From: Kondoa subrosea
Taxonomy: Eukaryota
NCBI GenBank assembly: GCA_039545335.1
Contig: BCIN01000005.1
Span: 1,333,946 to 1,397,945, forward strand
Length of the DNA: 64,000 nucleotides
Reading direction: 5' to 3'
Below the pieces are notes generated by a model. It was not told the origin of the DNA and did not search any database. It worked only from the letters and a program-made list of their open reading frames with translations. Both the position numbers and the translations under genes were made by a program. This document shows positions 1-64,000 of the stretch, one piece after another; the first letter of the stretch is position 1, and every line of letters begins with the position of its first letter.

Positions 1-330
1 TCCGATTGCGCGAATGGATGGTGAGGTCTTGTTGAACAGGCTGTTGTGAGGACGGTAAGTACTTGCGCATGCAACGGCGAAGCTATGATCTTACAATCTT
101 CAGGCACTCCTTATCCAACATCAAGTCGTGTTGTGCATGCGCGCGGCCAATTGTTACCAGTAATGCCATGCGGCTTCTGGCTCGTATTATGTTCTGATCA
201 AGGAAGATCGGTACATATGTGCGTCTGACTTCCTTCAGCTGGTGTACAAGCTTATTTACGAGCCATAGTCCATAGACTAAATCGAGATGAGGACGAGAAT
301 GTAAATAACCCTCTCATTCCCAACTACCAA

Positions 331-1371
331 ATGGCTACAAATATTACTCGACTACCTGATGGCAGATACCAATTCCGGTTATCCTCCGAAGGTGTATACA
401 AGGCATATGAAACAGAAGGGGCACGTAACTTGGGCGCAATCAGTCTTTTTGGGTTCATGGGATTCTATGTAGATGAGGTGAGGTGCTTGATATTATTGCA
501 TATATTCTCGCTAATCTCGCTATGGATAAGGTGCTTGACTACTACTGGGGAGCAGAGAAGAGTCTTGCGCGCAAGTCACAAGATTGGCTTACTTCGCATA
601 CAAGTCGTTTGGAAGAGATTTTGGTCGAATTGGAGGATACTCAAGAGCGTGGTGCTCATGCATATCTTTACCTGCATGCGAGATACAGTGTCCAAAATCC
701 GTTCTTTTCGTTGAGAAAGGAGTTTCTCGATAGTATGTTCCCACTCTGGGTTAGTTCAGGACTACTGCTGATATGTTTTGCAGTTGCATCTGCTAAGATC
801 GCTTCTTTACAACGTATGACCTTAATCGAGCCAAGGTGCACTACTAATGGTGCTTGAACAGGCGCGATAAGATCTATACTCCTCAATCAGTTGTCGAATC
901 AGAACGATCAAGGCACTACAGCTGTTGTCACTCCACAACGAAATTGCAGTCCAACTCCAACAGTCTGGTCGATCTCAAGTTGATATCATTCCTTTGTCTT
1001 CCCAGTCCTGGCTTTTCCAGTCGGTAGAACGAGATTGCCTTCTTGCGCTTCGGCTGACATTGGGAAGGACATGCAGTACATGATTTCATTATCGGGGAAA
1101 ACTACTGGGTTAGGGTCGCGATTGGCTGCTTTGGGAAGACCTTTGCAATCTTCGGCTGGCACATGCAACAATCTTCCAACTCTCTATGCCTGCTCTGTTC
1201 AATATCGAACATGAGTTCGATGATGTTCTTGTTGACGGACCACATGTCAGTAAGGAAGGAAGCGCTGTCGAAGAGACGTTTTCTGATCCACTGTGCAGCT
1301 ATCTCGTGCTGGTGACTGAAAGGGCAAAGGACACTCGTCAAGTTATAGCTTCATTGTCAATTCGTCCATGA
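331..1371 (+). CDS. Hypothetical spliced protein
   Basis: ATG 331; intron 478-530 (GTGAGG..GCTAATC..AAG) joins ORF 331 to ORF 483; further GT-AG introns probably lead to ORF 1186-1371. No recognised domain; the 3' exon structure is uncertain. Confidence 0.4.
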
Positions 1372-1596
1372 TTCTAGTAATGTTCTTTCCTGCTGTGTAC
1401 TTCTAATAGTCGCATAGCATTATATGTATTTCATCCTCTAGTATCTAATTGTTACACTATATTTGAGTCTGTCTTGAAGTGCATGAACAAGTCTGCTGTG
1501 GAGGCATCGCATGGATATGAATATCCGTTACTTTGAAATGCCTGGGAGTCAATGTACAGTATGTAATGCTCTTCAAACCCAATCTCCTTTCGCGTA

Positions 1597-4098
1597 TTAT
1601 TTCGATGCCTGCATCCCGATACGAGCCCAAAACAGTTTCTCTTTGATGCGAATCAAATCTCTCCAAGTCTTGACCTCCCATGGTCTAGAGTCAGGTTGCT
1701 GTTGCAAATTGACAAAACTACCTTGTCTTGACAAAGCTTGAGATATTGGTGTAGGTTTAGGTGCTTCAAAAGGATTCTGCTGTTGCGCCAGGACTGGGGT
1801 TACAGGGGAAGGGAAAGAGGAAGAAGCAGGCGTTGTCGGAGTGGCTTGAAGTCGAGCAATAGATCGACGTGGAACAGGTGGAGGAACAGGAGAGCCCGGT
1901 AGAACAGGGCTTTCCTTCTTGACTTCAGGTGCAGGTGATGCTTTCTCGCTCGGCTCAGCATCTGGATTCGCCTCTCCAGAAGTCTTCTCAGGCTCGGATA
2001 CTTGAGCTTCTGGTTTAGATGGTTCTTCAGATTTGGACTGCGATTCTTCGAGCTTAGGTTCAGCTGGAGATACAGGATCAACAGGTGTTTGCTCGACAGG
2101 TGTTTGATCTGATGTACTCTCTTCAGTCTTAGCTTCTGACGTAGCTTGAACAGTCTCTTCTTTTGCTTCAACCGATTGCTCTTGTTCTGGCATCACTGGC
2201 GCCTCAACATCTTTCACTTCCTCTTTGTCAACCTTTGTTTCGCTTTGGGTGGACGGAGGCGGAGGTGGAACATTTCTCTGTTCTTTATCTCCACGCTTCT
2301 CCTCGCCTGAGGTCCTACTTCCGCTTGTAGAAGGAGCAGGCGGCATATTTCTGGGCGCTGAAACAGTCGATACTTTCTCACTCGACAACTTCTTGCCATC
2401 CACCACTACCGATCTTGCAATACTTCTTACAGCTCCCCAGAACTCGCAAGTAGTTCTCAAACGTTCCAAGCAATAGGTTGAGCAAAGAACAAAGGAAGTA
2501 GACGCATTAGGAGAAGCAGAATCGATACGAAAGATGTAGACTTGTTTTGTAGAATTGGAAAGAGCAGGAGAGGGATTGGTTGAAGTGTTGGCTGAAGGTG
2601 AAGAAGATCTGAAACCCCAATTGGTAGCTCCAATCAATTTCCGCATAGTTCCTTGTTGTGACGGTACACGAGTCATTCCTGGATGCGAGGGTGTAGGAAG
2701 AGCTGATTCTGTTCCACAGAGCGCACAAGATGTTGAAGGAGCGTGATGAGTCGGTTCAATGATCAATTGTCCTTCGAGAATAGCAGACTGGACATTTCTT
2801 CGAGAAAGCCAATTGAGACCTGGTGCTAGATCAAGCCGTAGGCAAGGATCAGAATCTTCTTCTATACAGCGCTTGATGAAAGGTTGCGAAGAATGCGAAG
2901 TGAGGTTAAGGATGTTTGCTAGGTGTTCAGATCGAGAGTAGCCTGGCTGAGGTGAATGCGACAGAGGAAAATCGAGTTGTGTCTTTAGTCGGCTGAGATG
3001 GCGAACATACAGAGTGAACTCATGGAAGGGTAAGATATCGGTCATAAGCGTTGGCATAGGATGAGAGAGTGAGAAGGTGGTTTGCGAAGAGAGCAGAGGT
3101 GACGGAGGACCGGAAGCAAGGTAAGTTGCAACACTGTCGCCATTTGCGAAAGTTGCTGTTGTAGCTTGCTGTCTATTGCTTACAACGGTTGGATCGGCTT
3201 CCATACTACTCAACAGATGCCTCAGTTGGTCCCGCTCTCTTTCGATTTGTTCGAGCTTTGTGCCAAAATCCTTCATTTGCTCAGACTGACCGTTTATAAG
3301 CAGTTCGGTATCCTTCAAACGTTCTTCCAGAGATTCGGATTTCCTTTCAGCAAGAACTTTGGCTTTTCGCTCGCTGGCAACCATTCGATTTGCTTCATTG
3401 AAAAGGGAAGCAGACAATTCATCCAATTCTCCTTCAAATTTGGCCTTGTCTGCTTCAGCTTTGCCTCTTGATGCCGTCTCAGCAATGACACGATCCATGA
3501 GAAGCGTCAATTCGGTTTGAACATGAGCCTAAGAACGCATTGAGCTGGGGAGAAGCAGAGCACAGTACTACGCTTAAACTAACCTTCTCAACAATTAGAC
3601 CACCTTCAAGCCTTCTATCCCAAGCGGATCGTTCTACTTCGAGTTCATTGACTTTGTTTCTCAATCCCACAGTCACACCATTGGCGTTTTCGAGCTCATC
3701 TTCCAAATCGCCTATCCTGCCAAACGATCTAACCAATTTTGAGTTAAGGGAAGCGAGTTGTGATTGCATATCTTCTAGTTCAGCTTTCAAAGCTAATTCT
3801 TGCTCTGATGGTAACGCAGGTTCCTGAGGTACAACAGGTGGTGTTTCAATGTTGGGCGAATTAGCATTAATTGACTCTTCAGCTTCTGAAATGGTCTGAG
3901 GTATCTCTGGGGAGTTGATGACGCCTAAGAACCAGTAAATTGAGACAAAGCGGTGCGATTAAGCGTGCACTAAAGCTCACCTATAGGCGGTGTGCTGTAT
4001 ATCGAATCCATTCGACCACGATTAGCGACTGCTTGTGTATGGTCTTCCTCGTCCATTACAGGCGTCGAGGGCTCAGAAACAGAAGCAGGAGCAGCCAT
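1597..4098 (-). CDS. SEC2: Sec2-like Rab GDP/GTP exchange factor
   Basis: Sec2p signature ELDELSASLFNEANRMVASERK in a coiled coil, LAPGLNWLSRR motif, Cys-rich segment (CALCG..CSTYCLERLRTTCEF), C-terminal W..LIRIKEKLFWARIG; upstream exons in ORFs 3970-4227 and 3479-3790. Confidence 0.85.
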
Positions 4099-4375
4099 AT
4101 TGAAAGGAAAGAGACCCAGTCCAGTCAAATGCGAGAAGTGATTGTGAGGCGCTCTAGGCGACGATTGGACTTGTACGGACATTTGTAAGATGGTCGATCG
4201 ATAGCAAGAGAGCGGTGTGTCACTCACTTACACTTAGACGGAGCTCTGGTGAATTGGCTGCATTTGGTCAAAGATCAGCCTTCTTTAGCGATTCGCGACT
4301 TGTCTGATATCCGGCCTGCCATATACCCCTTGATAAGCATAGCACAGCATAGTGTAGTGCGTCAGAGCAGCAAGA

Positions 4376-5808
4376 ATGAATACCATTCAAGCTGATCTGG
4401 CCAAAGTCAACGCAAAGGTCACATCTCTGAAATCTGTCGAAGCTTCAGTCTTGCAGGCCCTCATTGGTCGATTGGAGGATATTCAGCAACGTCTGGCTAA
4501 TGGAACTACAACGCTATCCACTGCTTTACCTGGTTTGCAAACTGCTGTACAAAATGGGTCAGGCCGCTTGACGGACGCCGTCAAAGAGGTGCACAACCCG
4601 CTCAATAAGCTCGGCAAAGGTATCGATAAGGTAAGCGCAATCAAACGCAAGAAGAAAACAGCCAGCTCATCCTCTTGCGATCAGAAATTCTCAGCCGACC
4701 TAACGCATGTCCTTCCACCTGTTCCAGAAGGCGCTGTCAATCCATTCAAACACATGTACTTCTCTTCCTCTGAAGATCAGCATCAAATAGATCGAGTCAT
4801 CGCGGATCATTTGGTGCGAACGAATGTGGACGAGGCAGCAATCAGAGAGTTCGTACAGGAAGCTAATGTCGAATTCCCTGAAGAGACGAACAAGAGCTAC
4901 AAAGAAATGCATGCCATCACTCAAGCTATCGAAGCTGGTGATCTTTGGCCAGCGTTAGAGTGAGTTTCTGATCTCTGTTAAGTACAGCAATGGCCTAAGC
5001 CCTCTCGCGCAGCTGGGTTGACTCAAACCGAGAAGAACTAGATGATTTAGCTTCAGCTTTGGACTTTGCTCTGCACCGATCCTACTTTATGCATTGTCTC
5101 CTCAGCGATCCTCTTCCCTCTTCTTTGTCGAGCAAATATCCAGCAAGTAAGCCTGGCTCCATCTTGGCATTGCAATACGCTAGAGAACACTTTCAACCTT
5201 TTTACACTTCGCAACACCTGCCCGACTTGTCTCGCCTTTTAGCAGCTTCCCTTTACTCCCCTTCAGCCAAACTAGCTTCTTCACCTTATTCTGATCTTCT
5301 TAGTACCTCTTTCCACGCTTCTCTACTCGTTCCACTCTTCGCATCCACTTACACTCAATTTCATTCACTGCCCTTAACAGCACCTCTCAAAACTTTGACC
5401 GATATAGGAGGCGGAGGCGCTTTATCGAAATTGAGCAAAGTCCGAGCAGTGATGAAAGAAACGACGAAAACTGGTTGGTCTTCAAGTCATCAAGGAGGAG
5501 GAGCAAGTTTACCTGTTGAAATTCCTTTGCAATGGGAAGAATATCGCTTTCATTCAATTTTCGCTTGTCCGGTTTCTAAAGAACAAACTACAGAACAAAA
5601 CCCTCCAATGATGTTACCTTGTGGTCATGTGATTGCTAAAGAGAGTTTGAACAGGTTGAGTAAAGGTGGACCGTGAGTTTTCATCTTTTCTTTTCTTTTG
5701 TGTGTCGTTCAACCGGGACTGATGATTACCGATTTCTTCAGGAATGTCAAATGTCCTTATTGTCCCCTGAGCAGTGCAGTGGAGAAAGCAATGCGTGTGT
5801 ATTTTTAA
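4376..5808 (+). CDS. RMD5: GID/CTLH complex RING subunit Rmd5/Gid2 (RMND5)
   Basis: FHSIFACPVSKEQTTEQNPPMMLPCGHVI then, after an intron, KCPYCP..AMRVYF* (TAA 5806-5808); LisH/CTLH/CRA-like helical region upstream. Confidence 0.9.
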
Positions 5809-6081
5809 GAGCAAAAGAGCTGGAGCGGAATTATGTAATACAACTGAATGTAAAGAAGTCATCGGAAGATTGCTGCCTAGCGGCTGTCTATTGACGGAGC
5901 CATGGCGACCGAGAGTATCTTGACTCATTGATGACTGGAATGGGAAGGCCGAAAGGACAAGTCATCATAGCGGCGCCCGCCTTGGCGGTATATTTTTCGA
6001 ATTACTCATCACAGTTTTTGTTCTGAACCGTTCACATACATACCCATATATCGCTTCGGAGTAGAAGTGTAGAGAGAGCAA

Positions 6082-9000
6082 ATGGCCGCTCCATTGCCTA
6101 CGCCTATACCCTTGCCTAATCCTGATGACACAATAACTCGGTCGAACTCTCAAGATGGATCCCATTCATCTGCCCAAACTTTGATAGAAGAGCAGCAAGA
6201 CCAACAAGCTGCAGAACCCAAGAAAGCTGTAGCTAATGATATTCCTGAGTACTTCTCGCTTGACACTGAGTAAGTTGGAACCCTATCAAAACAAGGGATA
6301 CGAGCTCAAATGTAATATCCACAGGGGCGGACAAGAACTGGCACGCAGGCTGTCAAGAAGAGCAACTCAACATTCTACACGTTCTTCAGCTCATGGAGGA
6401 AACATTGATCCTGAAGCAGAAAACTTCGATTTGAAGAGATTCTTGCAAGATATGTTCCACAGACGAGATGAGGCTGGTTTAGAGAAAGTTGCTACTCTTG
6501 GTGTTGCTTTTGAAGATCTTACCGTCAAAGGTATTGGATCTGGTGTTGCTCTGAGCGAATCGTAAGCTCGGCTCGCATGTCGATCATTAACATTGTGTTG
6601 AAAGAAAGCTCGGTCCAGCTTCGGAGATGTCCTCAGTGCACCTGTACGCAAGTTGTACAACATTGCTACAGGTAAAGCCCATAAGGAACCTGAAAAGGTC
6701 AGTTCGCGCTGGCATTCATTGCACCGCGCAAATGACTTAATGCGTCATCAAAATAGGTCATTCTCAAAGGCTTCACTGGTCATGTCAAGCCTGTTAGTAC
6801 TGTAATGCTACTACAAAAATATGTATTAACAAGGGGTATAGGGAGAAATGGCGCTTGTTCTCGGTCGCCCCGGCAGTGGTTCAACGTAAGTTTTTTCTCC
6901 TCGGCACAGTCTAGGCAGCGTCTGACTATGAAGCTGGCTATAGGACACTCTTGAAGACTTTGACCAACTATCATGGAGGCTACAAAGCAGTCGAAGGCAA
7001 GCTCAAGTTCGATGGTCATGAGCACGATATCATGGAAGAGCGATATCGTGGCATGTGTGCCTATTTACCTGAGGGTAAGTTACAGCCCTTTTCTCTTGAT
7101 TCTCCGGCCGCGCGCTGAATAGGTTAATCTGTAGATGATGTGCATTTCCCCAATATCACTGTATGTGTCATGTTTGAGCGGTAGCTCACTATCTGACCAC
7201 ATTTTTACAGGTCGCTCAAACTTTGGACTTTGCTGTTCAGACTAGAGCACCTGCCAGTCGAGCTCGTCTACCGGACGAATCACGTAAAGACTTTGCTGTG
7301 CTATTTCGAGATGTTCTTGCGTAAGCGACAACCCATCGATCCTAATTCCCAGCTGACGCTCGGGAACAGCTCAATCTTGGGCTTGAGGCACACTTTCTCG
7401 ACAAAAGTTGGCGACGCTGTGGTTCGAGGTGTATCAGGTAAGAGTGCAATAGGCTGAATCTGATAGAACCTGATCGTTTGTGCAGGCGGTGAACGCAAAC
7501 GAGTCTCCATTGCTGAAGCGCTGGCCACTCGTGCCACCATCATGGCCCACGATAATAGTACTCGTGGTCTTGACGTAAGTGGAAAGTAAGACGAAATGGG
7601 TAACTGCTAAAACATCGATAGTCCTCTACGGCCTTGGAATACGGCAGAGCCCTTCGTATTGTAACGGATGTTGCTCAAGCTACTACTTTGCTCTCGATCT
7701 ATCAATGCGGCGAATCACTTTATCGTCTGTTCGACAAGATCATTGTCATTCATTCTGGACGCATGATTTACTTTGGCCCTGGAAACAAAGCTAGAGAATA
7801 CTTTGAGGAAATGGGATACAAGCCTGCTGATCGTCAAACAACTCCCGATTTCCTGGTGAACTTTATTCATTTTGTGTCGTTTTCTTGTGCTAATGCTATT
7901 GCAGGTCTCAGTTACAGACATTCATGCTCGCCAAATCAAAGATGATGTTGATCCTAAATCGGTGCCCAAGACGGCTGACGAAATGGCTCAAGCTTTCTTG
8001 AAGAGCAAGATGGGCAAAGCGAATCACGAAGCGCTTGATGAATACAACCGAAATATCAATGCGGACGAAAAGGCAGCTATGGTCAAAGCTTCGGCTAAAA
8101 ACCAGAAGGCTGGTCGAGCTTCCAACAAATCACCATACAACATTTCTTATCTGACTCAAATCCGTTTGTCCCTGAGAAGACGAGCCCAACTTGAACGTGG
8201 TGAAATAGCGACTTTTGCAATCAAAACTTTTGCTTCCATCTTCCAGGCTTTGATCATTGGTTCAGCTTTCTTTTTGATGCCTGTCAATACGTCGGCTTTC
8301 TTCTCTCGTGGTGGTGTACTCTTCTTTGCTATTCGTGAGTTGTTTCTCTCCCTTCCATCATGCAGGGTTGGCTTGACTTGGAATAAAGTATTTAACGCTT
8401 TCCAGGCCATGGCCGAATTGACATCTATGGTATATTTTCATGCTCTGGTCGCCATTTCGTATCATGCTAATATACAGAAAATAGTTCAGTCAACGTCCGA
8501 TCATTCAAAGGCAGAAGAGATTCGCTATGATTCGACCTTCAGCTGATGCTCTGGCTCAACTTGTTGTCGAACTACCTGCCAAGGTACGTTTCTGGTCTAT
8601 GTTGCTCTTAACCTGAGCTGATTCGTTGCAAACCAGCTTATTACTATTCTGGCGTTCGACATCATTTTATACTATATTTCCGGTCTTCAAAATCAGCTAG
8701 GTAAATTCGCGCCCTTCGATGACAACATCTTCTGACACTGATGCCATCCAGGATCGCAATTCTTCGTCTTCTATTTGTTCACGGTTCTTGGTACACTTTC
8801 TATGATTGCGCTTTTCAGAGCCATTGGTGCTTGGTCGAAGACTGAATCCGTCGCAACCGCTTTCGCTGGTATACTCATCTTGATTATCGCCATCTATACT
8901 GGTTACACTATTCCTCGTCCTTCCATGGTGGTGTGGTTCCGTTGGCTCTCATACTCGAAGTAAGTTTTCCTTGTTGATACTCTGTTCAGAAACTGACGCG

Positions 9001-12000
9001 CTCGCAAAGTCCCGTGCCGTTTGCTTTCGAAGCTGTTATTACCAACGAGTTCAGAACTATAAATGCTCCTTGTTCAGCTTTCGTTCCATCTGGAGCTGGC
9101 TATGCGAATATTGGCAACGCTAACAGACAATGTACTACGGCCGGCTACAACCCAAACACTGGCTTAGTCAATGGCGGCGACTACCTCGAAGCTCAAGTGA
9201 GTCTCGCGGCATTATCAGCTTACCGTCTACTGATTACGCCCATAGTTTGGCTACAAATGGTCTCACACCTGGAGAAATCTTGGATTCATCTTTGCATACT
9301 ATCTCTTCTTCCTTGCCATTTACATTATTGGCACTGAAAGACAAAAGGATGCTGCAGCTAGCGGAGGTGTACTCATTTTCAAACGTGGTCGTGAACCTGA
9401 AGCTGTAACTGCTGCACTCCAGAAGGGTCAGACTGTAGACGAAGAGAATTTGGCTGGGGAAGATCCTGAAGCTGTTGGCGGTGAAAATGAAGAACAGAAA
9501 GAAGCCGTATCCGAAGTCTCTGCTATGAAAGATGTCGTTACATGGCGCAATGGTGTGTCTCATTGTTCTGGCTTTTGAGTAACGTTGTGACATGGCGATC
9601 GATAGTTTGCTATGATGTCGATGTCAAAGGTGAAACTCGTCGATTGTTGGACAACGTCAATGGTTATGTCAAACCTGGTGCCATGACTGCTCTCATGGGA
9701 GAATCAGGTGCTGGTAAAACAAGTGAGTGAGACCGATATGACAAGTTTGATGTAGCTGATTTTCCTCTTGCGCAGCTCTTGTTAGTCTGTGCGATAATTT
9801 ACAATCGCTTCAAACTAATCTCTTGTACAGCTCAACGTTCTTGCGCAACGTGTCAACACTGGTGTCGTGTCTGGTGATTTCCTGGTCAACGGTCGACCAT
9901 TGCCAGCTAGTTTCCAAAGACAAACTGCCTGTATGTCAAAAGCTTGCAAAACTTTCACTTCACTTACTCCGGACAACAGATTGTCAACAGGAAGATACCC
10001 ACCTGTCGACTGCTACTGTCCGTGAAGCTCTTACTTTCTCTGCCATGCTCCGTCAGCCTGCATCTGTTTCAAAAGAAGACAAACTAGCATATGTCGAAGA
10101 AGGTATGCTCAGAGCTCTTCTCAACCTCACTTTCTGATCCAGTCGTCAATGCTCAGTCATCAAGATGCTGGAAATGGAAACCTTTGCCGAAGCCATTGTT
10201 GGCGAAGTCGGCGTTGGTCTAAGTGTGGAAGAAAGAAAACGTCTGACTATCGGTGTCGAACTTGCTAGCAAGCCTCAACTACTTATCTTCTTGGATGAAC
10301 CCACTTCCGGTCTAGACTCTCAGTCCGCCTGGTCAATCATGCGTTTCCTTCGCCGATTGTCACAAAATGGCCTTTCGATGTATGTTGAAAGCTTGCAGAA
10401 CATCCTCTTTGCTTACTCTCTTCTCGAAAGCCTGTGCACTATTCATCAGCCATCGTCCGAGCTGTTCCAATGCTTTGATCGTCTGCTTCTTCTGAAAAGA
10501 GGTGGTCAAATTGTTTATGAAGGTCCTTTGGGCAAGAACAGTCAAACATTGATCAAGTACTTCGAAGAGCGTTGTGACCAGAAGTGTGCCGATGATGCTA
10601 ATCCTGCTGAGTACATGCTGGATGTTATTGGTGCTGGAGCTGGTCAGACTTCCAAAATCGATTGGCATTCACTCTGGAAAGAATCCGACGAGGCAAAGAC
10701 TCTGGCCGACGAGATCGACAGGTATCATAAAGATACGGAAGGCAGAAAGACTAAGGCAGAAGAAGAAAACGAAAGCGGAAAGACTTATGCAGCTTCTCGC
10801 ATGACTCAATTCAGCCTTGTCTATAAGCGCATGCTGACCGACTATTGGAGAGATGCAACTTATCTGGTCAGTCGATTTGCCATCAACGTCGGAGCTGGTC
10901 TTTTCATTGGTGAATACGCACTACCTAAGAAACACCTCGAGCTAAACCCTTTCCAGGATTCTCCTTCTTCCGCCTTGGTCTATCTATCGCCGATTTGCAG
11001 AACAAGCTTTTCGCTACCTTCTTGTCAGTAGTTATTTCCACTACATTGGCTCAGCAATTGCAACCGAAATATCTTCAACATCGAACACTTTACGAAGCAA
11101 GAGAAAAGCCTTCGCGCATGTACAGCTGGACAATTCAACCTTTAGCCTCGGTACGTCATCCTGACCCGATGTATGCTAGAACACAATCTCATATCCCAGG
11201 TAGCTTTGTGCCGAAATACCTTGGAACGTGATTTCAGGAACTGTTTACTTCTTCTGCTTCGTAAGGAGCCCTGTTCACGCTTCGATTCATATCTAAGCGC
11301 TTTTTCACTTAGTACTTTACTGTCTTCTACCCAGAAGCTCGTTATGGAGCCGAAAGAGGCATTTACTGGTGGTTGATGTACATGGTTAGTCGTCTTCACT
11401 CGCGATCAGCCCATGTTAATACTTTCAGCAGATTTTCCAACTCTACTTCATCTCCTTCGGTCAAGCAGTAGCAGCAATCTCACCTGATGCAACAGCTGCT
11501 TCGATCTTGTTCAGTTCGCTGTTCTCCTTCGTTTTGATCTTCTGCGGTGTCTTCCAGTATGTTCTTGCCCCATCGCTGAATTTTTCACAACTAATTGCGT
11601 GTCCAGACCTCCGTCCCAGTTGCCGTATTTCTGGTACGTCCACGATGCTCATTGAGATAAACGTGAAGCGCTTATCACCATCTGCACAGGCGCTCTTGGA
11701 TGTATCCCCTGTCGCCTTTCAGAGTAAGTCAACAACCTATCTGACCGGGGGAGCCTGATCTGACTATTTCCTCACAGTATTTGATAGCTGGTCTACTTGC
11801 CGGTATGCACCTTATGGTACTCCCGATAGCTCTCCTGATCATTCTTTCGTAGATACCACTGGCAACCTACCTGTCGAATGCGCTAGCAATGAATTTGTCA
11901 CCATTCAGCCTACTGCAGGAACATGTCAAGATTACCTTGGACAATACATTCAATCCAGCGGAGGATATCTCACCAACCCTGGAGCTGCTGCTGACTGTCA

Positions 12001-12504
12001 ATTCGTATGCTATGCCTATCTTTTGTGCAAGCGATTCCACTAATACCTCGATAGTGTCAATATCGATCCGGCAACGAGTTCCTATCGTCGCTGCAAGTAC
12101 AATATGGCGACAGATGGCGCAATCTGGTCAGTCCACATGCATGATATGAACGCGCATGAGCTAATTCCCTTTTCAGGGTATCTTCATCGCCTATTGCATC
12201 TTCAATATTGCACTGCTTCTAGCTTGCACCTATATCTTCAGAGAAGCCTCGTTCTCGTTTGGCAAGAAGAAGAAGGCCAAGAACCCTAAAAGTCCACCTT
12301 CCAACAAAGAGTCGGAAGAGGAAAAGAAACCTTCAATTGCTGAAGGTCAAGCAGAAAAGGGAGCAATGAATGTTCCTGCTGGTGGATTTCTACAAGCCAC
12401 AAACGCGCCTCAGCAAAGTAAGTGTTCAGTATCGTACTCTCAGACGCGCTGACGTTTCCCAAGATAACACCGCAGGAGGCAAAGATCCTGCTTCGATGGC
12501 ATAG
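6082..12504 (+). CDS. Full-length PDR-type (ABCG) ABC transporter, many introns
   Basis: NBD1 [12 protein letters not shown] and [19 protein letters not shown]1, NBD2 [20 protein letters not shown] and [28 protein letters not shown]2; (NBD-TMD)2 topology typical of Snq2/Pdr5-like pumps. Confidence 0.95.
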
Positions 12505-12742
12505 AAGATTTCAGAGTTGTAAACATCATGTTAATAGCTATAGAGTTTCGATCGTTGTGTAGATAGCACTTTCTAGTACTTAATAGCAATGCACTGTTTC
12601 ATGCAAATGATTTCGGCGTGCCGCTGAAATTCATACGAGCAGCTCTTTGACATTACACAGCGATCTGGGTTCAGCAGAAGAAGAAGAAGAAGAGGTCACA
12701 ATCATCTTGTCACTAGCATCACGATCTCCTGCTTTGACCAGT

Positions 12743-13426
12743 ATGCAAGACAAAACATCTGCTCTGAGAATCTTCAGTGTTGAAGACTTACAGGTCTGTC
12801 TCGCTGCCTGCATCTTACACTTCATAGCTGAATGTTCGTTGCAGCTCGCGCCTGCTCGTATGTTGAGACTGTCACCCCGCATTGTTGATGCTGAATACAC
12901 TCAAGCCTAACAGACTGTCTTCAAGCTAATCAACCCTTGGGTCAAGCTTTGGAGCAAGCTACTCTACGAGATTATTCTATCCTCCCTGTGGTCTCTTCCT
13001 CGAAAGCTTTGATAGGCTACCTAGACGTACCCAAAACGCTCAAGTCGAGTAGTGAAGAGGTATGGAAAGAGAGCGTTGCAGGAGTAATGAGTAGTTTCGA
13101 AAGGAAGAAAGCGTATCAAGGTTAGGTCTATCTTAGGACGATGGGACTGTCGTTGATGTTTTGGGCAGTCATTACGCCCGATACTTCACTTCTAACATTA
13201 TCTCAATTCTTTGATCATGCTGACTTTGCCATCGTGTGAGGACATATAGCTTTTAGTGAAATCTTAGCTAACAAGGTAGGTAGAACCGATTCAGAAAGGA
13301 AATTCGTACTTGCAGTTGCAACGAAAGAGGACTTGGACAAGTAAGTACTCAGCACAGTCAGCCCAACATTTGCTTTGCTAACGATGCGATAGATTCGCGA
13401 CTCGCTGGAATGGGAACAAACATTAG
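12743..13426 (+). CDS. Small CBS-domain protein
   Basis: Spliced model reads ..LRDYSILPVVSSSKALIGYLDV..AYQVITPDTSL..FFDHADFAIVTDSERKFVLAVATKEDL, a CBS-pair pattern; stop TAG 13424-13426. Confidence 0.7.
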
Positions 13427-13499
13427 CTTTTGGGATATTGGCCAGCCGTGCGTCCTGCGCAAGTCGCTTGGGATGTATCTGACTTTCTGATTCTTGCTT

Positions 13500-15883
13500 T
13501 TACAGGGACTGGATCATTGACTTTCGTAGGGAAGGAAGCGTTCCTAGCAAGGGATTCGCCGATGGGATAGAGAGAGCAGCTTCATATCCTATTGCCGGAT
13601 TCCACTTTCCCATATCTTTTCGCTGTGTCTGTTTCTCTTTCTTTTGTCTCACCTGTGGCTTTCGTGGACCTATTGTCTGCTTCATCAGACTCTGCGCGAC
13701 ATTTGAGGTGCTTCTGACAGTCTTATCGCAACAGTTAGTGCTCAGCATTCATGAGGGTATGAAAATCTTAGAAGGCATAATATACGTAAACAATAACGAA
13801 TGCGAACCCATACTTTTCTACGGGATTCGGAGCTAGCGATCACAAATGCGACTGCAATCCTGTTTGAGATGAAGAAATTAGCAATTGACCAAACGCAGGG
13901 TAGAAAGACGCTTACGTCTTTATGGTCACCTTCGTGCCAGGCCTTTGTAAAGCACGCTTGATTGCAGACCATAAATACACAACATCCGCTGCACAACTTC
14001 ATTCTCTCTTTCGTCTCGTCAGCTAGACATTGCCATCGACCGCAGCTGACGCAAACTTCGATTTGTTGCTTTCTAATACGAGATAAGAGTGGTGCGAAAG
14101 CGTGTTGGAGCTTCTGCTTGACGTTGGCTTGCTTACTCTCGAAGGCCATTTGTATTGTCCGCCAATTTGCTACAGAGTTATGGGTTGGAAGAGGTAAGCC
14201 AAACCGAAGAAGAAGAAAGAGAGCTGGTTCTTGTAGATGAGGGAAGCGATCAGTCGTCTGCTGAAGGAAGAGGTATAGGATATCTGCTTTGCTGAATTTC
14301 TTAGCATTTGTTTGCGATGGTCCGTATGTCACTTCATGATCTATATCTATCTGTACTTTCCAATGACGATACAATAGCGGACAAAGGGTAGCCAACGCAT
14401 TGGCTGCAGCTAGACATTGTCCATATTCATTTAAACAGCGAAAATCGTCGAAATACGGTATTCGAACGCAGGAAATCAAGGCGTACAACATCACCAGGTC
14501 GACAGCAGCATTCAAGAACTCTCTTAGAAGATCAGCTGGAAGTCTTCGTAGAGTCAGGAGATGCAAGCAAGCTAGCTGAACGATTTTTGCTCCATCGATG
14601 ACTTCGGTAGCGGTTGCTTTATCGACTATTGCTTTAGATATGATGCCGTGCACAGATTATAAGACCAACTTGAAGCAGTACAGCGCCATTCGAATTGATG
14701 CAATATTTGGAACTTGTGACATATATTGCAGAGGTAGTATGAATGGCGGACGTGTAGTAAACTGCCAAACCATTCCTTGGTGGATGTGCTTCCTTGGTTG
14801 TTCCAAAAGTGAATGTCAGTCTGGTCGCAGTTGAACCGCGAACGAGGACCTACAGTGAATCAGTAGCTGCTGCACGCACTGTCCCCATGGCTGCAGCACT
14901 CAATCGCCCCGAACTGTACATTCCCTTGTTCGACATGTCCTCTTCGGTTGTTGAAAGGGATCTCACGAAAAAGGTATGCTCTGTGATGGGCTGAGAAATA
15001 GCTGTATACGCTTCTGATGGCGATAAAGGGCCTTTTATCTGCGTGCGTTCCAGCATGGCCAACGTCATATCTGCGCCTTCAATAAAGACGTCGTTGATTT
15101 CCTCTTTGGTTGTGCTTGAGCCTTTGGTAAATAGCAGAAATGATCTTCCTTCTTCTTGCGTGTGCTTGATACGAAATACCGGAGGCAGAAGCGGATACAA
15201 TACAGAGACTGACGATCCGCATAAGTGAGCTCTTTAGCCAATGTTCAGAAGTACAAGAAACTTACATAGCTCAAGCAAATGAGGATACCTAGCCAGAATG
15301 ATACAGATGTGCATCATTGATGCCACAGCATCGAGACTATAAATCAGCTTGTGAGGCAAGATCTAGTCATTGTCTGTTTCTATTTGCTTACATGGAGCAC
15401 CGGATGTCAAGGATTATATTGATGATTTCATGATAAAGGGGAAGCGGAAGGTCATCCAATAGGCGTTGTAGGTACGCAGTCATCCGGGTTGAAGCTTCAT
15501 CCTTGTGAAATAGATCTGTCTCAGAGTTTGCAGGGCAAATGAGCTGCTAACATACGGCAGACGAGGGTTCCTTCGCTTGCTGTAATTGAGGGAAGAAGAT
15601 CACCTCCTGATAGAGACGGTTCAATTTCGATGCGCTTGTAGTCGCAATCGCATCCAGTTCTGCATACCTTCTCCGACAGCCTGGATGCATTCGACTTCAT
15701 GTTCTTGATTCGGTCGTAAATTCGCTCGCCCTGAGGTGTTGCAAGAAATTTCCTCAGCTCAGGGCTGTTTGGGGAACCAGAGGCTGCAGCAGCCTTAGCC
15801 ATCCTCGAATAGAGAATTACATCCGATTTCGTAAATTGCTTGCCAGAATCCGGCCGCTTCCTAGTATCAGAGAGAGGTGGCAT
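13500..15883 (-). CDS. MYND-type zinc-finger protein of unknown function
   Basis: CVSC..CSGC..VCNQACFTKAWHEGDHK..C motif near the C-terminus; ORFs 15521-15883, 14850-15200, 13742-14653 and 13500-13748 can be linked by introns. Confidence 0.65.
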
Positions 15884-15976
15884 TGATGAAGCGCGGTTTG
15901 TAGAACAGAGCTGCCAATAGCAGGACGGTCAAGGAATCTCAAACCAAAGCATTGTTTGACAGAGACCGCGACCCGA

Positions 15977-18100
15977 ATGAACAGCAGCAAAGGGAGATAG
16001 TAGGTTTCAACGGTAGCGGCTCAGAGAAACAAAAGAAGCTTATAGACACGTCGGTGCAGCGCGTTCGCCAGACGGATTCTAGGACCAGAGCTCTTCTCGA
16101 AATTGGAAACCAGCAAGATTTTACTCGTTGGAGCTGGAGGTATTGGCTGCGAGTTACTCAAGAACGTGGTCACTGCTGGATTCAAGAATATTGAAATTGT
16201 CAGTGAAGCGGGCAATTGGCGAGAAGCATGAACTTATGCAAGTGCTGGAAACAGATTGACCTGGATACTATCGACTTGTCGAATCTGAACAGACAATTCT
16301 TGTTCTCCAAACAACATGTCAAGAGGCCCAAAGCTACAGTAGCAAAAGAAACAGCGCACAACTTCAATCCAGATGTATCTATCAATGCTTTGCACGCCAA
16401 CATCAAAGAAGCTCGCTTCAATGTAGCCTACTTCAAGCAGTTCGATATTGTCATGAATGCTCTAGACAATATGGATGCACGTCGGCATGTGAACAAAATG
16501 TGTATGGCAGCCAATATTCCTTTGATCGAATCCGGTACAGCTGGTTACTCTGGTCAAACTCAACCTATTGCAAAAGATCTAACCGAATGCTACGATTGTT
16601 CTGCCAAACCTGTACCCAAAGGTTTCCCAGTTTGCACAATTCGAAGTACACCAAGCACACCGATTCATTGCATCGTTTGGGCAAAGAGTTTTTTGTTTCC
16701 TCAACTCTTTGGTGCGGAAGAAGATGAGACGGCTACTAAGGAAGAGATGGAGAAAGCTGCCGCTCAAGGAGAAAACGAATTTGAATTAGCAGAGTTAGGC
16801 AAAGAGACTGCTGCAATCAAAGAGATCCGAGCTACTCTTGGTCAAGAAGGCTCAGAAAAACGAGTATTTGACAAAGTCGGTGCTGTTCTGCGTATCTGCT
16901 GGATTGCAGCTTACATGAAGTGTGGCGTCCGACAGGTCTTCAAACAAGATATCGAGCGGCTGTTGATCATGGAAGACATGTGGAAACATCGGGCCAAGCC
17001 AAATCCTCTGTCCTATGATTCTTTGTCCGCTTTAGCAGCTCAAAATCCTTCTTCTTCATCATCCAACACCGCAGCAGGTACAATCAAAGATCAACGTGAA
17101 TTATCTTTACAAGATTCTTTCGAGCTGTTTCTCGACTCTCTCCAGCGTCTGACTGCTCGAGTTGCACAAAAACCGGATGAACCGCTAGAATGGGATAAAG
17201 ATGATGACGATGCTTTAGATTTCGCTACTTCTGCTGCCAATCTCCGAGCTCAGATTTTTGGAATTCCCTCAAAGACTCGCTTCGATGTCAAACGTATGCA
17301 ATCGTGTCACTTCGAGCAAAAGAGTATGCTGATACAGTGACATTAGAAATGGCCGGTAACATCATTCCCGCAATAGCAACAACCAACGCAATAGTAGCTG
17401 GTCTACTTGTCTTGCAAGCCTTGAAAGCTTTAGCAAACAAATGGGAATCGACCAAACTCGTTTGGGTTTCTCGAACGAGCGATAAAGCGATTTCTACTTC
17501 TGGTATAGCCAAACCAAACCCACATTGCGCTGTTTGCAGAACACCTTACGTCTCACTTGAAGTCAACCTTTCGAAATTAACGCTACAAACCTTTCTTGAA
17601 GAAGTTGTGAAGGGTAAAATTGGATTTGAAGGGGATGTGAGTTTGGTGGAAGGCAACAGATTATTGTTCGACCCGGATTTCGAAGACAATTTGGAAAAGA
17701 CTTTTGAAGGTTTGGATTTGGTTGCGGGTAAAATGTTGACTGTTAGTGATGAAGATGGGAATTTGGCTAGCGTGGTCTTTTTGCTTTCTGAGTGCGTGCC
17801 AATTCATGAATCGGCTCTGAGTGGGGAGATACTGACTGACTCATTGCCAGGTTATCGAGCGATTCAGAAGAAGCTTTCAATATACCTCATGAAATCCCTT
17901 CTATTCCACAAAAACCTGCTCCATTACCCGCGGAAGAACCAGAACCAATTGTGGAAGTAACAGCTATCAAGGGTAAAAAGAGGTCAGCAGATGAAGCTGG
18001 TTTGGAGAATGGTCAAGAGAGCAAAAAGCTAAAGGAGGATAATGGAGTGATTCTGATTGAAGATGATGCGGTTGATGATGGAGTTATAGATCTGGATTGA
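15977..18100 (+). CDS. UBA2: SUMO-activating E1 enzyme subunit 2
   Basis: MNSSKGRY/AFARRILG..LLVGAGGIGCELLKN, DLDTIDLSNLNRQFLF, catalytic PVCTIRSTPS, MAGNIIPAIATTNA, Zn-binding CYDC and CAVC, C-terminal SIM-like VILIEDD..VIDLD*. Confidence 0.95.
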
Positions 18101-18715
18101 GTGATATGCAGAAAGACAATGCTCAAGACAAACATGATGAACCACTGCACACCCAGCTATTTGCCCATCTGTCCATAGTGGACTTTCCGCTCTTCCGCCT
18201 GAGTCCACTGGGCGATCAATCAATAAATTATAGTGCTTGCAACCTGATAAAGTAACAGGAGGTCGAGTAAAAGCTTCCTGGAAGAAGGACTGATGTCGAT
18301 TTCTGTCTTGACTCTTTTGCGCGAAACAGCCGAGCTGCACGAAAGAAGGCGCTCAGATTCCATCCCCCTGGCATACTCAGCTCTTGCAAGCGTGATTGGC
18401 GAGTGATAGCTATAGCCAGAAGCTTCCAGCAGCCTGCGATTGCTAGAAACTGGTCTCTTGCAATTTTGATTGGAAACCCGCTCGAGCTTCCTGTGTTTTC
18501 CTGCCTACTCTTTGGCTTAGTCCAGCTACCGTAAGCTCATGCACAATTTATGTTTGTTAGAGACTTCAATGAATGCCATTATGTAGATTGATTCGCAATC
18601 GTAAGATTCTGGATTGACCTCCTCAGCATCACAAAGCGAGGGAAAGAGTCACTAGTCATTGAACACGCTACAGCTTGTCAATCTCACTCGATATTGGACA
18701 TTTCAAGCTATCGCT

Positions 18716-21700
18716 ATGGCTCAGAACTCGAACGTCAAGATGTGGTCTTGCGATCATCCAGGCTGTACAAAGGCTTACAAGAGGCAAGATCACTTACTGA
18801 GACATCAACAGAATCGTATGTAATACTTGACTACGGAAGGACACGCTGTAATTCGTTGGCTCTTGCTGAACAGACTCCACTGAACCCCAATTCGTCTGTG
18901 ATCTCTGCTCGAAGTCTTTTGCAAGACATGATGTCCTCAAGAGACATCTCCAAAGGCATCAAGCGAAAGCTGAAGCTTCTCATTCACCGCAAACAGACGA
19001 ACAGACATCGCCTCAGCAGAAAGTGGATCGTCCGCCGCTCAAAAGGGCACGAACCGAAACTATGCCACCTGTGCTGGAGAATTCGACAGCGGCAGCTATC
19101 ACAGCAGATCACTATCGCCGATATACCGACAATGGGAGTCGGTTTGACAATTTCCCTACGTTCCCTTCGCAAAGCCAATCCCATTCTCAGCCGATTCAAC
19201 AACAGCGGATGTCGTTTCCTACGCAGCAAATCAATTCCAATTGGTTTGCCAACGGTGGTGGTCTGCCGCCTCCTTTGCCCAGTCCGAACAATATTCAGAA
19301 CCCGGCATCAATGTACACACCTCATTTGCCGCCTTTGAACCTAGCTTTTGAAACCGCAGCTATGCCTGATGATTTGCTTGGATGGCTCTTTGCTCCAAGT
19401 AATTCGGGCGGAAACGGCTTGAGTGAAGCTGATATGAATTCTGGATGGAGTTTACCAAATGGGCAAGATGCAATATTCAATCATCAAGCTCCTCCACCAC
19501 CACCTCCTCATAATATCGATCCATTACCTCTCCAAGTTCAACAATTTCCGCATCACTTTGCAGGCTCGATGCCATCCATCAAGCAAGAGGAACTAGGACA
19601 GCAGGTTCGTGCTGTGATGCCGGCTTGACACTTGAGATGCTCACTCTCATGAGTAGTTTGCGCAGTCTTCTTTCTCGCAGTCAATGGACTTCTTCGAATT
19701 TGTTATCACAGAGGAAATACGTAGAGACATGCTTCAAATCATTACTGTATGCGATCGAAACACTGTAAAATAGACAGATACTTATTCTTGACAATTCACA
19801 GGGTATGCCAGGTGTTGATATAGACTCTCCCGCTTTGTCGCTCCATGCGATGAATAATTATTTCGAGCTATGTTATATGTAAGCCGGTTGGACTTTTGGA
19901 TTCGGATGGTGTTGATTTCTCCATACAGTCGGTTTGGAGCTGTATATCAGGTGCGGTTCATCCACTTCATTCTCAAGTAGACTAATGTTTCTTTGCAGAT
20001 CATCCATCGACCTACTTTCCACCTTCGAGCCGGGACAACTCTTCCGTACTTACTTCTAGCGATGGTCTGCTCATATGAGACTGCAATCTTTGTTAAAATC
20101 TTACGCCAAAATGCAGATCTGTATAGGTTCATCTTTCGCGGAAGATCAAGCTGGCTACCTCTTGGCGATGCAGATCCATCAAAGGGTCAGGAGCAGAGTC
20201 ATCGAAGTGAGTATCTTCGTGAGGCTCGCATGATTCTTGAGCTGATTGCCAAGTTAGATGACTGAAAATCAACCTAGACCAGATGTGCCAACACTTCAGA
20301 CTTTACTCTTAGTCAATTATTTCGGTAGCTTGTCTTTCACTGTCACTTGTTGGCGTTCCACTCTCAGACAAATTGCTAGGTCGGATGTTTAGTAGTCTAG
20401 TACATCACGACATGAGTCAAATCTTCCATCCCGGCATTCTGGTCATGGCTCGCTTCAGCGGAATCTTTGGAGATACGGTTGAACCGCAAAGCTATCCACC
20501 TACTATGGCTGGCTGGTTAGCATATTTCGCTCACGAAGAGCGGAAAAGAGTAGCTTGGTTCGGCTTCGTCTCGGACATCAGTAAGTCAACCCTTCAAAAA
20601 GCTTCGAAAGGCTGGTCAATGACTTTCCTCAGATAACGCAACTATGTTTCGGTATCTAAACTCTTCGCTTGTGATCTACTACTTGCTTACATGACACGCA
20701 CAGACACCCGCTAAATAGTAAGTCGTTGTGAGCAGATGTGTAGACATGTGCTGATTGCGAACACAGTCAATACAAACAAGATGCGAATGCCTCTACCTTG
20801 CTCCAATCAAGTATGGGAGAGTCCATCCATACCCTCCTGGCACGAAGCGTTGCAAAACGACAATTCGACATTCACCTTTAGGCAATCTCTGAGTAGCGTG
20901 ATTGATGCGCATTGCGTGCCACCCAGCTTGTGCGACTTTTCTGCTCTCATTGTTCTACACGGATTGGTCGGTATTAGGTCAGAGTTCTCGCTAGAAATAC
21001 TTGCATTGTCTGAGCCCTGCTTTAGCTGCGAATTGATACGATCGGACCTGACTGACCTGCGTTTGTTCTTCGAGCAACACGATAGACGTCGCTGACTTTT
21101 ATACACTTTTGTACAGCGAGTATACCTTTGGGACGACGCATTGAATGGAAAGAGCGCGTCAAGTCTGGCTTTCTTGCTTGGCAACGCTTTGCAGACGAAA
21201 GAAGGGCATCACGTACACCCGTCGACTCTTCGCTCTTCTGCTGGATAGGCACGCCCCTTTGTCAGCTAGCTATGATTCTACTATACACCGACACCAAGGA
21301 TCTGCGAATCTTTGCTGGAGCTCGAATCGTCGCCGGCCGCACCATAACTGCCCGAGACAGGGAAGAAGCCAAAGGAAGATTATCTCATTGGGCACGAACG
21401 AGAAACGCAGAACATGCGACTTGGGCCGCTTTACAATGTAAGGGATTCCAGAGATGATTACTCGGAAGTAGTCAATGCTGATCTACTGTTGTCATTCAGT
21501 ATTGCAGCGCTTGTTTGTGGGGGAGAGTGAAAGTCACCTTTCGAGTGTACCAGGAAAGCAAGTCGTACTTCTCGTTGAAAGGCCAAATGCACTCTGTCTG
21601 ACCTGTGCATTTGTTATATCAGTGCAAGCTGGTGCTGCTATATTGCTGTCGGTGAGGAAGTGTCACGCGATGCTCTCAACCCAATGCTAACTTGATGTTC

Positions 21701-22054
21701 AGTAACCATTGTTGGCTACAGCACCCTTCTCGAAGGTAGAAGACCACTTCAAGCTCATCAATATGCCACATTCAACCCAAATACAAACCTGGCGACCATT
21801 AATCTCACTCTAGCTCGTCAAGCTGCCAGCGCCTACATCGTAAGAGTACTGCAATGTGGCAGCTCTTCGGCATTACCGCAAGTTCCCGCCAAAGCTGACT
21901 TTGGCCCTATCGTGGCTATGGGGGTGTCGATGCTCAACAAATGCCCTTGGGGTGTGACTGCTGTGAGCACGTTTTGTATTTCGAGAATTCTGGTTAAATA
22001 TCGCTATCTCAGGGACCTCGTCAAGTTTTGACTAATATTTTGCGGGATCATTGA
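18716..22054 (+). CDS. Transcription factor with two C2H2 zinc fingers and a fungal-specific TF domain
   Basis: CDHPGCTKAYKRQDHLLRHQQNH and CDLCSKSFARHDVLKRHLQRH; downstream IIHRPTF, HEERKRVAWFGFVSD and MRMPLPCSNQVWES motifs. The 3' end is approximate. Confidence 0.85.
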
Positions 22055-22142
22055 CGGGAGATCAAGTCATAGTGAAGGAAATGCTTATATATTGCAGCGT
22101 ATATACCATTGCATATACTAATCATGCATACAACCGTACTTC

Positions 22143-23936
22143 TCACGTTGCTATCGACTCTTTAGCAAGACGTAAAGCTTCTTCCAAGCTCGGCTCGATC
22201 CTGGCATGAAATATCCAATCTGTCCGGTGTTTGCACTCCGCTGCTAGATCTTGCCACCCCTGCTCGTCTTCCGCTGAGAGCATTTTTCCTTCCAGGCCTG
22301 GAACAGAACCAAGACCACACAGCTCCAGCACTTCGCCATTCTGCCTCGATGTATTTTTGACTTTGTCGTGTCTGGGTTTTCGGACCTTCTCGTACGCCTT
22401 CAAATAAATTGGAACCGTTTCTTTCACGCATTCGGGCTGTGACAGCAGGCGTCCCAAGACATATCCAGACTCGATAGCTTGTCCAGCGAGACTTCCTTGA
22501 TGCGGAGTTCCGCCTGACGCCTATAATGTCCATTCAGAACAGTCTGGCGAATAATTTGTCGTGAGAGCTCACAGCATCGCCTATCAGTGCAACATGGCCG
22601 AAAATCCATTGGTCCAAATCAGTCAGCTCATGGAGAGCCCAACAACCTGCTCAAATTGATGAATGCTTAGAACGATAATAAATCTCCGCGTACTTGGTTT
22701 GTCGACATGCTGAGTGTACCGAAATTCAGCAGAAAATAGCTGGGAAGCATCAAGAAACCGACATTCAGTAATATTTGAGCTTGATCACACCAACCCTCGA
22801 AGTCCGCCAACATTAAACTCTTGTCAATCGGGAAGACCCACTCTTTCGACTGTACTTGGGGATGCCCATTCCAGATTCGTTCATCTAAAGGCTTGGATCT
22901 ATCGCTACGAAAAGCAACTAAGTTGACAGTCTTGCCGTGATCGACTGGAAAAGCGAGGCTAAAGTGACATAGGTACACAGATAGAGTTCAGCTTCACTCG
23001 GTCCACGTGTATACTGACCCACATGTGTTTCTGCCGACCCAAGAACATCCTTGGAAGATAGATATTGTCGTACCCAGCTGCTTCTAGCGCTTTGCTATCT
23101 ATCAAGCCGCGATAGCAGTAAGACCCAGAGTATCTGATTTCTCCCGCTCCATTCTTCGGCGGATGAAGCATAGCTCGAACTGCGCTCTTGATACCATCAC
23201 CTAGCGATGGTGTGAGGTGAAAGATCTCATAATACGGAGAGCTTACAAGCAATGACTACATCAGCTTCTGCTGTTGTCCCATCTGCAAAATCAAGTGTTG
23301 TTACTTCTTCACTCGATTGAAGTTTCGTCAGACGTTTATTGAATTTCCGTACCACGCAAGAAGGTATTTCTGCCAGAACCAGATCGAGAAATCGTGCGCG
23401 ATGAACATAGCTAATATCAACCAATGTCTTAAGCACTGATTCGCTTTAGTGTCTTGAAAATCTACCTGTGATGGTTCTCCATAGTACGACCTATAGGTTC
23501 TCCGGTCCATTTACGCCATTCAAAATAGACATTATGAGCATCACCAGGAGCAGCATACGAGAAATCGGCAATCTTTGCATACTTCTCGCCTAATCCAAGC
23601 GCTTCAAGAACTCTGACTGAGTTTTCCGATATTGAGACTCCAGCACCTATTTCAGCGAACTTGGCAGCTCTGAATTTATCGTCAGAAAGGAAAAGAAATC
23701 GTAAGGCTGCATGCGACTACTGACGCTTCGTAGATTGTCACAGCAACATTCGCTCCTTGTTCTTGAGCTTTACCAAGAGTTAGAGCAAGTGTGAGTCCTG
23801 ATAAGGAAGAAAGTAACAGAGCACAGAATGAGGCAAGTTTGCGAGATAATTAAGGAAATCGAGGGGTTTGCAACGAACCAGCAAGACCTCCTCCAATCAC
23901 AGCAACACGTAAGGGAGGAACAGGAGCGTCAGACAT
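22143..23936 (-). CDS. FAD-dependent monooxygenase, salicylate hydroxylase-like (group A flavoprotein)
   Basis: RVAVIGGGLAG, EIGAGV, VHRARFLD, ADVVIACDGIKSAVR, YSGSYCYRGL, ALIGDAASGGTPHQG, YEKVRKPR; several short introns. Confidence 0.88.
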
Positions 23937-24156
23937 CTAGGTGACGATCCAACGTGAGCACAACTAATCGCGTTCAAAAGCTCGAAGCTGGAGAACCCGC
24001 AAAAACAGACGGCAATTTGAACAAGCCGAAGACAAAGTGGGAACAAGTGGACTTCTTTACCCGTCCAATTGGTAGTACGAAAGGTCTTCTAAGCAAGTGG
24101 TCGCTTGTCTGCAATTGAAAAGAGAGAGAAGGTCAAGGAAAGCAATATATTACGTA
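23937..24156. promoter_or_regulatory. Divergent promoter shared by the monooxygenase and dioxygenase genes
   Basis: 220 bp between head-to-head start codons (23936 on -, 24157 on +); contains three AAGTGG copies. Confidence 0.6.
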
Positions 24157-25535
24157 ATGAGCGCAACGGATCTTTCGTCCTTTACAGAATCTGTTATCGC
24201 TTCGTGGGTCTTACAATCCCTGCATCAGAGATTCTACTGATCGATTCATCCTTAGCATTGGCAAGGATGCTAATCCTCGAGCCAAAAAAGCTCTGCCTAT
24301 ATGTTTGTGATGTTGTTGGCTCGTTGACTGCCTCTGATTCGATGGATCGAAGTGATTCGCAAGCTTCATGAATTCTGTATTGAAGCAGATGTAACTGTAG
24401 AAGAATGGATGGATACTTGCAATCTGGTTGTAAAGGCAGGTCTCACCCTTTAGCGCTCGTCAAGCTCCTGGCTCATTTTGGAACTCAAGGCTGGACAAAT
24501 GTCGTCTCCAATGCGCAATGAAGTCATTCTGATGACGGATGTCTTGGGCATCGAATCGCTCGTTGACACTCTCGCTCAAATCAGGAACTCCAAATCTTCT
24601 GAAGCAGTCGCAACACATAGCGCTATTCTCGGTCCTTTCTACCGTCAAGGGGTCAAGCATCAGCCAAACGATACTTCTATCATTCGACAGGTATGTGCCT
24701 AGTAGTCTTCTCGCTCTCTTCGCTTATAACTTTGCTCCTTGCTTTTCATAGGAAGAGAAGGATGGAGACTATGTCTATTTAACCGGAACAGTGTATGATC
24801 AAAATGGCAAGCCTCTAGCGGGAGCGATCCTGGATGTTTGGCACGACGCACCTGATGTATGAGATCTTCTTTAATTGCCGGTAATTTACCCTAGCTAATC
24901 CTGCCTGCTATCGTAGGGTTTATAGTGAGTAGACCTAGTCAACAGCGAAAACGTAACTTTGATTGTGCTTACAAAGTGACTCGCAATCTCCCGACAAGCC
25001 TGAACATCACTGTCGAGGACGCTTCGAATCGGACGAAAAGGGTCGATATTCTCTTGTTTGCTTGAAGCCTTGTCCCTATCCAATCCCATACGATGGACCT
25101 ACTGGTGATATGCTGAAAATGATGGACAGACACCCTTATCGTCCAGCTCACATTCACTACATGGTACAAGCTCCAGGACATCGTTCTTTGGTTACTCAAG
25201 TTTTCGATCGCAAGTCAAAGTACTTGGAAGATGATTCAGTCTTCGCTGTGAAAGTATGTCCATGAGTAAGGGATGTTGACACTTCTGATCGCGCAACTTT
25301 GATATCGTAGGATAGTCTCGTCGTTGACTTTGTGCCTCTCGGGGATAGCAAGCTTCCTAAAGATTTGCCCGATGGAGACAAGGTATAGGATCTTCTCTCT
25401 CTCTCCATTCCGGTAACATTATCTCACAGAGGTCGACAGGTCCGATACACCTTGAATTACGATATTCACCTTGCTGCCGCTAGCGATTCATCGATCTCCA
25501 TCGAAGCGCCGGTTGGTGCTGAAGTAGCTAAATAG
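24157..25535 (+). CDS. Intradiol ring-cleavage dioxygenase, fungal catechol 1,2-dioxygenase-like
   Basis: AGQMS..RNEVILMTDVLGIESLVD, SAILGPFY, WHDAPDGLYDSQ (Fe-ligand Tyr), PYPIPYDGP (Tyr), RPAHIH (two His), DDSVFAVKDSL. Confidence 0.9.
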
Positions 25536-25638
25536 CCATTTTGATTGATGTCTATGTATATCGAATTTGTATGCGTTATGCAAAATGTAGTACAATTGTC
25601 ACAAATCGACACTAAATGATGGTATTCCACTTGTTATC

Positions 25639-28635
25639 TTAGTTGAGCCATTGAGCTGTTGCAGCTCCTCCTTCGGGTAGTTTGACACGAGCCACTTCTC
25701 TAAATTTATCCCCTAACCAAGATACAACCATTACTTGACCAGTTTCCGAGCAGGTGAGTGAAAGGTAATCTTTGTCGTTGCATTGGAATGGTGCACTTTC
25801 TATAGCGTTCGCCCATCCACCCGAAGTAGGTGTCTGCCATATCTGTAGCGAAGTATCTGGACTCGATAGAAAACCATCTTCTCTCAAGGCATAGGCGGCT
25901 AAGTATCCTTTGGTGCTTTCCTTTAAACCTCGCGTTGATGCGAACAGAGTTGAAGGTATATCTGACTGCAGAGAGAGTCGCACTTCATCGGCCCAGAAGT
26001 CTTTCTCGTCCTGATCTGCAAACACTATATCAGCACGCCTAATTACAACAGACCAAACATACCTTCAGGGATGATCCGACAACCTTGCCGCCATTCTAGT
26101 CCATCAACGGTATGTTCGAAGACATCGACCATGCAGGAATGCTCTTGTAAGCTGTAGACGACTTTGCCGTTCGGATGCGGCCAGACCTGTTGCATCTTAG
26201 TTCATGCTCTGAAATTGACAAGAACGACCTACATGTCTTGGTCCGTCGTTACCTCGTGTTGCTGTGACCTTCTTTTGCGAATGAGTTTTGCCCTGCTCAT
26301 CGACTTCAAAGGTCCAGATACAATTCCGTCCACTATAGGATGCGCACTTAGCATGCGTGGGAATAAAGCAGTCCCTATGACTCACATGTCTGCAACGTAA
26401 AGCGTCTTTCCATCCGGCGAAAGGTCTGCTGAATGAGCGCCGTGTCTTAGCCCACCGAAATCCATCACGGAACCAGAATCTTGCTGTTGCGAAGGATCAA
26501 CGAAAGATAGAGATTGCTGAAGATCTTCCAATGCTCCTGTCTTTTGATTGATAGCGTATACTTCACCCGAGGCGCCACCAGCTGAGTAAGCTGAAGTCGC
26601 AGATACTGTAACATAACCAGAACGTGATGCAGTTGGAACGCAACTGAGAAGCTCTATTGACGGTATTCTATTATCATTGTTGATGTGATAGGAAGATAGA
26701 CTGGGTGGATTCGACCAGCATGTAGCGTAAAGATGAGTTTTCGCAGACTAGGCTGCATTAGCTCGAGCTCTGGATGTGAAGGTTGGAACATACGTTGAGT
26801 GCAAGCCAAGAATGAGATCCTTTAGCTTTATGCTGGGCAATGATATTTAGAGTTTCGGCTTCGTGATCGAATTCGAGCACTTTCATCGAAAGATCAGCTC
26901 GACATGGAACTAAAGAGCAAAGAAGCATACCATAGAGATGAGGACTATCGAATGTTCCAACAAGCATCTGATGTCGACTTGTAGGAGCATGAAATCCATT
27001 TGTCTGTCGTTTCTCTCTAGCAAAACAGAACGTTTATCAACATAAAATCCTTGCACAACGTCTGCACACATAGCCTACGAGACAAACTTGGAGATGAGAC
27101 CTCCCACTTCCGCTGGCGCTTCTACAGCCTGCCAGTGTCCTATTTCAGGTAATATCTCCACCTTGCAATTCTGGATCTTGGCTTTGAGCGAATTGAGTGC
27201 GCTTGGACTTGCCATTTGATCTTCCGCACCTCCTATGAGTAGTGTAGGAGCACTGATACTAGCATAAGCCGGATCTGTAGCTTCCGCCAAAGCATCGCAC
27301 GCAGCAATGTAAGCCAACGGCTGAGTGGATTTCACTAGCTCTTTGACTTGGTTGACCACTTTTGGATTGTTGGCCTTGGTGCGCTTAGATAGAGCTCCGT
27401 TTGCTACAGCTTCGGAGACGGGATCTATGCCTTTTGAGCGTATTGTGCTGGCGCGTGAACGGATATTGGCTTTGCCCGCTTCTGACATTTCTTGAACTCC
27501 TCCAACACAGACTAGAAACATTAAGCACAGGTAAAGAAGCAATATCAATACGCTCACTGAGATGCTTAATTCTTTCTGAATGTTCAGCTGCTACTTTCGC
27601 TACGACCATCTGTGGCAGAAAGATCAGATTTGCTTCTGATGAAGAATGTAAAACGTACCCCTGACATAGAATGACCAACAAGAGAAGCTTGTTCCAGATC
27701 CAAAGCGTCCATCAGATCAATAACATCCTTGCTCAGAGTTTCGATTGTAAGCGGGCCAGACAGAGGAGAATGACCATGTCCATCAAAGTCGACGAGATAG
27801 ATAGTATGTTTCTGCTTCAAGGAGCTTTGGAAAATGACTTCGTCCCAGTAGGTCGTATTCGATCCTAGGCCGTGCAAAAAGATAATAGCAGGACCGTTTC
27901 CCATTCTTCGTACATGCAATTTCTTGTTCGGCAGTTGAATCAAGGAGCTAATCTACTGATGAGAACAGAACTCGAGGAGAATAGTGAAACAGCAAACCTT
28001 TGGCAGCCAGGAGTTTGTTTCGGCATAGCTTTCGCCAGCTTGCCAGGAGTAGCGTCCTGAAAGCGTTAGTCAGCACAAGTAATCTCGATGTGTCACAGAT
28101 AGCTGACGAAGAAGACCTGGTAATGCTGCATTTTACGTGAATTAGAATCAGGAGTAAATTGCATCTGCTCGGGCAGAACATCAGAAGACTGGACTTGATA
28201 ACACTTCTGAGGAACTAACCCGAGCAGCAAAGTCTGTTCCATGTGCAGAGTGGCCATTCTCATAATCCAAATCTACTTGACCCAGCAAAATGTAATCGTT
28301 CGCTTTCCCTCCAGTTTCAGTTTGTGCTGCCGCAGGATACACTTGAAAGACGGTATGTTTCCGCTTGACTACTCCATGCCACATGGCTTTGCGCAGATCC
28401 GCAATCTTAGAAGCTGGTATTTCAGCATTGCCAAATTTGAGAATTGCACTATAATATTATCAACACCAGAGTCAGCAACCCTTCTGAGTGACGATGAACA
28501 TGTCAAAACGACAGACTTGGCAGTGAAACAGTCAATATAGGCTTGAGTTCCGTTTCTGTCATCGCTGATTACAAAAAAGCGAGTGATGAAGTCCAGTACT
28601 TCTGGGTCTAAATCTTTGGGGACTTTGATCACCAT
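25639..28635 (-). CDS. Predicted three-domain fusion: SnoaL/NTF2-like domain + 3-oxoadipate enol-lactone hydrolase-like alpha/beta-hydrolase + beta-propeller muconate cycloisomerase
   Basis: Exons 28635-28517, 28448-28220, 28164-28108, 28056-27998, 27947-27659, 27609-27558, 27511-27079, 27016-26931, 26879-26794 and further exons to the stop at 25639 stay in one frame using GT-AG introns. Hydrolase: HGLGS, GHSMSG, GAEDQMA, GHWQAVE. Cycloisomerase: VGTF, SHSWL, MDFGGLRHGAHSADLSPDG, DGPRH, LQEH, FWADEVRLS, TPTSGGWANAI. Domain identities are more certain than the single-transcript model. Confidence 0.75.
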
Positions 28636-28891
28636 GTAGCTGTTGATTGACAAAAGAGAGAGATGTCCACGATCAGGACTGTCCAGTCAGCACGGCACGT
28701 GAAGTAAGATTTGCCAATTTAAAAGAGGGGAGTGGACAATAGATGGACGCGGAGATCCGCCGGTGAGTCACGAACACGAACGGCAAGCAAAGGCATCAGT
28801 ACCAAGTATTATGTGCTATCATTGATATGGACATGGTTACTGGAAGAAAATTCACAGGCAGAATCATGTTGCCAATCGAGCCAATCTTGAA

Positions 28892-31388
28892 TCAATATAA
28901 GTCACCCTCACTGTCCATCAGGATATCTCCCTCGCAATCACTGTCTCTTCCTTGAGCAAAGCTTTCTTCCTCTTCCGAATCTTCTTCTGGATGCAGATAC
29001 GGCAAAGGAGACGGCAAGCTGTTTTCACCCTCTTGCAGCCTTGCGAATCTCCGTTCTTCATCAATGGCTTCTTCATCAATCGCTTCAATATCACTGTACT
29101 CAACCATGTCATCTTGCGCTACATCCTCTTCTGCTTCTAACCCTGCCAGGTATTCAGCTTCCGTTTCGCCAAGAACTTCATCTTCTGGTTCTCTTTCGAG
29201 ATAATCTCCTGCTTCTGAGACTGGTGGCGAGTAAAAGACTGGTTCCCCGTATATGAATTCTTCCTCTTCTCTCCCAGACGTTTCCTCTTCTTCTGATTCT
29301 TGTATAACTCTTCTAGCAGGTCTTGCATCACCAAGATATTGGATCTCGTCCTCTGCTTCGTCATCATCATCATCAGGGATGATGACTCTTCGTCTACGAG
29401 GAGCAAGCGGTTCGTCTTCATCGCTGTTTTCTTCTTCGTCACTTGCATAGACATCACTTGCATAGACAGAATGCTGGACCATCTCTCCTCCTCTGCTTAG
29501 ATGATGAAAAAGTGTCTCTTCATCGCTTGCACTTCGTTCTTCACTTCCAGATTCGTCCGGAAAGTCACGAGTCAGGTCACGAAGATCAACGCCTTCTGAT
29601 CCTTCTTCTTCTTCGGACCCTTGTCCAGACGCTGAAGCATCGCTATGCGGGTGATTGTATGATAGAGTACGACTCGGTACTCCTCGCAGCGTCCCGCGTG
29701 GTGGACCGGAAATTTCTGATCCTTCCTCTTCAGAATCGGAAGTGGGAATGCGTCGGTTGATAATGGATTGATCTTGAGTTGAATTGACAATGAAATCATC
29801 CAATTCGCTGTCTTCCTCTTCTTCATCTTCTGATCGGATCTCAAGATTTTGTCCTCCTGGAACATCATCTGGGAAAAGATTATCTCCTTCTGAGAAATCT
29901 GCTGCAGCATCTGAATCATATTCCATCCCGCTATGAAAGGGAAAGTAGCATAAGAGAACGAGCCCAAAGCAAGAGGAAACAGGACTGACCAATTTCCGCA
30001 TACACCATCTTCAACTTCCCAATGACAATTCATACACCGATTGACACCATCTTCCAAATCTCGCAAGCCTCGCCGAACAGCTTGAGCATAAGTAGTTCTC
30101 CGATCGTCCATGTCTTGAAAGATACCCTGTAGGAGAAAACACTGATTGAGCTGCGAAACACAGCTAATCAAGCGAATCTCGTACATTCCACTCATCTCCG
30201 TCCACAGCTGTGGCTCTAGCGGGACTCTTGGTGATCGCTCTTTCCTCTTCACCACCTATAAACAATAAACCACCAGCTACTTCCTGTTGCCTGATCCGCG
30301 CAGTCAAATCGCGAACGACAAAGACAGGGAAAGGTCGAGTAGTGATTTTGTGACGGCAAGAAGGACACTCAATCTTCAAAGGAGTGTCGGAAGTAGTTGC
30401 TATTTGGTTCGAGTGCGAAAAGCAGTCTTTCAGACAACCTCGACAGAAGACATGTCCGCAAGAGAGACTATAAGTGCACGCAATGACAAGTTAGCCGTAT
30501 CCACAGCAGAAATGTGTGCGAGACTCACGCTAGAGGATCGGTGTAGGTTGATAAACAAATTGAGCAATTCAAAGCTTCTTGGGTGAAGGTAGTGATTATT
30601 CTATGAGCATTGAGCAATTCATCCTTGAAAGCTAGTTCCAGCTTGAGCCTCTCGATTTCTTGTTTAAGTGCATCAGATTGTGTACCAGCTGCTTCCAAAG
30701 GCGAAGTAGGAGCAATTACTGCTTCTGTAACCACAGCTGTAGTAACGATCTCTAAACCAGGAGAGGATTCGACACATCCACCCCAACCTGGCGCTTTGCC
30801 TTTGCCCTTGTTCTTCTTCTTGCGCTTCTTTTGAGCTGAAGTAGGCTTAGAATCAGAATCATCAACAGGTGTAGCATCTTTCGAAGGAGCGTCATTGTTC
30901 ACAGCAAGAAGAGGAGCCGAAGAATCGACAGTCACCACCGCATCCGCTTGAATAGGTTCATCCTGGTCGAATTTGACAGTAGCAGAGTAGTCCTCGATAA
31001 CCTCAGTTTTGGTCTTCTTGCTCTTTTTGCCCTTCTTCGCTGAGACTGGCCCATCAACGAAGAGTATCGAGGCATCCAAGTCTTGCTCAGGTTCTGGCTT
31101 GACCTGTTCATCTTGCAAAGTAGCAGATGATTGAGCGCTCAAATCGCGTTCCTCTGCATGTATTGCCTCTGAATCAGACTCGACTTTTGCTGCAGCACGT
31201 TTCCTCTTCTTTCCATGACCAGAAGATTCAGGTCGAGCATGAGCTAAGATGGGATCATAAGATTGTCTTGAAAAGCTTCGTCTAATGCTGCGTGAAGCGC
31301 TTCCAGAAGGGCTACCATGCTTCTTATACTTCTTGGCTGATCCACTGGCTTCAGCTAAAGCTGCTAATTCGCGTTTCCTTTTGCCCAT
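28892..31388 (-). CDS. C3HC4 RING E3 ubiquitin ligase with long acidic tail (Psh1-like)
   Basis: CSIC..CGHVFCRGC..CPSCR RING across an intron; DLEDGVNRCMNCHWEVEDGVC motif; E/D-rich C-terminal ORF 28892-30001. Confidence 0.75.
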
Positions 31389-31508
31389 GAACAGATTTGG
31401 TTCCAGGTCAAGCTTAGGTGTTTCAAAATATGCAATGGGTACAGATCATACAAGTGTTGTTCAATAGCTTACAACCCCGCTAGTCCCTTTGACGCGTTCA
31501 GAGCTGAA

Positions 31509-33184
31509 TTACAAGTCCTCAAATGGCAAACAAATAACTTCGTATATCTTCTGCCGAAAGCATTGCGAGCTATTGAATCTCACGTCAGGCTGAAAGGAGA
31601 GAAGAAAGGAAAGCGACTCACATCTACTAGCCGGAGAAAGACTTGAAACGCGCCTACAACATCAGCTGAAGCATCTGCATTCGAGCTCGAATTAGCAAAA
31701 CAAGTCCACGTCAAAGCTTCTCTATGAAAGACTCACAGTCGAGCTGCCTATCCGACAGATCTTTATCCTCCCAACTACTCTTTTGCTCTCCTTTATCCAT
31801 GTATAGTTCCATATAGCGCGCTATCAAAGATTGCAAGCTGATTCGGTTTTGAGGTAAACCCAAAGAGGTGAAATGAGGTGTATCGACGGCAAAGGCTAGT
31901 TTCTGGAGCTCCAGAAGACCTCGAACGGATTGAATGAGATTTGGGAAATCGCGATGAAGTTTTCGAGCGTCGCCTGTTATATTGACTGCAAATCAATGTC
32001 AGCTATATTCATCTGATAGAGAAAAGTAAAATCATACTCACCTCCTACTTTGATGAATGTCTCATCTTCTAGAAAATCTACGAGACATTTTGGCAGAACT
32101 ATCTCACACTGTTCAACCAGATGTATACGAAGCAGCAAGAGTAGACGCACCATCCTCTTTCTTTTGCGAGACAGAGAAGATAATTACTAGAGACTTTGTA
32201 CCAATTTGAACAAGCGCAGTCCGATGTTGTGATTTCCTATCAAAACACCATTCCATATCGAAACTGCATTCCTTTTCTTTTCGTTCTTTCAACAACTCCA
32301 AAGCTTTCTTCAATTCATTCGGATCAGAAGTAAAGATCCTTTGACTTGGTGCACGAAATCGACCTTTCCCATTAGAGTTGTTCCAAGTAAAAAGAGGGAA
32401 TTTCTTGCTTAGTTTCTCGTTTCGTTCTTTATCTGCTAAATGTTTCGCTATCTTTGCAGCTCGAATATCCTTGTAATCTTTCTTTGGTTTAGTATGCTTG
32501 GTTTCGGGTTCTTCTAAAAAGCTGGATTGTACTTTTAAAGGCTTAGAAGATGAAGATTTCTCGATCTTTGTGACTTTTGCATTGACAGTTTTGACCTTAC
32601 TAGTTGATGCCACTGGAAGAACGGGTTTAGCAAAGATATCGTCCCAGGAAGCGGTTTTCTGAGCAGGTTGACGAGCAGCTAAAGGGCCAACGACTCTTCT
32701 GGCAGGTCGCTTCTCTTCAGGAGAGGAAGATAAATCAATGATAGACCGATCTTCTTGAGAACAAGAACCAAAAGTAGCTCGAGCAGATGAGATCTTTCTA
32801 TGCGGTCGGCGATCTCTCTTGAGTCGAGACATAGGAACGTTGATGTCCGGTAGATGATCGTCATCGCTTGATTCCGATTGAGGTACAGGAGCTAGGGAAC
32901 CTCGTTGAGCGCAAGTGGAATGTCTACATGAAATGAGCATGGCAATTCCACGATATAAGATCGGGTACTTACTTAGGCATTCTTTTGCGTGGGATCCTGA
33001 GTATAGGCGTTGCAGTATTAGTGTTCTCGCTACTGGACTCTGACTGGGACGGTTTCATCGAACTAATCTTGATCGGTTTGCCTCTGTTGTTCTCGCCGTA
33101 AGTGGATCAGTATCGAGCACCAGGAAGGCAGACTCACGGCTGCCAAGCACTACTTGACCAGGTTGTCTGTACAAGAGTGACCAT
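31509..33184 (-). CDS. DEDDy 3'-5' exonuclease (WRN-exonuclease-like, no helicase)
   Basis: CSFDMEW (ExoI), TALVQIG, LPKCLVDFLED..IKVG/VNITGDARKL (ExoII), SSWE..LSDRQLDYASAD (ExoIII). An in-frame 5' exon chain runs from ATG 33184; the 3' end is approximate. Confidence 0.75.
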
Positions 33185-33773
33185 CGTGCGCTCAAGAGGA
33201 GAGGAGAGAGAAAGCTTCGAGATTAGATGTTGTGGTAAAACCTACAAAAAGGCAAGAGAGCAGAATCATTCAAAGGCTTTGGCACGCCAGTAGACAGAGG
33301 CGCTTGAAGTAGCACTCTGTAGTGAGCTCTTCGGAGTTATTGACACGGGCTTTCCGCCCAGATGATTACATAAGCAAGCCTACCTCTGCAATAATTTTCG
33401 CAAACTCTTCTTTTCCTCTCAAATTGTATCCGCGTTCTCATTTATTGTAGCAGCCTGATTCAGCCACCTTCATCGGGTTGCTCTATATTGAACGCAAGAG
33501 CAAAGTAGTGCATCGCTAGCTGGAGAGCGTTTAGGGTCATCTGTCTTCAAAGTAAGGCAATGCATGGGCGTAATTTCCTTACCAGTGGTGCAACAATAAT
33601 TACTTTGAAACTTCTCTCTGCTTGCTTTCGACTTGTGCACTCGCCTTTGCTCTCAAAGCTGCTGCACGCCTGTTGACATTAAACTATTTCGAAGCATTAA
33701 TTATACCTGTACTTGAGATATCGCTGGCCACAGCAGTGAGAGCTCTTGCATACCCCCCTTGCGCATGTGAAAC

Positions 33774-36412
33774 ATGGCAGAACCGCTCGCTCTGGAGCCT
33801 CAATCCATTCGAAAGCTTTCGGAAGAGACTGTCAACAAGATAGCTGCTGGTGAAGTGCTGCAGAGACCGGTTAATGCTGTGTAAATCAATTCTGAACATG
33901 CTCACCACTGCAAGAGCTCATGCTTTTGTCTCCGTTAGCAAGGAATTGCTTGAAAACGCATTGGATGCCAAATCGACACGCATACAGATTACATGTCAGG
34001 AAGGCGGACTCAAGCTTTTGTCTGTCCAAGATAACGGTACAGGCATTCGGACTGAAGATCTTCCTATTCTATGCGAACGTTACACGACGTCAAAGATTGG
34101 CAAGTTTGAAGATTTGTACTCTTTGGGCACTTATGGATTTCGAGGAGAAGCATTAGCAAGTATCACTTATGTCGCTCATTTGGAAATCAGAACTCGCACC
34201 AAAGATAATCCAGCTGGTGTTTATGCTGAATATGCGAACGGTCAATTCAAGCTGGACAAAGCTACAAATCAGCCTATGAAGCCTAAATCAGTCGCAGCTC
34301 AAGTTGGTACAATCTTTACTGTATGTCTAGAAGCGTGCTAAGATATGGCGTAAAGCTATAATATGAAATGACTGACCATGCGATTCAGGTTCGAGATCTC
34401 TTTGCCAATATTCCGCAGCGTCGGTCAGCGTTTCGTGATGGAGGGAGTGATGAATACGTTCGCATCCTGGAAGTCGTTCGCAAGTATGCGATCCACAATT
34501 CTGGCATTGCAATCAGCTTAAAGAAGGTTGGAGCCAAATCTTCCGATCTGTCAACAACCAACAATGCTAGCATACTGGATAATATCTCAGTCATCTATAA
34601 CGATGCAGCTCTACGAAGAGAACTGGTTCCTTTCGAGATCAATGAGCACGCGGAATGGCACTTTTCAGCTAAAGGCTACTTTTCCAGCTCGACTTACAAG
34701 AATAAGAAGACCAAATTCCTGCTTTTCATCAATAGTTAGTCTTCTCGCATGATGATCAGCTCGATTTGCTCATTGAGAGACCAAAGATCGCTTGGTTGAT
34801 TGCAAACCTCTGTACCAAGCTATTGATGCAATGTATAATCTACTTCTAGCTAAAGGCAATCATCCTTTCGTCTACATCAGCCTTCAGATCGACCCAAAGA
34901 ACATCGATGTTAATGTTCATCCAACCAAATCTGAAGTCTTCTTTATGAATCAGGAAGAAATCATCCAATGTTTAGTGGATAGCTTGAGCGAAGCTTTAAC
35001 AAGTCGTGGATCTGGACTACGGTTCGATATCGCTGTTTCAGATAAAACTCAGCAACCTTTACTCTCATCTACGCAAATCGGAGACCAAGATATGGAGGAA
35101 TCGGAACAGTCGCAAGTCATACAAGAAGATGAAGAAATGTTAGAACCCGAGCCATTTTCGACGACAACGCAGAGGAAGGCGTCCACTACTAGTCAGACTA
35201 CTTTTCCCTCTACTCAAATTCAAGTACCAAAAACTTTCAAAGTCCCAGCTCAGAAACTCGTCCGAACAGATGCGGCAGATCGAAGTCTCGTTTCCATGTT
35301 TGGTTATGCTGCAAGTCAGAAACCAGAGACACAACCTGCGCCAACCCCTGCAGTGAAGAAGAAAGGTGTCATCGATCTGGCTTTGAGTGGTGATGAGGAA
35401 GAAAGGCCAACGAAAATACAAAAGACTAGTCATGGACCGATCAAGTTTTCCGCTTGCAAATTGACTAGCGTTCTTCAACTAAGAGCTCAAGTTACCGCAG
35501 ATCGACACAATGGTAATCGCTCACTGACCGAGTATCGCCTGCCATTTTTGACTTGGTTTTAGCTCTAGATGCGTTATTCAAGAATCACGTTTTCGTTGGT
35601 TTGGTAGGACCGGATAGTCCTCTTTCTCTCCTTCAGCACGATAAAGGTCTCTATCAAGTTCATCACAGCGCAGTGGCCGAAGAACTCTTCTATCAACTTG
35701 GGCTGCGGAGATTTGGTAAAATGGATAAGCTGGAACTCGATCCTGCTCCTGCTTTGACCAAATTGGTTCGATTGGCTGTCGAAGATCAAGATGATGGTCA
35801 TCGTGGCGGTAGATCAGTGGAAGAGATCGTTCAGGTCTGTCAACCCATGGGTCGCTTGAAAAGAATCGGGAAAAGCTCACTTCAGGTTTGGAAACCAGAT
35901 CGTCTCCAAGAAACTTGTCAATCATCGAGATATGTTGGATGAATATTTCTCTTTGGGCATATCGGAACGAGGCCGTATTACCAGCTTGCCGGAATTGCTG
36001 CCTGATTTCAATCCTGATTTGACAAGATTGCCATTATGTGAGCATGGAAGACCAGGCTATATAGTCTTCGCTGATGGCAATATCAGTTCTGTTGCGTATA
36101 GCGGTTCAGGTCAGTTCCTGTCGATCTGAAGGTGATGTAACCTGAAATTGTGTTGTACAGCTGGACTGGACAGACGAAAAAGCCTTCTTCCATGGTTTTC
36201 TACGAGAACTTGGCTACTTTTATGCACCTTACATTCTCTCTGGTCTCAAAGAAGCGGGAGTCAATTCACCTCAAATGGTTTGGCAAATCGAACATATACT
36301 CTTTCCGAGCTTCAAAAAATATTTGGAGCCGCCTGCGACTCTGGCTAAAGACAAGCGAGTGATGTTGCTCACTACTCTACCTACTCTTTACAAGGTTTTT
36401 GAGCGATGTTAG
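33774..36412 (+). CDS. MLH1: DNA mismatch repair protein MutL homolog 1
   Basis: [58 protein letters not shown], and the diagnostic C-terminal LYKVFERC*. Confidence 0.97.
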
Positions 36413-37142
36413 GTAATTTTTTTTTTCCATAGTCTTTGAATCTCTAAATGGCGAAGAAAGTATAGGTACGTCAATCGCGCTGATTTGCCTTGCCTCGCTG
36501 AGGGTCTAAATGGTACACAGTCTAGATAAAAGCACTGCCACGGATGTCGGGTTCTTGCATCTAAGCTGTTTCTACGGCGAGATTCTCAAAGAGGCGCTGA
36601 GGGTTCACTGCTGTAGAATGATACAATAGAGCACAGTCCAGAAAGGCTGCACACTTTCGGCTCTTCTCGCCGCTTGATTTCAAAGACTTTTAAGAAGCAT
36701 GACAAGGTCGTCTTGAACCGCCTCAACTGCACTTGAAACAGACCAGCTCCGCCTGCAGAGAGATACCCTAGGCCTTGATATTCCGCCTAGCACGTCAGCG
36801 CAGCTCGAAGCATCCTTTGTGTCAGCTTCACATCGGTCACCAGTCTTACGAACTTTGCTTCTCTTCTGTCTTTCTGGGTCAGCAGCGAAGAGCAGTAACA
36901 GTTCGTGCAGGCTTACGGACCATAGCCCATCTGCCCTCAAGATCTCTAGCAAGCAAAGCGCTGACTTTTGACTTTGCGACTTTCTCTTGTACGAAGTATC
37001 GGTCCGCAGTAGGCAAGCGGACTAGCAGAAGCGGTCTCCGGGAGTCAAAGAGCGCCTTTTCCGCCCATCCAGGCTCATCAAGTCAAGCGACGTTGATCAG
37101 TGTATCTGCATTCGCCTTTCTTCCGATATCTACTCTGCTGCT

Positions 37143-39581
37143 ATGACGACTGCCTCTGCTGAATCACAGTCGCAACAGAATAGGCCTCTGACCTACGCCG
37201 AAAGAGCCAAGCAGTCGCAAGCTCGAAAAGAGGCTCAATACAATGCTGCCACTTCAACGGAAGCTGCAAAGAATTCAACCTCTCAACCTTCATCCTCGTT
37301 GAAAGAAACATCTGCCTCTTCTAGTCAAGCTCCATCTGTTGCTCCAACACCTTCCACTGTATCCGAATCTATCCCCTCTTCTGCTTCATCGGCTAATGGC
37401 ACATCTCACGCAAGTTTGAAGGATGGCAACACAGAGCTAGATGAAACACCAGCTTCCTCAGTCGCTGAACTCAGTATTGACTCAACAGGTCAAGAGCAAG
37501 CAGAAAATACAGCCGATTCTTCTGACACTTCTCCTGCTGTTCCACAACCAGCGCCTGTGCCTGCAAAGCCTCCAGTCAATGTCTGGGCCGTGAGAAAGAC
37601 ACAGATGGCTTCGGCTGAAAAGCCAGCAGTGGAAGCATCTCCCGCTTTTCCACAACCTTCGACAGAAAAGCCAAAGTTTGGAACAGGCAGCGGGATTGGG
37701 ATCGCTAGGCGAAAGGAGGAAGCCGCAAAGCCCAACAATTCTGCTGCATCATCTAAGAAAGCGTTTGGTGTTCGCAATTCTGCTGTAGCTGTTGGTGTGA
37801 TTGGCTCTTCTCAAGCAATTCAACGCTCTTCTCCCAAAACGAATCATAATCTTCCTTTACCTTCACCGTCAGATCAATCCATGTGGCCAAGTCCTTCTGT
37901 CGAACCGGATCATCCAAGTGCGAATGCAGGGAAAGGTCAGGCGCGAGAGGGTAAAAGTGTATCTTCCGAAGTGAATGAGAACACGCAGGGACAGGAGGGA
38001 GCGAAGAACAAAAAATGTACGTCGTAAAAACGCTTCCATGGCGTCGTCAAATGCTCATTGTGTTTCTTAGCTAAATGGATACCCATACAAGTTGACATCA
38101 ATGTCAAGTCTTCAACGCCGATGGCTTCCACACGCAATATCGACGCAAAGCGAGGCAAGGGCGATGATCGCAAACGAAATGAGAAAACGCAGCCTTCGCT
38201 GCCAGGCGGTAGTCGAAAAACAGCGGCTGCCTCTGCTACGCATTCAGTCGGCCCGTCAAAAGATCAAGCGTCTGCCCCTTCATCTTCTTCATTACCTGTC
38301 GACGAGAAATCAAGACAGTCACCTGTCGCATTTCAGTATGAAGGCAAATCTTCTTCGCCTGTTAAGACTAGATCGGAGACGGTCCCAGGCTTGAGCTCTT
38401 CTGAATTACCAAGCCTACCGAATGGAATGAATGGTCATGTTGAATCCAATGAACGCACTGGTCCTACACCTCATGTTCGAAACGAAAGTGCTCCTGCGGG
38501 ACAACATGCCTTTGGAAACACGTACACAAGGCGCGGAGGAAGAGGCGGTGGCGGCTTCTTTGCGAATGGTAGTCGAGGCAATGCACGATTTGGCAACAAC
38601 TCCTTCTATCGGAACAATGGGCAGGGCCAACAGCAATTCAACAATCGCAATGTACCAAATTTCAATCCCGCTTCTCCACCTAGTCCTAATCCTGCTATGT
38701 TGCCAAATGGATTCTCTTCTTCCTCTCCTCCTCAACAGCCTGGCCCATATGTGCCTTATCCTGAATTCGATCCATATTTCATGCAACAACAGCATCAAGG
38801 TTACAATCCTTACATGCCAATGCCTGCGTATGGATTTCCGGCTCCCGAATATTCGCAGCAGATGTACTTCCCCGATGCGGGTGCCGTTCCTCCAATGCCA
38901 GTAATGCCTTACCAACGACCGGAACCGAAGAACGTACATCTTTTGATGGATCCACCTCTAGATCCTACTTCGTATTGGGTCCTAGGACAGACTGAATTCT
39001 ATCTGAGTGAAGATAATCTGGCTAGGGATGTGTTTTTGAGGGAACAAGTGAGTCATAACGTTTGAGCATCAAACTTAGCTTATGCTTTTTACCAGATGGA
39101 TGCTGAAGGATGGATATCGATTGCGATGATAGCCACATTCAAGCGTCTGGCCTCTCTTTCAGACGATCTGAACCTAATCAAGAGCGCACTGCAAAGAAGT
39201 ACGGAATTGGAAGTAGATGGAGACCTGGTTCGACGGAGAAGCGATTGGTTCAAATGGGTCATGCCAAATTCTCGACCAGCTAAATCATCACCTCCGTTAA
39301 GCGAAGCAGCTATAGCTCTACACAAGGCAGCCAAAGCCGGTGTCGTTTCTTCCCCTTCGTTACAGCAACAACCAATTTCTTCTTCTCTACCTCAGCAAAA
39401 CGTTATACCGTCCCAGGGACCGATGTCAAACGGATCTACTGAGGCGGTGAGTGGTGATTCGAGTCCCAACAAAAGCGAAAGGGTCGAACCTCTACCTCAT
39501 GCAGGCTTGAGCACACCTCCACCTTCAATGCTTAGTGGTTTGGCTTCTAAAGTCAAAGCTGCTTCCCCTCAGCGTAAGTAG
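37143..39581 (+). CDS. La-motif RNA-binding protein (Sro9/Slf1/LARP1-like)
   Basis: PPVNVW and SMWPSP motifs, RGG tract, La motif QTEFYLSEDNLARDVFLREQMDAEGWISIAMIATFKRL..LVRRR..W. Confidence 0.85.
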
Positions 39582-40193
39582 AGATTCCCGAACCGATGCA
39601 GAAAAGAACTGATTTTACGACTACCAGTTTCTGGTTCTTTGGCTCAGTCCGTTTTTACCAATGGCAGCAATTCAGAAGCATCAGAGACCATCTCAACATG
39701 ACAAGTCGGACGACACGCATTCAAACACTTAACGGCTTAGCGTCATTGCCAGTAATAACCTCAACTTTTTTTACACTTATTCTTCTCTGCATGCACTTGC
39801 GTCTACTATTCTCAATAAGCTTCAAAAGGGTGTACATACAAAACAAATCAGTGCAAGCAGATCAGCAAGTGGCTTCAGAGAGGTTAAGAGGAATGGTTTA
39901 GAAAGACTCAAGCTTTAGTTTTCACTTTCTTTCACTTGGGTTTCCGCCTCAATTGCATACATACACTTGTACACATCTTCGGCGTGCTGTCTAAAGCATT
40001 ATAGAGCACTTTTGAGCTGATCGCCGCGTGTCGACTCCTGTGTTGATTTCCAGAATTCGTAACCTTCCCTCTCCTCAAGCGGCCAATGGCACTCGCTTGA
40101 AGTCCCCACTATATTACCCTTACTTCTACAGCCCTATACCCTGCCCTCAGAACCTAGCTAGAGCCACTCAATTTGGCCATTGTTTCGCACGCC

Positions 40194-43100
40194 ATGACCG
40201 CTAATCAAACAGAAGATCTCACGCGCAAACAGTCGCATAGACGACTCTACTCTTCCGCTGAACCTTCCTTGAATGGAAACAATGATCTGCCTGTCGTTAC
40301 TTTCGCTCCTTTGATTTCTATAGCAAAGAGACCTGGATTAGCTGCAGATGCCGCCGCTCAACAAGCTTTCGTACGCTCTTGCTTTCGCGCTGTACGTACA
40401 AACTAGACGTGTGCTGAGATGGATTCATGCAGCATGAGAAAACTTGGGTTTGGGTACCCGATGCAACTAAAGGATATGTGTCGAGTTGGGTGATGAAGGA
40501 AGAAGGAGACATGGCTGAATGTATGGGTATCGACGATAAGGTAGGTCTCAACCGGCTTTTGCATAGAAGCGACTGATACTGATTGGGGAATAGATCCGCA
40601 ATATAGCTAAAGATGAATACAGCAAACAGAATCCGCCAAAGGTCTGTTCATAAGATCAGTAGTACGCACTCCTTCTGACAAACAATCTACAGTTCGATCA
40701 AGTAGAAGACATGGCTGAACTTACGCATCTCAATGAAGCTTCAGTAGTTCATAACTTGGAAACCCGATACAAAAATGATCGCATATATGCAAGTGCTGGC
40801 ACAGGCATGCGCTGTATAGCTGCTTATGCTTTCTCTAGACCTACTCTGGACCTTTCTTGGTCGCAGTCAACCCATACCGCAATCTAGATGGCTATTATTC
40901 TGCGGCTGCTATCGATCGTGTGTTTTACTTTATACCTCACCTTCGTTCCGGCTCACAATACAACAGAGTACATGAATAGAAGACGAGAAGAGAACCCACC
41001 ACATATTTTCGCTGTCGCACAACAAGCTTGGGCAAACATGGTGTCTGAGCGAGAAGGTCAAAGTATTCTGATTACTGGTGAATCCGGAGCGGGAAAGACG
41101 GAAAACACCAAGAAGGTCATCCAATTCCTTACAGCAATAGCAGCGGATGCTTCCAACACTCTGCCACCTTCCGGTTCCGCCGATGCTGTTGAAGCCATCA
41201 TGTCTCCCAATCTATCCCGGCAGAACTCGTTTCAGCAACAGCAGAGCTACTTTCCAGCTGGCAAGAAACTGGGTCAACTGGAACGGCAGATTTTGCAAGC
41301 CAATCCGATTCTCGAAGCGTTCGGTAATGCTCAAACCGTTCGCAATAACAACTCTTCGCGATTCGGCAAATTTGTTCGGATCGAGTTCAATGCAAGTGGT
41401 GGAATCGCTGGCGCTTTCATCGATTGGTACCTTTTGGAAAAGAGCAGAGTCACAAGTCGATCTCCGCATGAACGCTCTTTTCATGTTTTCTACCAGCTTC
41501 TTCGCGGCGCTGATCCGAAACTCAGGCAAGATCTGTATCTGAGAGGCGATGTGAGCGACTACGCCTACTTATCAGCTACAAGGACCGATGTCGACGAGAT
41601 TGATGACCGTCAAGAATGGAAACATCTCGTTAGTGCATTGCACATTGTTGGTTTCACTCCTGCAGAACAACTGGACATCTTCCGAGCGGTCGCGGCAATC
41701 TTGCATTTGGGCAATGTCGAAGTATCTGGCAAAGATCGAGCTTTGATCGATAATCCAGATCAAATAGAAATCGTAGCTGCTTTACTAAACCTCTCGCCCA
41801 AAGCCTTCTCCTCTGCACTCACTCAACCTCGTGTCAAAGCTGGGCGTGAATGGGTCACTCAAGCTCGCTCTAGGTCGCAAGTCGTCGATGAGATCGCTTC
41901 TGTTTGCAAGACTCTGTATGAAAAGACTTTTGGCGCCATCGTTGAACGCATCAACAAAGCGTTGGAAAGACCGACACACAAAGCTACCTTTATAGGTGTT
42001 CTCGACATCGCTGGTTTCGAAATCTTTGAACGAAACAGTTTTGAGCAACTTTGCATCAATTACACCAACGAGAAGTTGCAACAATTCTTCAATCATCATA
42101 TGTTTGTTCTTGAACAGGAAGAATACGAACGAGAAGAAATTGGTTGGAAGTTTGAGAACTTCGGTATGGATTTGCAACCGACTATCGATCTGATCGAAAG
42201 CTCTCAACCTGTCGGTATTCTTGCTTGTCTTGACGAGGAGTGCATTATGCCCAAAGCTTCGGACGAGACCTTCACTGACAAATTACGGCAACTCTTCTTT
42301 ACTCCTGATAACGCTCGTTCAGATAATCCCGCAACTAAATTCTCGGCAAACAGATTCGAGAAGCTCAGCTTCACAGTTCAACATTATGCTGGCAAAGTTG
42401 AATACAAGACTGACAATTGGTTGGACAAGAATAAAGATCCTCTTAATGAGAACCTCACTTCCGTTCTCGCTGCTTCTTCGGATCCTTTTGTAGGCAGTCT
42501 GTTTGCAGAATTCGCCGATACTACAACAAGTACCAACGTACGCACAGTGGTGAAGCGCGGTGCGTTCCGGACCGTCGGTCAGCGACACAAGGAGCAGCTA
42601 CATTCTCTCATGACTCAGCTCCGATCTACTTCACCTCATTTCGTTCGTTGTATCGTGCCAAATCCCAACAAACGGCCAAGTATCATCAACACACCTCTTG
42701 TTCTGGAACAACTGCGTTGTAATGGTGTCCTCGAAGGTATCAGAATAGCTCGACTTGGTTACCCTAATCGACTGCCTTTCATCGAATTCCGCCATCGCTA
42801 TGAAGTGCTCACGCCTGGTGTGATTCCGAAAGGATACATGGATGGCAGAAAAGCCTGCCAAGGCATGCTTGCTGCTCTACAACTCAATCCATCCGACTTC
42901 AAAGTCGGTAGATCGAAAGCCTTTTTCAAAGCTGGCGTTCTGGCTGAATTGGAAGAACGAAGGGATGAGTTGCTGTATGGTATCTTCAGTCGTATTCAAG
43001 CTGCTTGTCGAAGATACACTGCTCGACGTGGATTGCTGAAAGTTCTCAACCGAGCTATGGCTGCCAGAACCATACAGCGCAACGCTAGAATTTACTTGGC

Positions 43101-46100
43101 TCTTCGTCAATGGCCCTGGTGGCCTTTGTATACCAAAGTTCGACCTTTGTTAGCTGCTTCAAGATCAGATGACGAGCTTAGAAGGAAAGAAGCGGAATTG
43201 GTTCTGGCCAAAGAACGAGAACAACGAGATGCTCAAGAAAAGGAAAGGCTTGCTCAGCTGCAGATGAAGGCGGACGCAGATAGAAAGCGGATTGAAGAAG
43301 CTCTCGAAGCAGAGAGGCTGCTTGCTTCTGAGAAGGATGAGTCATTGAAGCGAGCTATGCAACGAGCAAAGATCCTTGAGGATGTAAGCGCTGCTGCGAT
43401 CCGAAGTGGCATTTGAACTAATCGTTTTGGTTATTATAGAACATCGAGTCTGCTGAGCATGATATCGATAAGCTACTAGAAGATCGCGAAGAGTCTCAGC
43501 GTCGATACGACAATCTTCACAAGAAGTTTATATCGCTCAAGGAAAACTTCGAGACGGCTGCCAATCACCTCGAGCGTTTAGAGAAAGAACAAAACGACTG
43601 GAAATCTCAGGAAACAACTCTTATGAATGTTAGCAAACAGTCGTCTGCCGAACGTGATGAAATCTTGCGTGCAAGCGATTCCCTCAGGAGTGAATGTGAC
43701 AAGTTGCATCGCCAAGTACAAGCATCTGCAGAAGATTTGAAGAGAGCAGAGGCGAGAATGGCGGCTACTGTCCAAAGTCTACAGTCAAAGCTGGATGCTG
43801 CAGTTGCCGACAAGCAGAATTTGCAGACCAAGGTTTCTTCTATCGAGCGAGAAGCTCAGCAAGCCCAGGCCCAACTCAGCAACCTTTCTCAAGCTTCTAC
43901 CGATTACGAAGCTATTCTCAAGAAGAAAGAAGGCGAACTCTTACGCATCGGCAGTCAGATTTCAACCTTCGAAGAGATCAAGAACAAACAAGAGACTGAA
44001 CTCACCCAACTTCGTACTCGCTTGGCGAATCTTACAAAAGATGCCGAAAGCTCGAAGCAGCAGAGTGATTTGTCGACTGCTGCGCGCAACAAGGCGGAAC
44101 GCGAGTTGGCTGAACTGCAAGCTTTGTTGGCAACAAAGGTCTCAGAAGATGAGTCAAAAACCGAGTCCGCTAGGCAGATGTCAAGCCAACTTGTCGAGAT
44201 GCGACAGCAAGTGGCAAGTCTGCAGTCCGAAATGGCAAAGATCGAACGATCTGCAAATTCTTCAATTACCTCTCTGCAGTCGGAACTTTCAGCAGCTCAG
44301 AAGATGCGAGACTCCGCAACATCAAAGCAGGCTGAGAGCGAACGACAATTGTCGGTTGTGACTGCCAAGCTCGCAGAACTGGAACGATCACTCGCGCTAG
44401 CGGATCGTACTCGCAGTACTGCACAAAGCGAATTACAGACAGCTCGTGCAGAACAACTGGCCGCCGACGAAAGTCTTCGCAAGCTCCGTCAAGAACAGGT
44501 CGAAACTGAACGCGAACTCTCTGCACTTTCAGTCAAATATCGCAGTTATGAAGAAGCGATGGTCCGGTCCGATAGGGATCAAGCGGCTCTGCAGCAACAA
44601 GTGGTCCAGCTCAAGGCTTTGCTCGAAACCGAAATGTCAACACGTACTCGGCTCGAGACTTCCTCGCGCCAACACGAAACTAAAGTTCAAGACCTGCAAC
44701 AACGCTTGACAAAGCAAGAAAGGTTCTGCGTCGATCTACAAACAGAGATCGAGAACAAGGAGGTCGCTTTGAACAAGTCAAAAGCCCTTGAGAACAAGAC
44801 CATTGTTGAGCATGTGCATACCTTGGAGAAAGCAATGAAGGTCCAAGATAGACAACTAGCTGAAGCTCAGACTCGTCATGCCAGCGCACAACAGCTCATT
44901 CACACTCTCGAGAAGGCAAAGGCAAGATTGACTGGCGAACTCGAAGATCTAAGTCGATCCACGCAAAAAGACGTCTCTTCTCAACGTGCGATAGAACACA
45001 AGATGGCCTCTTTGCAGCAGACAGCAACCAAAGCTTCCGAAAGCCTAAATCGCGAGAGGCAAGCGCGCGAGATGGCTGATAAGGCCAGCGATAAGTATAA
45101 AAGCGAACTGAGAGACAAGCAAACTCAGCTCGAATCGACCAAGCGTGAATTGGCTCAAGTGGAAAAGATCAAAGCTGGCTTGCAGAAAGAGCTTGCTTCT
45201 CTTGCTAGAGCAACCTCTCCGCCGCCGGTCATGCAAACCTTCGGCAATATTGGCAAGGCGCAACCGAATGGCAATCGTCACCTCCTCGATGAGCTAGCTA
45301 GGAGTGCGACTGAAATGTCGGATCAGATGGATGCACGGTATGCGGCGGCTGTCACGCGAATTTTTACTTCTGACCCTTATGAATAGTATAAATTCGCTGA
45401 AATCTGCCTCAGAGCCCAAGACTTTCGGCAACCTTTCGCCTGCTCGCGCTCGCCACGGCGGTGCAAACGGCATGGGTCGACATATGTCCGTCGACTTGGA
45501 TATGAACGCGCGCCAACAACCGAGAGCGGCTCAAACAGCGGACTTACAAATGCTCGAGTGAGTTTAGAGTTTGTGAAAGCAAAAAGTTTCATACTCATTC
45601 TCTGTAGATTGGAACGAATGGCTTCGGAAAGAGTCCGCAGGCATCTTGAATCTCAAGTTCAGCAGATGGCGAGCATCATACAGCAGTCTTCGAAACCAGG
45701 ATTCTCCAATATGGAAGCTCAGCGGCGGTTAGATCGCGAAAACGCTACTCTTCAGGACCTTCTACGACAAGAAGCTGCTGCCCGGAAAGAAGCCGAAACT
45801 GCTCGATTACAGGGCTCGGATGCTCTTCAAGCACATCAGTAGGCTTATCTCGTATCCGCTTTGCAGATTATTAATTTGGAGCTCAGCCTGAAAGTAAAGT
45901 CTTCTCTCGATGACCGCTTTCTACAATTGGAGGAAAGTCGCAAGGCGCTTCAAGGCCTTCAACGGCAGACAAAGCAAGAAAATGAGAATTTGAGCATCAA
46001 TCTGCAGGAAAGCGCTCGCATCAAGCAGGACCTCGAATCAGAACTAAATCAGGTCAGATGCACTTTGATTATCCTGTGTTCGCATATCTAAAATTCTATA

Positions 46101-48081
46101 CAGCTCAAATCGCATGTGAGGGGTATGGAACAGCAACGCAATCAAGATCAAGAGGAGAACGCTCAATTACGCTTACATCTCCAAGAACTTCAATTGGATT
46201 CAGCTGCAACGGCTGGCTATGAACAGGAAATCGTGTCTGCCCAACAACGAGCCGACAGCTATCGTGAGCAGATCGAGGCTGCCAAAGTCGGTAGGCGTGA
46301 TGCAGAACGGTAAGCAGATTTCCAGGTCAGATGTCCGTAACTGACATGCCATTTGCGCAGGGCCGAAACGTGAGTGCGCTGTAGTGCTTCTACTTTTAAT
46401 ACTCATTTACTTGTAGATCTGCTCGAATGGCGCAAGCGGAGGCAGAACGCATCAAAGCAGAAGCTATAGCAGAGCGCGAGTCTGCCGAATCCCGAGCTCG
46501 AGCTGCAGAACAATATGCTCGCGAATTGGAAGCAAAATATGAAAGTGATACCAATCGCTTCAAGCTACAGGATTTGGAACGCGATTGCCGGCGATTACAA
46601 GCTGACCTGGAGAGCGAACGTCAACAGCATAACCGATCTGAGGCTGAGAACGATGAGCGTATGGAGACCTTGCAAAAGGTAAGCTCCTTTCGCTGGGTTT
46701 GAGATAGATTGATGGTTGAACGAGTTCCACAGGCCTACCAAGCTCAGCTTGAACAGCTCACAGTGGAATCCGATACCCAGCGAGAGTCTGCCAGTCGCCT
46801 CCGGGATGATTTGCGGAATCTCAAGAGCGTGAGCTTTCCATGTCGTTGTAAAGAATGTGATTTCATTCTTCTTGAAAGGCGCATGATGAGCTGCAGATAC
46901 GCTATGATGACGAAGTACATAGTCAAACAGCGTGGAAATACGATCGAGATCGCCTTGAAGACCAACTCATTCGCTCCAAGCGAGCATTCGATGATGCCAC
47001 TGGAAGACAAGGCGAAATGCAAGCCCAGAATGTCGAACTTGTATCGCAAAACCGCGATTTGCATCTACGCCTCGATGAAGCAGAAGCAGACAAGGCAGCT
47101 TTACAGCAGGCCAAGCGTTCTCTTGAGCAGCGTTTGCAAAGTTTCTCAGAGATTAAACGTGAATTCTTGTGTCATTTTCGCCTGATATTAGCTGAATGAG
47201 TTGTTCACAGAACCGTCTGATGGATCAGCTCGTGCACTTGAAATGGAAAGGGACGACCTGCGGAAAGAACTGGAAGCATCTTTTACCCGTCTTAATCTAG
47301 CACAGAGTAGACAGCAGGGAGCCGAAGCTTTTGCGAACGAACAGCAACGGAATGCAGCTCGCGAAAGAGAAGAAGCAAGCAAAGTGTCACGAGAAAATGT
47401 GAGCTTGCTACAGACTTCCACTAGCTTTACTTAAGGATGATTGCAGGACGAACTTCAACGCCAACTCAAAGAGCTCAAAGTCAGATTAGCAGACTTCGAA
47501 GGCCGGACCTTTGCATCTTCCCCTCGCCCGCCCATGTCTCGTCATGCAGACGGTCGAGTGGAGGAACTGGCTCAAGAATTGAAGGAAGAGCGACGCCTGC
47601 GTACAGAAGCTCGTGAAGCTGCTCGAGAGCGGGAGTTCGTGATTAGAGATCTGCAAGCGAAGTTACAAGAAGCAGAGACCGCTAAGAGGCGGTTGGAATC
47701 TGACACAGACGGCAATGCTGGTCAAGTCCTGCGAGTGAGTACGCATGCTACAGTGCTTGAACACAAGTTCATGCGTTCCAATAGCTTAAGCAAAATCTAA
47801 GCGAACTTCGGAACTCGGAATCGCAAGCTCAGCTCTTCGCTTCGAAACTACAAAGAGACTTTGAGAGTGTTAGCGAGAGAGAGGCTCGGTTAGTTATTAT
47901 CTTCTCCTCCTTTCGGCGCCGTTCTGATGGCATGCACAGACTCAAATCTGAATTAGATGCTCTTCGCAAGCGTCTTGATCTATCTCGGTCACCCTCAACA
48001 ATGCCAGCAAGTCTTCGCAATCAAGCTTATGCTCAAAGTAGAGAATCAACGCCTTCTTCGCCAATCCGAAGGCCTCATTAG
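40194..48081 (+). CDS. MYO1: Class II myosin heavy chain (budding-yeast MYO1 / fission-yeast myo2 type)
   Basis: N-terminal SH3-like [29 protein letters not shown]-loop [46 protein letters not shown], class [16 protein letters not shown], long coiled-coil tail over many exons. Confidence 0.93.
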
Positions 48082-48262
48082 GTACCTATACCATGGTTTT
48101 ATGTTTCGTCTTTCGGTCGATTGTGTATAGTCGTCATTTCGTTGTTTGTATATGTCCTGTATCGAATATCAATGCATGTCATTCCAGATCAGATAGGGCT
48201 TAAGTATTATTTATAATTGTGCTTCAGGCCTTCATCCATTTTCGACGACCCATTACATTGCC

Positions 48263-49929
48263 ATGGCAGCGGTCGAAACGATAACAGAGAGCATCGACTC
48301 GGAAGCCTTCTTCAGTCGCTTTGTGAAACAGCGCGTACGCTTCTCGCAGGACACATGTCATTCAACCCAAAGATATTCAAATTCTCTCTTCGCTGTAGTT
48401 GCCTGCTGTTCTGTCTTCTATTCCTGCAGACTTGCTACCGATCAGCCAGAAATGGGTCTGTCATATTACCCGTCGCCTGCCTAGGCTGAAATGTTTCATT
48501 GTTGTATAGTAGAGCAATGTCCAATACCTCTCTGAAGCGGCTGGCGATTGTACGATATATCGACCTGAAGCACTGAGCAGAGCTGACCCTATACCATATT
48601 AGCTGAAGTCTTGGTTGAGCCAATCAATGCGGACACAAAGCAATTCGGGACAGGAATCAAGCGGTAAGCAGTCTAGATCATTGACTGTCTGTATGCTCAT
48701 TATGTACTTTAGTGTCAAGATGCCTTTCGCTCAATTTCTAGCCGATCTCTCCTCAGACAAAGGCGAAAAGAGCTACCTCACCACTCAATACGATGATCAA
48801 GCTGAACCTTTGCGCATTCCACCGCCTCTCGATCACTTGCTTCAAGATATCCCTCTGCAACCAGCATTGACGGGCTCCTTAATCTTGCAACAGATGAATC
48901 TTTGGATGGGAAAATCCAAATCCGGTTCTTCCTCTGGTTTACATCACGATCATCAAGATAACCTCTACTTACTGATTTCTGGACAAAAACGATTCGTACT
49001 CTATCCACCGTCTTCAGCTGAATCGTTATACCCTTATGGACAATTAGAAAAGATTCATGCGAATGGAGTCATCAGTTACAATTCTAGTAGAACTCGAGCG
49101 GATGGTTTACATCCTAGACATTTTGCGGAATTGGAAGTGGAAGCTTTGGAGAATGTAATAGAATCATGTAACGATGATGAGAAAAGGCAAGAGTTGGAAG
49201 AACAGCTGGATCAATCTAGAGATCGGTTGATGGATTTCATGCTCCAGGATGGAGGTGATGAACCTGATGCGTATGATCAGATGCAATTAGGTCTAGCGGG
49301 CAGCGAAGATGAAGAAGCGGAAGAGGAAGGAGATTTACCTGTTTTCCCTCAAGGCGAAGATTCAGACGAGGAAGAAGAAGACGGAGATGGGCCTGCTTTC
49401 CCTCAATTACCAAAGACTGGAGAATCGGAATACGCACTGCAGGAAGATGACGATAATCCACAACCTGTTTCTTTCTCTAAGATCCCTTCTGCTGTTCTAC
49501 ACAAATATCTCGGTCTGTCCTCTGCATCCTCGTCAGATATACAAGACTCTTTGCAAGAGTTTCCAAAGTTGGCAGAAGTGAAACCTTTGATAATTGATCT
49601 GAAAGCTGGTCAGATGCTTTACCTTCCAGTAAGTTCGCCCCATACCCCTGATATGGGATAGCACTAAGGCCAATGAATTGCAGGCATCATGGTGGCACGA
49701 AGTCACGTCGATATCAGCTGCCTCAAACGAACCTCATATTGCACTCAATTTCTGGTTCCACCCGCCTGATGGTAAAAAGTACGATGAGCCGTATCAAGAT
49801 TCGCTTGTATGGTCATATGTAAGAAGGAAACAAGCTGAAGAAGACCAGATACATTCGAGCAAAAGCAAGGCCAAGAAGAGGGCAATCAGTCCTATGGCAC
49901 AGAGCAGTAGTAAAAAGAGCAGGAAATGA
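48263..49929 (+). CDS. JmjC/Cupin_8 2-oxoglutarate-Fe(II) oxygenase
   Basis: NLWMG..SSSGLHHDHQDNLY (HxD), LKAGQMLYLPASWWHEV (distal His), ALNFWF. Confidence 0.85.
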
Positions 49930-50080
49930 AGCGGATAGATCCTTTGCTTGCATATCACAGCTATCAGACAATCACTTTGCGCTGGATTAGCGTCGTTGAA
50001 GGGTCTCCGCATGCCACAACGCGTTCTTCGGCGTTTCAATTGACCGAGTTGTTCTCAAACCATTTCAGTTCCTTTACAAC

Positions 50081-51131
50081 ATGGCAGCCGTTCAGCAGAA
50101 ACAGATCAATCCTCTCTTAGCCAGCTACTTGCTGTCCCTGGCTACTGTGAGCTTGAATTGCGACAATTGCGGTATTCACATGTCTCACAATGTGCATAAA
50201 ATAGAGACCCCTCCTTACCAAAGCTTTGACTTCCGGAACTCTCTCGTTAGTCTCTACGTATCTACAAGTGCATAGATCTGATGCGGGCAGCACAGATTCT
50301 TGCAAGAAATTGTTGCGAGCAAAGTAGCCGGTTCACCACCTCCCGCAATCGAATCCACAGGCATAGCTCCTTTGGATGCTATTAAACGCAATCAGAAAGC
50401 TTTCAAATTAGCCGCCTATGGTTTCTTTGTCAGCGCCCCTCTGTCTCACACTTTGGTTGGCATCTTGCAACGCCAATTCGCTGGAAGAACCGATGGCAAA
50501 TCCAAGGTGCGCTGGACTGAAGAGTGCAATCGGCGTGATGCTGATTTGTTTATTTGTGTCGGTGCACAGCTCCTACAAATCTTGGCTAGCAACTTCCTTA
50601 TCTCGCCAATCGTAGTTACTGGTAGGCTTTATCTTATGCCTGCTTGTCAGTACATGGTACAATACTTTCTCTCTTACAGCCTACTTGGCCAGTATGTGTG
50701 TTATCAATGGCGGCAAGTCATTGAACGCTATTATCGAGTTCGTCAGGGTAAGACACATTATCGAACCCAGTAGACTGTGCTCATCATTGCGGACTGTAGC
50801 TCGGTTTCGGAAGAGCCTGGCGTGTGGGTTTGATTACCAATCCTCTGTCTCTTCTTTTTGTAAGCTCAGACCAAAGCAACTTCCTGGCTAGACTAATGAT
50901 GTTCTTCTCAATTCACTCAGGCCCAGAGGTTCCTCTCGCCTGAAGCATGGGTACCATTCTTCTCCTTCATTTCCTTCTTGGTCGGAACAAAGATCAACAT
51001 CGATATCAAGCGTGCCAACGTTGTAAGTGGCCTTTCGTGAGGTAGTGCAATTCGCTCTGAGAACATAAATACAGACTGCACGAGCCAAAGCTTCAGCTGC
51101 AAGAAAGGAGGCCGAAGGCAAAGGCTTTTAA
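50081..51131 (+). CDS. Mpv17/PMP22-family peroxisomal membrane protein
   Basis: LTKALTSG..QEIVA, AAYGFFVSAPLSH, QILASNFLISPI, AQRFLSPEAWVPFFSFISFLVGT. Confidence 0.8.
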
Positions 51132-51294
51132 ATGGATGTGTGGTGCAAAGTCTGGTGAAATCGTCAAGTTTATTCTCCTTCGAGCGGTGTTCACAGACGG
51201 AAAGAATGCGAGACTAAAGCATACTCTTTTGTACAACTTTGGTTTGGAAATCGGCAATGCAGGAATATCATATGTACAAACAACAACTGAAATC

Positions 51295-52811
51295 TTACTT
51301 CTTCGACATCCCTCCTCCCTTATTAGCTGACTTGAAGTTCTTTGTAGCACCCGAAGACCTTTCAAAACCTCTACTTTGAGTCTTCTTGCCTGCACCCGAA
51401 CTCTTCTTTCCACCTTTGCCTGACTTCTTATCCTTCTTCTGCTGAATTCGAGCATTGAGATTCTCTGTCCTCTTCTTCTGTTGGTCAGCTTGCGATTTGG
51501 CTTGAGTTTCTGTCCGGTCCGTCCTATCATTATACATTAGTTCAGCCGAGTGTCTGCTTTATAGCTAAAAACTTACCACTCCTTCTTTGACTTATTCCTT
51601 TCCTTCTCTTTCCTTTTAACCATCTTCTTCAACTTGCTTTCTTCATCCCAGACTTTCTCTCCGCTAACTTTCTTTTCCACATTATTCCATTTATCTTTCT
51701 CCTCCGCTCTTTCCCTTGATTGAGGGTTCAATTTCCCCAAAAACTTTTTACGCTCGTTCAATTTCGCTAAAGCAGCTTTAGGATCCGCTTTAACTGATTT
51801 CTTAGATGAAGAAGAAGGTCGAGATAATTGATCAGTTGGGTTAACGCTATCTAAAGTAGCGAAATCCAAGTTTGAAAAAGCAATATCCGTATTCGTATTT
51901 TGTGCAGGTGCTGAGGATGTAGAAGGTACTAAAGCAGTTGATTCTTCTTCATCCATTTCCACATCATCATCATCAGCGAGAGGGGAAGGTGATTTCTGTT
52001 GTTGTAGAAGTTTGGATTTCTTGGCTTTGGCAGCAGCAGCAGCATCTAAAGCTTTCTGAAATTCTTTCCTAGCTAATTTTTTGGCTTGTTTCTTTGAAAT
52101 CTGTTCTTGTTCTTGTGCTGCCATTCTTTCTTTTTGCGTTTGTTGAATCAAAGCTTCCCTTGTACCTGATACTGGTTCTACAGAAGGTGCAGGAGAAGGG
52201 GCATGAGTAGTTGAAGGAGGAGGAGGAGCAGTTGATTTGGATGCGGCTGATAAGGAAGCGATTTTGGCATGCAAACGTTCACGAAGTTCAGAAATACTTG
52301 GTTGTTGCGTTTCGTTGGAAGAGCCAGATTTCTTTGAGGAAGATGCTTTGGGATGATCTTCTACTAGAGCTGCTAGTTTTGCAGCTTGCAATTCCAATAC
52401 TGTCCGAGGTGTAGCTGGATCATACTGTGGTTGTGTTCTTTTGAGATTGAGATCAATCATAGAGAGCAACGATACGCACCTTTGCTCTCTTTGCTGCTTT
52501 TGCTGCTTGCTTGATTTCAGCTTGAGCAAGGACTGCTGCAGCTTTGCGTTTCTTCTTTGATAATCCAGCAATAGGTTCCGGTTGAATGATCTGTGCGATT
52601 CCAAAACTCGTTGCTAAGCACTACATTGAGCTAGTCATTGCCGGGAGGACGCACCTTGTTTGGATCCTCGGCCAAGTAAAATTTAGCTGGAATATAGGAA
52701 AGCAGCGTTTCGAAAGCTGTGTTGTACTGCTGAAGTCTGGCAATCTGATCACGTTGTTCAGTGTACATGTCATTCGTTACACTTTGAGGGAGAGCTCACT
52801 CTATCGTCCAT
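51295..52811 (-). CDS. RRP14: Ribosome biogenesis factor Rrp14/SURF6
   Basis: N-terminal AFETLLSYIPAKFY, ELRERLHAKI, SURF6 C-terminus GEKVWDEESKLKKMVKRKEKERNKSKKEW..QKKRTENL..SRGFE. Confidence 0.88.
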
Positions 52812-52887
52812 GGTTGTTAGATCAAAGCATCATCAGCCAAAAGAAAAAAATTGAAAATGTTTTCTACTCTTGCTTCGATAGCACGAT

Positions 52888-53664
52888 ATGAGCGATACAG
52901 ACGAGTCTACAATACAGCAACAAGCACGTTTATGGCCTAATATCTTAATCACCGGAACACCTGGTACAGGTTCGTCCTCCCTTCATCCAATCCATGCGCG
53001 ATTGTGTTTGTTTAGCTCAACAATGTGAAACAGGCAAGACATCGCATTGTACTCAATTGGTTGAACTTCTTACTACCAAGAATTTACCGTTTGAACATAT
53101 TCAATGCGGTTCGTTAGTCAAGGATAGGAATCTACATACTGGTTGGAACGAGGAATGGGAATGTTACGATGTAGATGACGATAAGGTAAGGACTTCTTCT
53201 TCTTCTATCTTCCTTCAACACCGTCGTTTTTCTTCGAGTGGAGATGGAAAGTTGATTATCATGTTCAGTTATTGGATGAATTGGAACCGATCATGGGATC
53301 ATCAGAAGGAGGCAAAGTCCTAGATTGGCATTCTTGCGACCTGTTCCCAGAAAGATGGTTAGACTTGGTTATTGTTCTACGTTGCGATCATACCATTTTA
53401 TGGGATCGGTTGGAAAAGAGGTTCGTGGCTCTTCTTCGAAATTAGGGGCAATACTGAGAGAAAATGAATAGAGGATATAGTTTACCTAAGATTCAAGAAA
53501 ACAACGAAGCGGAAATCATGCAAGTTTTATTGGATGAAGCGAGGGAATCTTACGCGGAAGAAATTGTGGTTGAACTGCAGAGTCAGAATCCGGAAGATGT
53601 AGAGGCGAATCTGGAGAGGATAGAGCAGTGGATTGTTGCGTGGAAACAGAATCATACGGATTGA
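52888..53664 (+). CDS. FAP7: Adenylate kinase 6 / Fap7 (40S maturation)
   Basis: PNILITGTPGTGKT, LDWHSCDLFPERWLDLVIVLRCD, LEKRGYSLPKIQENNEAEIMQV..EARESY. Confidence 0.93.
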
Positions 53665-54093
53665 AAAGGCGCTTGAAAGTAAGGGTATGTGGATAGTTCA
53701 GACATATTAATAACAGATCAGGATCTTCGTAGTATGTGAGTCTTAGATGTAATGAAGCAACGTAAGGCGATACGATAGCAAGCCAGTACAGAGCGGAAAG
53801 TCAGAATGGAGTAGGGCGAGACGATCGTAGCTCCAGCATTCATTGAACGAGCAGTGCCTCATGCTATCGTCTAGCGCCTCTTGCAGTGCAGTAAAGCTTC
53901 TGCAGAGCTTCTTAAAATACAGGGCCAATTTGCCAAGTACATGACTTCATGAGATTGGAGAACCCAATAGAAGCAATCAAGCGACAAGGGCATTGATCTG
54001 GTATCCACGGCACTGAGCATCCGCTTCCGACTAGACTGATTGACTGACGAATCGCTCCTGTTCAACCTTACATTTTGTTTTCTGCAAAGCGCG

Positions 54094-57000
54094 ATGTCGA
54101 CATTGGATGCTTTCGGCTTCAAATCACCCAGTCGCAAGCCTAAAGCAAGTTCAAAGAAGTCTCCGGCACTTGTACAAAGTACTCTGGACGGCGGAATAGC
54201 TGCAGCCAACGCACTCAAGTCAGACAGTCTTGACTTCAAGCGAGCTCAGAACAAATACTACAAAGCTTCGCAAGATGATTTAGCTGAAGGACAGAAAGGT
54301 GATGAGCTTGAAGAAGAGGATGAGATGACTCTGGACAATTCAATCACTCAAGCTATCCGTGACATCTTACCACCTGAACCTTCTACCTCTGCTGTACCTA
54401 GGCCGAAGCTGCAATACGCTAGACCAAAGACTGTTTCGGCTTCTCCTGCTCCTACTGCAATGGACAGACCTGCTCCATCGCCTGTCTTGCATGTTAGATC
54501 TTCTCCGAAGAAGCAACATATCGCCAAAGTTACAAGACTACCAGCTGTGCAGTCTATATCCTCTTCCACAGATAGCAGTTCTTCTTCCGAAAGTGACATT
54601 GCACCGGTCAGTGCATCTCCCAGAATTCGGCCGATCAATTTGACAGTGTCTTACAGATTCAGAGCAAGAATCCGCCCACTACTTCGCCCAAGAAGCGAAC
54701 GGACCTTACAAGCGATATGGATGCACTTGCTAGAGATCTTTTCCCTGAAGCATACAAATCAGGTTCAGATGAAGATGTACCATTGGCATCACCTATTCGA
54801 AAGAAAGCTACTCAATCTCAACCTTCTTCTTCAATGAAACCTATCGATCGGAATACCTTTTATCGCCCTTCTCCTCTGATTACAAACGATAATGGTAAAG
54901 GAAAGAAAAGAGCCAAAGATTCCGAACCGAGTTCAGAAGTAGAGATTTCAATCTTTTCACCCTCTCCCAAAAAGAAAGCTAGACCTACTCCTGCTCCTGT
55001 ACCTGAAAAGACGAAGAAACAGAAAGCTTTGACTATTCCTAGTACTGAAGAGTCGGAAGAAGAGGAACATGCACCTATTGCACCGATTCCAAGCAAGACA
55101 AAAGCTGTTCCAAAACCTTCAACTTCTAGATTACCTGAAAGTGAAGATGATTTCCTACCAGCTGCAGAAGATATTGCACCAGGAGTTGCCAAACCAAAGA
55201 AGAAATTAAGCAAAGTGGTTGAAGAACCTATCAAGCCAAAGAAGAAGAAGAAGAAGAGTAAAGAAATTGCTACTTCTTCCCCTAAACAAATGAAAAAGAA
55301 AAACAAAGACAAGATTGCTGATTTACTCAATGATTTGGAAAGTGATGAACCTTCGACTGCTAAACCGCCGAAGAAGAAAAAGGCAATTTATGCGCAAGAT
55401 GAATCTGAAGTAGCGCCAGTTGTCAAAAAGAACAAGAAGAAGAAAGCTGTGGAAGTTGAACCTGCAGAGTCACCAAAGAAGTCAAAGAAGTCAAAGAAGA
55501 TTTATGCTACTGACCCTGAAGCAGATTTGATCGACCTACCTTCACTGGGTACAGAGAAGAAATGTTCACCGATTAAAGAATCAATCAAGTCGTCTCCAGT
55601 CAAACAACCAAAGAAAAAGAAAATAACAAAGCAAGTTTCCTCAGATGAGCAATCTGAAGTAGATGATTTCTTGGTTGAGGAAAGCGAGGAGTATATTTCT
55701 AGAGGTATTCAACCCAAGAAGCAGAAGAAAGAGAAAAGGCGAAGAGTTAGGGAAGAGAGTGAAGAAGTGGAAGAAGAACCTGATGACCTGGAAATGGACT
55801 TTGAAGGTATGCTTATGCAATTGACTTGGATCATCAGTTATCTGATGAAAGAGTAGTGCTGCAACCTACGAAGCTTAGAAGTAAATCTAAATTGAACGAA
55901 AAAACTTCCAAACGCCAGGCAATCCTAGCTAAAATCAGGCAAAAGAAAGCGAAACCATCCCCTGTTATACCAGATAGTGACGAAGAGGAAGAAGGTGCTA
56001 CACAAGCTCAATTCATCAATACCTCCTCTTCAGAAGATCCACCTGATCAATTCGTTTCTGATGAAGACGCAAGCGAAGATGATGCGACGAGTATCGATTC
56101 GGATAACTTCCTTGTTGAAGATGATGAAGATATGGAAGACCTTCGAGCTCAGATCCCAGCTAAATTTACCTCAGAGTTCACCCAGAAACCCATCTTCCAT
56201 TTCAGATCTTTTTGTCATGTTCGCTTCATCTCTTTGTATACTGCTGTTGTGTACTAATCATTTCTACTCTAGCTTTCAGTCCTCCGATGCCTCTTTCCTG
56301 ATGTTGAAGAGTTTGGCGATACACTCGAACTTTCTAGACGAAAGATTGCAGAATTAATTCAAGGCAACGTTTCTTCTCTAGTGAAATCACAAGCTTGGAA
56401 GTCAAAGTTTGTTCATGCTATTGAATTGCCTGAGCTTTCGGAAGAAACACTGGAATATACGCGGGATGGTTGTGATGCTTGCAAACTGTGAGTTACCCTT
56501 CTCTTGCTTAGGCGAATCGTAGCTGACGAGTCGACAGAGGAGGAAGAAAGAGCAAAGTCGAAGTGACGTTATATGGCAAAAGTTATGACCGTACGTTCCT
56601 TACTTATGAAGCCCCGTAGTGAGCTTTCTGAACCAAGGACATGTACAGGTCGTACTTTCAAACCGAAGAAAAGACATAATTACAACTCTGAAACGGAGTC
56701 TGAAGAGGAGGAGAGGAACAAGAAACGATATGCTGTTCAAGAAAGTCATTCGTTTGCTGTTGGTTCTGAATGCTTGCGAAAGGCAAAGTGCTATCATGAT
56801 TTGCAACGTGAGTAATGTCCCTTCTGGCTTAGGCTGCGACTGACCTTTCAATAGATTGGGAGTGGAATGTGCGCGAATTGATAGATTCTAAAGCGTGTTG
56901 CTGATTACGTGAAGCAGATTTTTCAACAAGTTTCCGCTGTCACAGAGCAACATCGGAGAACGCCCAACGATCGTCGTCCGAAAGATCCGAATCTGCTCAA

Positions 57001-57239
57001 AATCTGGGAACGGAAGCGACAGGTCGATTGCGATATGATCATGGATAAGCTTGAGAAGCAAAAGTTCTTCGAAACGAATTTTAGGTGAGAGCAAAGGATA
57101 GAACGTATGTCGTTGATGTTAACTTGCTGTCATCTCCCACAGGCAGCTCGATCAGCTGATAGATTATGGTCCGTCTGCTTTACTTTCTCGCTGCTCATGC
57201 TGAAATTACGTTGCAGCCAAGAAGATGTATGCTCATTGA
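54094..57239 (+). CDS. Lys/acidic low-complexity protein with C-terminal DUF4211-like domain
   Basis: SLVKSQAWKSKF, GCDACK, TLYGKSYD, FAVGSECLRKAKCYHDLQHWE pattern after a long K/E/S-rich region. Confidence 0.65.
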
Positions 57240-57945
57240 ACGCGAACTTGACAGCCGCATCCTTCTCATATTATGCTTGAGGACATGGTATTGCGTGATC
57301 CTGCCTTTCATAACATCCGAATGATTCGTCATTTGCTTGCATTCGTTCTAATCTCGCTGCTATGCGCTTTCCCCCTCTTGCTTTCCTGCAATTATAGGAG
57401 TAAAGTGAGCTCTGGCAACTTATCACTGACGATAGCGCTGTCGTTGGAAGCCTTCACGATCTCGATCTCAATGAACGGAATGTTTGACTGTTTCCAAATA
57501 TTGGTTCGAGGTAAGTCCAAGAAGTGTTGCTGTGCATTATGGCTTACATTCTTATCGAGATACATGATAACGAGAGCTTCGACGTACCCAGTATTGCTCT
57601 GAACCCCCTCTTATCGACCGTCAGATGCTCCTACGCCAAGTGCTCGACGCCTTCTAGGAGAACATCTTCCAGAATCTTCTGCATATCTCTTCAATTTAAT
57701 TCCGTCCGCTTCGCTTGTATCCTACAGGGATCTCTGGAAGCTGGAGTAGTTTACGGCTTTCTGCAAATAATGGCTCCCATCTTCTCTGGCTCAGATCATT
57801 TTCCCCTTTGTTCTTCAGCCCATAAGTAGTCTGGATTTGTCTTTTGCTTCTTGTACCGCTACCATCACCTCTCTCTTTATCTATCTAAACGTTTATTGAC
57901 CTCCTCTTCTATATCACCGCATCAGCATTCAATTTATCCTCGATC

Positions 57946-58610
57946 ATGTCTTCCTATCAAATGCCTGGATCGCACGCAACCCAAGCGCAAACGTTGATGC
58001 CAGCTTTCAAACATGAATACCTCAACCCTGCCAAAGTCGCAAAATTCCCTAATCCCACTGACGAAGAGGAAGAAAGCTATACGTGGGAAACGAAGGTTGA
58101 TATCCCGGAAAGAGTCTTCGGTATAAAGACCTGCCGTGCGTGTTTTAGCCTGAGATCGTGCGATGATTTGACACTTCTATCTCGCAGTTACTACTGTCAT
58201 CATTCATACCCATAAGCCTGACGCAGGAATGAAACACGGCGTCACGACCTTCGCTCAGGGCTCCGAATAGGTTGAAAAAGATATTATCACCTCCGCATCT
58301 TCACTTGGAAGGATATCTTGACGAAGCCGGCGAAGTAGTTCCGTGCCTCCAAACTCGCGATGCCACTCACCGGGAGGAGTCATTCAATCAAGGATGGATT
58401 GAATCACATCAACTGACCCGCTTCCGTGAAATCTTGGATTGGCTCAACCCTAACATGAGAGCCAATCTCCGAAGTATGCACTTGAAGGAGATGCATCGGC
58501 CTCAGCACAGTGAATATGAAGTCTACCGCTCAAACCTTCCTCTTAACGGCCTGACTCGTTCTGTTCCAAAATATCAGGGTCCTAATCGTAATGTACGGTT
58601 CCCTTTCTAA
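57946..58610 (+). CDS. Hypothetical small protein or disrupted gene
   Basis: ATG 57946 after a CT-rich leader and a plausible intron ending at 58188; this model stops at TAG 58268-58270, and a second open frame (58272-58610) follows directly. Confidence 0.3.
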
Positions 58611-58748
58611 ACAGAAGCGAAGTGATGGGGACTCCTCCAGACAAACTCATTGTACATAGCGCAATACACGTTTTCGTAGAACTTCATTACCATGCTTTCC
58701 TTCCCTTTCTTCGTTTACGTCGACTGGCTTCGACGGGTCCTTTCGCAG

Positions 58749-61700
58749 ATGCCTCCTCGCAAGAAGCTCAAGACTACACCACAGCCTGATCCAGATCCAG
58801 CTACCGTCCCTTCAGAGCCTATTCCTACAGCAGAAGTCACACTTGTTTCATCAGACTCTAGCGATATCGAGATGTACGGCTTTGCTGCTGCACTGTATAT
58901 GCTCGAATGTGTCTGAGATGTGTCTGTAGGACTCACAAGCCTGTTGCTGGTCCTTCCAAAGCTGTTCAGACTACCGCAGCTTCAGCTGCCTTGACTGGCG
59001 AAGCTGGCTTTAAGGCGGATCTCGCAGCTCTGAAAGCTATCTTCTCAGGCAGCGATCATGATGTTAAAGGTTCGCTACTTCCCTTCCCATGTGCATTCTT
59101 GTGCTTAGGTGATCCGTGTTGAACAGGCGTCGCAAATGGAGATTCTGACAATTCTGCTGTTTTCAAAGTCCCCAATCCAGCTAACAAGAAGCGCAATATT
59201 CTGTTCGTGAAGAACTCAGTCTGTATGCAATGATGCTGACCGCGGGCTTCTTCGAACAGGCTGAACGCAATGGTTCTTCGACCTGAATCTTATGGCGTTT
59301 CGCATGCTTTCACTGTCTGGGCTGACGACGACATTGAAGACAGTCTAAATGATGCCATTGAATCGTGAGGAACAAGTTCGCTTATGTGTTGTCCCTACTA
59401 AAAAACGACTATTGCTTGCAGCGTTTCTGACAAAGGACCCCTTCGATTGAAAGAACTCATCAGCTTCGTCTTGCAACAAACAGCAGGCAAAGAAGGAGTA
59501 GCGACATTCAAGAAACTCTGCTCTGCTGGAGCTCCTTCGTCTCGCTCGTTACAAAAAGGTCCCAGTGCCGTTCATGCGGAAGATGAGGAAGAAGAAGATT
59601 CGGATTACGATACTATGGATGCGCATGATGATCTCTTTGGATTGACTGCTATGCAAAGAGGAGGGACGGATAAGAATGTAATGAAGCAGCTTCGAAAGTC
59701 AGTCGGATTGTCGTGAACTTCAGCTTTGTTCTGATCCACGATGTTCCCCATTGACAGTGACTTCCGTGGCATTATTGCAGCAAAGTACCGACCTGGCTAC
59801 TGTCATTTACCAGATGGAACTCATGTGGTCACAATCGCATCGAAAGTCAGTGATTTAGGTGTCGAACCGCGAGCCTTACATGCTTGGGATGCGAAACTCC
59901 TCGTACCCAACACCTATTTGGTACTTCTTATTGCTTTCGATCGCTACCCTTCTTCGGTCAAAGATTATGCTGCGGCTAGAAATACAAGAGTTGCGGTTGG
60001 TCTTTCACCTAAAGCGAAGCCAAGCAAGCATGCTATTGCAGTGAGTGCTTCATTCTTCTTCCAACTCACAGCTTACTTGATGTGTCGGCTTTCACAGAGC
60101 ACTTTCCGTTCCCATTCGTCAATGTCGCCTTGGACCGAAGGCGAAATCGAAGCTTTCGCACTTACCGATCCTCTAGCAACAACGATGAAAGATTGTTTCC
60201 ATCAAGTGCTCAGCTTTCGTCTCTTTCATGAAGGAATTGGTTGGGCTGGAGCAGAAAAGTTTACCATCAATGTTCGACCCGGTGTGGAAGTCAAGTACAT
60301 AAAGAAACAGGCTACGACAGCCGATAAGGAGGAAGTCGAGCTGGACTATAAGGTTCGTCGACAAGTCAGAAGATCAGTATGAGTACTGATATCTGGTATT
60401 GTTGCAAACAGCTTCCCTCTGACCCGATGTCGAAAGCTTCAACTAAAGAGAACTTACCTTTGATAATTTGGTCCTTCTTCTTGCGTCGTTTTGTCATGTC
60501 TCCGCGCTTCTGTTTGGTTTGTGACGGTCCAGCCCTACAAGGTTTATCTAACTGCCTTCTGTTACATACAGATCTGTCATCGAAGTCTAGATGACGTTAC
60601 TATCAAGCCTTATGTGTGCAAAGATGCGCTATGTTTGTTCCAGGTCAGTTGCGAACATCCTGGCTTTGAGTATATCTAATAGTATCGGATGGAAATTGAC
60701 ACAGTATATGAGTCTCAATCTTGGACCATCTGTAGAATACGAGATCAACCAGTCAGTACAGGATTGCCAATTCAGGCTACAGTCTGATTTTTGCCTTTTT
60801 TCTATTGACAGTAACACCGCAGCAGTCGACCTCTTAATCCAGCTAGCTTACTCTTCAGCAACAGAACAAGAACTACCCGAGAAAATGTTGCCTCCAGCAG
60901 AAATGGGTCTGCGAGTACCAAAAGTTGGCTTATCAGCTTGGAAACCGGGCGACGAAGAGCTAGCTTTTGAGACTCTTAGCTTACAGCAGAAGAAGGAAGG
61001 GATTGCAACTCTTATCAATCACATTCCACCTGTTGCTGAGGTCAGTAAATACTCAGCAAATCAGCTTAAGCTGATTTTGCAGGAGATTCGATGACAGATG
61101 AAGAAATGGTTGATGGGCTCTGGTCTTACCGCTGAGTATGTTTCGCTCTCATGAAATGACTTTTCATATCTAAAAATGGTTGCAGAGAACAACGAAGTGC
61201 TAAAGCTAGGAGATTGGCCGACATGAAGGATGGTACCGTTCCATCTTCCGCTTGGGATGTATTGCGCTGGATCATCGCTTCGAATACCAGTACGTGTATC
61301 ACTTACACGTGCTTGCTTCCACTGAGACTGTCACAGGTTACTTGCGCGAGATTGAAGAAGTAGATTTGATGGTCAATGGTGTTTCTCGTACCTTTCGTCA
61401 ATTCCGCTTCATCACCGGTGATCCATCCAAAGAAACGCTTCTGCACAAAGAGATTGAGAAAAACCAAGAGACTGATGAGAATGCGGTTCGCTACCCTACT
61501 CTTTTCGCATTTCATGGCTCTGCGATGAAGAATTGGCATTCCATCTTGAGAGAAGGGTTGCATTTTAGCAAGACTACCAACGGACGAGCTTACGGTCACG
61601 GTGTCTACTTGTGAGTGTAGTCTACTTTGCTCATTTCAAGAGCTTATCGCAAGCATAGTGCTTTGCAAGGTGAAATATCGATGGGAACATATGCTCAGAC

Positions 61701-63195
61701 CTCAAATATTTCGTGGAAGAACTCTGAATTCCCAGCGAGTCGCATTGCAGCAGTATGCGAAATTGTCAACGCTCCCTCCAAATTCACCAGCTCTTCTCCC
61801 TATCTGGTCGTACCCAAGATTGAATGGATTCAAGTATGTTCTAATTCATGGTATCACGTACTGACTGACCAAATGGTTTCAGACTCGCTATCTCTTCGTT
61901 CAGGCACCTGCGGCTGCTGGCACTCCTTCTGACGAAGCAGTACACGCCGCAGGATCCACGATTGCTCTTGATCCCAGAGTAAGTTCTTATTGCTCTCTTA
62001 GTCAATAAGCTGATCAGAGTCTAGTTCCCGATCACTCTCAATAGAAGCGCAGTCACTATTCCTGATCTTGTTCCCAAACTCGAACGAGTGTACTCAAGAG
62101 GAACTGAAGCTGATGAAGATGTCTACTCGCCTTCTGATCTGGAAATCATTCGCGAAGCCTCTGCAGTCATCGAAATTGATTCTGATGCTGAGAAAGAAGA
62201 ACCTTATGAACCTTTTGCACCCAAATTTGTAGGTGATTTCTCGCTCGACTGATCAAAGCTAAGGCAAGGGGCAGCTGGCGCAAGTCCGCACGCTTCCACC
62301 TCCAAAGTCAGCAGGATCAGCTGGTGCCCATATTGCTAGAGCCATCAAGGAAATCATGGCTGCTCAAGATAAGGAAAGCCCTCAGAAGCTTGGCTTTTAC
62401 TTTGATCCATCTACAACCAACGACAACGTGCGTCCTGCTTCGAATGCTCCTAAAGAGCTGAATTGACGAATTGATGTACAGATGTTCCATTGGATTGTCG
62501 AAATGATCGGCTTGTACGTACGATTGTACAGGACTATCAGATGCATACTTATGCATCTGCATAGTGATGAAGATCTTCCTATTGCCAAAGACATGGCTCA
62601 AAAGGGCGTAAAGGGTGTTCTTTTCGAAGTACTCTTCCCGTCTACTTTTCCTTTCTCTCCACCGTTCTTCCGTGTTATCTCGCCTCGATTCTTGCCTTTT
62701 GCTCAAGGAGTACGTCGTTTGAATTGATACTGTACCTTTGCTGATTTGCTACTGTAGGGAGGTGGACATGTGAGTTCGGAAAGAGGCACTCTCAATTTAG
62801 CTGATCGGCGAGCAATCTTGAATCACAGGTTACCGCAGGTGGATCAATTTGCATGGATCTCCTCACGGCTACTGGCTGGACCAGTGCCTACAATGTTCAG
62901 TCCGTGCTGCTGCAAAGTGAGTTGCCAAAGCTCTTTCAGCATGGTGATTGCTGAAGGCTCCTGGGTATCTTCACAGTAAAACTCGCTATATCCAGCACGG
63001 AACCTCGACCAGCTCGTCTGGATCCGAGAGATTGGTCTCGTCCTTACTCTGTTCACGAAGCTAGTAAGTCTCATCTGGTTAAAAGGTCTGTTCAATCCTG
63101 ACTCTACTGCAGTCGAAGGATTCAAACGTGCAGCCGCCACTCATGGATGGACTTCTCCTCCAGAACTAGACAAGCTGGCCAACGGTCAATTCTAA
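58749..63195 (+). CDS. PARP-like (mono-ADP-ribosyltransferase type) domain fused to a UBE2Q-like ubiquitin-conjugating domain
   Basis: LFAFHGSAMKNWHSILREGL..GRAYGHGVYFA..S..Y (PARP); C-terminal FPSTFPFSPPFFRVISPRFL..GGHVTAGGSICMDLL (E2 active-site Cys). Confidence 0.88.
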
Positions 63196-63397
63196 CTTTC
63201 ACTTTTCTAAACCAACATTCCTTTCTACCAAGCAGAAGATAATACCCAGTCATGCCATTATGTTCATCGCACCATTAGATTATTGCTTTATCCTTTATAG
63301 ACTTGCATTGTAGATTTCCTATTGCCACTGTCCAACCTTTCGACTGATTTTCGCATGACTTTGTTTGCTTCAAACTAACGTATACGCTAATTCAAAA

Positions 63398-63804
63398 ATG
63401 TCAAAGCGCAAATGGGGTAGGCTGCATTATGGACAGCATGAGCAGTGGTATTAAGACGCTGTATTGTCCAGATGAAGAAGGGCCAGACCAACCTGCAAGC
63501 AAGATGCGGTCGGATTCGCCTTCCATAGCTGCAGGCTCTAGTGGAAGCGCAATGGATGCAGCAGGTCAGTCTGGGCTTGCATTCGCGCTGTGACACAGCT
63601 GCTAAGATCAGGCCCGGGATGACAGCCAAAATTGCTGCTCAACTAGCCCAGCAATACGCATCTGGCGGAGGTGGCAGCTATACGCCTGCTGGTGGTTTAG
63701 GCAAAGATCAGCGCGAAGCCAAAGACCCAGAATTCGTCAAGGATATCGAGATCAACGATTTAAGGAATCGATATATGCTAACTAAAGGTGGAAGCCAAGC
63801 TCAG
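63398..63804 (+). CDS. KH-domain RNA-binding/splicing protein (KHDC4-like), 5' part; gene continues beyond the window
   Basis: MSKRKWD start, then EFVKDIEINDLRNRYMLTKG, the motif preceding the first KH domain of this family; donor GTAAGG at 63805. Confidence 0.7.
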
Positions 63805-64000
63805 GTAAGGCGTCCTTTCCTTTCTACTGATTAGGTCTCTTCTTCTCTGTTTGACTGTTTTGCTGCTGTGACGGAGTAATGTCATAAGGTTGCGAGGCGT
63901 TTCTTTGCTTGCCTGGCATATGAGCTGACTCTGACGGCTGATCGATTCTAATCTGATACATTGCTAGCGTTGATTTCAAATATCTAAATCTCTTTCTTCT

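Follow-up and report, generated by a model that had tools for sequence, protein, structure and literature searches.

Does the minus strand between positions 28635 and 25639 encode one polypeptide, or two or three closely packed proteins? The window, that is, the whole 64,000-nt stretch of Kondoa subrosea DNA that was analysed, shows at this place scattered open reading frames, which a preliminary description had joined into a single frame of roughly 790 aa. We re-spliced the region and reproduced all of the coordinates proposed there: 13 exons and 12 GT-AG introns (46–68 nt each) gave one open frame from the ATG at 28635-28633 to the TAA at 25641-25639, with a CDS of 2373 nt and a frame of 790 aa. 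Three of the introns lie at junctions between the presumptive domains and nine more GT-AG introns lie inside them; the GTNNGY donor pattern common to these nine also fits 3/3 junction donors. By codon usage, the model frame was the best-scoring frame in 13/13 exons. We give roughly even chances to the prediction that the spliced mRNA encodes a three-part protein of 790 aa, composed of an N-terminal domain, a PcaD-like hydrolase and a cycloisomerase propeller, while fusion of the hydrolase and the propeller in one protein is probable. The 790-aa polypeptide would be made from the fully spliced mRNA of one intron-rich fungal gene, and we infer that both junction introns are removed. Junction-intron retention would lead to shorter products of 139 aa or 413 aa, and a mixture of isoforms is possible.

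The middle part (27079..27947, minus strand; exons 27947-27659, 27609-27558 and 27511-27079; introns 27658-27610 and 27557-27512) is an alpha/beta-hydrolase domain, for which the prediction of a PcaD-like 3-oxoadipate enol-lactone hydrolase is supported. Pfam Abhydrolase_1 matched the exon 5 and exon 7 ORFs (2.2e-12 and 1.5e-4 respectively). The top three NCBIfam models for exon 7 were all of the enol-lactonase type, as the preliminary description had it (PcaDC, 5.6e-22; PcaCD, 4.9e-21; PcaD TIGR02427, 5e-17), another family following at 4e-5, and PcaD ranked second for exon 5 (1.3e-15); none of these scores comes near its curated cut-off, as the models were run on exon fragments of a eukaryotic protein only. 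The motifs GHSMSG, GGAEDQ and IGHWQAVE are found in the translation and align in homologues, and the residues of GHSMSG, AED and GHW are presumably the Ser-Asp-His catalytic triad, the motifs of which had been noted as present before. An initial search for exon 7 relatives (894 candidates, all with E above 0.001) was superseded by a HMMER search, in which the closest relative was the fragment P0121 (65% identical over 129 aa).

The C-terminal part (25639..27016, minus strand; exons 27016-26931, 26879-26794, 26747-26386, 26332-26233, 26186-26063 and 26015-25639) is predicted to be a seven-bladed lactonase-type propeller of the fungal muconate cycloisomerase type, an assignment supported by homologues. 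Single exons matched Pfam Lactonase PF10282 weakly and below the gathering score (E 0.004 and 0.02); the full-length homologues at 50–54% identity all carry PF10282. This identity extends over ∼365 aa to stand-alone fungal proteins named 'muconate cycloisomerase 1', in agreement with the enzyme originally proposed. In total, 214 fetched proteins matched the propeller at E 1e-3 or better (best: 53% over 395 columns, E 2e-136), and the best solved relative of homologue P0001 was PDB 1JOF (E 2.2e-18). The His/Arg/Glu/Arg motifs that had been listed for the propeller are present and conserved in homologues, as GAHSADLSPDG, GPRHVWPHPNG, LQEH and ADEVR. A metagenome scan with propeller exon 10 returned four distant loci at 25–42% identity.

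The N-terminal domain (aa 1-135; 28108..28635, minus strand; exons 28635-28517, 28448-28220 and 28164-28108; introns 28516-28449 and 28219-28165) was delimited by splicing and translation and by codon usage, each of its three exons having a positive score solely in the model frame. We used exon fragments of this orphan domain as queries. Even when E values as high as 10 were admitted, Pfam returned no family for exons 1 and 2; NCBIfam gave no match, PDB sequences gave none below E 0.9, and two ESM Atlas searches gave a best score of 0.89, with unrelated or unnamed clusters only. A JGI metagenome scan produced 230 pattern matches, none of them a relative, and local BLAST against 361 fetched proteins was blank as well. 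AlphaFold2 modelled the 76-aa exon with a mean pLDDT of 52.6, too low for a fold search. The label 'SnoaL-like' given to this domain was not confirmed, no NTF2-like match having come from the exon fragments in Pfam, NCBIfam, PDB sequences or ESM Atlas, although a distant kinship may exist. The same applies to muconolactone isomerase as the first domain, for which Pfam, PDB sequences, ESM Atlas and the fragment fold were all blank; in the literature (main texts, without supplements) we found no description of a muconolactone isomerase of the NTF2 type. The domain is a candidate for the muconolactone to enol-lactone step.

The location in a beta-ketoadipate-pathway locus was borne out by the neighbouring gene. 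An intradiol dioxygenase gene of the catechol/hydroxyquinol 1,2-dioxygenase type (24454..25535, plus strand) runs convergently to the spliced frame, with Pfam matches to Dioxygenase_C (1.1e-23) and Dioxygenase_N (1.4e-8) and with NCBIfam scores of 9e-26 for chlorocatechol dioxygenase and 1.7e-24 for catechol 1,2-dioxygenase, versus 1.9e-7 for the protocatechuate beta subunit. Its presumed last ORF, the 3′ end being inferred, ends ∼103 nt from the propeller stop. On the other side, 256 nt separate the end of the upstream gene on the same strand from the first ATG. The catechol type of the dioxygenase favours muconate rather than 3-carboxymuconate as the likely propeller substrate. The two genes, tail to tail, could together take catechol to 3-oxoadipate: the dioxygenase would open the ring, the propeller would convert cis,cis-muconate to the lactone, the N-terminal domain would be the candidate for the in-between step from muconolactone to enol-lactone, and the hydrolase would open the enol-lactone. 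Channelling of lactones by the fusion is purely conjectural.

The observed arrangement could also come from three separate genes in very tight packing or from a polycistronic transcript. The junction introns would then be GT-AG pairs that arose by chance, or else minor alternative or retained forms; we regard this as quite unlikely. Unspliced, all three parts end in stops of their own, and an in-frame ATG is available to both the hydrolase and the propeller, located where stand-alone proteins would naturally start. The nearest relatives of both parts stand alone: the 120 propeller matches listed are all 211–498 aa long and lack a hydrolase domain, and the best full-length hydrolase relatives are 269–297 aa. 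Moreover, Aspergillus nidulans carries out the three steps of the catechol branch with separate genes, AN3895, AN4061 and AN4531, according to the excerpted report (PMC12388069). Against three genes speak the gaps: the hydrolase ATG follows the first stop by 66 nt, and the propeller ATG at 26967 follows the hydrolase stop by 107 nt (∼108 nt in the preliminary description), distances too small for a terminator plus a promoter. These short gaps are less telling because the genome is compact, as the ∼103 nt between the convergent stops illustrate.

A further argument against three genes came from random sequence. As a plain count of intron patterns was too permissive (random sequence gave ∼92 strict and ∼211 relaxed matches per strand, the observed numbers being 104–160 and 243–317), we replaced it by a test of ORF ends, in which in-frame GT-AG read-through was scored at 17088 ORF ends of first-order Markov random sequence. 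Such read-through was allowed at 219 of these ends with the strict branch motif (1.3%) and at 444 with the relaxed one (2.6%). Both junctions in the window allow it, the first by the strict and the second by the relaxed pattern, so that two in-frame spliceable read-throughs would arise jointly by chance at about 0.013 x 0.026. Each junction also has a second in-frame splice site, an acceptor at 28039 for the first and a donor at 27087 for the second. A single spliced frame is supported as likelier than chance.

The first junction consists of two introns and a linker exon, and its spliced reading runs from HYQVFF through DATPGKLAKAMPKQTPGCQ into SSLIQLPNKKLHV. Intron J1a (28107-28057, minus strand, 51 nt; GTCAGC...GCTGACTAAC...CAG) fits the strict intron pattern, contains the internal element CTGACTAAC and surpasses the other two junction introns in its splice signals. 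Its retention would end the frame at TGA 28095-28093, after VFFVSYL, four codons past the donor; the earlier statement that no stop follows the first domain is therefore right for the spliced form and wrong for the unspliced one. Linker exon 4 (27998..28056, minus strand), which encodes DATPGKLAKAMPKQTPGCQ, is followed by intron J1b (27997-27948, 50 nt; GTTTGC...TTAG). No model can do without J1b, since the exon that follows (SSLIQLPNKKLHV...) lacks an ATG ahead of the conserved first strand; the exon that starts the hydrolase must thus be spliced to exon 4, where ATG 28026-28024 is the only possible start for a stand-alone hydrolase. The branch motif of J1b is weak, which counts against fusion, and its alternative acceptor at 27953, read by hand, leads to a stop.

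The first junction is also where two proteins could be separated, an orphan of 139 aa ending at TGA 28095-28093 and a hydrolase-propeller fusion of ∼645 aa starting at ATG 28026, which we consider unlikely. From this ATG to the first hydrolase strand there are 10 residues, as in full-length fused homologues, which open directly with the hydrolase; the latter come from tremellomycete yeasts, have the same bifunctional architecture at 634–645 aa and lack the N-terminal domain. There is comparative support for the second junction and none for the first, because the searches with the N-terminal domain brought up no relative. On the other hand, the first stop is only 66 nt from ATG 28026, the strict-pattern intron J1a with its CTGACTAAC element has stronger splice signals than J1b and J2, and the 30 nt (10 codons) upstream of ATG 28026 score as coding. 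Of stop-free off-frame segments, 0.1% attain their codon score of 7.2; of random stop-free segments from the window, 1.5% do.

At the second junction, intron J2 (27078-27017, minus strand, 62 nt; GTAGGC...TTGAT...GCTAG) fits the relaxed pattern only and has a weak branch motif, which counts against fusion. The hydrolase stop, TAG 27077-27075, falls inside its donor GTAGGC, and splicing gives KFV-S-EKRQTNGFHAPTSRHQMLVGTF. Downstream, the propeller has an internal ATG at 26967-26965 (MLVGTF), and its exon has no further in-frame ATG upstream. The 16 codons before this ATG read ...HAPTSRHQ-MLVGTF, which resembles the stand-alone N-termini MAPHHFLVGTF and MAPRQFLVGTF and also the junctions of fused proteins (APTSYDILMGTF). 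With MLVGTF as its start, the propeller would have a shorter N-terminus than any stand-alone homologue examined: none of the 161 complete ones starts so late, their Met lying at least two residues before (F/L)LVGTF. This, and the likeness of the codons just before MLVGTF to stand-alone N-termini, argues against three genes. The codon score of this linker is coding-like, yet unremarkable compared with segments of the whole window (17%).

If the first junction were spliced and the second were not, a fusion of the N-terminal domain and the hydrolase (413 aa, to TAG 27077-27075) would be made beside a separate propeller, and we think this improbable. It would be analogous to NRRL3_01409 of Aspergillus niger, a bifunctional 3-carboxymuconolactone hydrolase/decarboxylase with an N-terminal accessory domain and a C-terminal enol-lactonase-like hydrolase in the excerpted description (PMC10406623). 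The strong splice signals of J1a would be accounted for, and the fragment P0121 stops at the same position as the window hydrolase, a coincidence that a real stop and a conserved phase-2 intron would explain equally well. Against a 413-aa product, Pfam recognises neither an FAA-hydrolase nor any other domain in the N-terminal part of the window model, and the second junction draws evidence from the N-terminus of the propeller, the chance test, an alignment with P0152 and fusions in databases.

In the three unnamed ORFs P0152, P0271 and P0286, the hydrolase runs into the propeller without interruption. A single alignment segment that spans the junction matches the spliced window model to P0152 (aa 249-789, 39% identity, E 1e-110). 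Among the matches listed in a search with P0152, 17/120 cover at least 93% of it, the query itself being counted; they include six full-length proteins (634–645 aa) that carry the two Pfam domains, and five of these six are NCBI records. These records, labelled only 'AB hydrolase-1 domain-containing protein', are P0276 from Cutaneotrichosporon sp. HIS471 (642 aa), P0283 from C. oleaginosum (641 aa), P0278 and P0279 from Vanrija (639 and 640 aa) and P0280 from Saitozyma podzolica (634 aa). A natural precedent in other fungi for the hydrolase-to-propeller junction is thus supported by these sequences. The preliminary description, which knew of no described example of the architecture, is half right: the three-part form was seen nowhere else, but the two-part fusion is already in public databases, uncharacterised, and literature searches (without supplements) found no description of a hydrolase-cycloisomerase fusion. 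The 895-aa protein P0367 from a Rhodotorula hydrolase cluster was rejected as a precedent: it joins a hydrolase to a MuDR-transposase-like region and is not a pathway fusion.

We calculated trees for both domains with FastTree and rooted them at the midpoint. For the propeller, a branch with support 100 separates the 17 fused rows and P0287 from the window; for the hydrolase, the five fused rows group together with support 99, leaving the window out. Since the window falls outside the fused clade in both trees, a fusion here would be a separate event, or the history is ambiguous.

Same-pathway enzyme fusions are strong hints of functional coupling. If the hydrolase-propeller fusion has recurred in separate fungal lineages, tethering would benefit these two steps of aromatic-ring breakdown, and those who engineer lignin-aromatic or muconate metabolism in yeasts would gain a compact module; the two-part form already sits unannotated in several yeast genomes. 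A true three-activity polypeptide, with the N-terminal domain as a novel type of muconolactone isomerase or lactone decarboxylase, without kinship to the known ones, and an origin independent of the tremellomycete fusion, is a tentative and rather doubtful reading. It would mean that one protein takes cis,cis-muconate to 3-oxoadipate, and the N-terminal domain, if fused and doing the isomerase step, would be a candidate for the fungal muconolactone isomerase. Should the fusion prove spurious, what is left would be an ordinary, very tight catechol-branch gene cluster.

Of the known systems, the tremellomycete fusions are like the window model in that an enol-lactonase-type alpha/beta hydrolase is followed by a Lactonase-type propeller, with a short polar linker and an AP(T/S)S-like end before (L/M)(V/M)GTF. 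Unlike the model, they have no extra N-terminal domain, their overall identity to it is only 39%, and their junction is an uninterrupted ORF, whereas that of the window needs an intron containing a stop codon. The stand-alone 'muconate cycloisomerase 1' and carboxy-cis,cis-muconate cyclase propellers (PF10282) share 50–54% identity over the whole propeller and the motifs GAHSADLSPDG, GPRH, LQEH and ADEVR, their solved relative 1JOF being Neurospora crassa CMLE; the difference is their lack of a hydrolase domain among the 120 matches listed. Bacterial PcaD and PcaDC/PcaCD (PcaL) are the best NCBIfam models for the last exon of the window hydrolase. Like the window model, PcaL fuses the enol-lactonase to an enzyme of the same pathway, but its partner is a CMD-family decarboxylase and that of the window a propeller cycloisomerase. 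Among 18 long matches scanned, CMD occurred in 4 and FAA_hydrolase plus hydrolase in 8; by Pfam, neither CMD (PF02627) nor an FAA-hydrolase-like decarboxylase domain is present in the exons of the window.

AN4061 of A. nidulans was reportedly named by Martins et al. in 2015. The same three activities as proposed for the window are there encoded by separate genes, on the evidence of the excerpted report (PMC12388069). NRRL3_01409, as far as its excerpted description goes, shares with the window model an accessory N-terminal domain fused ahead of an enol-lactonase-like hydrolase, within a fungal beta-ketoadipate pathway (PMC10406623); the window differs in that its N-terminal ∼135 aa have no recognisable family and in that a third domain, the propeller, lies downstream. 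In Scedosporium apiospermum, the orthologues of the isomerase and the lactonase adjoin, according to excerpts of two reports (PMC12388069, PMC8283699), which is a precedent for neighbouring isomerase and lactonase genes.

Splicing of minus-strand positions 28635-25639 joined 13 exons across 12 GT-AG introns (46-68 nt) into a predicted coding sequence of 2373 nt, or 790 codons, with a front domain (residues 1-135), a hydrolase and a propeller. The three junction introns named in the preliminary description were recovered at exactly the same minus-strand positions, and the junction peptides read as written there. J1a (28107-28057; GTCAGC...GCTGACTAAC...CAG) and J1b (27997-27948; GT-AG) separate front domain and hydrolase (junction 1), and J2 (27078-27017; GTAGGC...GCTAG) separates hydrolase and propeller (junction 2). 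All three share the donor form GTNNGY with the nine within-domain introns, and a further in-frame site is available at either junction (acceptor 28039 at junction 1, donor 27087 at junction 2). Left unspliced, the front part ends at TGA 28095-28093, four codons past the J1a donor, and the hydrolase at TAG 27077-27075, within the J2 donor. In-frame ATGs at 28026 (MPKQTPGCQ...) and 26967 (MLVGTF...) are potential starts of hydrolase and propeller, with stop-to-ATG gaps of 66 and 107 nt. Because the exon of the first hydrolase strand lacks an ATG, J1b must be real in every model. A 54-codon ORF in another frame (27071-26910, minus strand) has its ATG just past the hydrolase stop and overlaps the propeller coding start; with J2 retained, this would be an upstream ORF to a separately translated propeller.

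As the crude intron pattern is frequent in random sequence, we used a sharper test of read-through at ORF ends (GT-AG intron of 44-72 nt with branch motif, then at least 29 further open codons in frame). In Markov-random sequence, read-through occurred at 219 of 17088 ORF ends (1.3%) with a strict branch motif and at 444 of 17088 (2.6%) with a relaxed one; the real, intron-rich window gave 34 and 52 of 430 respectively. Junction 1 reads through with the strict motif, junction 2 with the relaxed one. A codon-usage model trained on five Pfam-supported ORFs from other parts of the window ranked the model frame best in all 13 exons, including the three front-domain exons and both linker exons; the N-terminal 135 residues are coding by this measure. 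The ten codons 5′ of ATG 28026 scored 7.2; among stop-free segments, 0.1% of those off-frame and 1.5% of those drawn at random from the window reach this value. The sixteen codons 5′ of ATG 26967 read ...HAPTSRHQ, in an exon without an in-frame ATG further upstream, and resemble both stand-alone propeller N-termini (MAPHHFLVGTF, MAPRQFLVGTF) and fused-protein junctions (APTSYDILMGTF); none of 161 stand-alone propeller homologues starts as late as Met 26967. We consider it about an even call that all three parts form one protein, a reading favoured because in-frame read-through is rare by chance and the stop-to-ATG gaps are very short, and because the codons upstream of the internal ATGs score as coding (28026) or resemble homologue N-termini and junctions (26967). 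Three separate units are unlikely on these grounds, even though each part could stand alone and both internal ATGs lie at natural stand-alone starts.

Pfam Abhydrolase_1 matches (2.2e-12 and 1.5e-4) identify the middle part as an alpha/beta hydrolase. The best models for its last exon were 3-oxoadipate enol-lactonases (PcaDC 5.6e-22, PcaCD 4.9e-21, PcaD 5e-17; under curated cut-offs, as expected with exon fragments as queries), and the next family reached only 4e-5. The C-terminal part shares 50-54% identity over ~365 residues with fungal ‘muconate cycloisomerase 1’ or ‘carboxy-cis,cis-muconate cyclase’ proteins; for one of these, P0001, the best solved relative is 1JOF (Neurospora CMLE). Both parts have stand-alone proteins as their nearest relatives, which speaks for separate units: the best full-length hydrolase relatives (269-297 aa) come from Rhodosporidiobolus and Rhodotorula, and 120 of the 120 propeller matches listed stand alone (211-498 aa). 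Two other propeller proteins, P0322 (702 aa, Sporobolomyces salmonicolor; extra PF20263 and PF05347) and P0343 (650 aa, Fulvia fulva; extra short-chain dehydrogenase), may be either additional fusions or the result of gene-model merging.

For the front domain, exon fragments as queries found no Pfam family even at E up to 10, no NCBIfam match, no relative among PDB sequences and, in the ESM Atlas, unrelated clusters (best score 0.89). A metagenome scan found no relative, and the predicted fold of a fragment had a pLDDT of 52.6. The ‘SnoaL-like’ label of the preliminary description remains an impression only; the queries being exon fragments, a distant NTF2-like relationship may exist.

The hydrolase-to-propeller fusion is present elsewhere as an uninterrupted ORF. 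P0152, found by the hydrolase-exon search, carries a Lactonase domain behind the hydrolase, and one alignment segment to the spliced model spans junction 2 (39% identity, E 1e-110). Among the 120 matches listed to P0152, 17 (query counted) cover at least 93% of it, and six of these, complete at 634-645 aa, contain the two Pfam domains: two proteins each in Cutaneotrichosporon and Vanrija, one in Saitozyma, and one intron-less ORF. Such ORFs in other fungi are the most important point for a single protein. A front domain fused to the hydrolase beside a separate propeller is therefore unlikely, even though P0121, the nearest hydrolase fragment (65% identity), has its stop at the same residue as the window hydrolase; this fits a true stop and a conserved phase-2 intron with a donor reading as stop equally well. 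In FastTree phylogenies of propeller and of hydrolase, the window lies outside a strongly supported fused clade, which counts against a single protein; if real, the fusion in the window would be either an independent event or the product of a history that the trees do not settle. Against a three-part fusion, no comparative support was found for junction 1 and no listed protein has three parts; a hydrolase-propeller fusion with a separate front protein is nevertheless rather unlikely, as the codons 5′ of ATG 28026 score as coding. A low-complexity NGVNGVNGV tail resembling the Asn/Gly-rich linker of P0152 occurs in one strain's gene model of P0138 (Rhodotorula toruloides hydrolase, 297 aa; other strains end at 269-270 aa) and may be intron read-through or an alternative end.

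The preliminary description knew of no described example of the architecture. This holds for the three-part form, not seen in the searches made, which for the front domain covered Pfam, NCBIfam, PDB sequences, the ESM Atlas and a metagenome scan; public databases already contain the two-part fusion, under the bare label ‘AB hydrolase-1 domain-containing’ protein. A full-text literature search, supplements aside, found no paper describing it, and the available portion of a Cutaneotrichosporon oleaginosum proteomics paper gives the pathway steps as separate annotations. Among 18 long hydrolase matches scanned, eight carry an FAA-hydrolase domain, four CMD and one a propeller; pathway partners are readily fused to enol-lactonase-like hydrolases. 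In P0127, P0141, P0193, P0249, P0257, P0206, P0155 and P0266, the hydrolase lies behind a fumarylacetoacetate-hydrolase-family domain. Such fusions, which may belong to the family of the bifunctional Aspergillus niger NRRL3_01409, occur in actinobacteria (Williamsia, Gordonia) and in Moesziomyces antarcticus, a yeast related to smuts (598 aa); a 1023-aa form has an additional amidohydrolase domain in front.

The opposite-strand neighbour is an intradiol dioxygenase with a catechol-dioxygenase N-terminal domain, matching (chloro)catechol 1,2-dioxygenase models at 9e-26 and 1.7e-24 versus 1.9e-7 for protocatechuate dioxygenase. As the genes further out have housekeeping functions (SUMO-activating enzyme, Mlh1, La-domain protein, myosin), the locus is a two-gene catechol-branch island. 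The presumed dioxygenase stop (plus strand) and the propeller stop (minus) lie ~103 nt apart (25536-25638), so both 3′ untranslated regions must be very short or overlap; this compactness of the genome lends some weight to separate units. The only measured nearby same-strand gap, from the stop of the upstream gene to ATG 28635, is 256 nt, a comparison that favours one protein. That gene (28895-30490, minus) encodes a very acidic, Ser/Glu/Asp-rich product with a RING-finger match (PF24921, 1.5e-7) under cut-off.

Within a single protein, lactones might be channelled between sites. In a protocatechuate-type alternative, the propeller would make 3-carboxymuconolactone, converted by the hydrolase with its accessory domain, in parallel with A. 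niger NRRL3_01409 as far as the consulted part of its description goes (PMC10406623); the catechol type of the neighbouring dioxygenase speaks against this. The catechol branch of Aspergillus nidulans, in the portion of the account consulted, comprises three genes, for muconate isomerase (AN3895), muconolactone isomerase (AN4061) and enol-lactone hydrolase (AN4531) (PMC12388069). Compared with that branch, the window would supply, by family, the first and third activities together with a catechol-type dioxygenase, which leaves the middle step to be filled, with the front domain as the obvious candidate; by pathway logic, it may act as the muconolactone isomerase that A. nidulans encodes separately.

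Follow-up and report, generated by a model that had tools for sequence, protein, structure and literature searches.

A gene cluster at 22.1–28.6 kb of the window analyzed from Kondoa subrosea (64,000 nucleotides of contig BCIN01000005.1), with housekeeping genes on either side, raises the question which protein forms 3-oxoadipate enol-lactone from muconolactone in fungi. Fungal genome papers still report muconolactone isomerase as missing, because it is the bacterial catC that is sought: in the available parts of these texts, a paper from 2017 states that no fungal muconolactone isomerase sequence could be found, and one from 2025 that catC was undetected. The cluster comprises (i) a region of ~135 amino acids, (ii) a PcaD-like lactonase, (iii) a muconate cyclase, (iv) an intradiol dioxygenase and (v) a monooxygenase (Table 1). 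The first of these is proposed here, at a probability of roughly 0.55, to be an NTF2-like (ketosteroid-isomerase/SnoaL-type) catalytic domain which would act as a fungal muconolactone isomerase.

Table 1. Exons, introns and genes of the cluster (positions refer to the window)
Feature	Position	Strand	Remarks
Domain exon 1	28517..28635	-	ATG at 28635; 39 codons + 2 nt; splice model
Intron 1	28449..28516	-	68 nt, GTCTGT..TATAG; acceptor position common to P0001 and P0002
Exon 2 (domain core)	28220..28448	-	76 aa, frame from 28447; four conserved fragments
Intron 2	28165..28219	-	55 nt, GTTAGT..GAGCAG; donor position common to P0001, P0002 and P0004
Exon 3	28108..28164	-	19 aa; splice model
Putative intron 3	28057..28107	-	51 nt; alternative splice paths exist
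Putative linker exon 4	27998..28056	-	Pro/Lys/Thr-rich; in-frame ATG at ~28026 could start a separate lactonase gene
Putative intron 4	27948..27997	-	50 nt, GTTTGC..GATTAG
PcaD-like alpha/beta-hydrolase	27075..27947	-	Exons 27947-27659, 27609-27558, 27511-27075; stop TAG 27077-27075
(Carboxy)muconate cyclase, eukaryote-type beta-propeller	25639..26969	-	Carboxy-cis,cis-muconate cyclase 1jof (2.7e-10); Pfam Lactonase (0.004)
Intradiol ring-cleavage dioxygenase, catechol or hydroxyquinol 1,2-dioxygenase type	24454..25262	+	Dioxygenase_N (1.4e-8), Dioxygenase_C (1.1e-23)
FAD monooxygenase resembling salicylate hydroxylase	22146..23716	-	Best PDB matches: salicylate hydroxylases 5evy (3.8e-9) and 6bz5 (9.6e-9)

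Exon structure and conservation of the domain

The N-terminal domain of ~135 aa described in the initial annotation is real: all peptide strings quoted for it are present on the minus strand, spread over exons 1 to 3, which are joined by GT-AG introns. A phmmer search of 1.84 billion representatives with the 76-aa exon 2 retrieved four matches (E 3.2e-20 to 7.4e-9, 60–67 % identity), all of them short, exon-like fragments, each originating from a single contig without full-length cluster members according to cluster look-up. The 5' border of exon 2 reads S-A (AG|T) in both fragments extending upstream, and the 3' border reads R-V (GT donor) in all three fragments reaching it. Judged at the sequence level, the coding is genuine and not a chance occurrence. 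Five polar residues (R69, H71, Y77, D91 and E103 in gene-model numbering), all located in exon 2, do not vary among the five sequences aligned and would suit an enzyme pocket. Homologues covering exon 1 or exon 3 were not found; the latter exon presumably supplies the last strands of the domain.

The same 1.84 billion representatives contained no full-length fungal protein matching exon 2. Longer proteins likewise yielded no homologue of exon 2, nor did proteins of 222–2000 aa when searched with the profile of alignment A1. None of the 93 pattern matches in JGI metagenomes was a relative, and an 11-residue match to a 344-aa bacterial protein in the GTDB genomes (locus L001) was rejected as chance.

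Predicted fold and family searches

Since the domain is split by introns, the part modelled with AlphaFold (AF2) is exon 2, i.e., 76 of ~135 residues. This model (pLDDT 82.5) runs from a beta-hairpin through a helix into three long strands; the single-sequence AF2 model of exon 1 contains a helix at residues 11–18 only, together with short strands, and a fold is not readable from it. The leading Foldseek rows for the exon-2 model are NTF2-like proteins (3ebt with a probability of 0.99, TerC, limonene epoxide hydrolase and the isomerase NsrQ), at a best E-value of 0.091 and with none at E≤0.001. Among the 30 top rows of a separate, independent scan covering 48,161 chains, 16 bear the name NTF2, SnoaL, ketosteroid isomerase or polyketide cyclase, the structural matches being weak (best Z 4.5; no chain at Z≥5), and a second comparison with 994 chains, again none at Z≥5, gave the same mostly NTF2-like picture. 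Going by the model, the domain is probably NTF2-like. The AlphaFold and Foldseek check suggested along with the SnoaL/NTF2-like label of the initial annotation returned matches that are mostly of this kind but weak; the label is weakly supported for the fold of the 76-aa fragment and lacks a sequence match in Pfam, NCBIfam or the PDB.

Exons 1 (39 aa) and 2 (76 aa) matched no Pfam family at E≤1, including the SnoaL-type HMMs (SnoaL, SnoaL_2, SnoaL_3 and SnoaL_4), both pieces being so short that a remote relation might be missed. NCBIfam provided no match for the domain, the PDB sequences none at E≤10 with the profile of alignment A1, and two look-ups in the ESM Atlas named no NTF2 family (best score 0.89, under the recognition threshold). 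The absence of similarity to bacterial CatC, stated at the outset, was confirmed in every Pfam scan: MIase (PF02426) matched neither the domain exons nor any of another 80 ORFs translated from the window, and no CatC-like gene is found among the 87 translated pieces scanned. CatC shares with the domain the proposed reaction and pathway position, whereas its fold, that of a ferredoxin-like decamer of ~96-aa subunits, bears no relation to the predicted one. Ketosteroid isomerase/SnoaL-type enzymes (3bb9, 7epn, 5z3r, NsrQ 7f0o) match the predicted fold in part (Z only 3.0–4.5, 8–16 % identity, no SnoaL/KSI Pfam match) and perform the same kind of chemistry as proposed for the domain, i.e., an allylic proton shift via a dienolate in a hydrophobic cone; their catalytic residues are not alignable to the domain from the fragment.

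Neighbouring genes of a probable catechol branch

The catechol-branch setting read from this locus in the initial annotation was supported: besides the domain, the cluster holds a PcaD-like lactonase, a muconate cyclase, an intradiol dioxygenase and a gene resembling salicylate hydroxylase. The dioxygenase possesses the catechol-dioxygenase N-terminal domain (Pfam) and matches PnpC (4e-27) and catechol 1,2-dioxygenases (~2e-22) in the PDB, its closest solved relatives including hydroxyquinol enzymes. The sole solved relative of the cyclase is the carboxymuconate enzyme 1jof. As the matches of both proteins are ambiguous, assignment to the catechol branch relies mainly on the salicylate-hydroxylase-like neighbour.

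The domain is located directly upstream of the PcaD-like hydrolase. The latter carries a GHSMSG nucleophile motif, is recognized by Pfam Abhydrolase_1 (2.5e-12) and has the 3-oxoadipate enol-lactonase 2xua as best PDB match of its exon 5 (3.1e-10). On its last exon, the PcaD-type models of NCBIfam (PcaDC, PcaCD and PcaD, 3.4e-22 to 3.1e-17) are top-scoring by far, the next family following at 3e-5; TIGR02427 attained 57.5 and 62.8 bits on two separate exon pieces, its cut-off being 255.85. The only match of this last exon among longer proteins, a 260-aa hydrolase (E 9.6e-4), is unrelated.

Precedent in Aspergillus nidulans

A muconolactone isomerase role for a fungal NTF2-like protein is already published. 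The accessible portion of a supplementary table in a later paper lists A. nidulans AN4061 as 'muconolactone isomerase (IPR032710)', an entry that denotes the NTF2-like domain. Its deletion leads to muconolactone accumulation according to an excerpt of a review, and later papers credit the knockout assignment to Martins et al. 2015. In Scedosporium (S. apiospermum), according to the available text, the gene orthologous to AN4061 is adjacent to the one orthologous to AN4531, the enol-lactonase. The position of the domain next to the PcaD-like hydrolase is what an AN4061-type association with catechol-branch genes would have.

Like AN4061, the domain belongs to a catechol/salicylate pathway. AN4061 is annotated as NTF2-like without a finer family, while the domain presents a fold hint and no family match; the merely superfamily-level label of AN4061 agrees with the absent Pfam match of the domain. 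In contrast to AN4061, a stand-alone gene which, judging by gene numbers, is unlinked to AN4531 in A. nidulans, the domain adjoins the lactonase and is perhaps fused to it. We infer orthology of the domain to AN4061; as far as sequence comparison tells, the relation would be either remote or beyond the reach of a query of 76 aa. The initially proposed fungal non-CatC isomerase is hence in agreement with the AN4061 genetics, as summarized in the excerpts above, and repeats a published assignment instead of representing a new hypothesis. The domain plausibly belongs to this known kind of isomerase, whether as a further member or in fused form. In the literature searched, 'muconolactone isomerase' was not found together with 'NTF2', 'muconolactone' occurred together with 'SnoaL' only in one paper, on a mycobacterial sigma factor, and no published structure or kinetics of an NTF2-like muconolactone isomerase class was found.

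Linkage of domain, enol-lactonase and cyclase

The initial annotation had argued in a Rosetta-stone manner from two fused neighbours. This premise found no direct support: in-frame splice paths from domain to lactonase exist in 228 of 300 shuffled controls, and from lactonase to cyclase in 177 of 300. Because in-frame GT-AG paths are thus common in shuffles, frame compatibility was discarded as evidence for fusion. Domain and hydrolase are probably still part of the same polypeptide, predicted to be 413 aa long in the gene model. Strands of the lactonase that precede its first internal Met can be aligned with alpha/beta hydrolases of solved structure, and upstream of these strands a stop at 27955-27953 interrupts the reading frame; the lactonase therefore requires a further exon upstream, reached via intron 4.

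Quite possible, and compatible with any function of the domain, is mere adjacency without fusion, i.e., a separate small domain gene ending at 28097-28095, followed by a lactonase gene starting at the in-frame ATG (~28026) within 'exon 4'. Retention of intron 3 would indeed provide a natural C-terminus (..VFF plus four residues, then this stop), the final 'D' of the initially quoted string ..QVFFD being dependent on removal of this intron. The S. apiospermum counterparts, described in the available text as two adjacent genes, point in the same direction, and with a splice path in 228 of 300 shuffles the existence of such a path proves nothing. However, a stop-to-ATG gap of ~68 nt would be a very tight spacing for two fungal genes transcribed independently, and the lactonase needs its upstream exon in any case.

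Doubtful is an extension of the fused reading to one polypeptide combining isomerase (NTF2-like), enol-lactonase and muconate cyclase (beta-propeller) via the putative introns 28107-28057, 27997-27948 and 27078-27017, with the isomerase as a narrowly distributed family which sequence searches link to nothing. The first ATG of the cyclase (26969-26967) lies ~105 nt past the lactonase stop.

In bacterial PcaDC, the partner domain of the hydrolase is the AhpD-like PcaC. According to the accessible descriptions, A. niger ChdA (3-carboxymuconolactone hydrolase/decarboxylase) and bacterial PcaL/PcaDC resemble the putative fusion in architecture, in that an enol-lactonase alpha/beta-hydrolase is linked with the enzyme acting one step earlier. 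ChdA and PcaL/PcaDC serve the protocatechuate branch, whereas the present cluster is assigned to the catechol branch; moreover, the N-terminal half of ChdA accounts for about half of ~61 kDa in the available text, compared to ~135 aa in case of the domain.

Proposed function and alternatives

In the proposed reaction sequence, the domain would bind (+)-muconolactone produced by the neighbouring beta-propeller cyclase. A base in the pocket, for which the five invariant residues of exon 2 are the candidates, would abstract the gamma proton, and reprotonation of the alpha carbon would complete a 1,3 shift via a dienolate to 3-oxoadipate enol-lactone. Opening of this lactone to 3-oxoadipate would then fall to the Ser-His-Asp alpha/beta-hydrolase, whose coding region follows directly downstream.

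It seems unlikely that the domain instead serves a different lactone step, namely 3-carboxymuconolactone decarboxylation/isomerization in the protocatechuate branch, or conversion of substituted (methyl, hydroxy) muconolactones. The former is the role proposed, in the accessible part of the source, for the N-terminal half of ChdA, which comprises an N-terminal unknown domain and a C-terminal enol-lactonase-like hydrolase and converts 3-carboxymuconolactone to beta-ketoadipate. The same source, however, describes this half as BRO-N-like (IPR003497) and not NTF2-like, and Bro-N of Pfam has no match in the domain exons. The match of the neighbouring cyclase to carboxymuconate cyclase would also fit such a step, as would the dioxygenase, the substrate of which is left unsettled by sequence; but since no other eukaryotic cyclase of this type than 1jof has been solved, the match fails to tell the two substrates apart, and the neighbouring monooxygenase resembles salicylate hydroxylase, which forms catechol.

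A non-catalytic NTF2-like module for oligomerization, as a lid or for ligand binding on the lactonase would be in line with the low structural scores, with an activity that is predicted only and with the fact that many NTF2-like domains are non-enzymatic. This reading is nonetheless rather improbable, considering the invariant R, H, Y, D and E, the AN4061 knockout precedent known from the excerpts cited, and a pathway that would then be without an isomerase, given the lack of a CatC-like gene in the pieces scanned.

Implications for fungal catechol degradation

With the domain as muconolactone isomerase, its connection to the enol-lactonase, if true, would constitute independent support of the Rosetta-stone type for the knockout-based assignment of AN4061. 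The fusion, if true, would also offer two (perhaps three) steps in one compact enzyme, of use in the engineering of routes for muconate or 3-oxoadipate. A polypeptide with all three activities, if it exists, would convert cis,cis-muconate to 3-oxoadipate without release of the labile lactones.

Gene neighbourhood of the domain

The exons of an α/β-hydrolase are located downstream of the N-terminal domain (~135 aa) in the same orientation. The first of them is closest to the solved 3-oxoadipate enol-lactonase 2xua (3.1e-10) and the last matches NCBIfam PcaDC, PcaCD and PcaD (3.4e-22 to 3.1e-17; next family 3e-5), all scores being under the curated cut-offs, as expected with pieces. Further members are (i) a β-propeller gene following the hydrolase, the last exon of which matches the carboxy-cis,cis-muconate cyclase of Neurospora (1jof, 2.7e-10), (ii) on the opposite strand an intradiol dioxygenase possessing both the catechol-dioxygenase N-terminal and the catalytic domain, with hydroxyquinol and catechol 1,2-dioxygenases as nearest solved relatives, and (iii) next in order an FAD monooxygenase, the best solved relatives of which are salicylate hydroxylases. 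The flanks are of housekeeping type (SUMO-E1-like gene, RING protein). Judged from these relationships, the locus is a compact salicylate/catechol-type cluster. Conversion of muconolactone to the enol-lactone is its only step without a recognisable enzyme, and no gene resembling CatC, the bacterial muconolactone isomerase, was found among the 87 translated pieces scanned by Pfam.

ORF pieces beside the cluster display a C2H2 zinc-finger-like motif in translation and yielded no Pfam match at 1e-5; this region may encode the regulator of the cluster. A long Glu/Asp/Ser-rich ORF directly upstream of the domain is followed by a RING-finger piece (Pfam RING_XB3-XBAT31, 1.5e-7, below its cut-off). 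Elsewhere in the window, matches to ABC_trans_N, PDR_CDR and ABC2_membrane_7 mark pieces of an ABC transporter of the PDR/CDR type.

Positions (in the window) of the domain exons and of features relevant to its gene structure and surroundings
Feature	Position	Strand	Remark
Domain exon 1	28635-28517	minus	start ATG 28635
Domain exon 2	28448-28220	minus	after GT-AG intron of 68 nt
Domain exon 3	28164-28108	minus	after GT-AG intron of 55 nt
Putative introns, domain fused to lactonase	28107-28057, 27997-27948	minus	GT-AG
Stop, domain as separate gene	28097-28095	minus	
ATG, lactonase as separate gene	near 28026	minus	
Stop closing hydrolase frame	27955-27953	minus	
Lactonase stop	27077-27075	minus	
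Possible intron, lactonase joined to cyclase	27078-27017	minus	GT-AG
First ATG of cyclase	26969-26967	minus	
Glu/Asp/Ser-rich ORF	28895-30490	minus	ORF of 372 aa stop to stop; range includes the RING-finger piece
C2H2-motif ORF pieces	18870-21454	plus	
ABC transporter pieces	6233-11028	plus	

Exon structure and conservation

The peptide strings originally used to describe the domain are all encoded by its first three exons, read from the start ATG. Searching 1.84 billion representative proteins with exon 2 (76 aa; phmmer) retrieved four matches (E 3.2e-20 to 7.4e-9, 60-67 % identity), all of them short fragments from unannotated contigs. In the alignment of the five sequences, the 5' border of exon 2 reads S-A in both fragments extending upstream and the 3' border R-V in all three reaching that far. 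Since S-A and R-V are what an acceptor (AG|T) and a donor (GT), respectively, yield on translation, the intron positions are common to the fragments. Thirteen columns are invariant, including exon residues R29, H31, Y37, D51 and E63 (R69, H71, Y77, D91 and E103 in gene-model numbering). The middle exon is a genuine conserved coding exon. One fragment (P0001) carries an in-frame insert of 18 residues within exon 2, starting with V (GT) and ending with Q (CAG-type codon); it resembles an additional intron that this lineage would possess.

Linkage to the lactonase

The two GT-AG introns modelled between domain and hydrolase, together with a Pro/Lys-rich linker exon, would yield a fusion protein of 413 aa. 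Two observations favour fusion: a stop interrupts the hydrolase frame upstream of the strands aligning to solved hydrolases, and the first in-frame Met in the first hydrolase exon matches residue ~23 of 2xua. Hence, the hydrolase needs an upstream exon regardless. Alternatively, the domain may form a separate small gene followed by a lactonase with its own ATG, but this would leave just ~68 nt between stop and start. When the spacer was dinucleotide-shuffled 300 times, in-frame splice paths from domain to hydrolase arose in 228 cases; for paths from lactonase to cyclase, the figure was 177 of 300. Such paths being common, frame compatibility is worthless as evidence for fusion. Overall, the probability that the domain and the lactonase form one two-domain protein is put at roughly two in three. 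Lactonase stop and first cyclase ATG are ~105 nt apart, and a further GT-AG intron would join both in frame; a three-domain protein including the cyclase is rather unlikely.

Sequence family and predicted fold

No Pfam family (E<=1) was retrieved for exon 1 or 2, no NCBIfam family for the domain, and no PDB sequence (E<=10) with a profile of the five exon-2 sequences; ESM Atlas look-ups were uninformative for the domain. Neither a full-length relative nor AN4061, an NTF2-like protein of A. nidulans, was among the results of the homology searches, including phmmer and a search with this profile covering proteins of 222-2000 aa. We estimate that a 76-aa query requires ~40 bits for a match in the 1.84 billion library, so that lack of full-length matches is compatible with orthologues at around 30 % identity. 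The sequence family may be new and very narrow. In a Caulobacteraceae MAG (L001, 4719-4751), 11 residues within a 344-aa protein match the exon-2 motif at 91 % identity, which was judged to be due to chance.

Folding was restricted to the exon-2 fragment, since frame-shifting introns split the domain and no full-length relative was available. In the AlphaFold2 model from the five-sequence alignment (mean pLDDT 82.5), a short hairpin is predicted to lead into a helix of 13 residues, which is followed by three long strands. Foldseek against PDB gave no match at E<=0.001, its best rows being NTF2-like (3ebt, E 0.091, prob 0.99; limonene epoxide hydrolase; TerC; isomerase NsrQ). An independent comparison with 48,161 chains yielded none at Z>=5 and as best match 3bb9 (putative ketosteroid isomerase; Z 4.5, rmsd 5.7 Å over 61 residues). 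Among its top 30 rows, 16 carry the name NTF2, SnoaL, ketosteroid isomerase or polyketide cyclase, and several others belong to the NTF2-like superfamily. Renewed comparison of the top 994 Foldseek chains provided the same picture (none at Z>=5). Exon 2 aligns to the C-terminal two thirds of the matched proteins, as expected if the helices lacking at the N-terminus are encoded by exon 1. A model of exon 1 from the single sequence contains one helix and is otherwise uninformative. These results provide reasonable support, at fragment level, for the SnoaL/NTF2-like fold initially proposed, which remains a prediction.

Published precedent and function

According to a review, muconolactone accumulates when AN4061 is deleted in A. 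nidulans. In a 2021 paper, AN4061 is entered in a supplementary table as "muconolactone isomerase (IPR032710)", IPR032710 being the NTF2-like domain, and orthologues of AN4061 and of the enol-lactonase AN4531 are reported as adjacent genes in Scedosporium. The proposal of an NTF2-like protein as fungal non-CatC muconolactone isomerase agrees with this published genetic assignment, as far as described in these sources, and is already in print in substance. It is plausible that the present domain is a muconolactone isomerase.

A related architecture is described for A. niger ChdA of the protocatechuate branch, the N-terminal half of which precedes an enol-lactonase-like hydrolase and is referred to as uncharacterised and BRO-N-like.

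No paper in the literature searched combines "muconolactone isomerase" with "NTF2". A 2017 paper states that no fungal muconolactone isomerase sequence could be found, and a 2025 paper looks for catC only. The assignment of AN4061 has been little noticed. A new aspect may be that the isomerase domain is closely coupled, perhaps even fused, to the enol-lactonase and possibly also to the cyclase.
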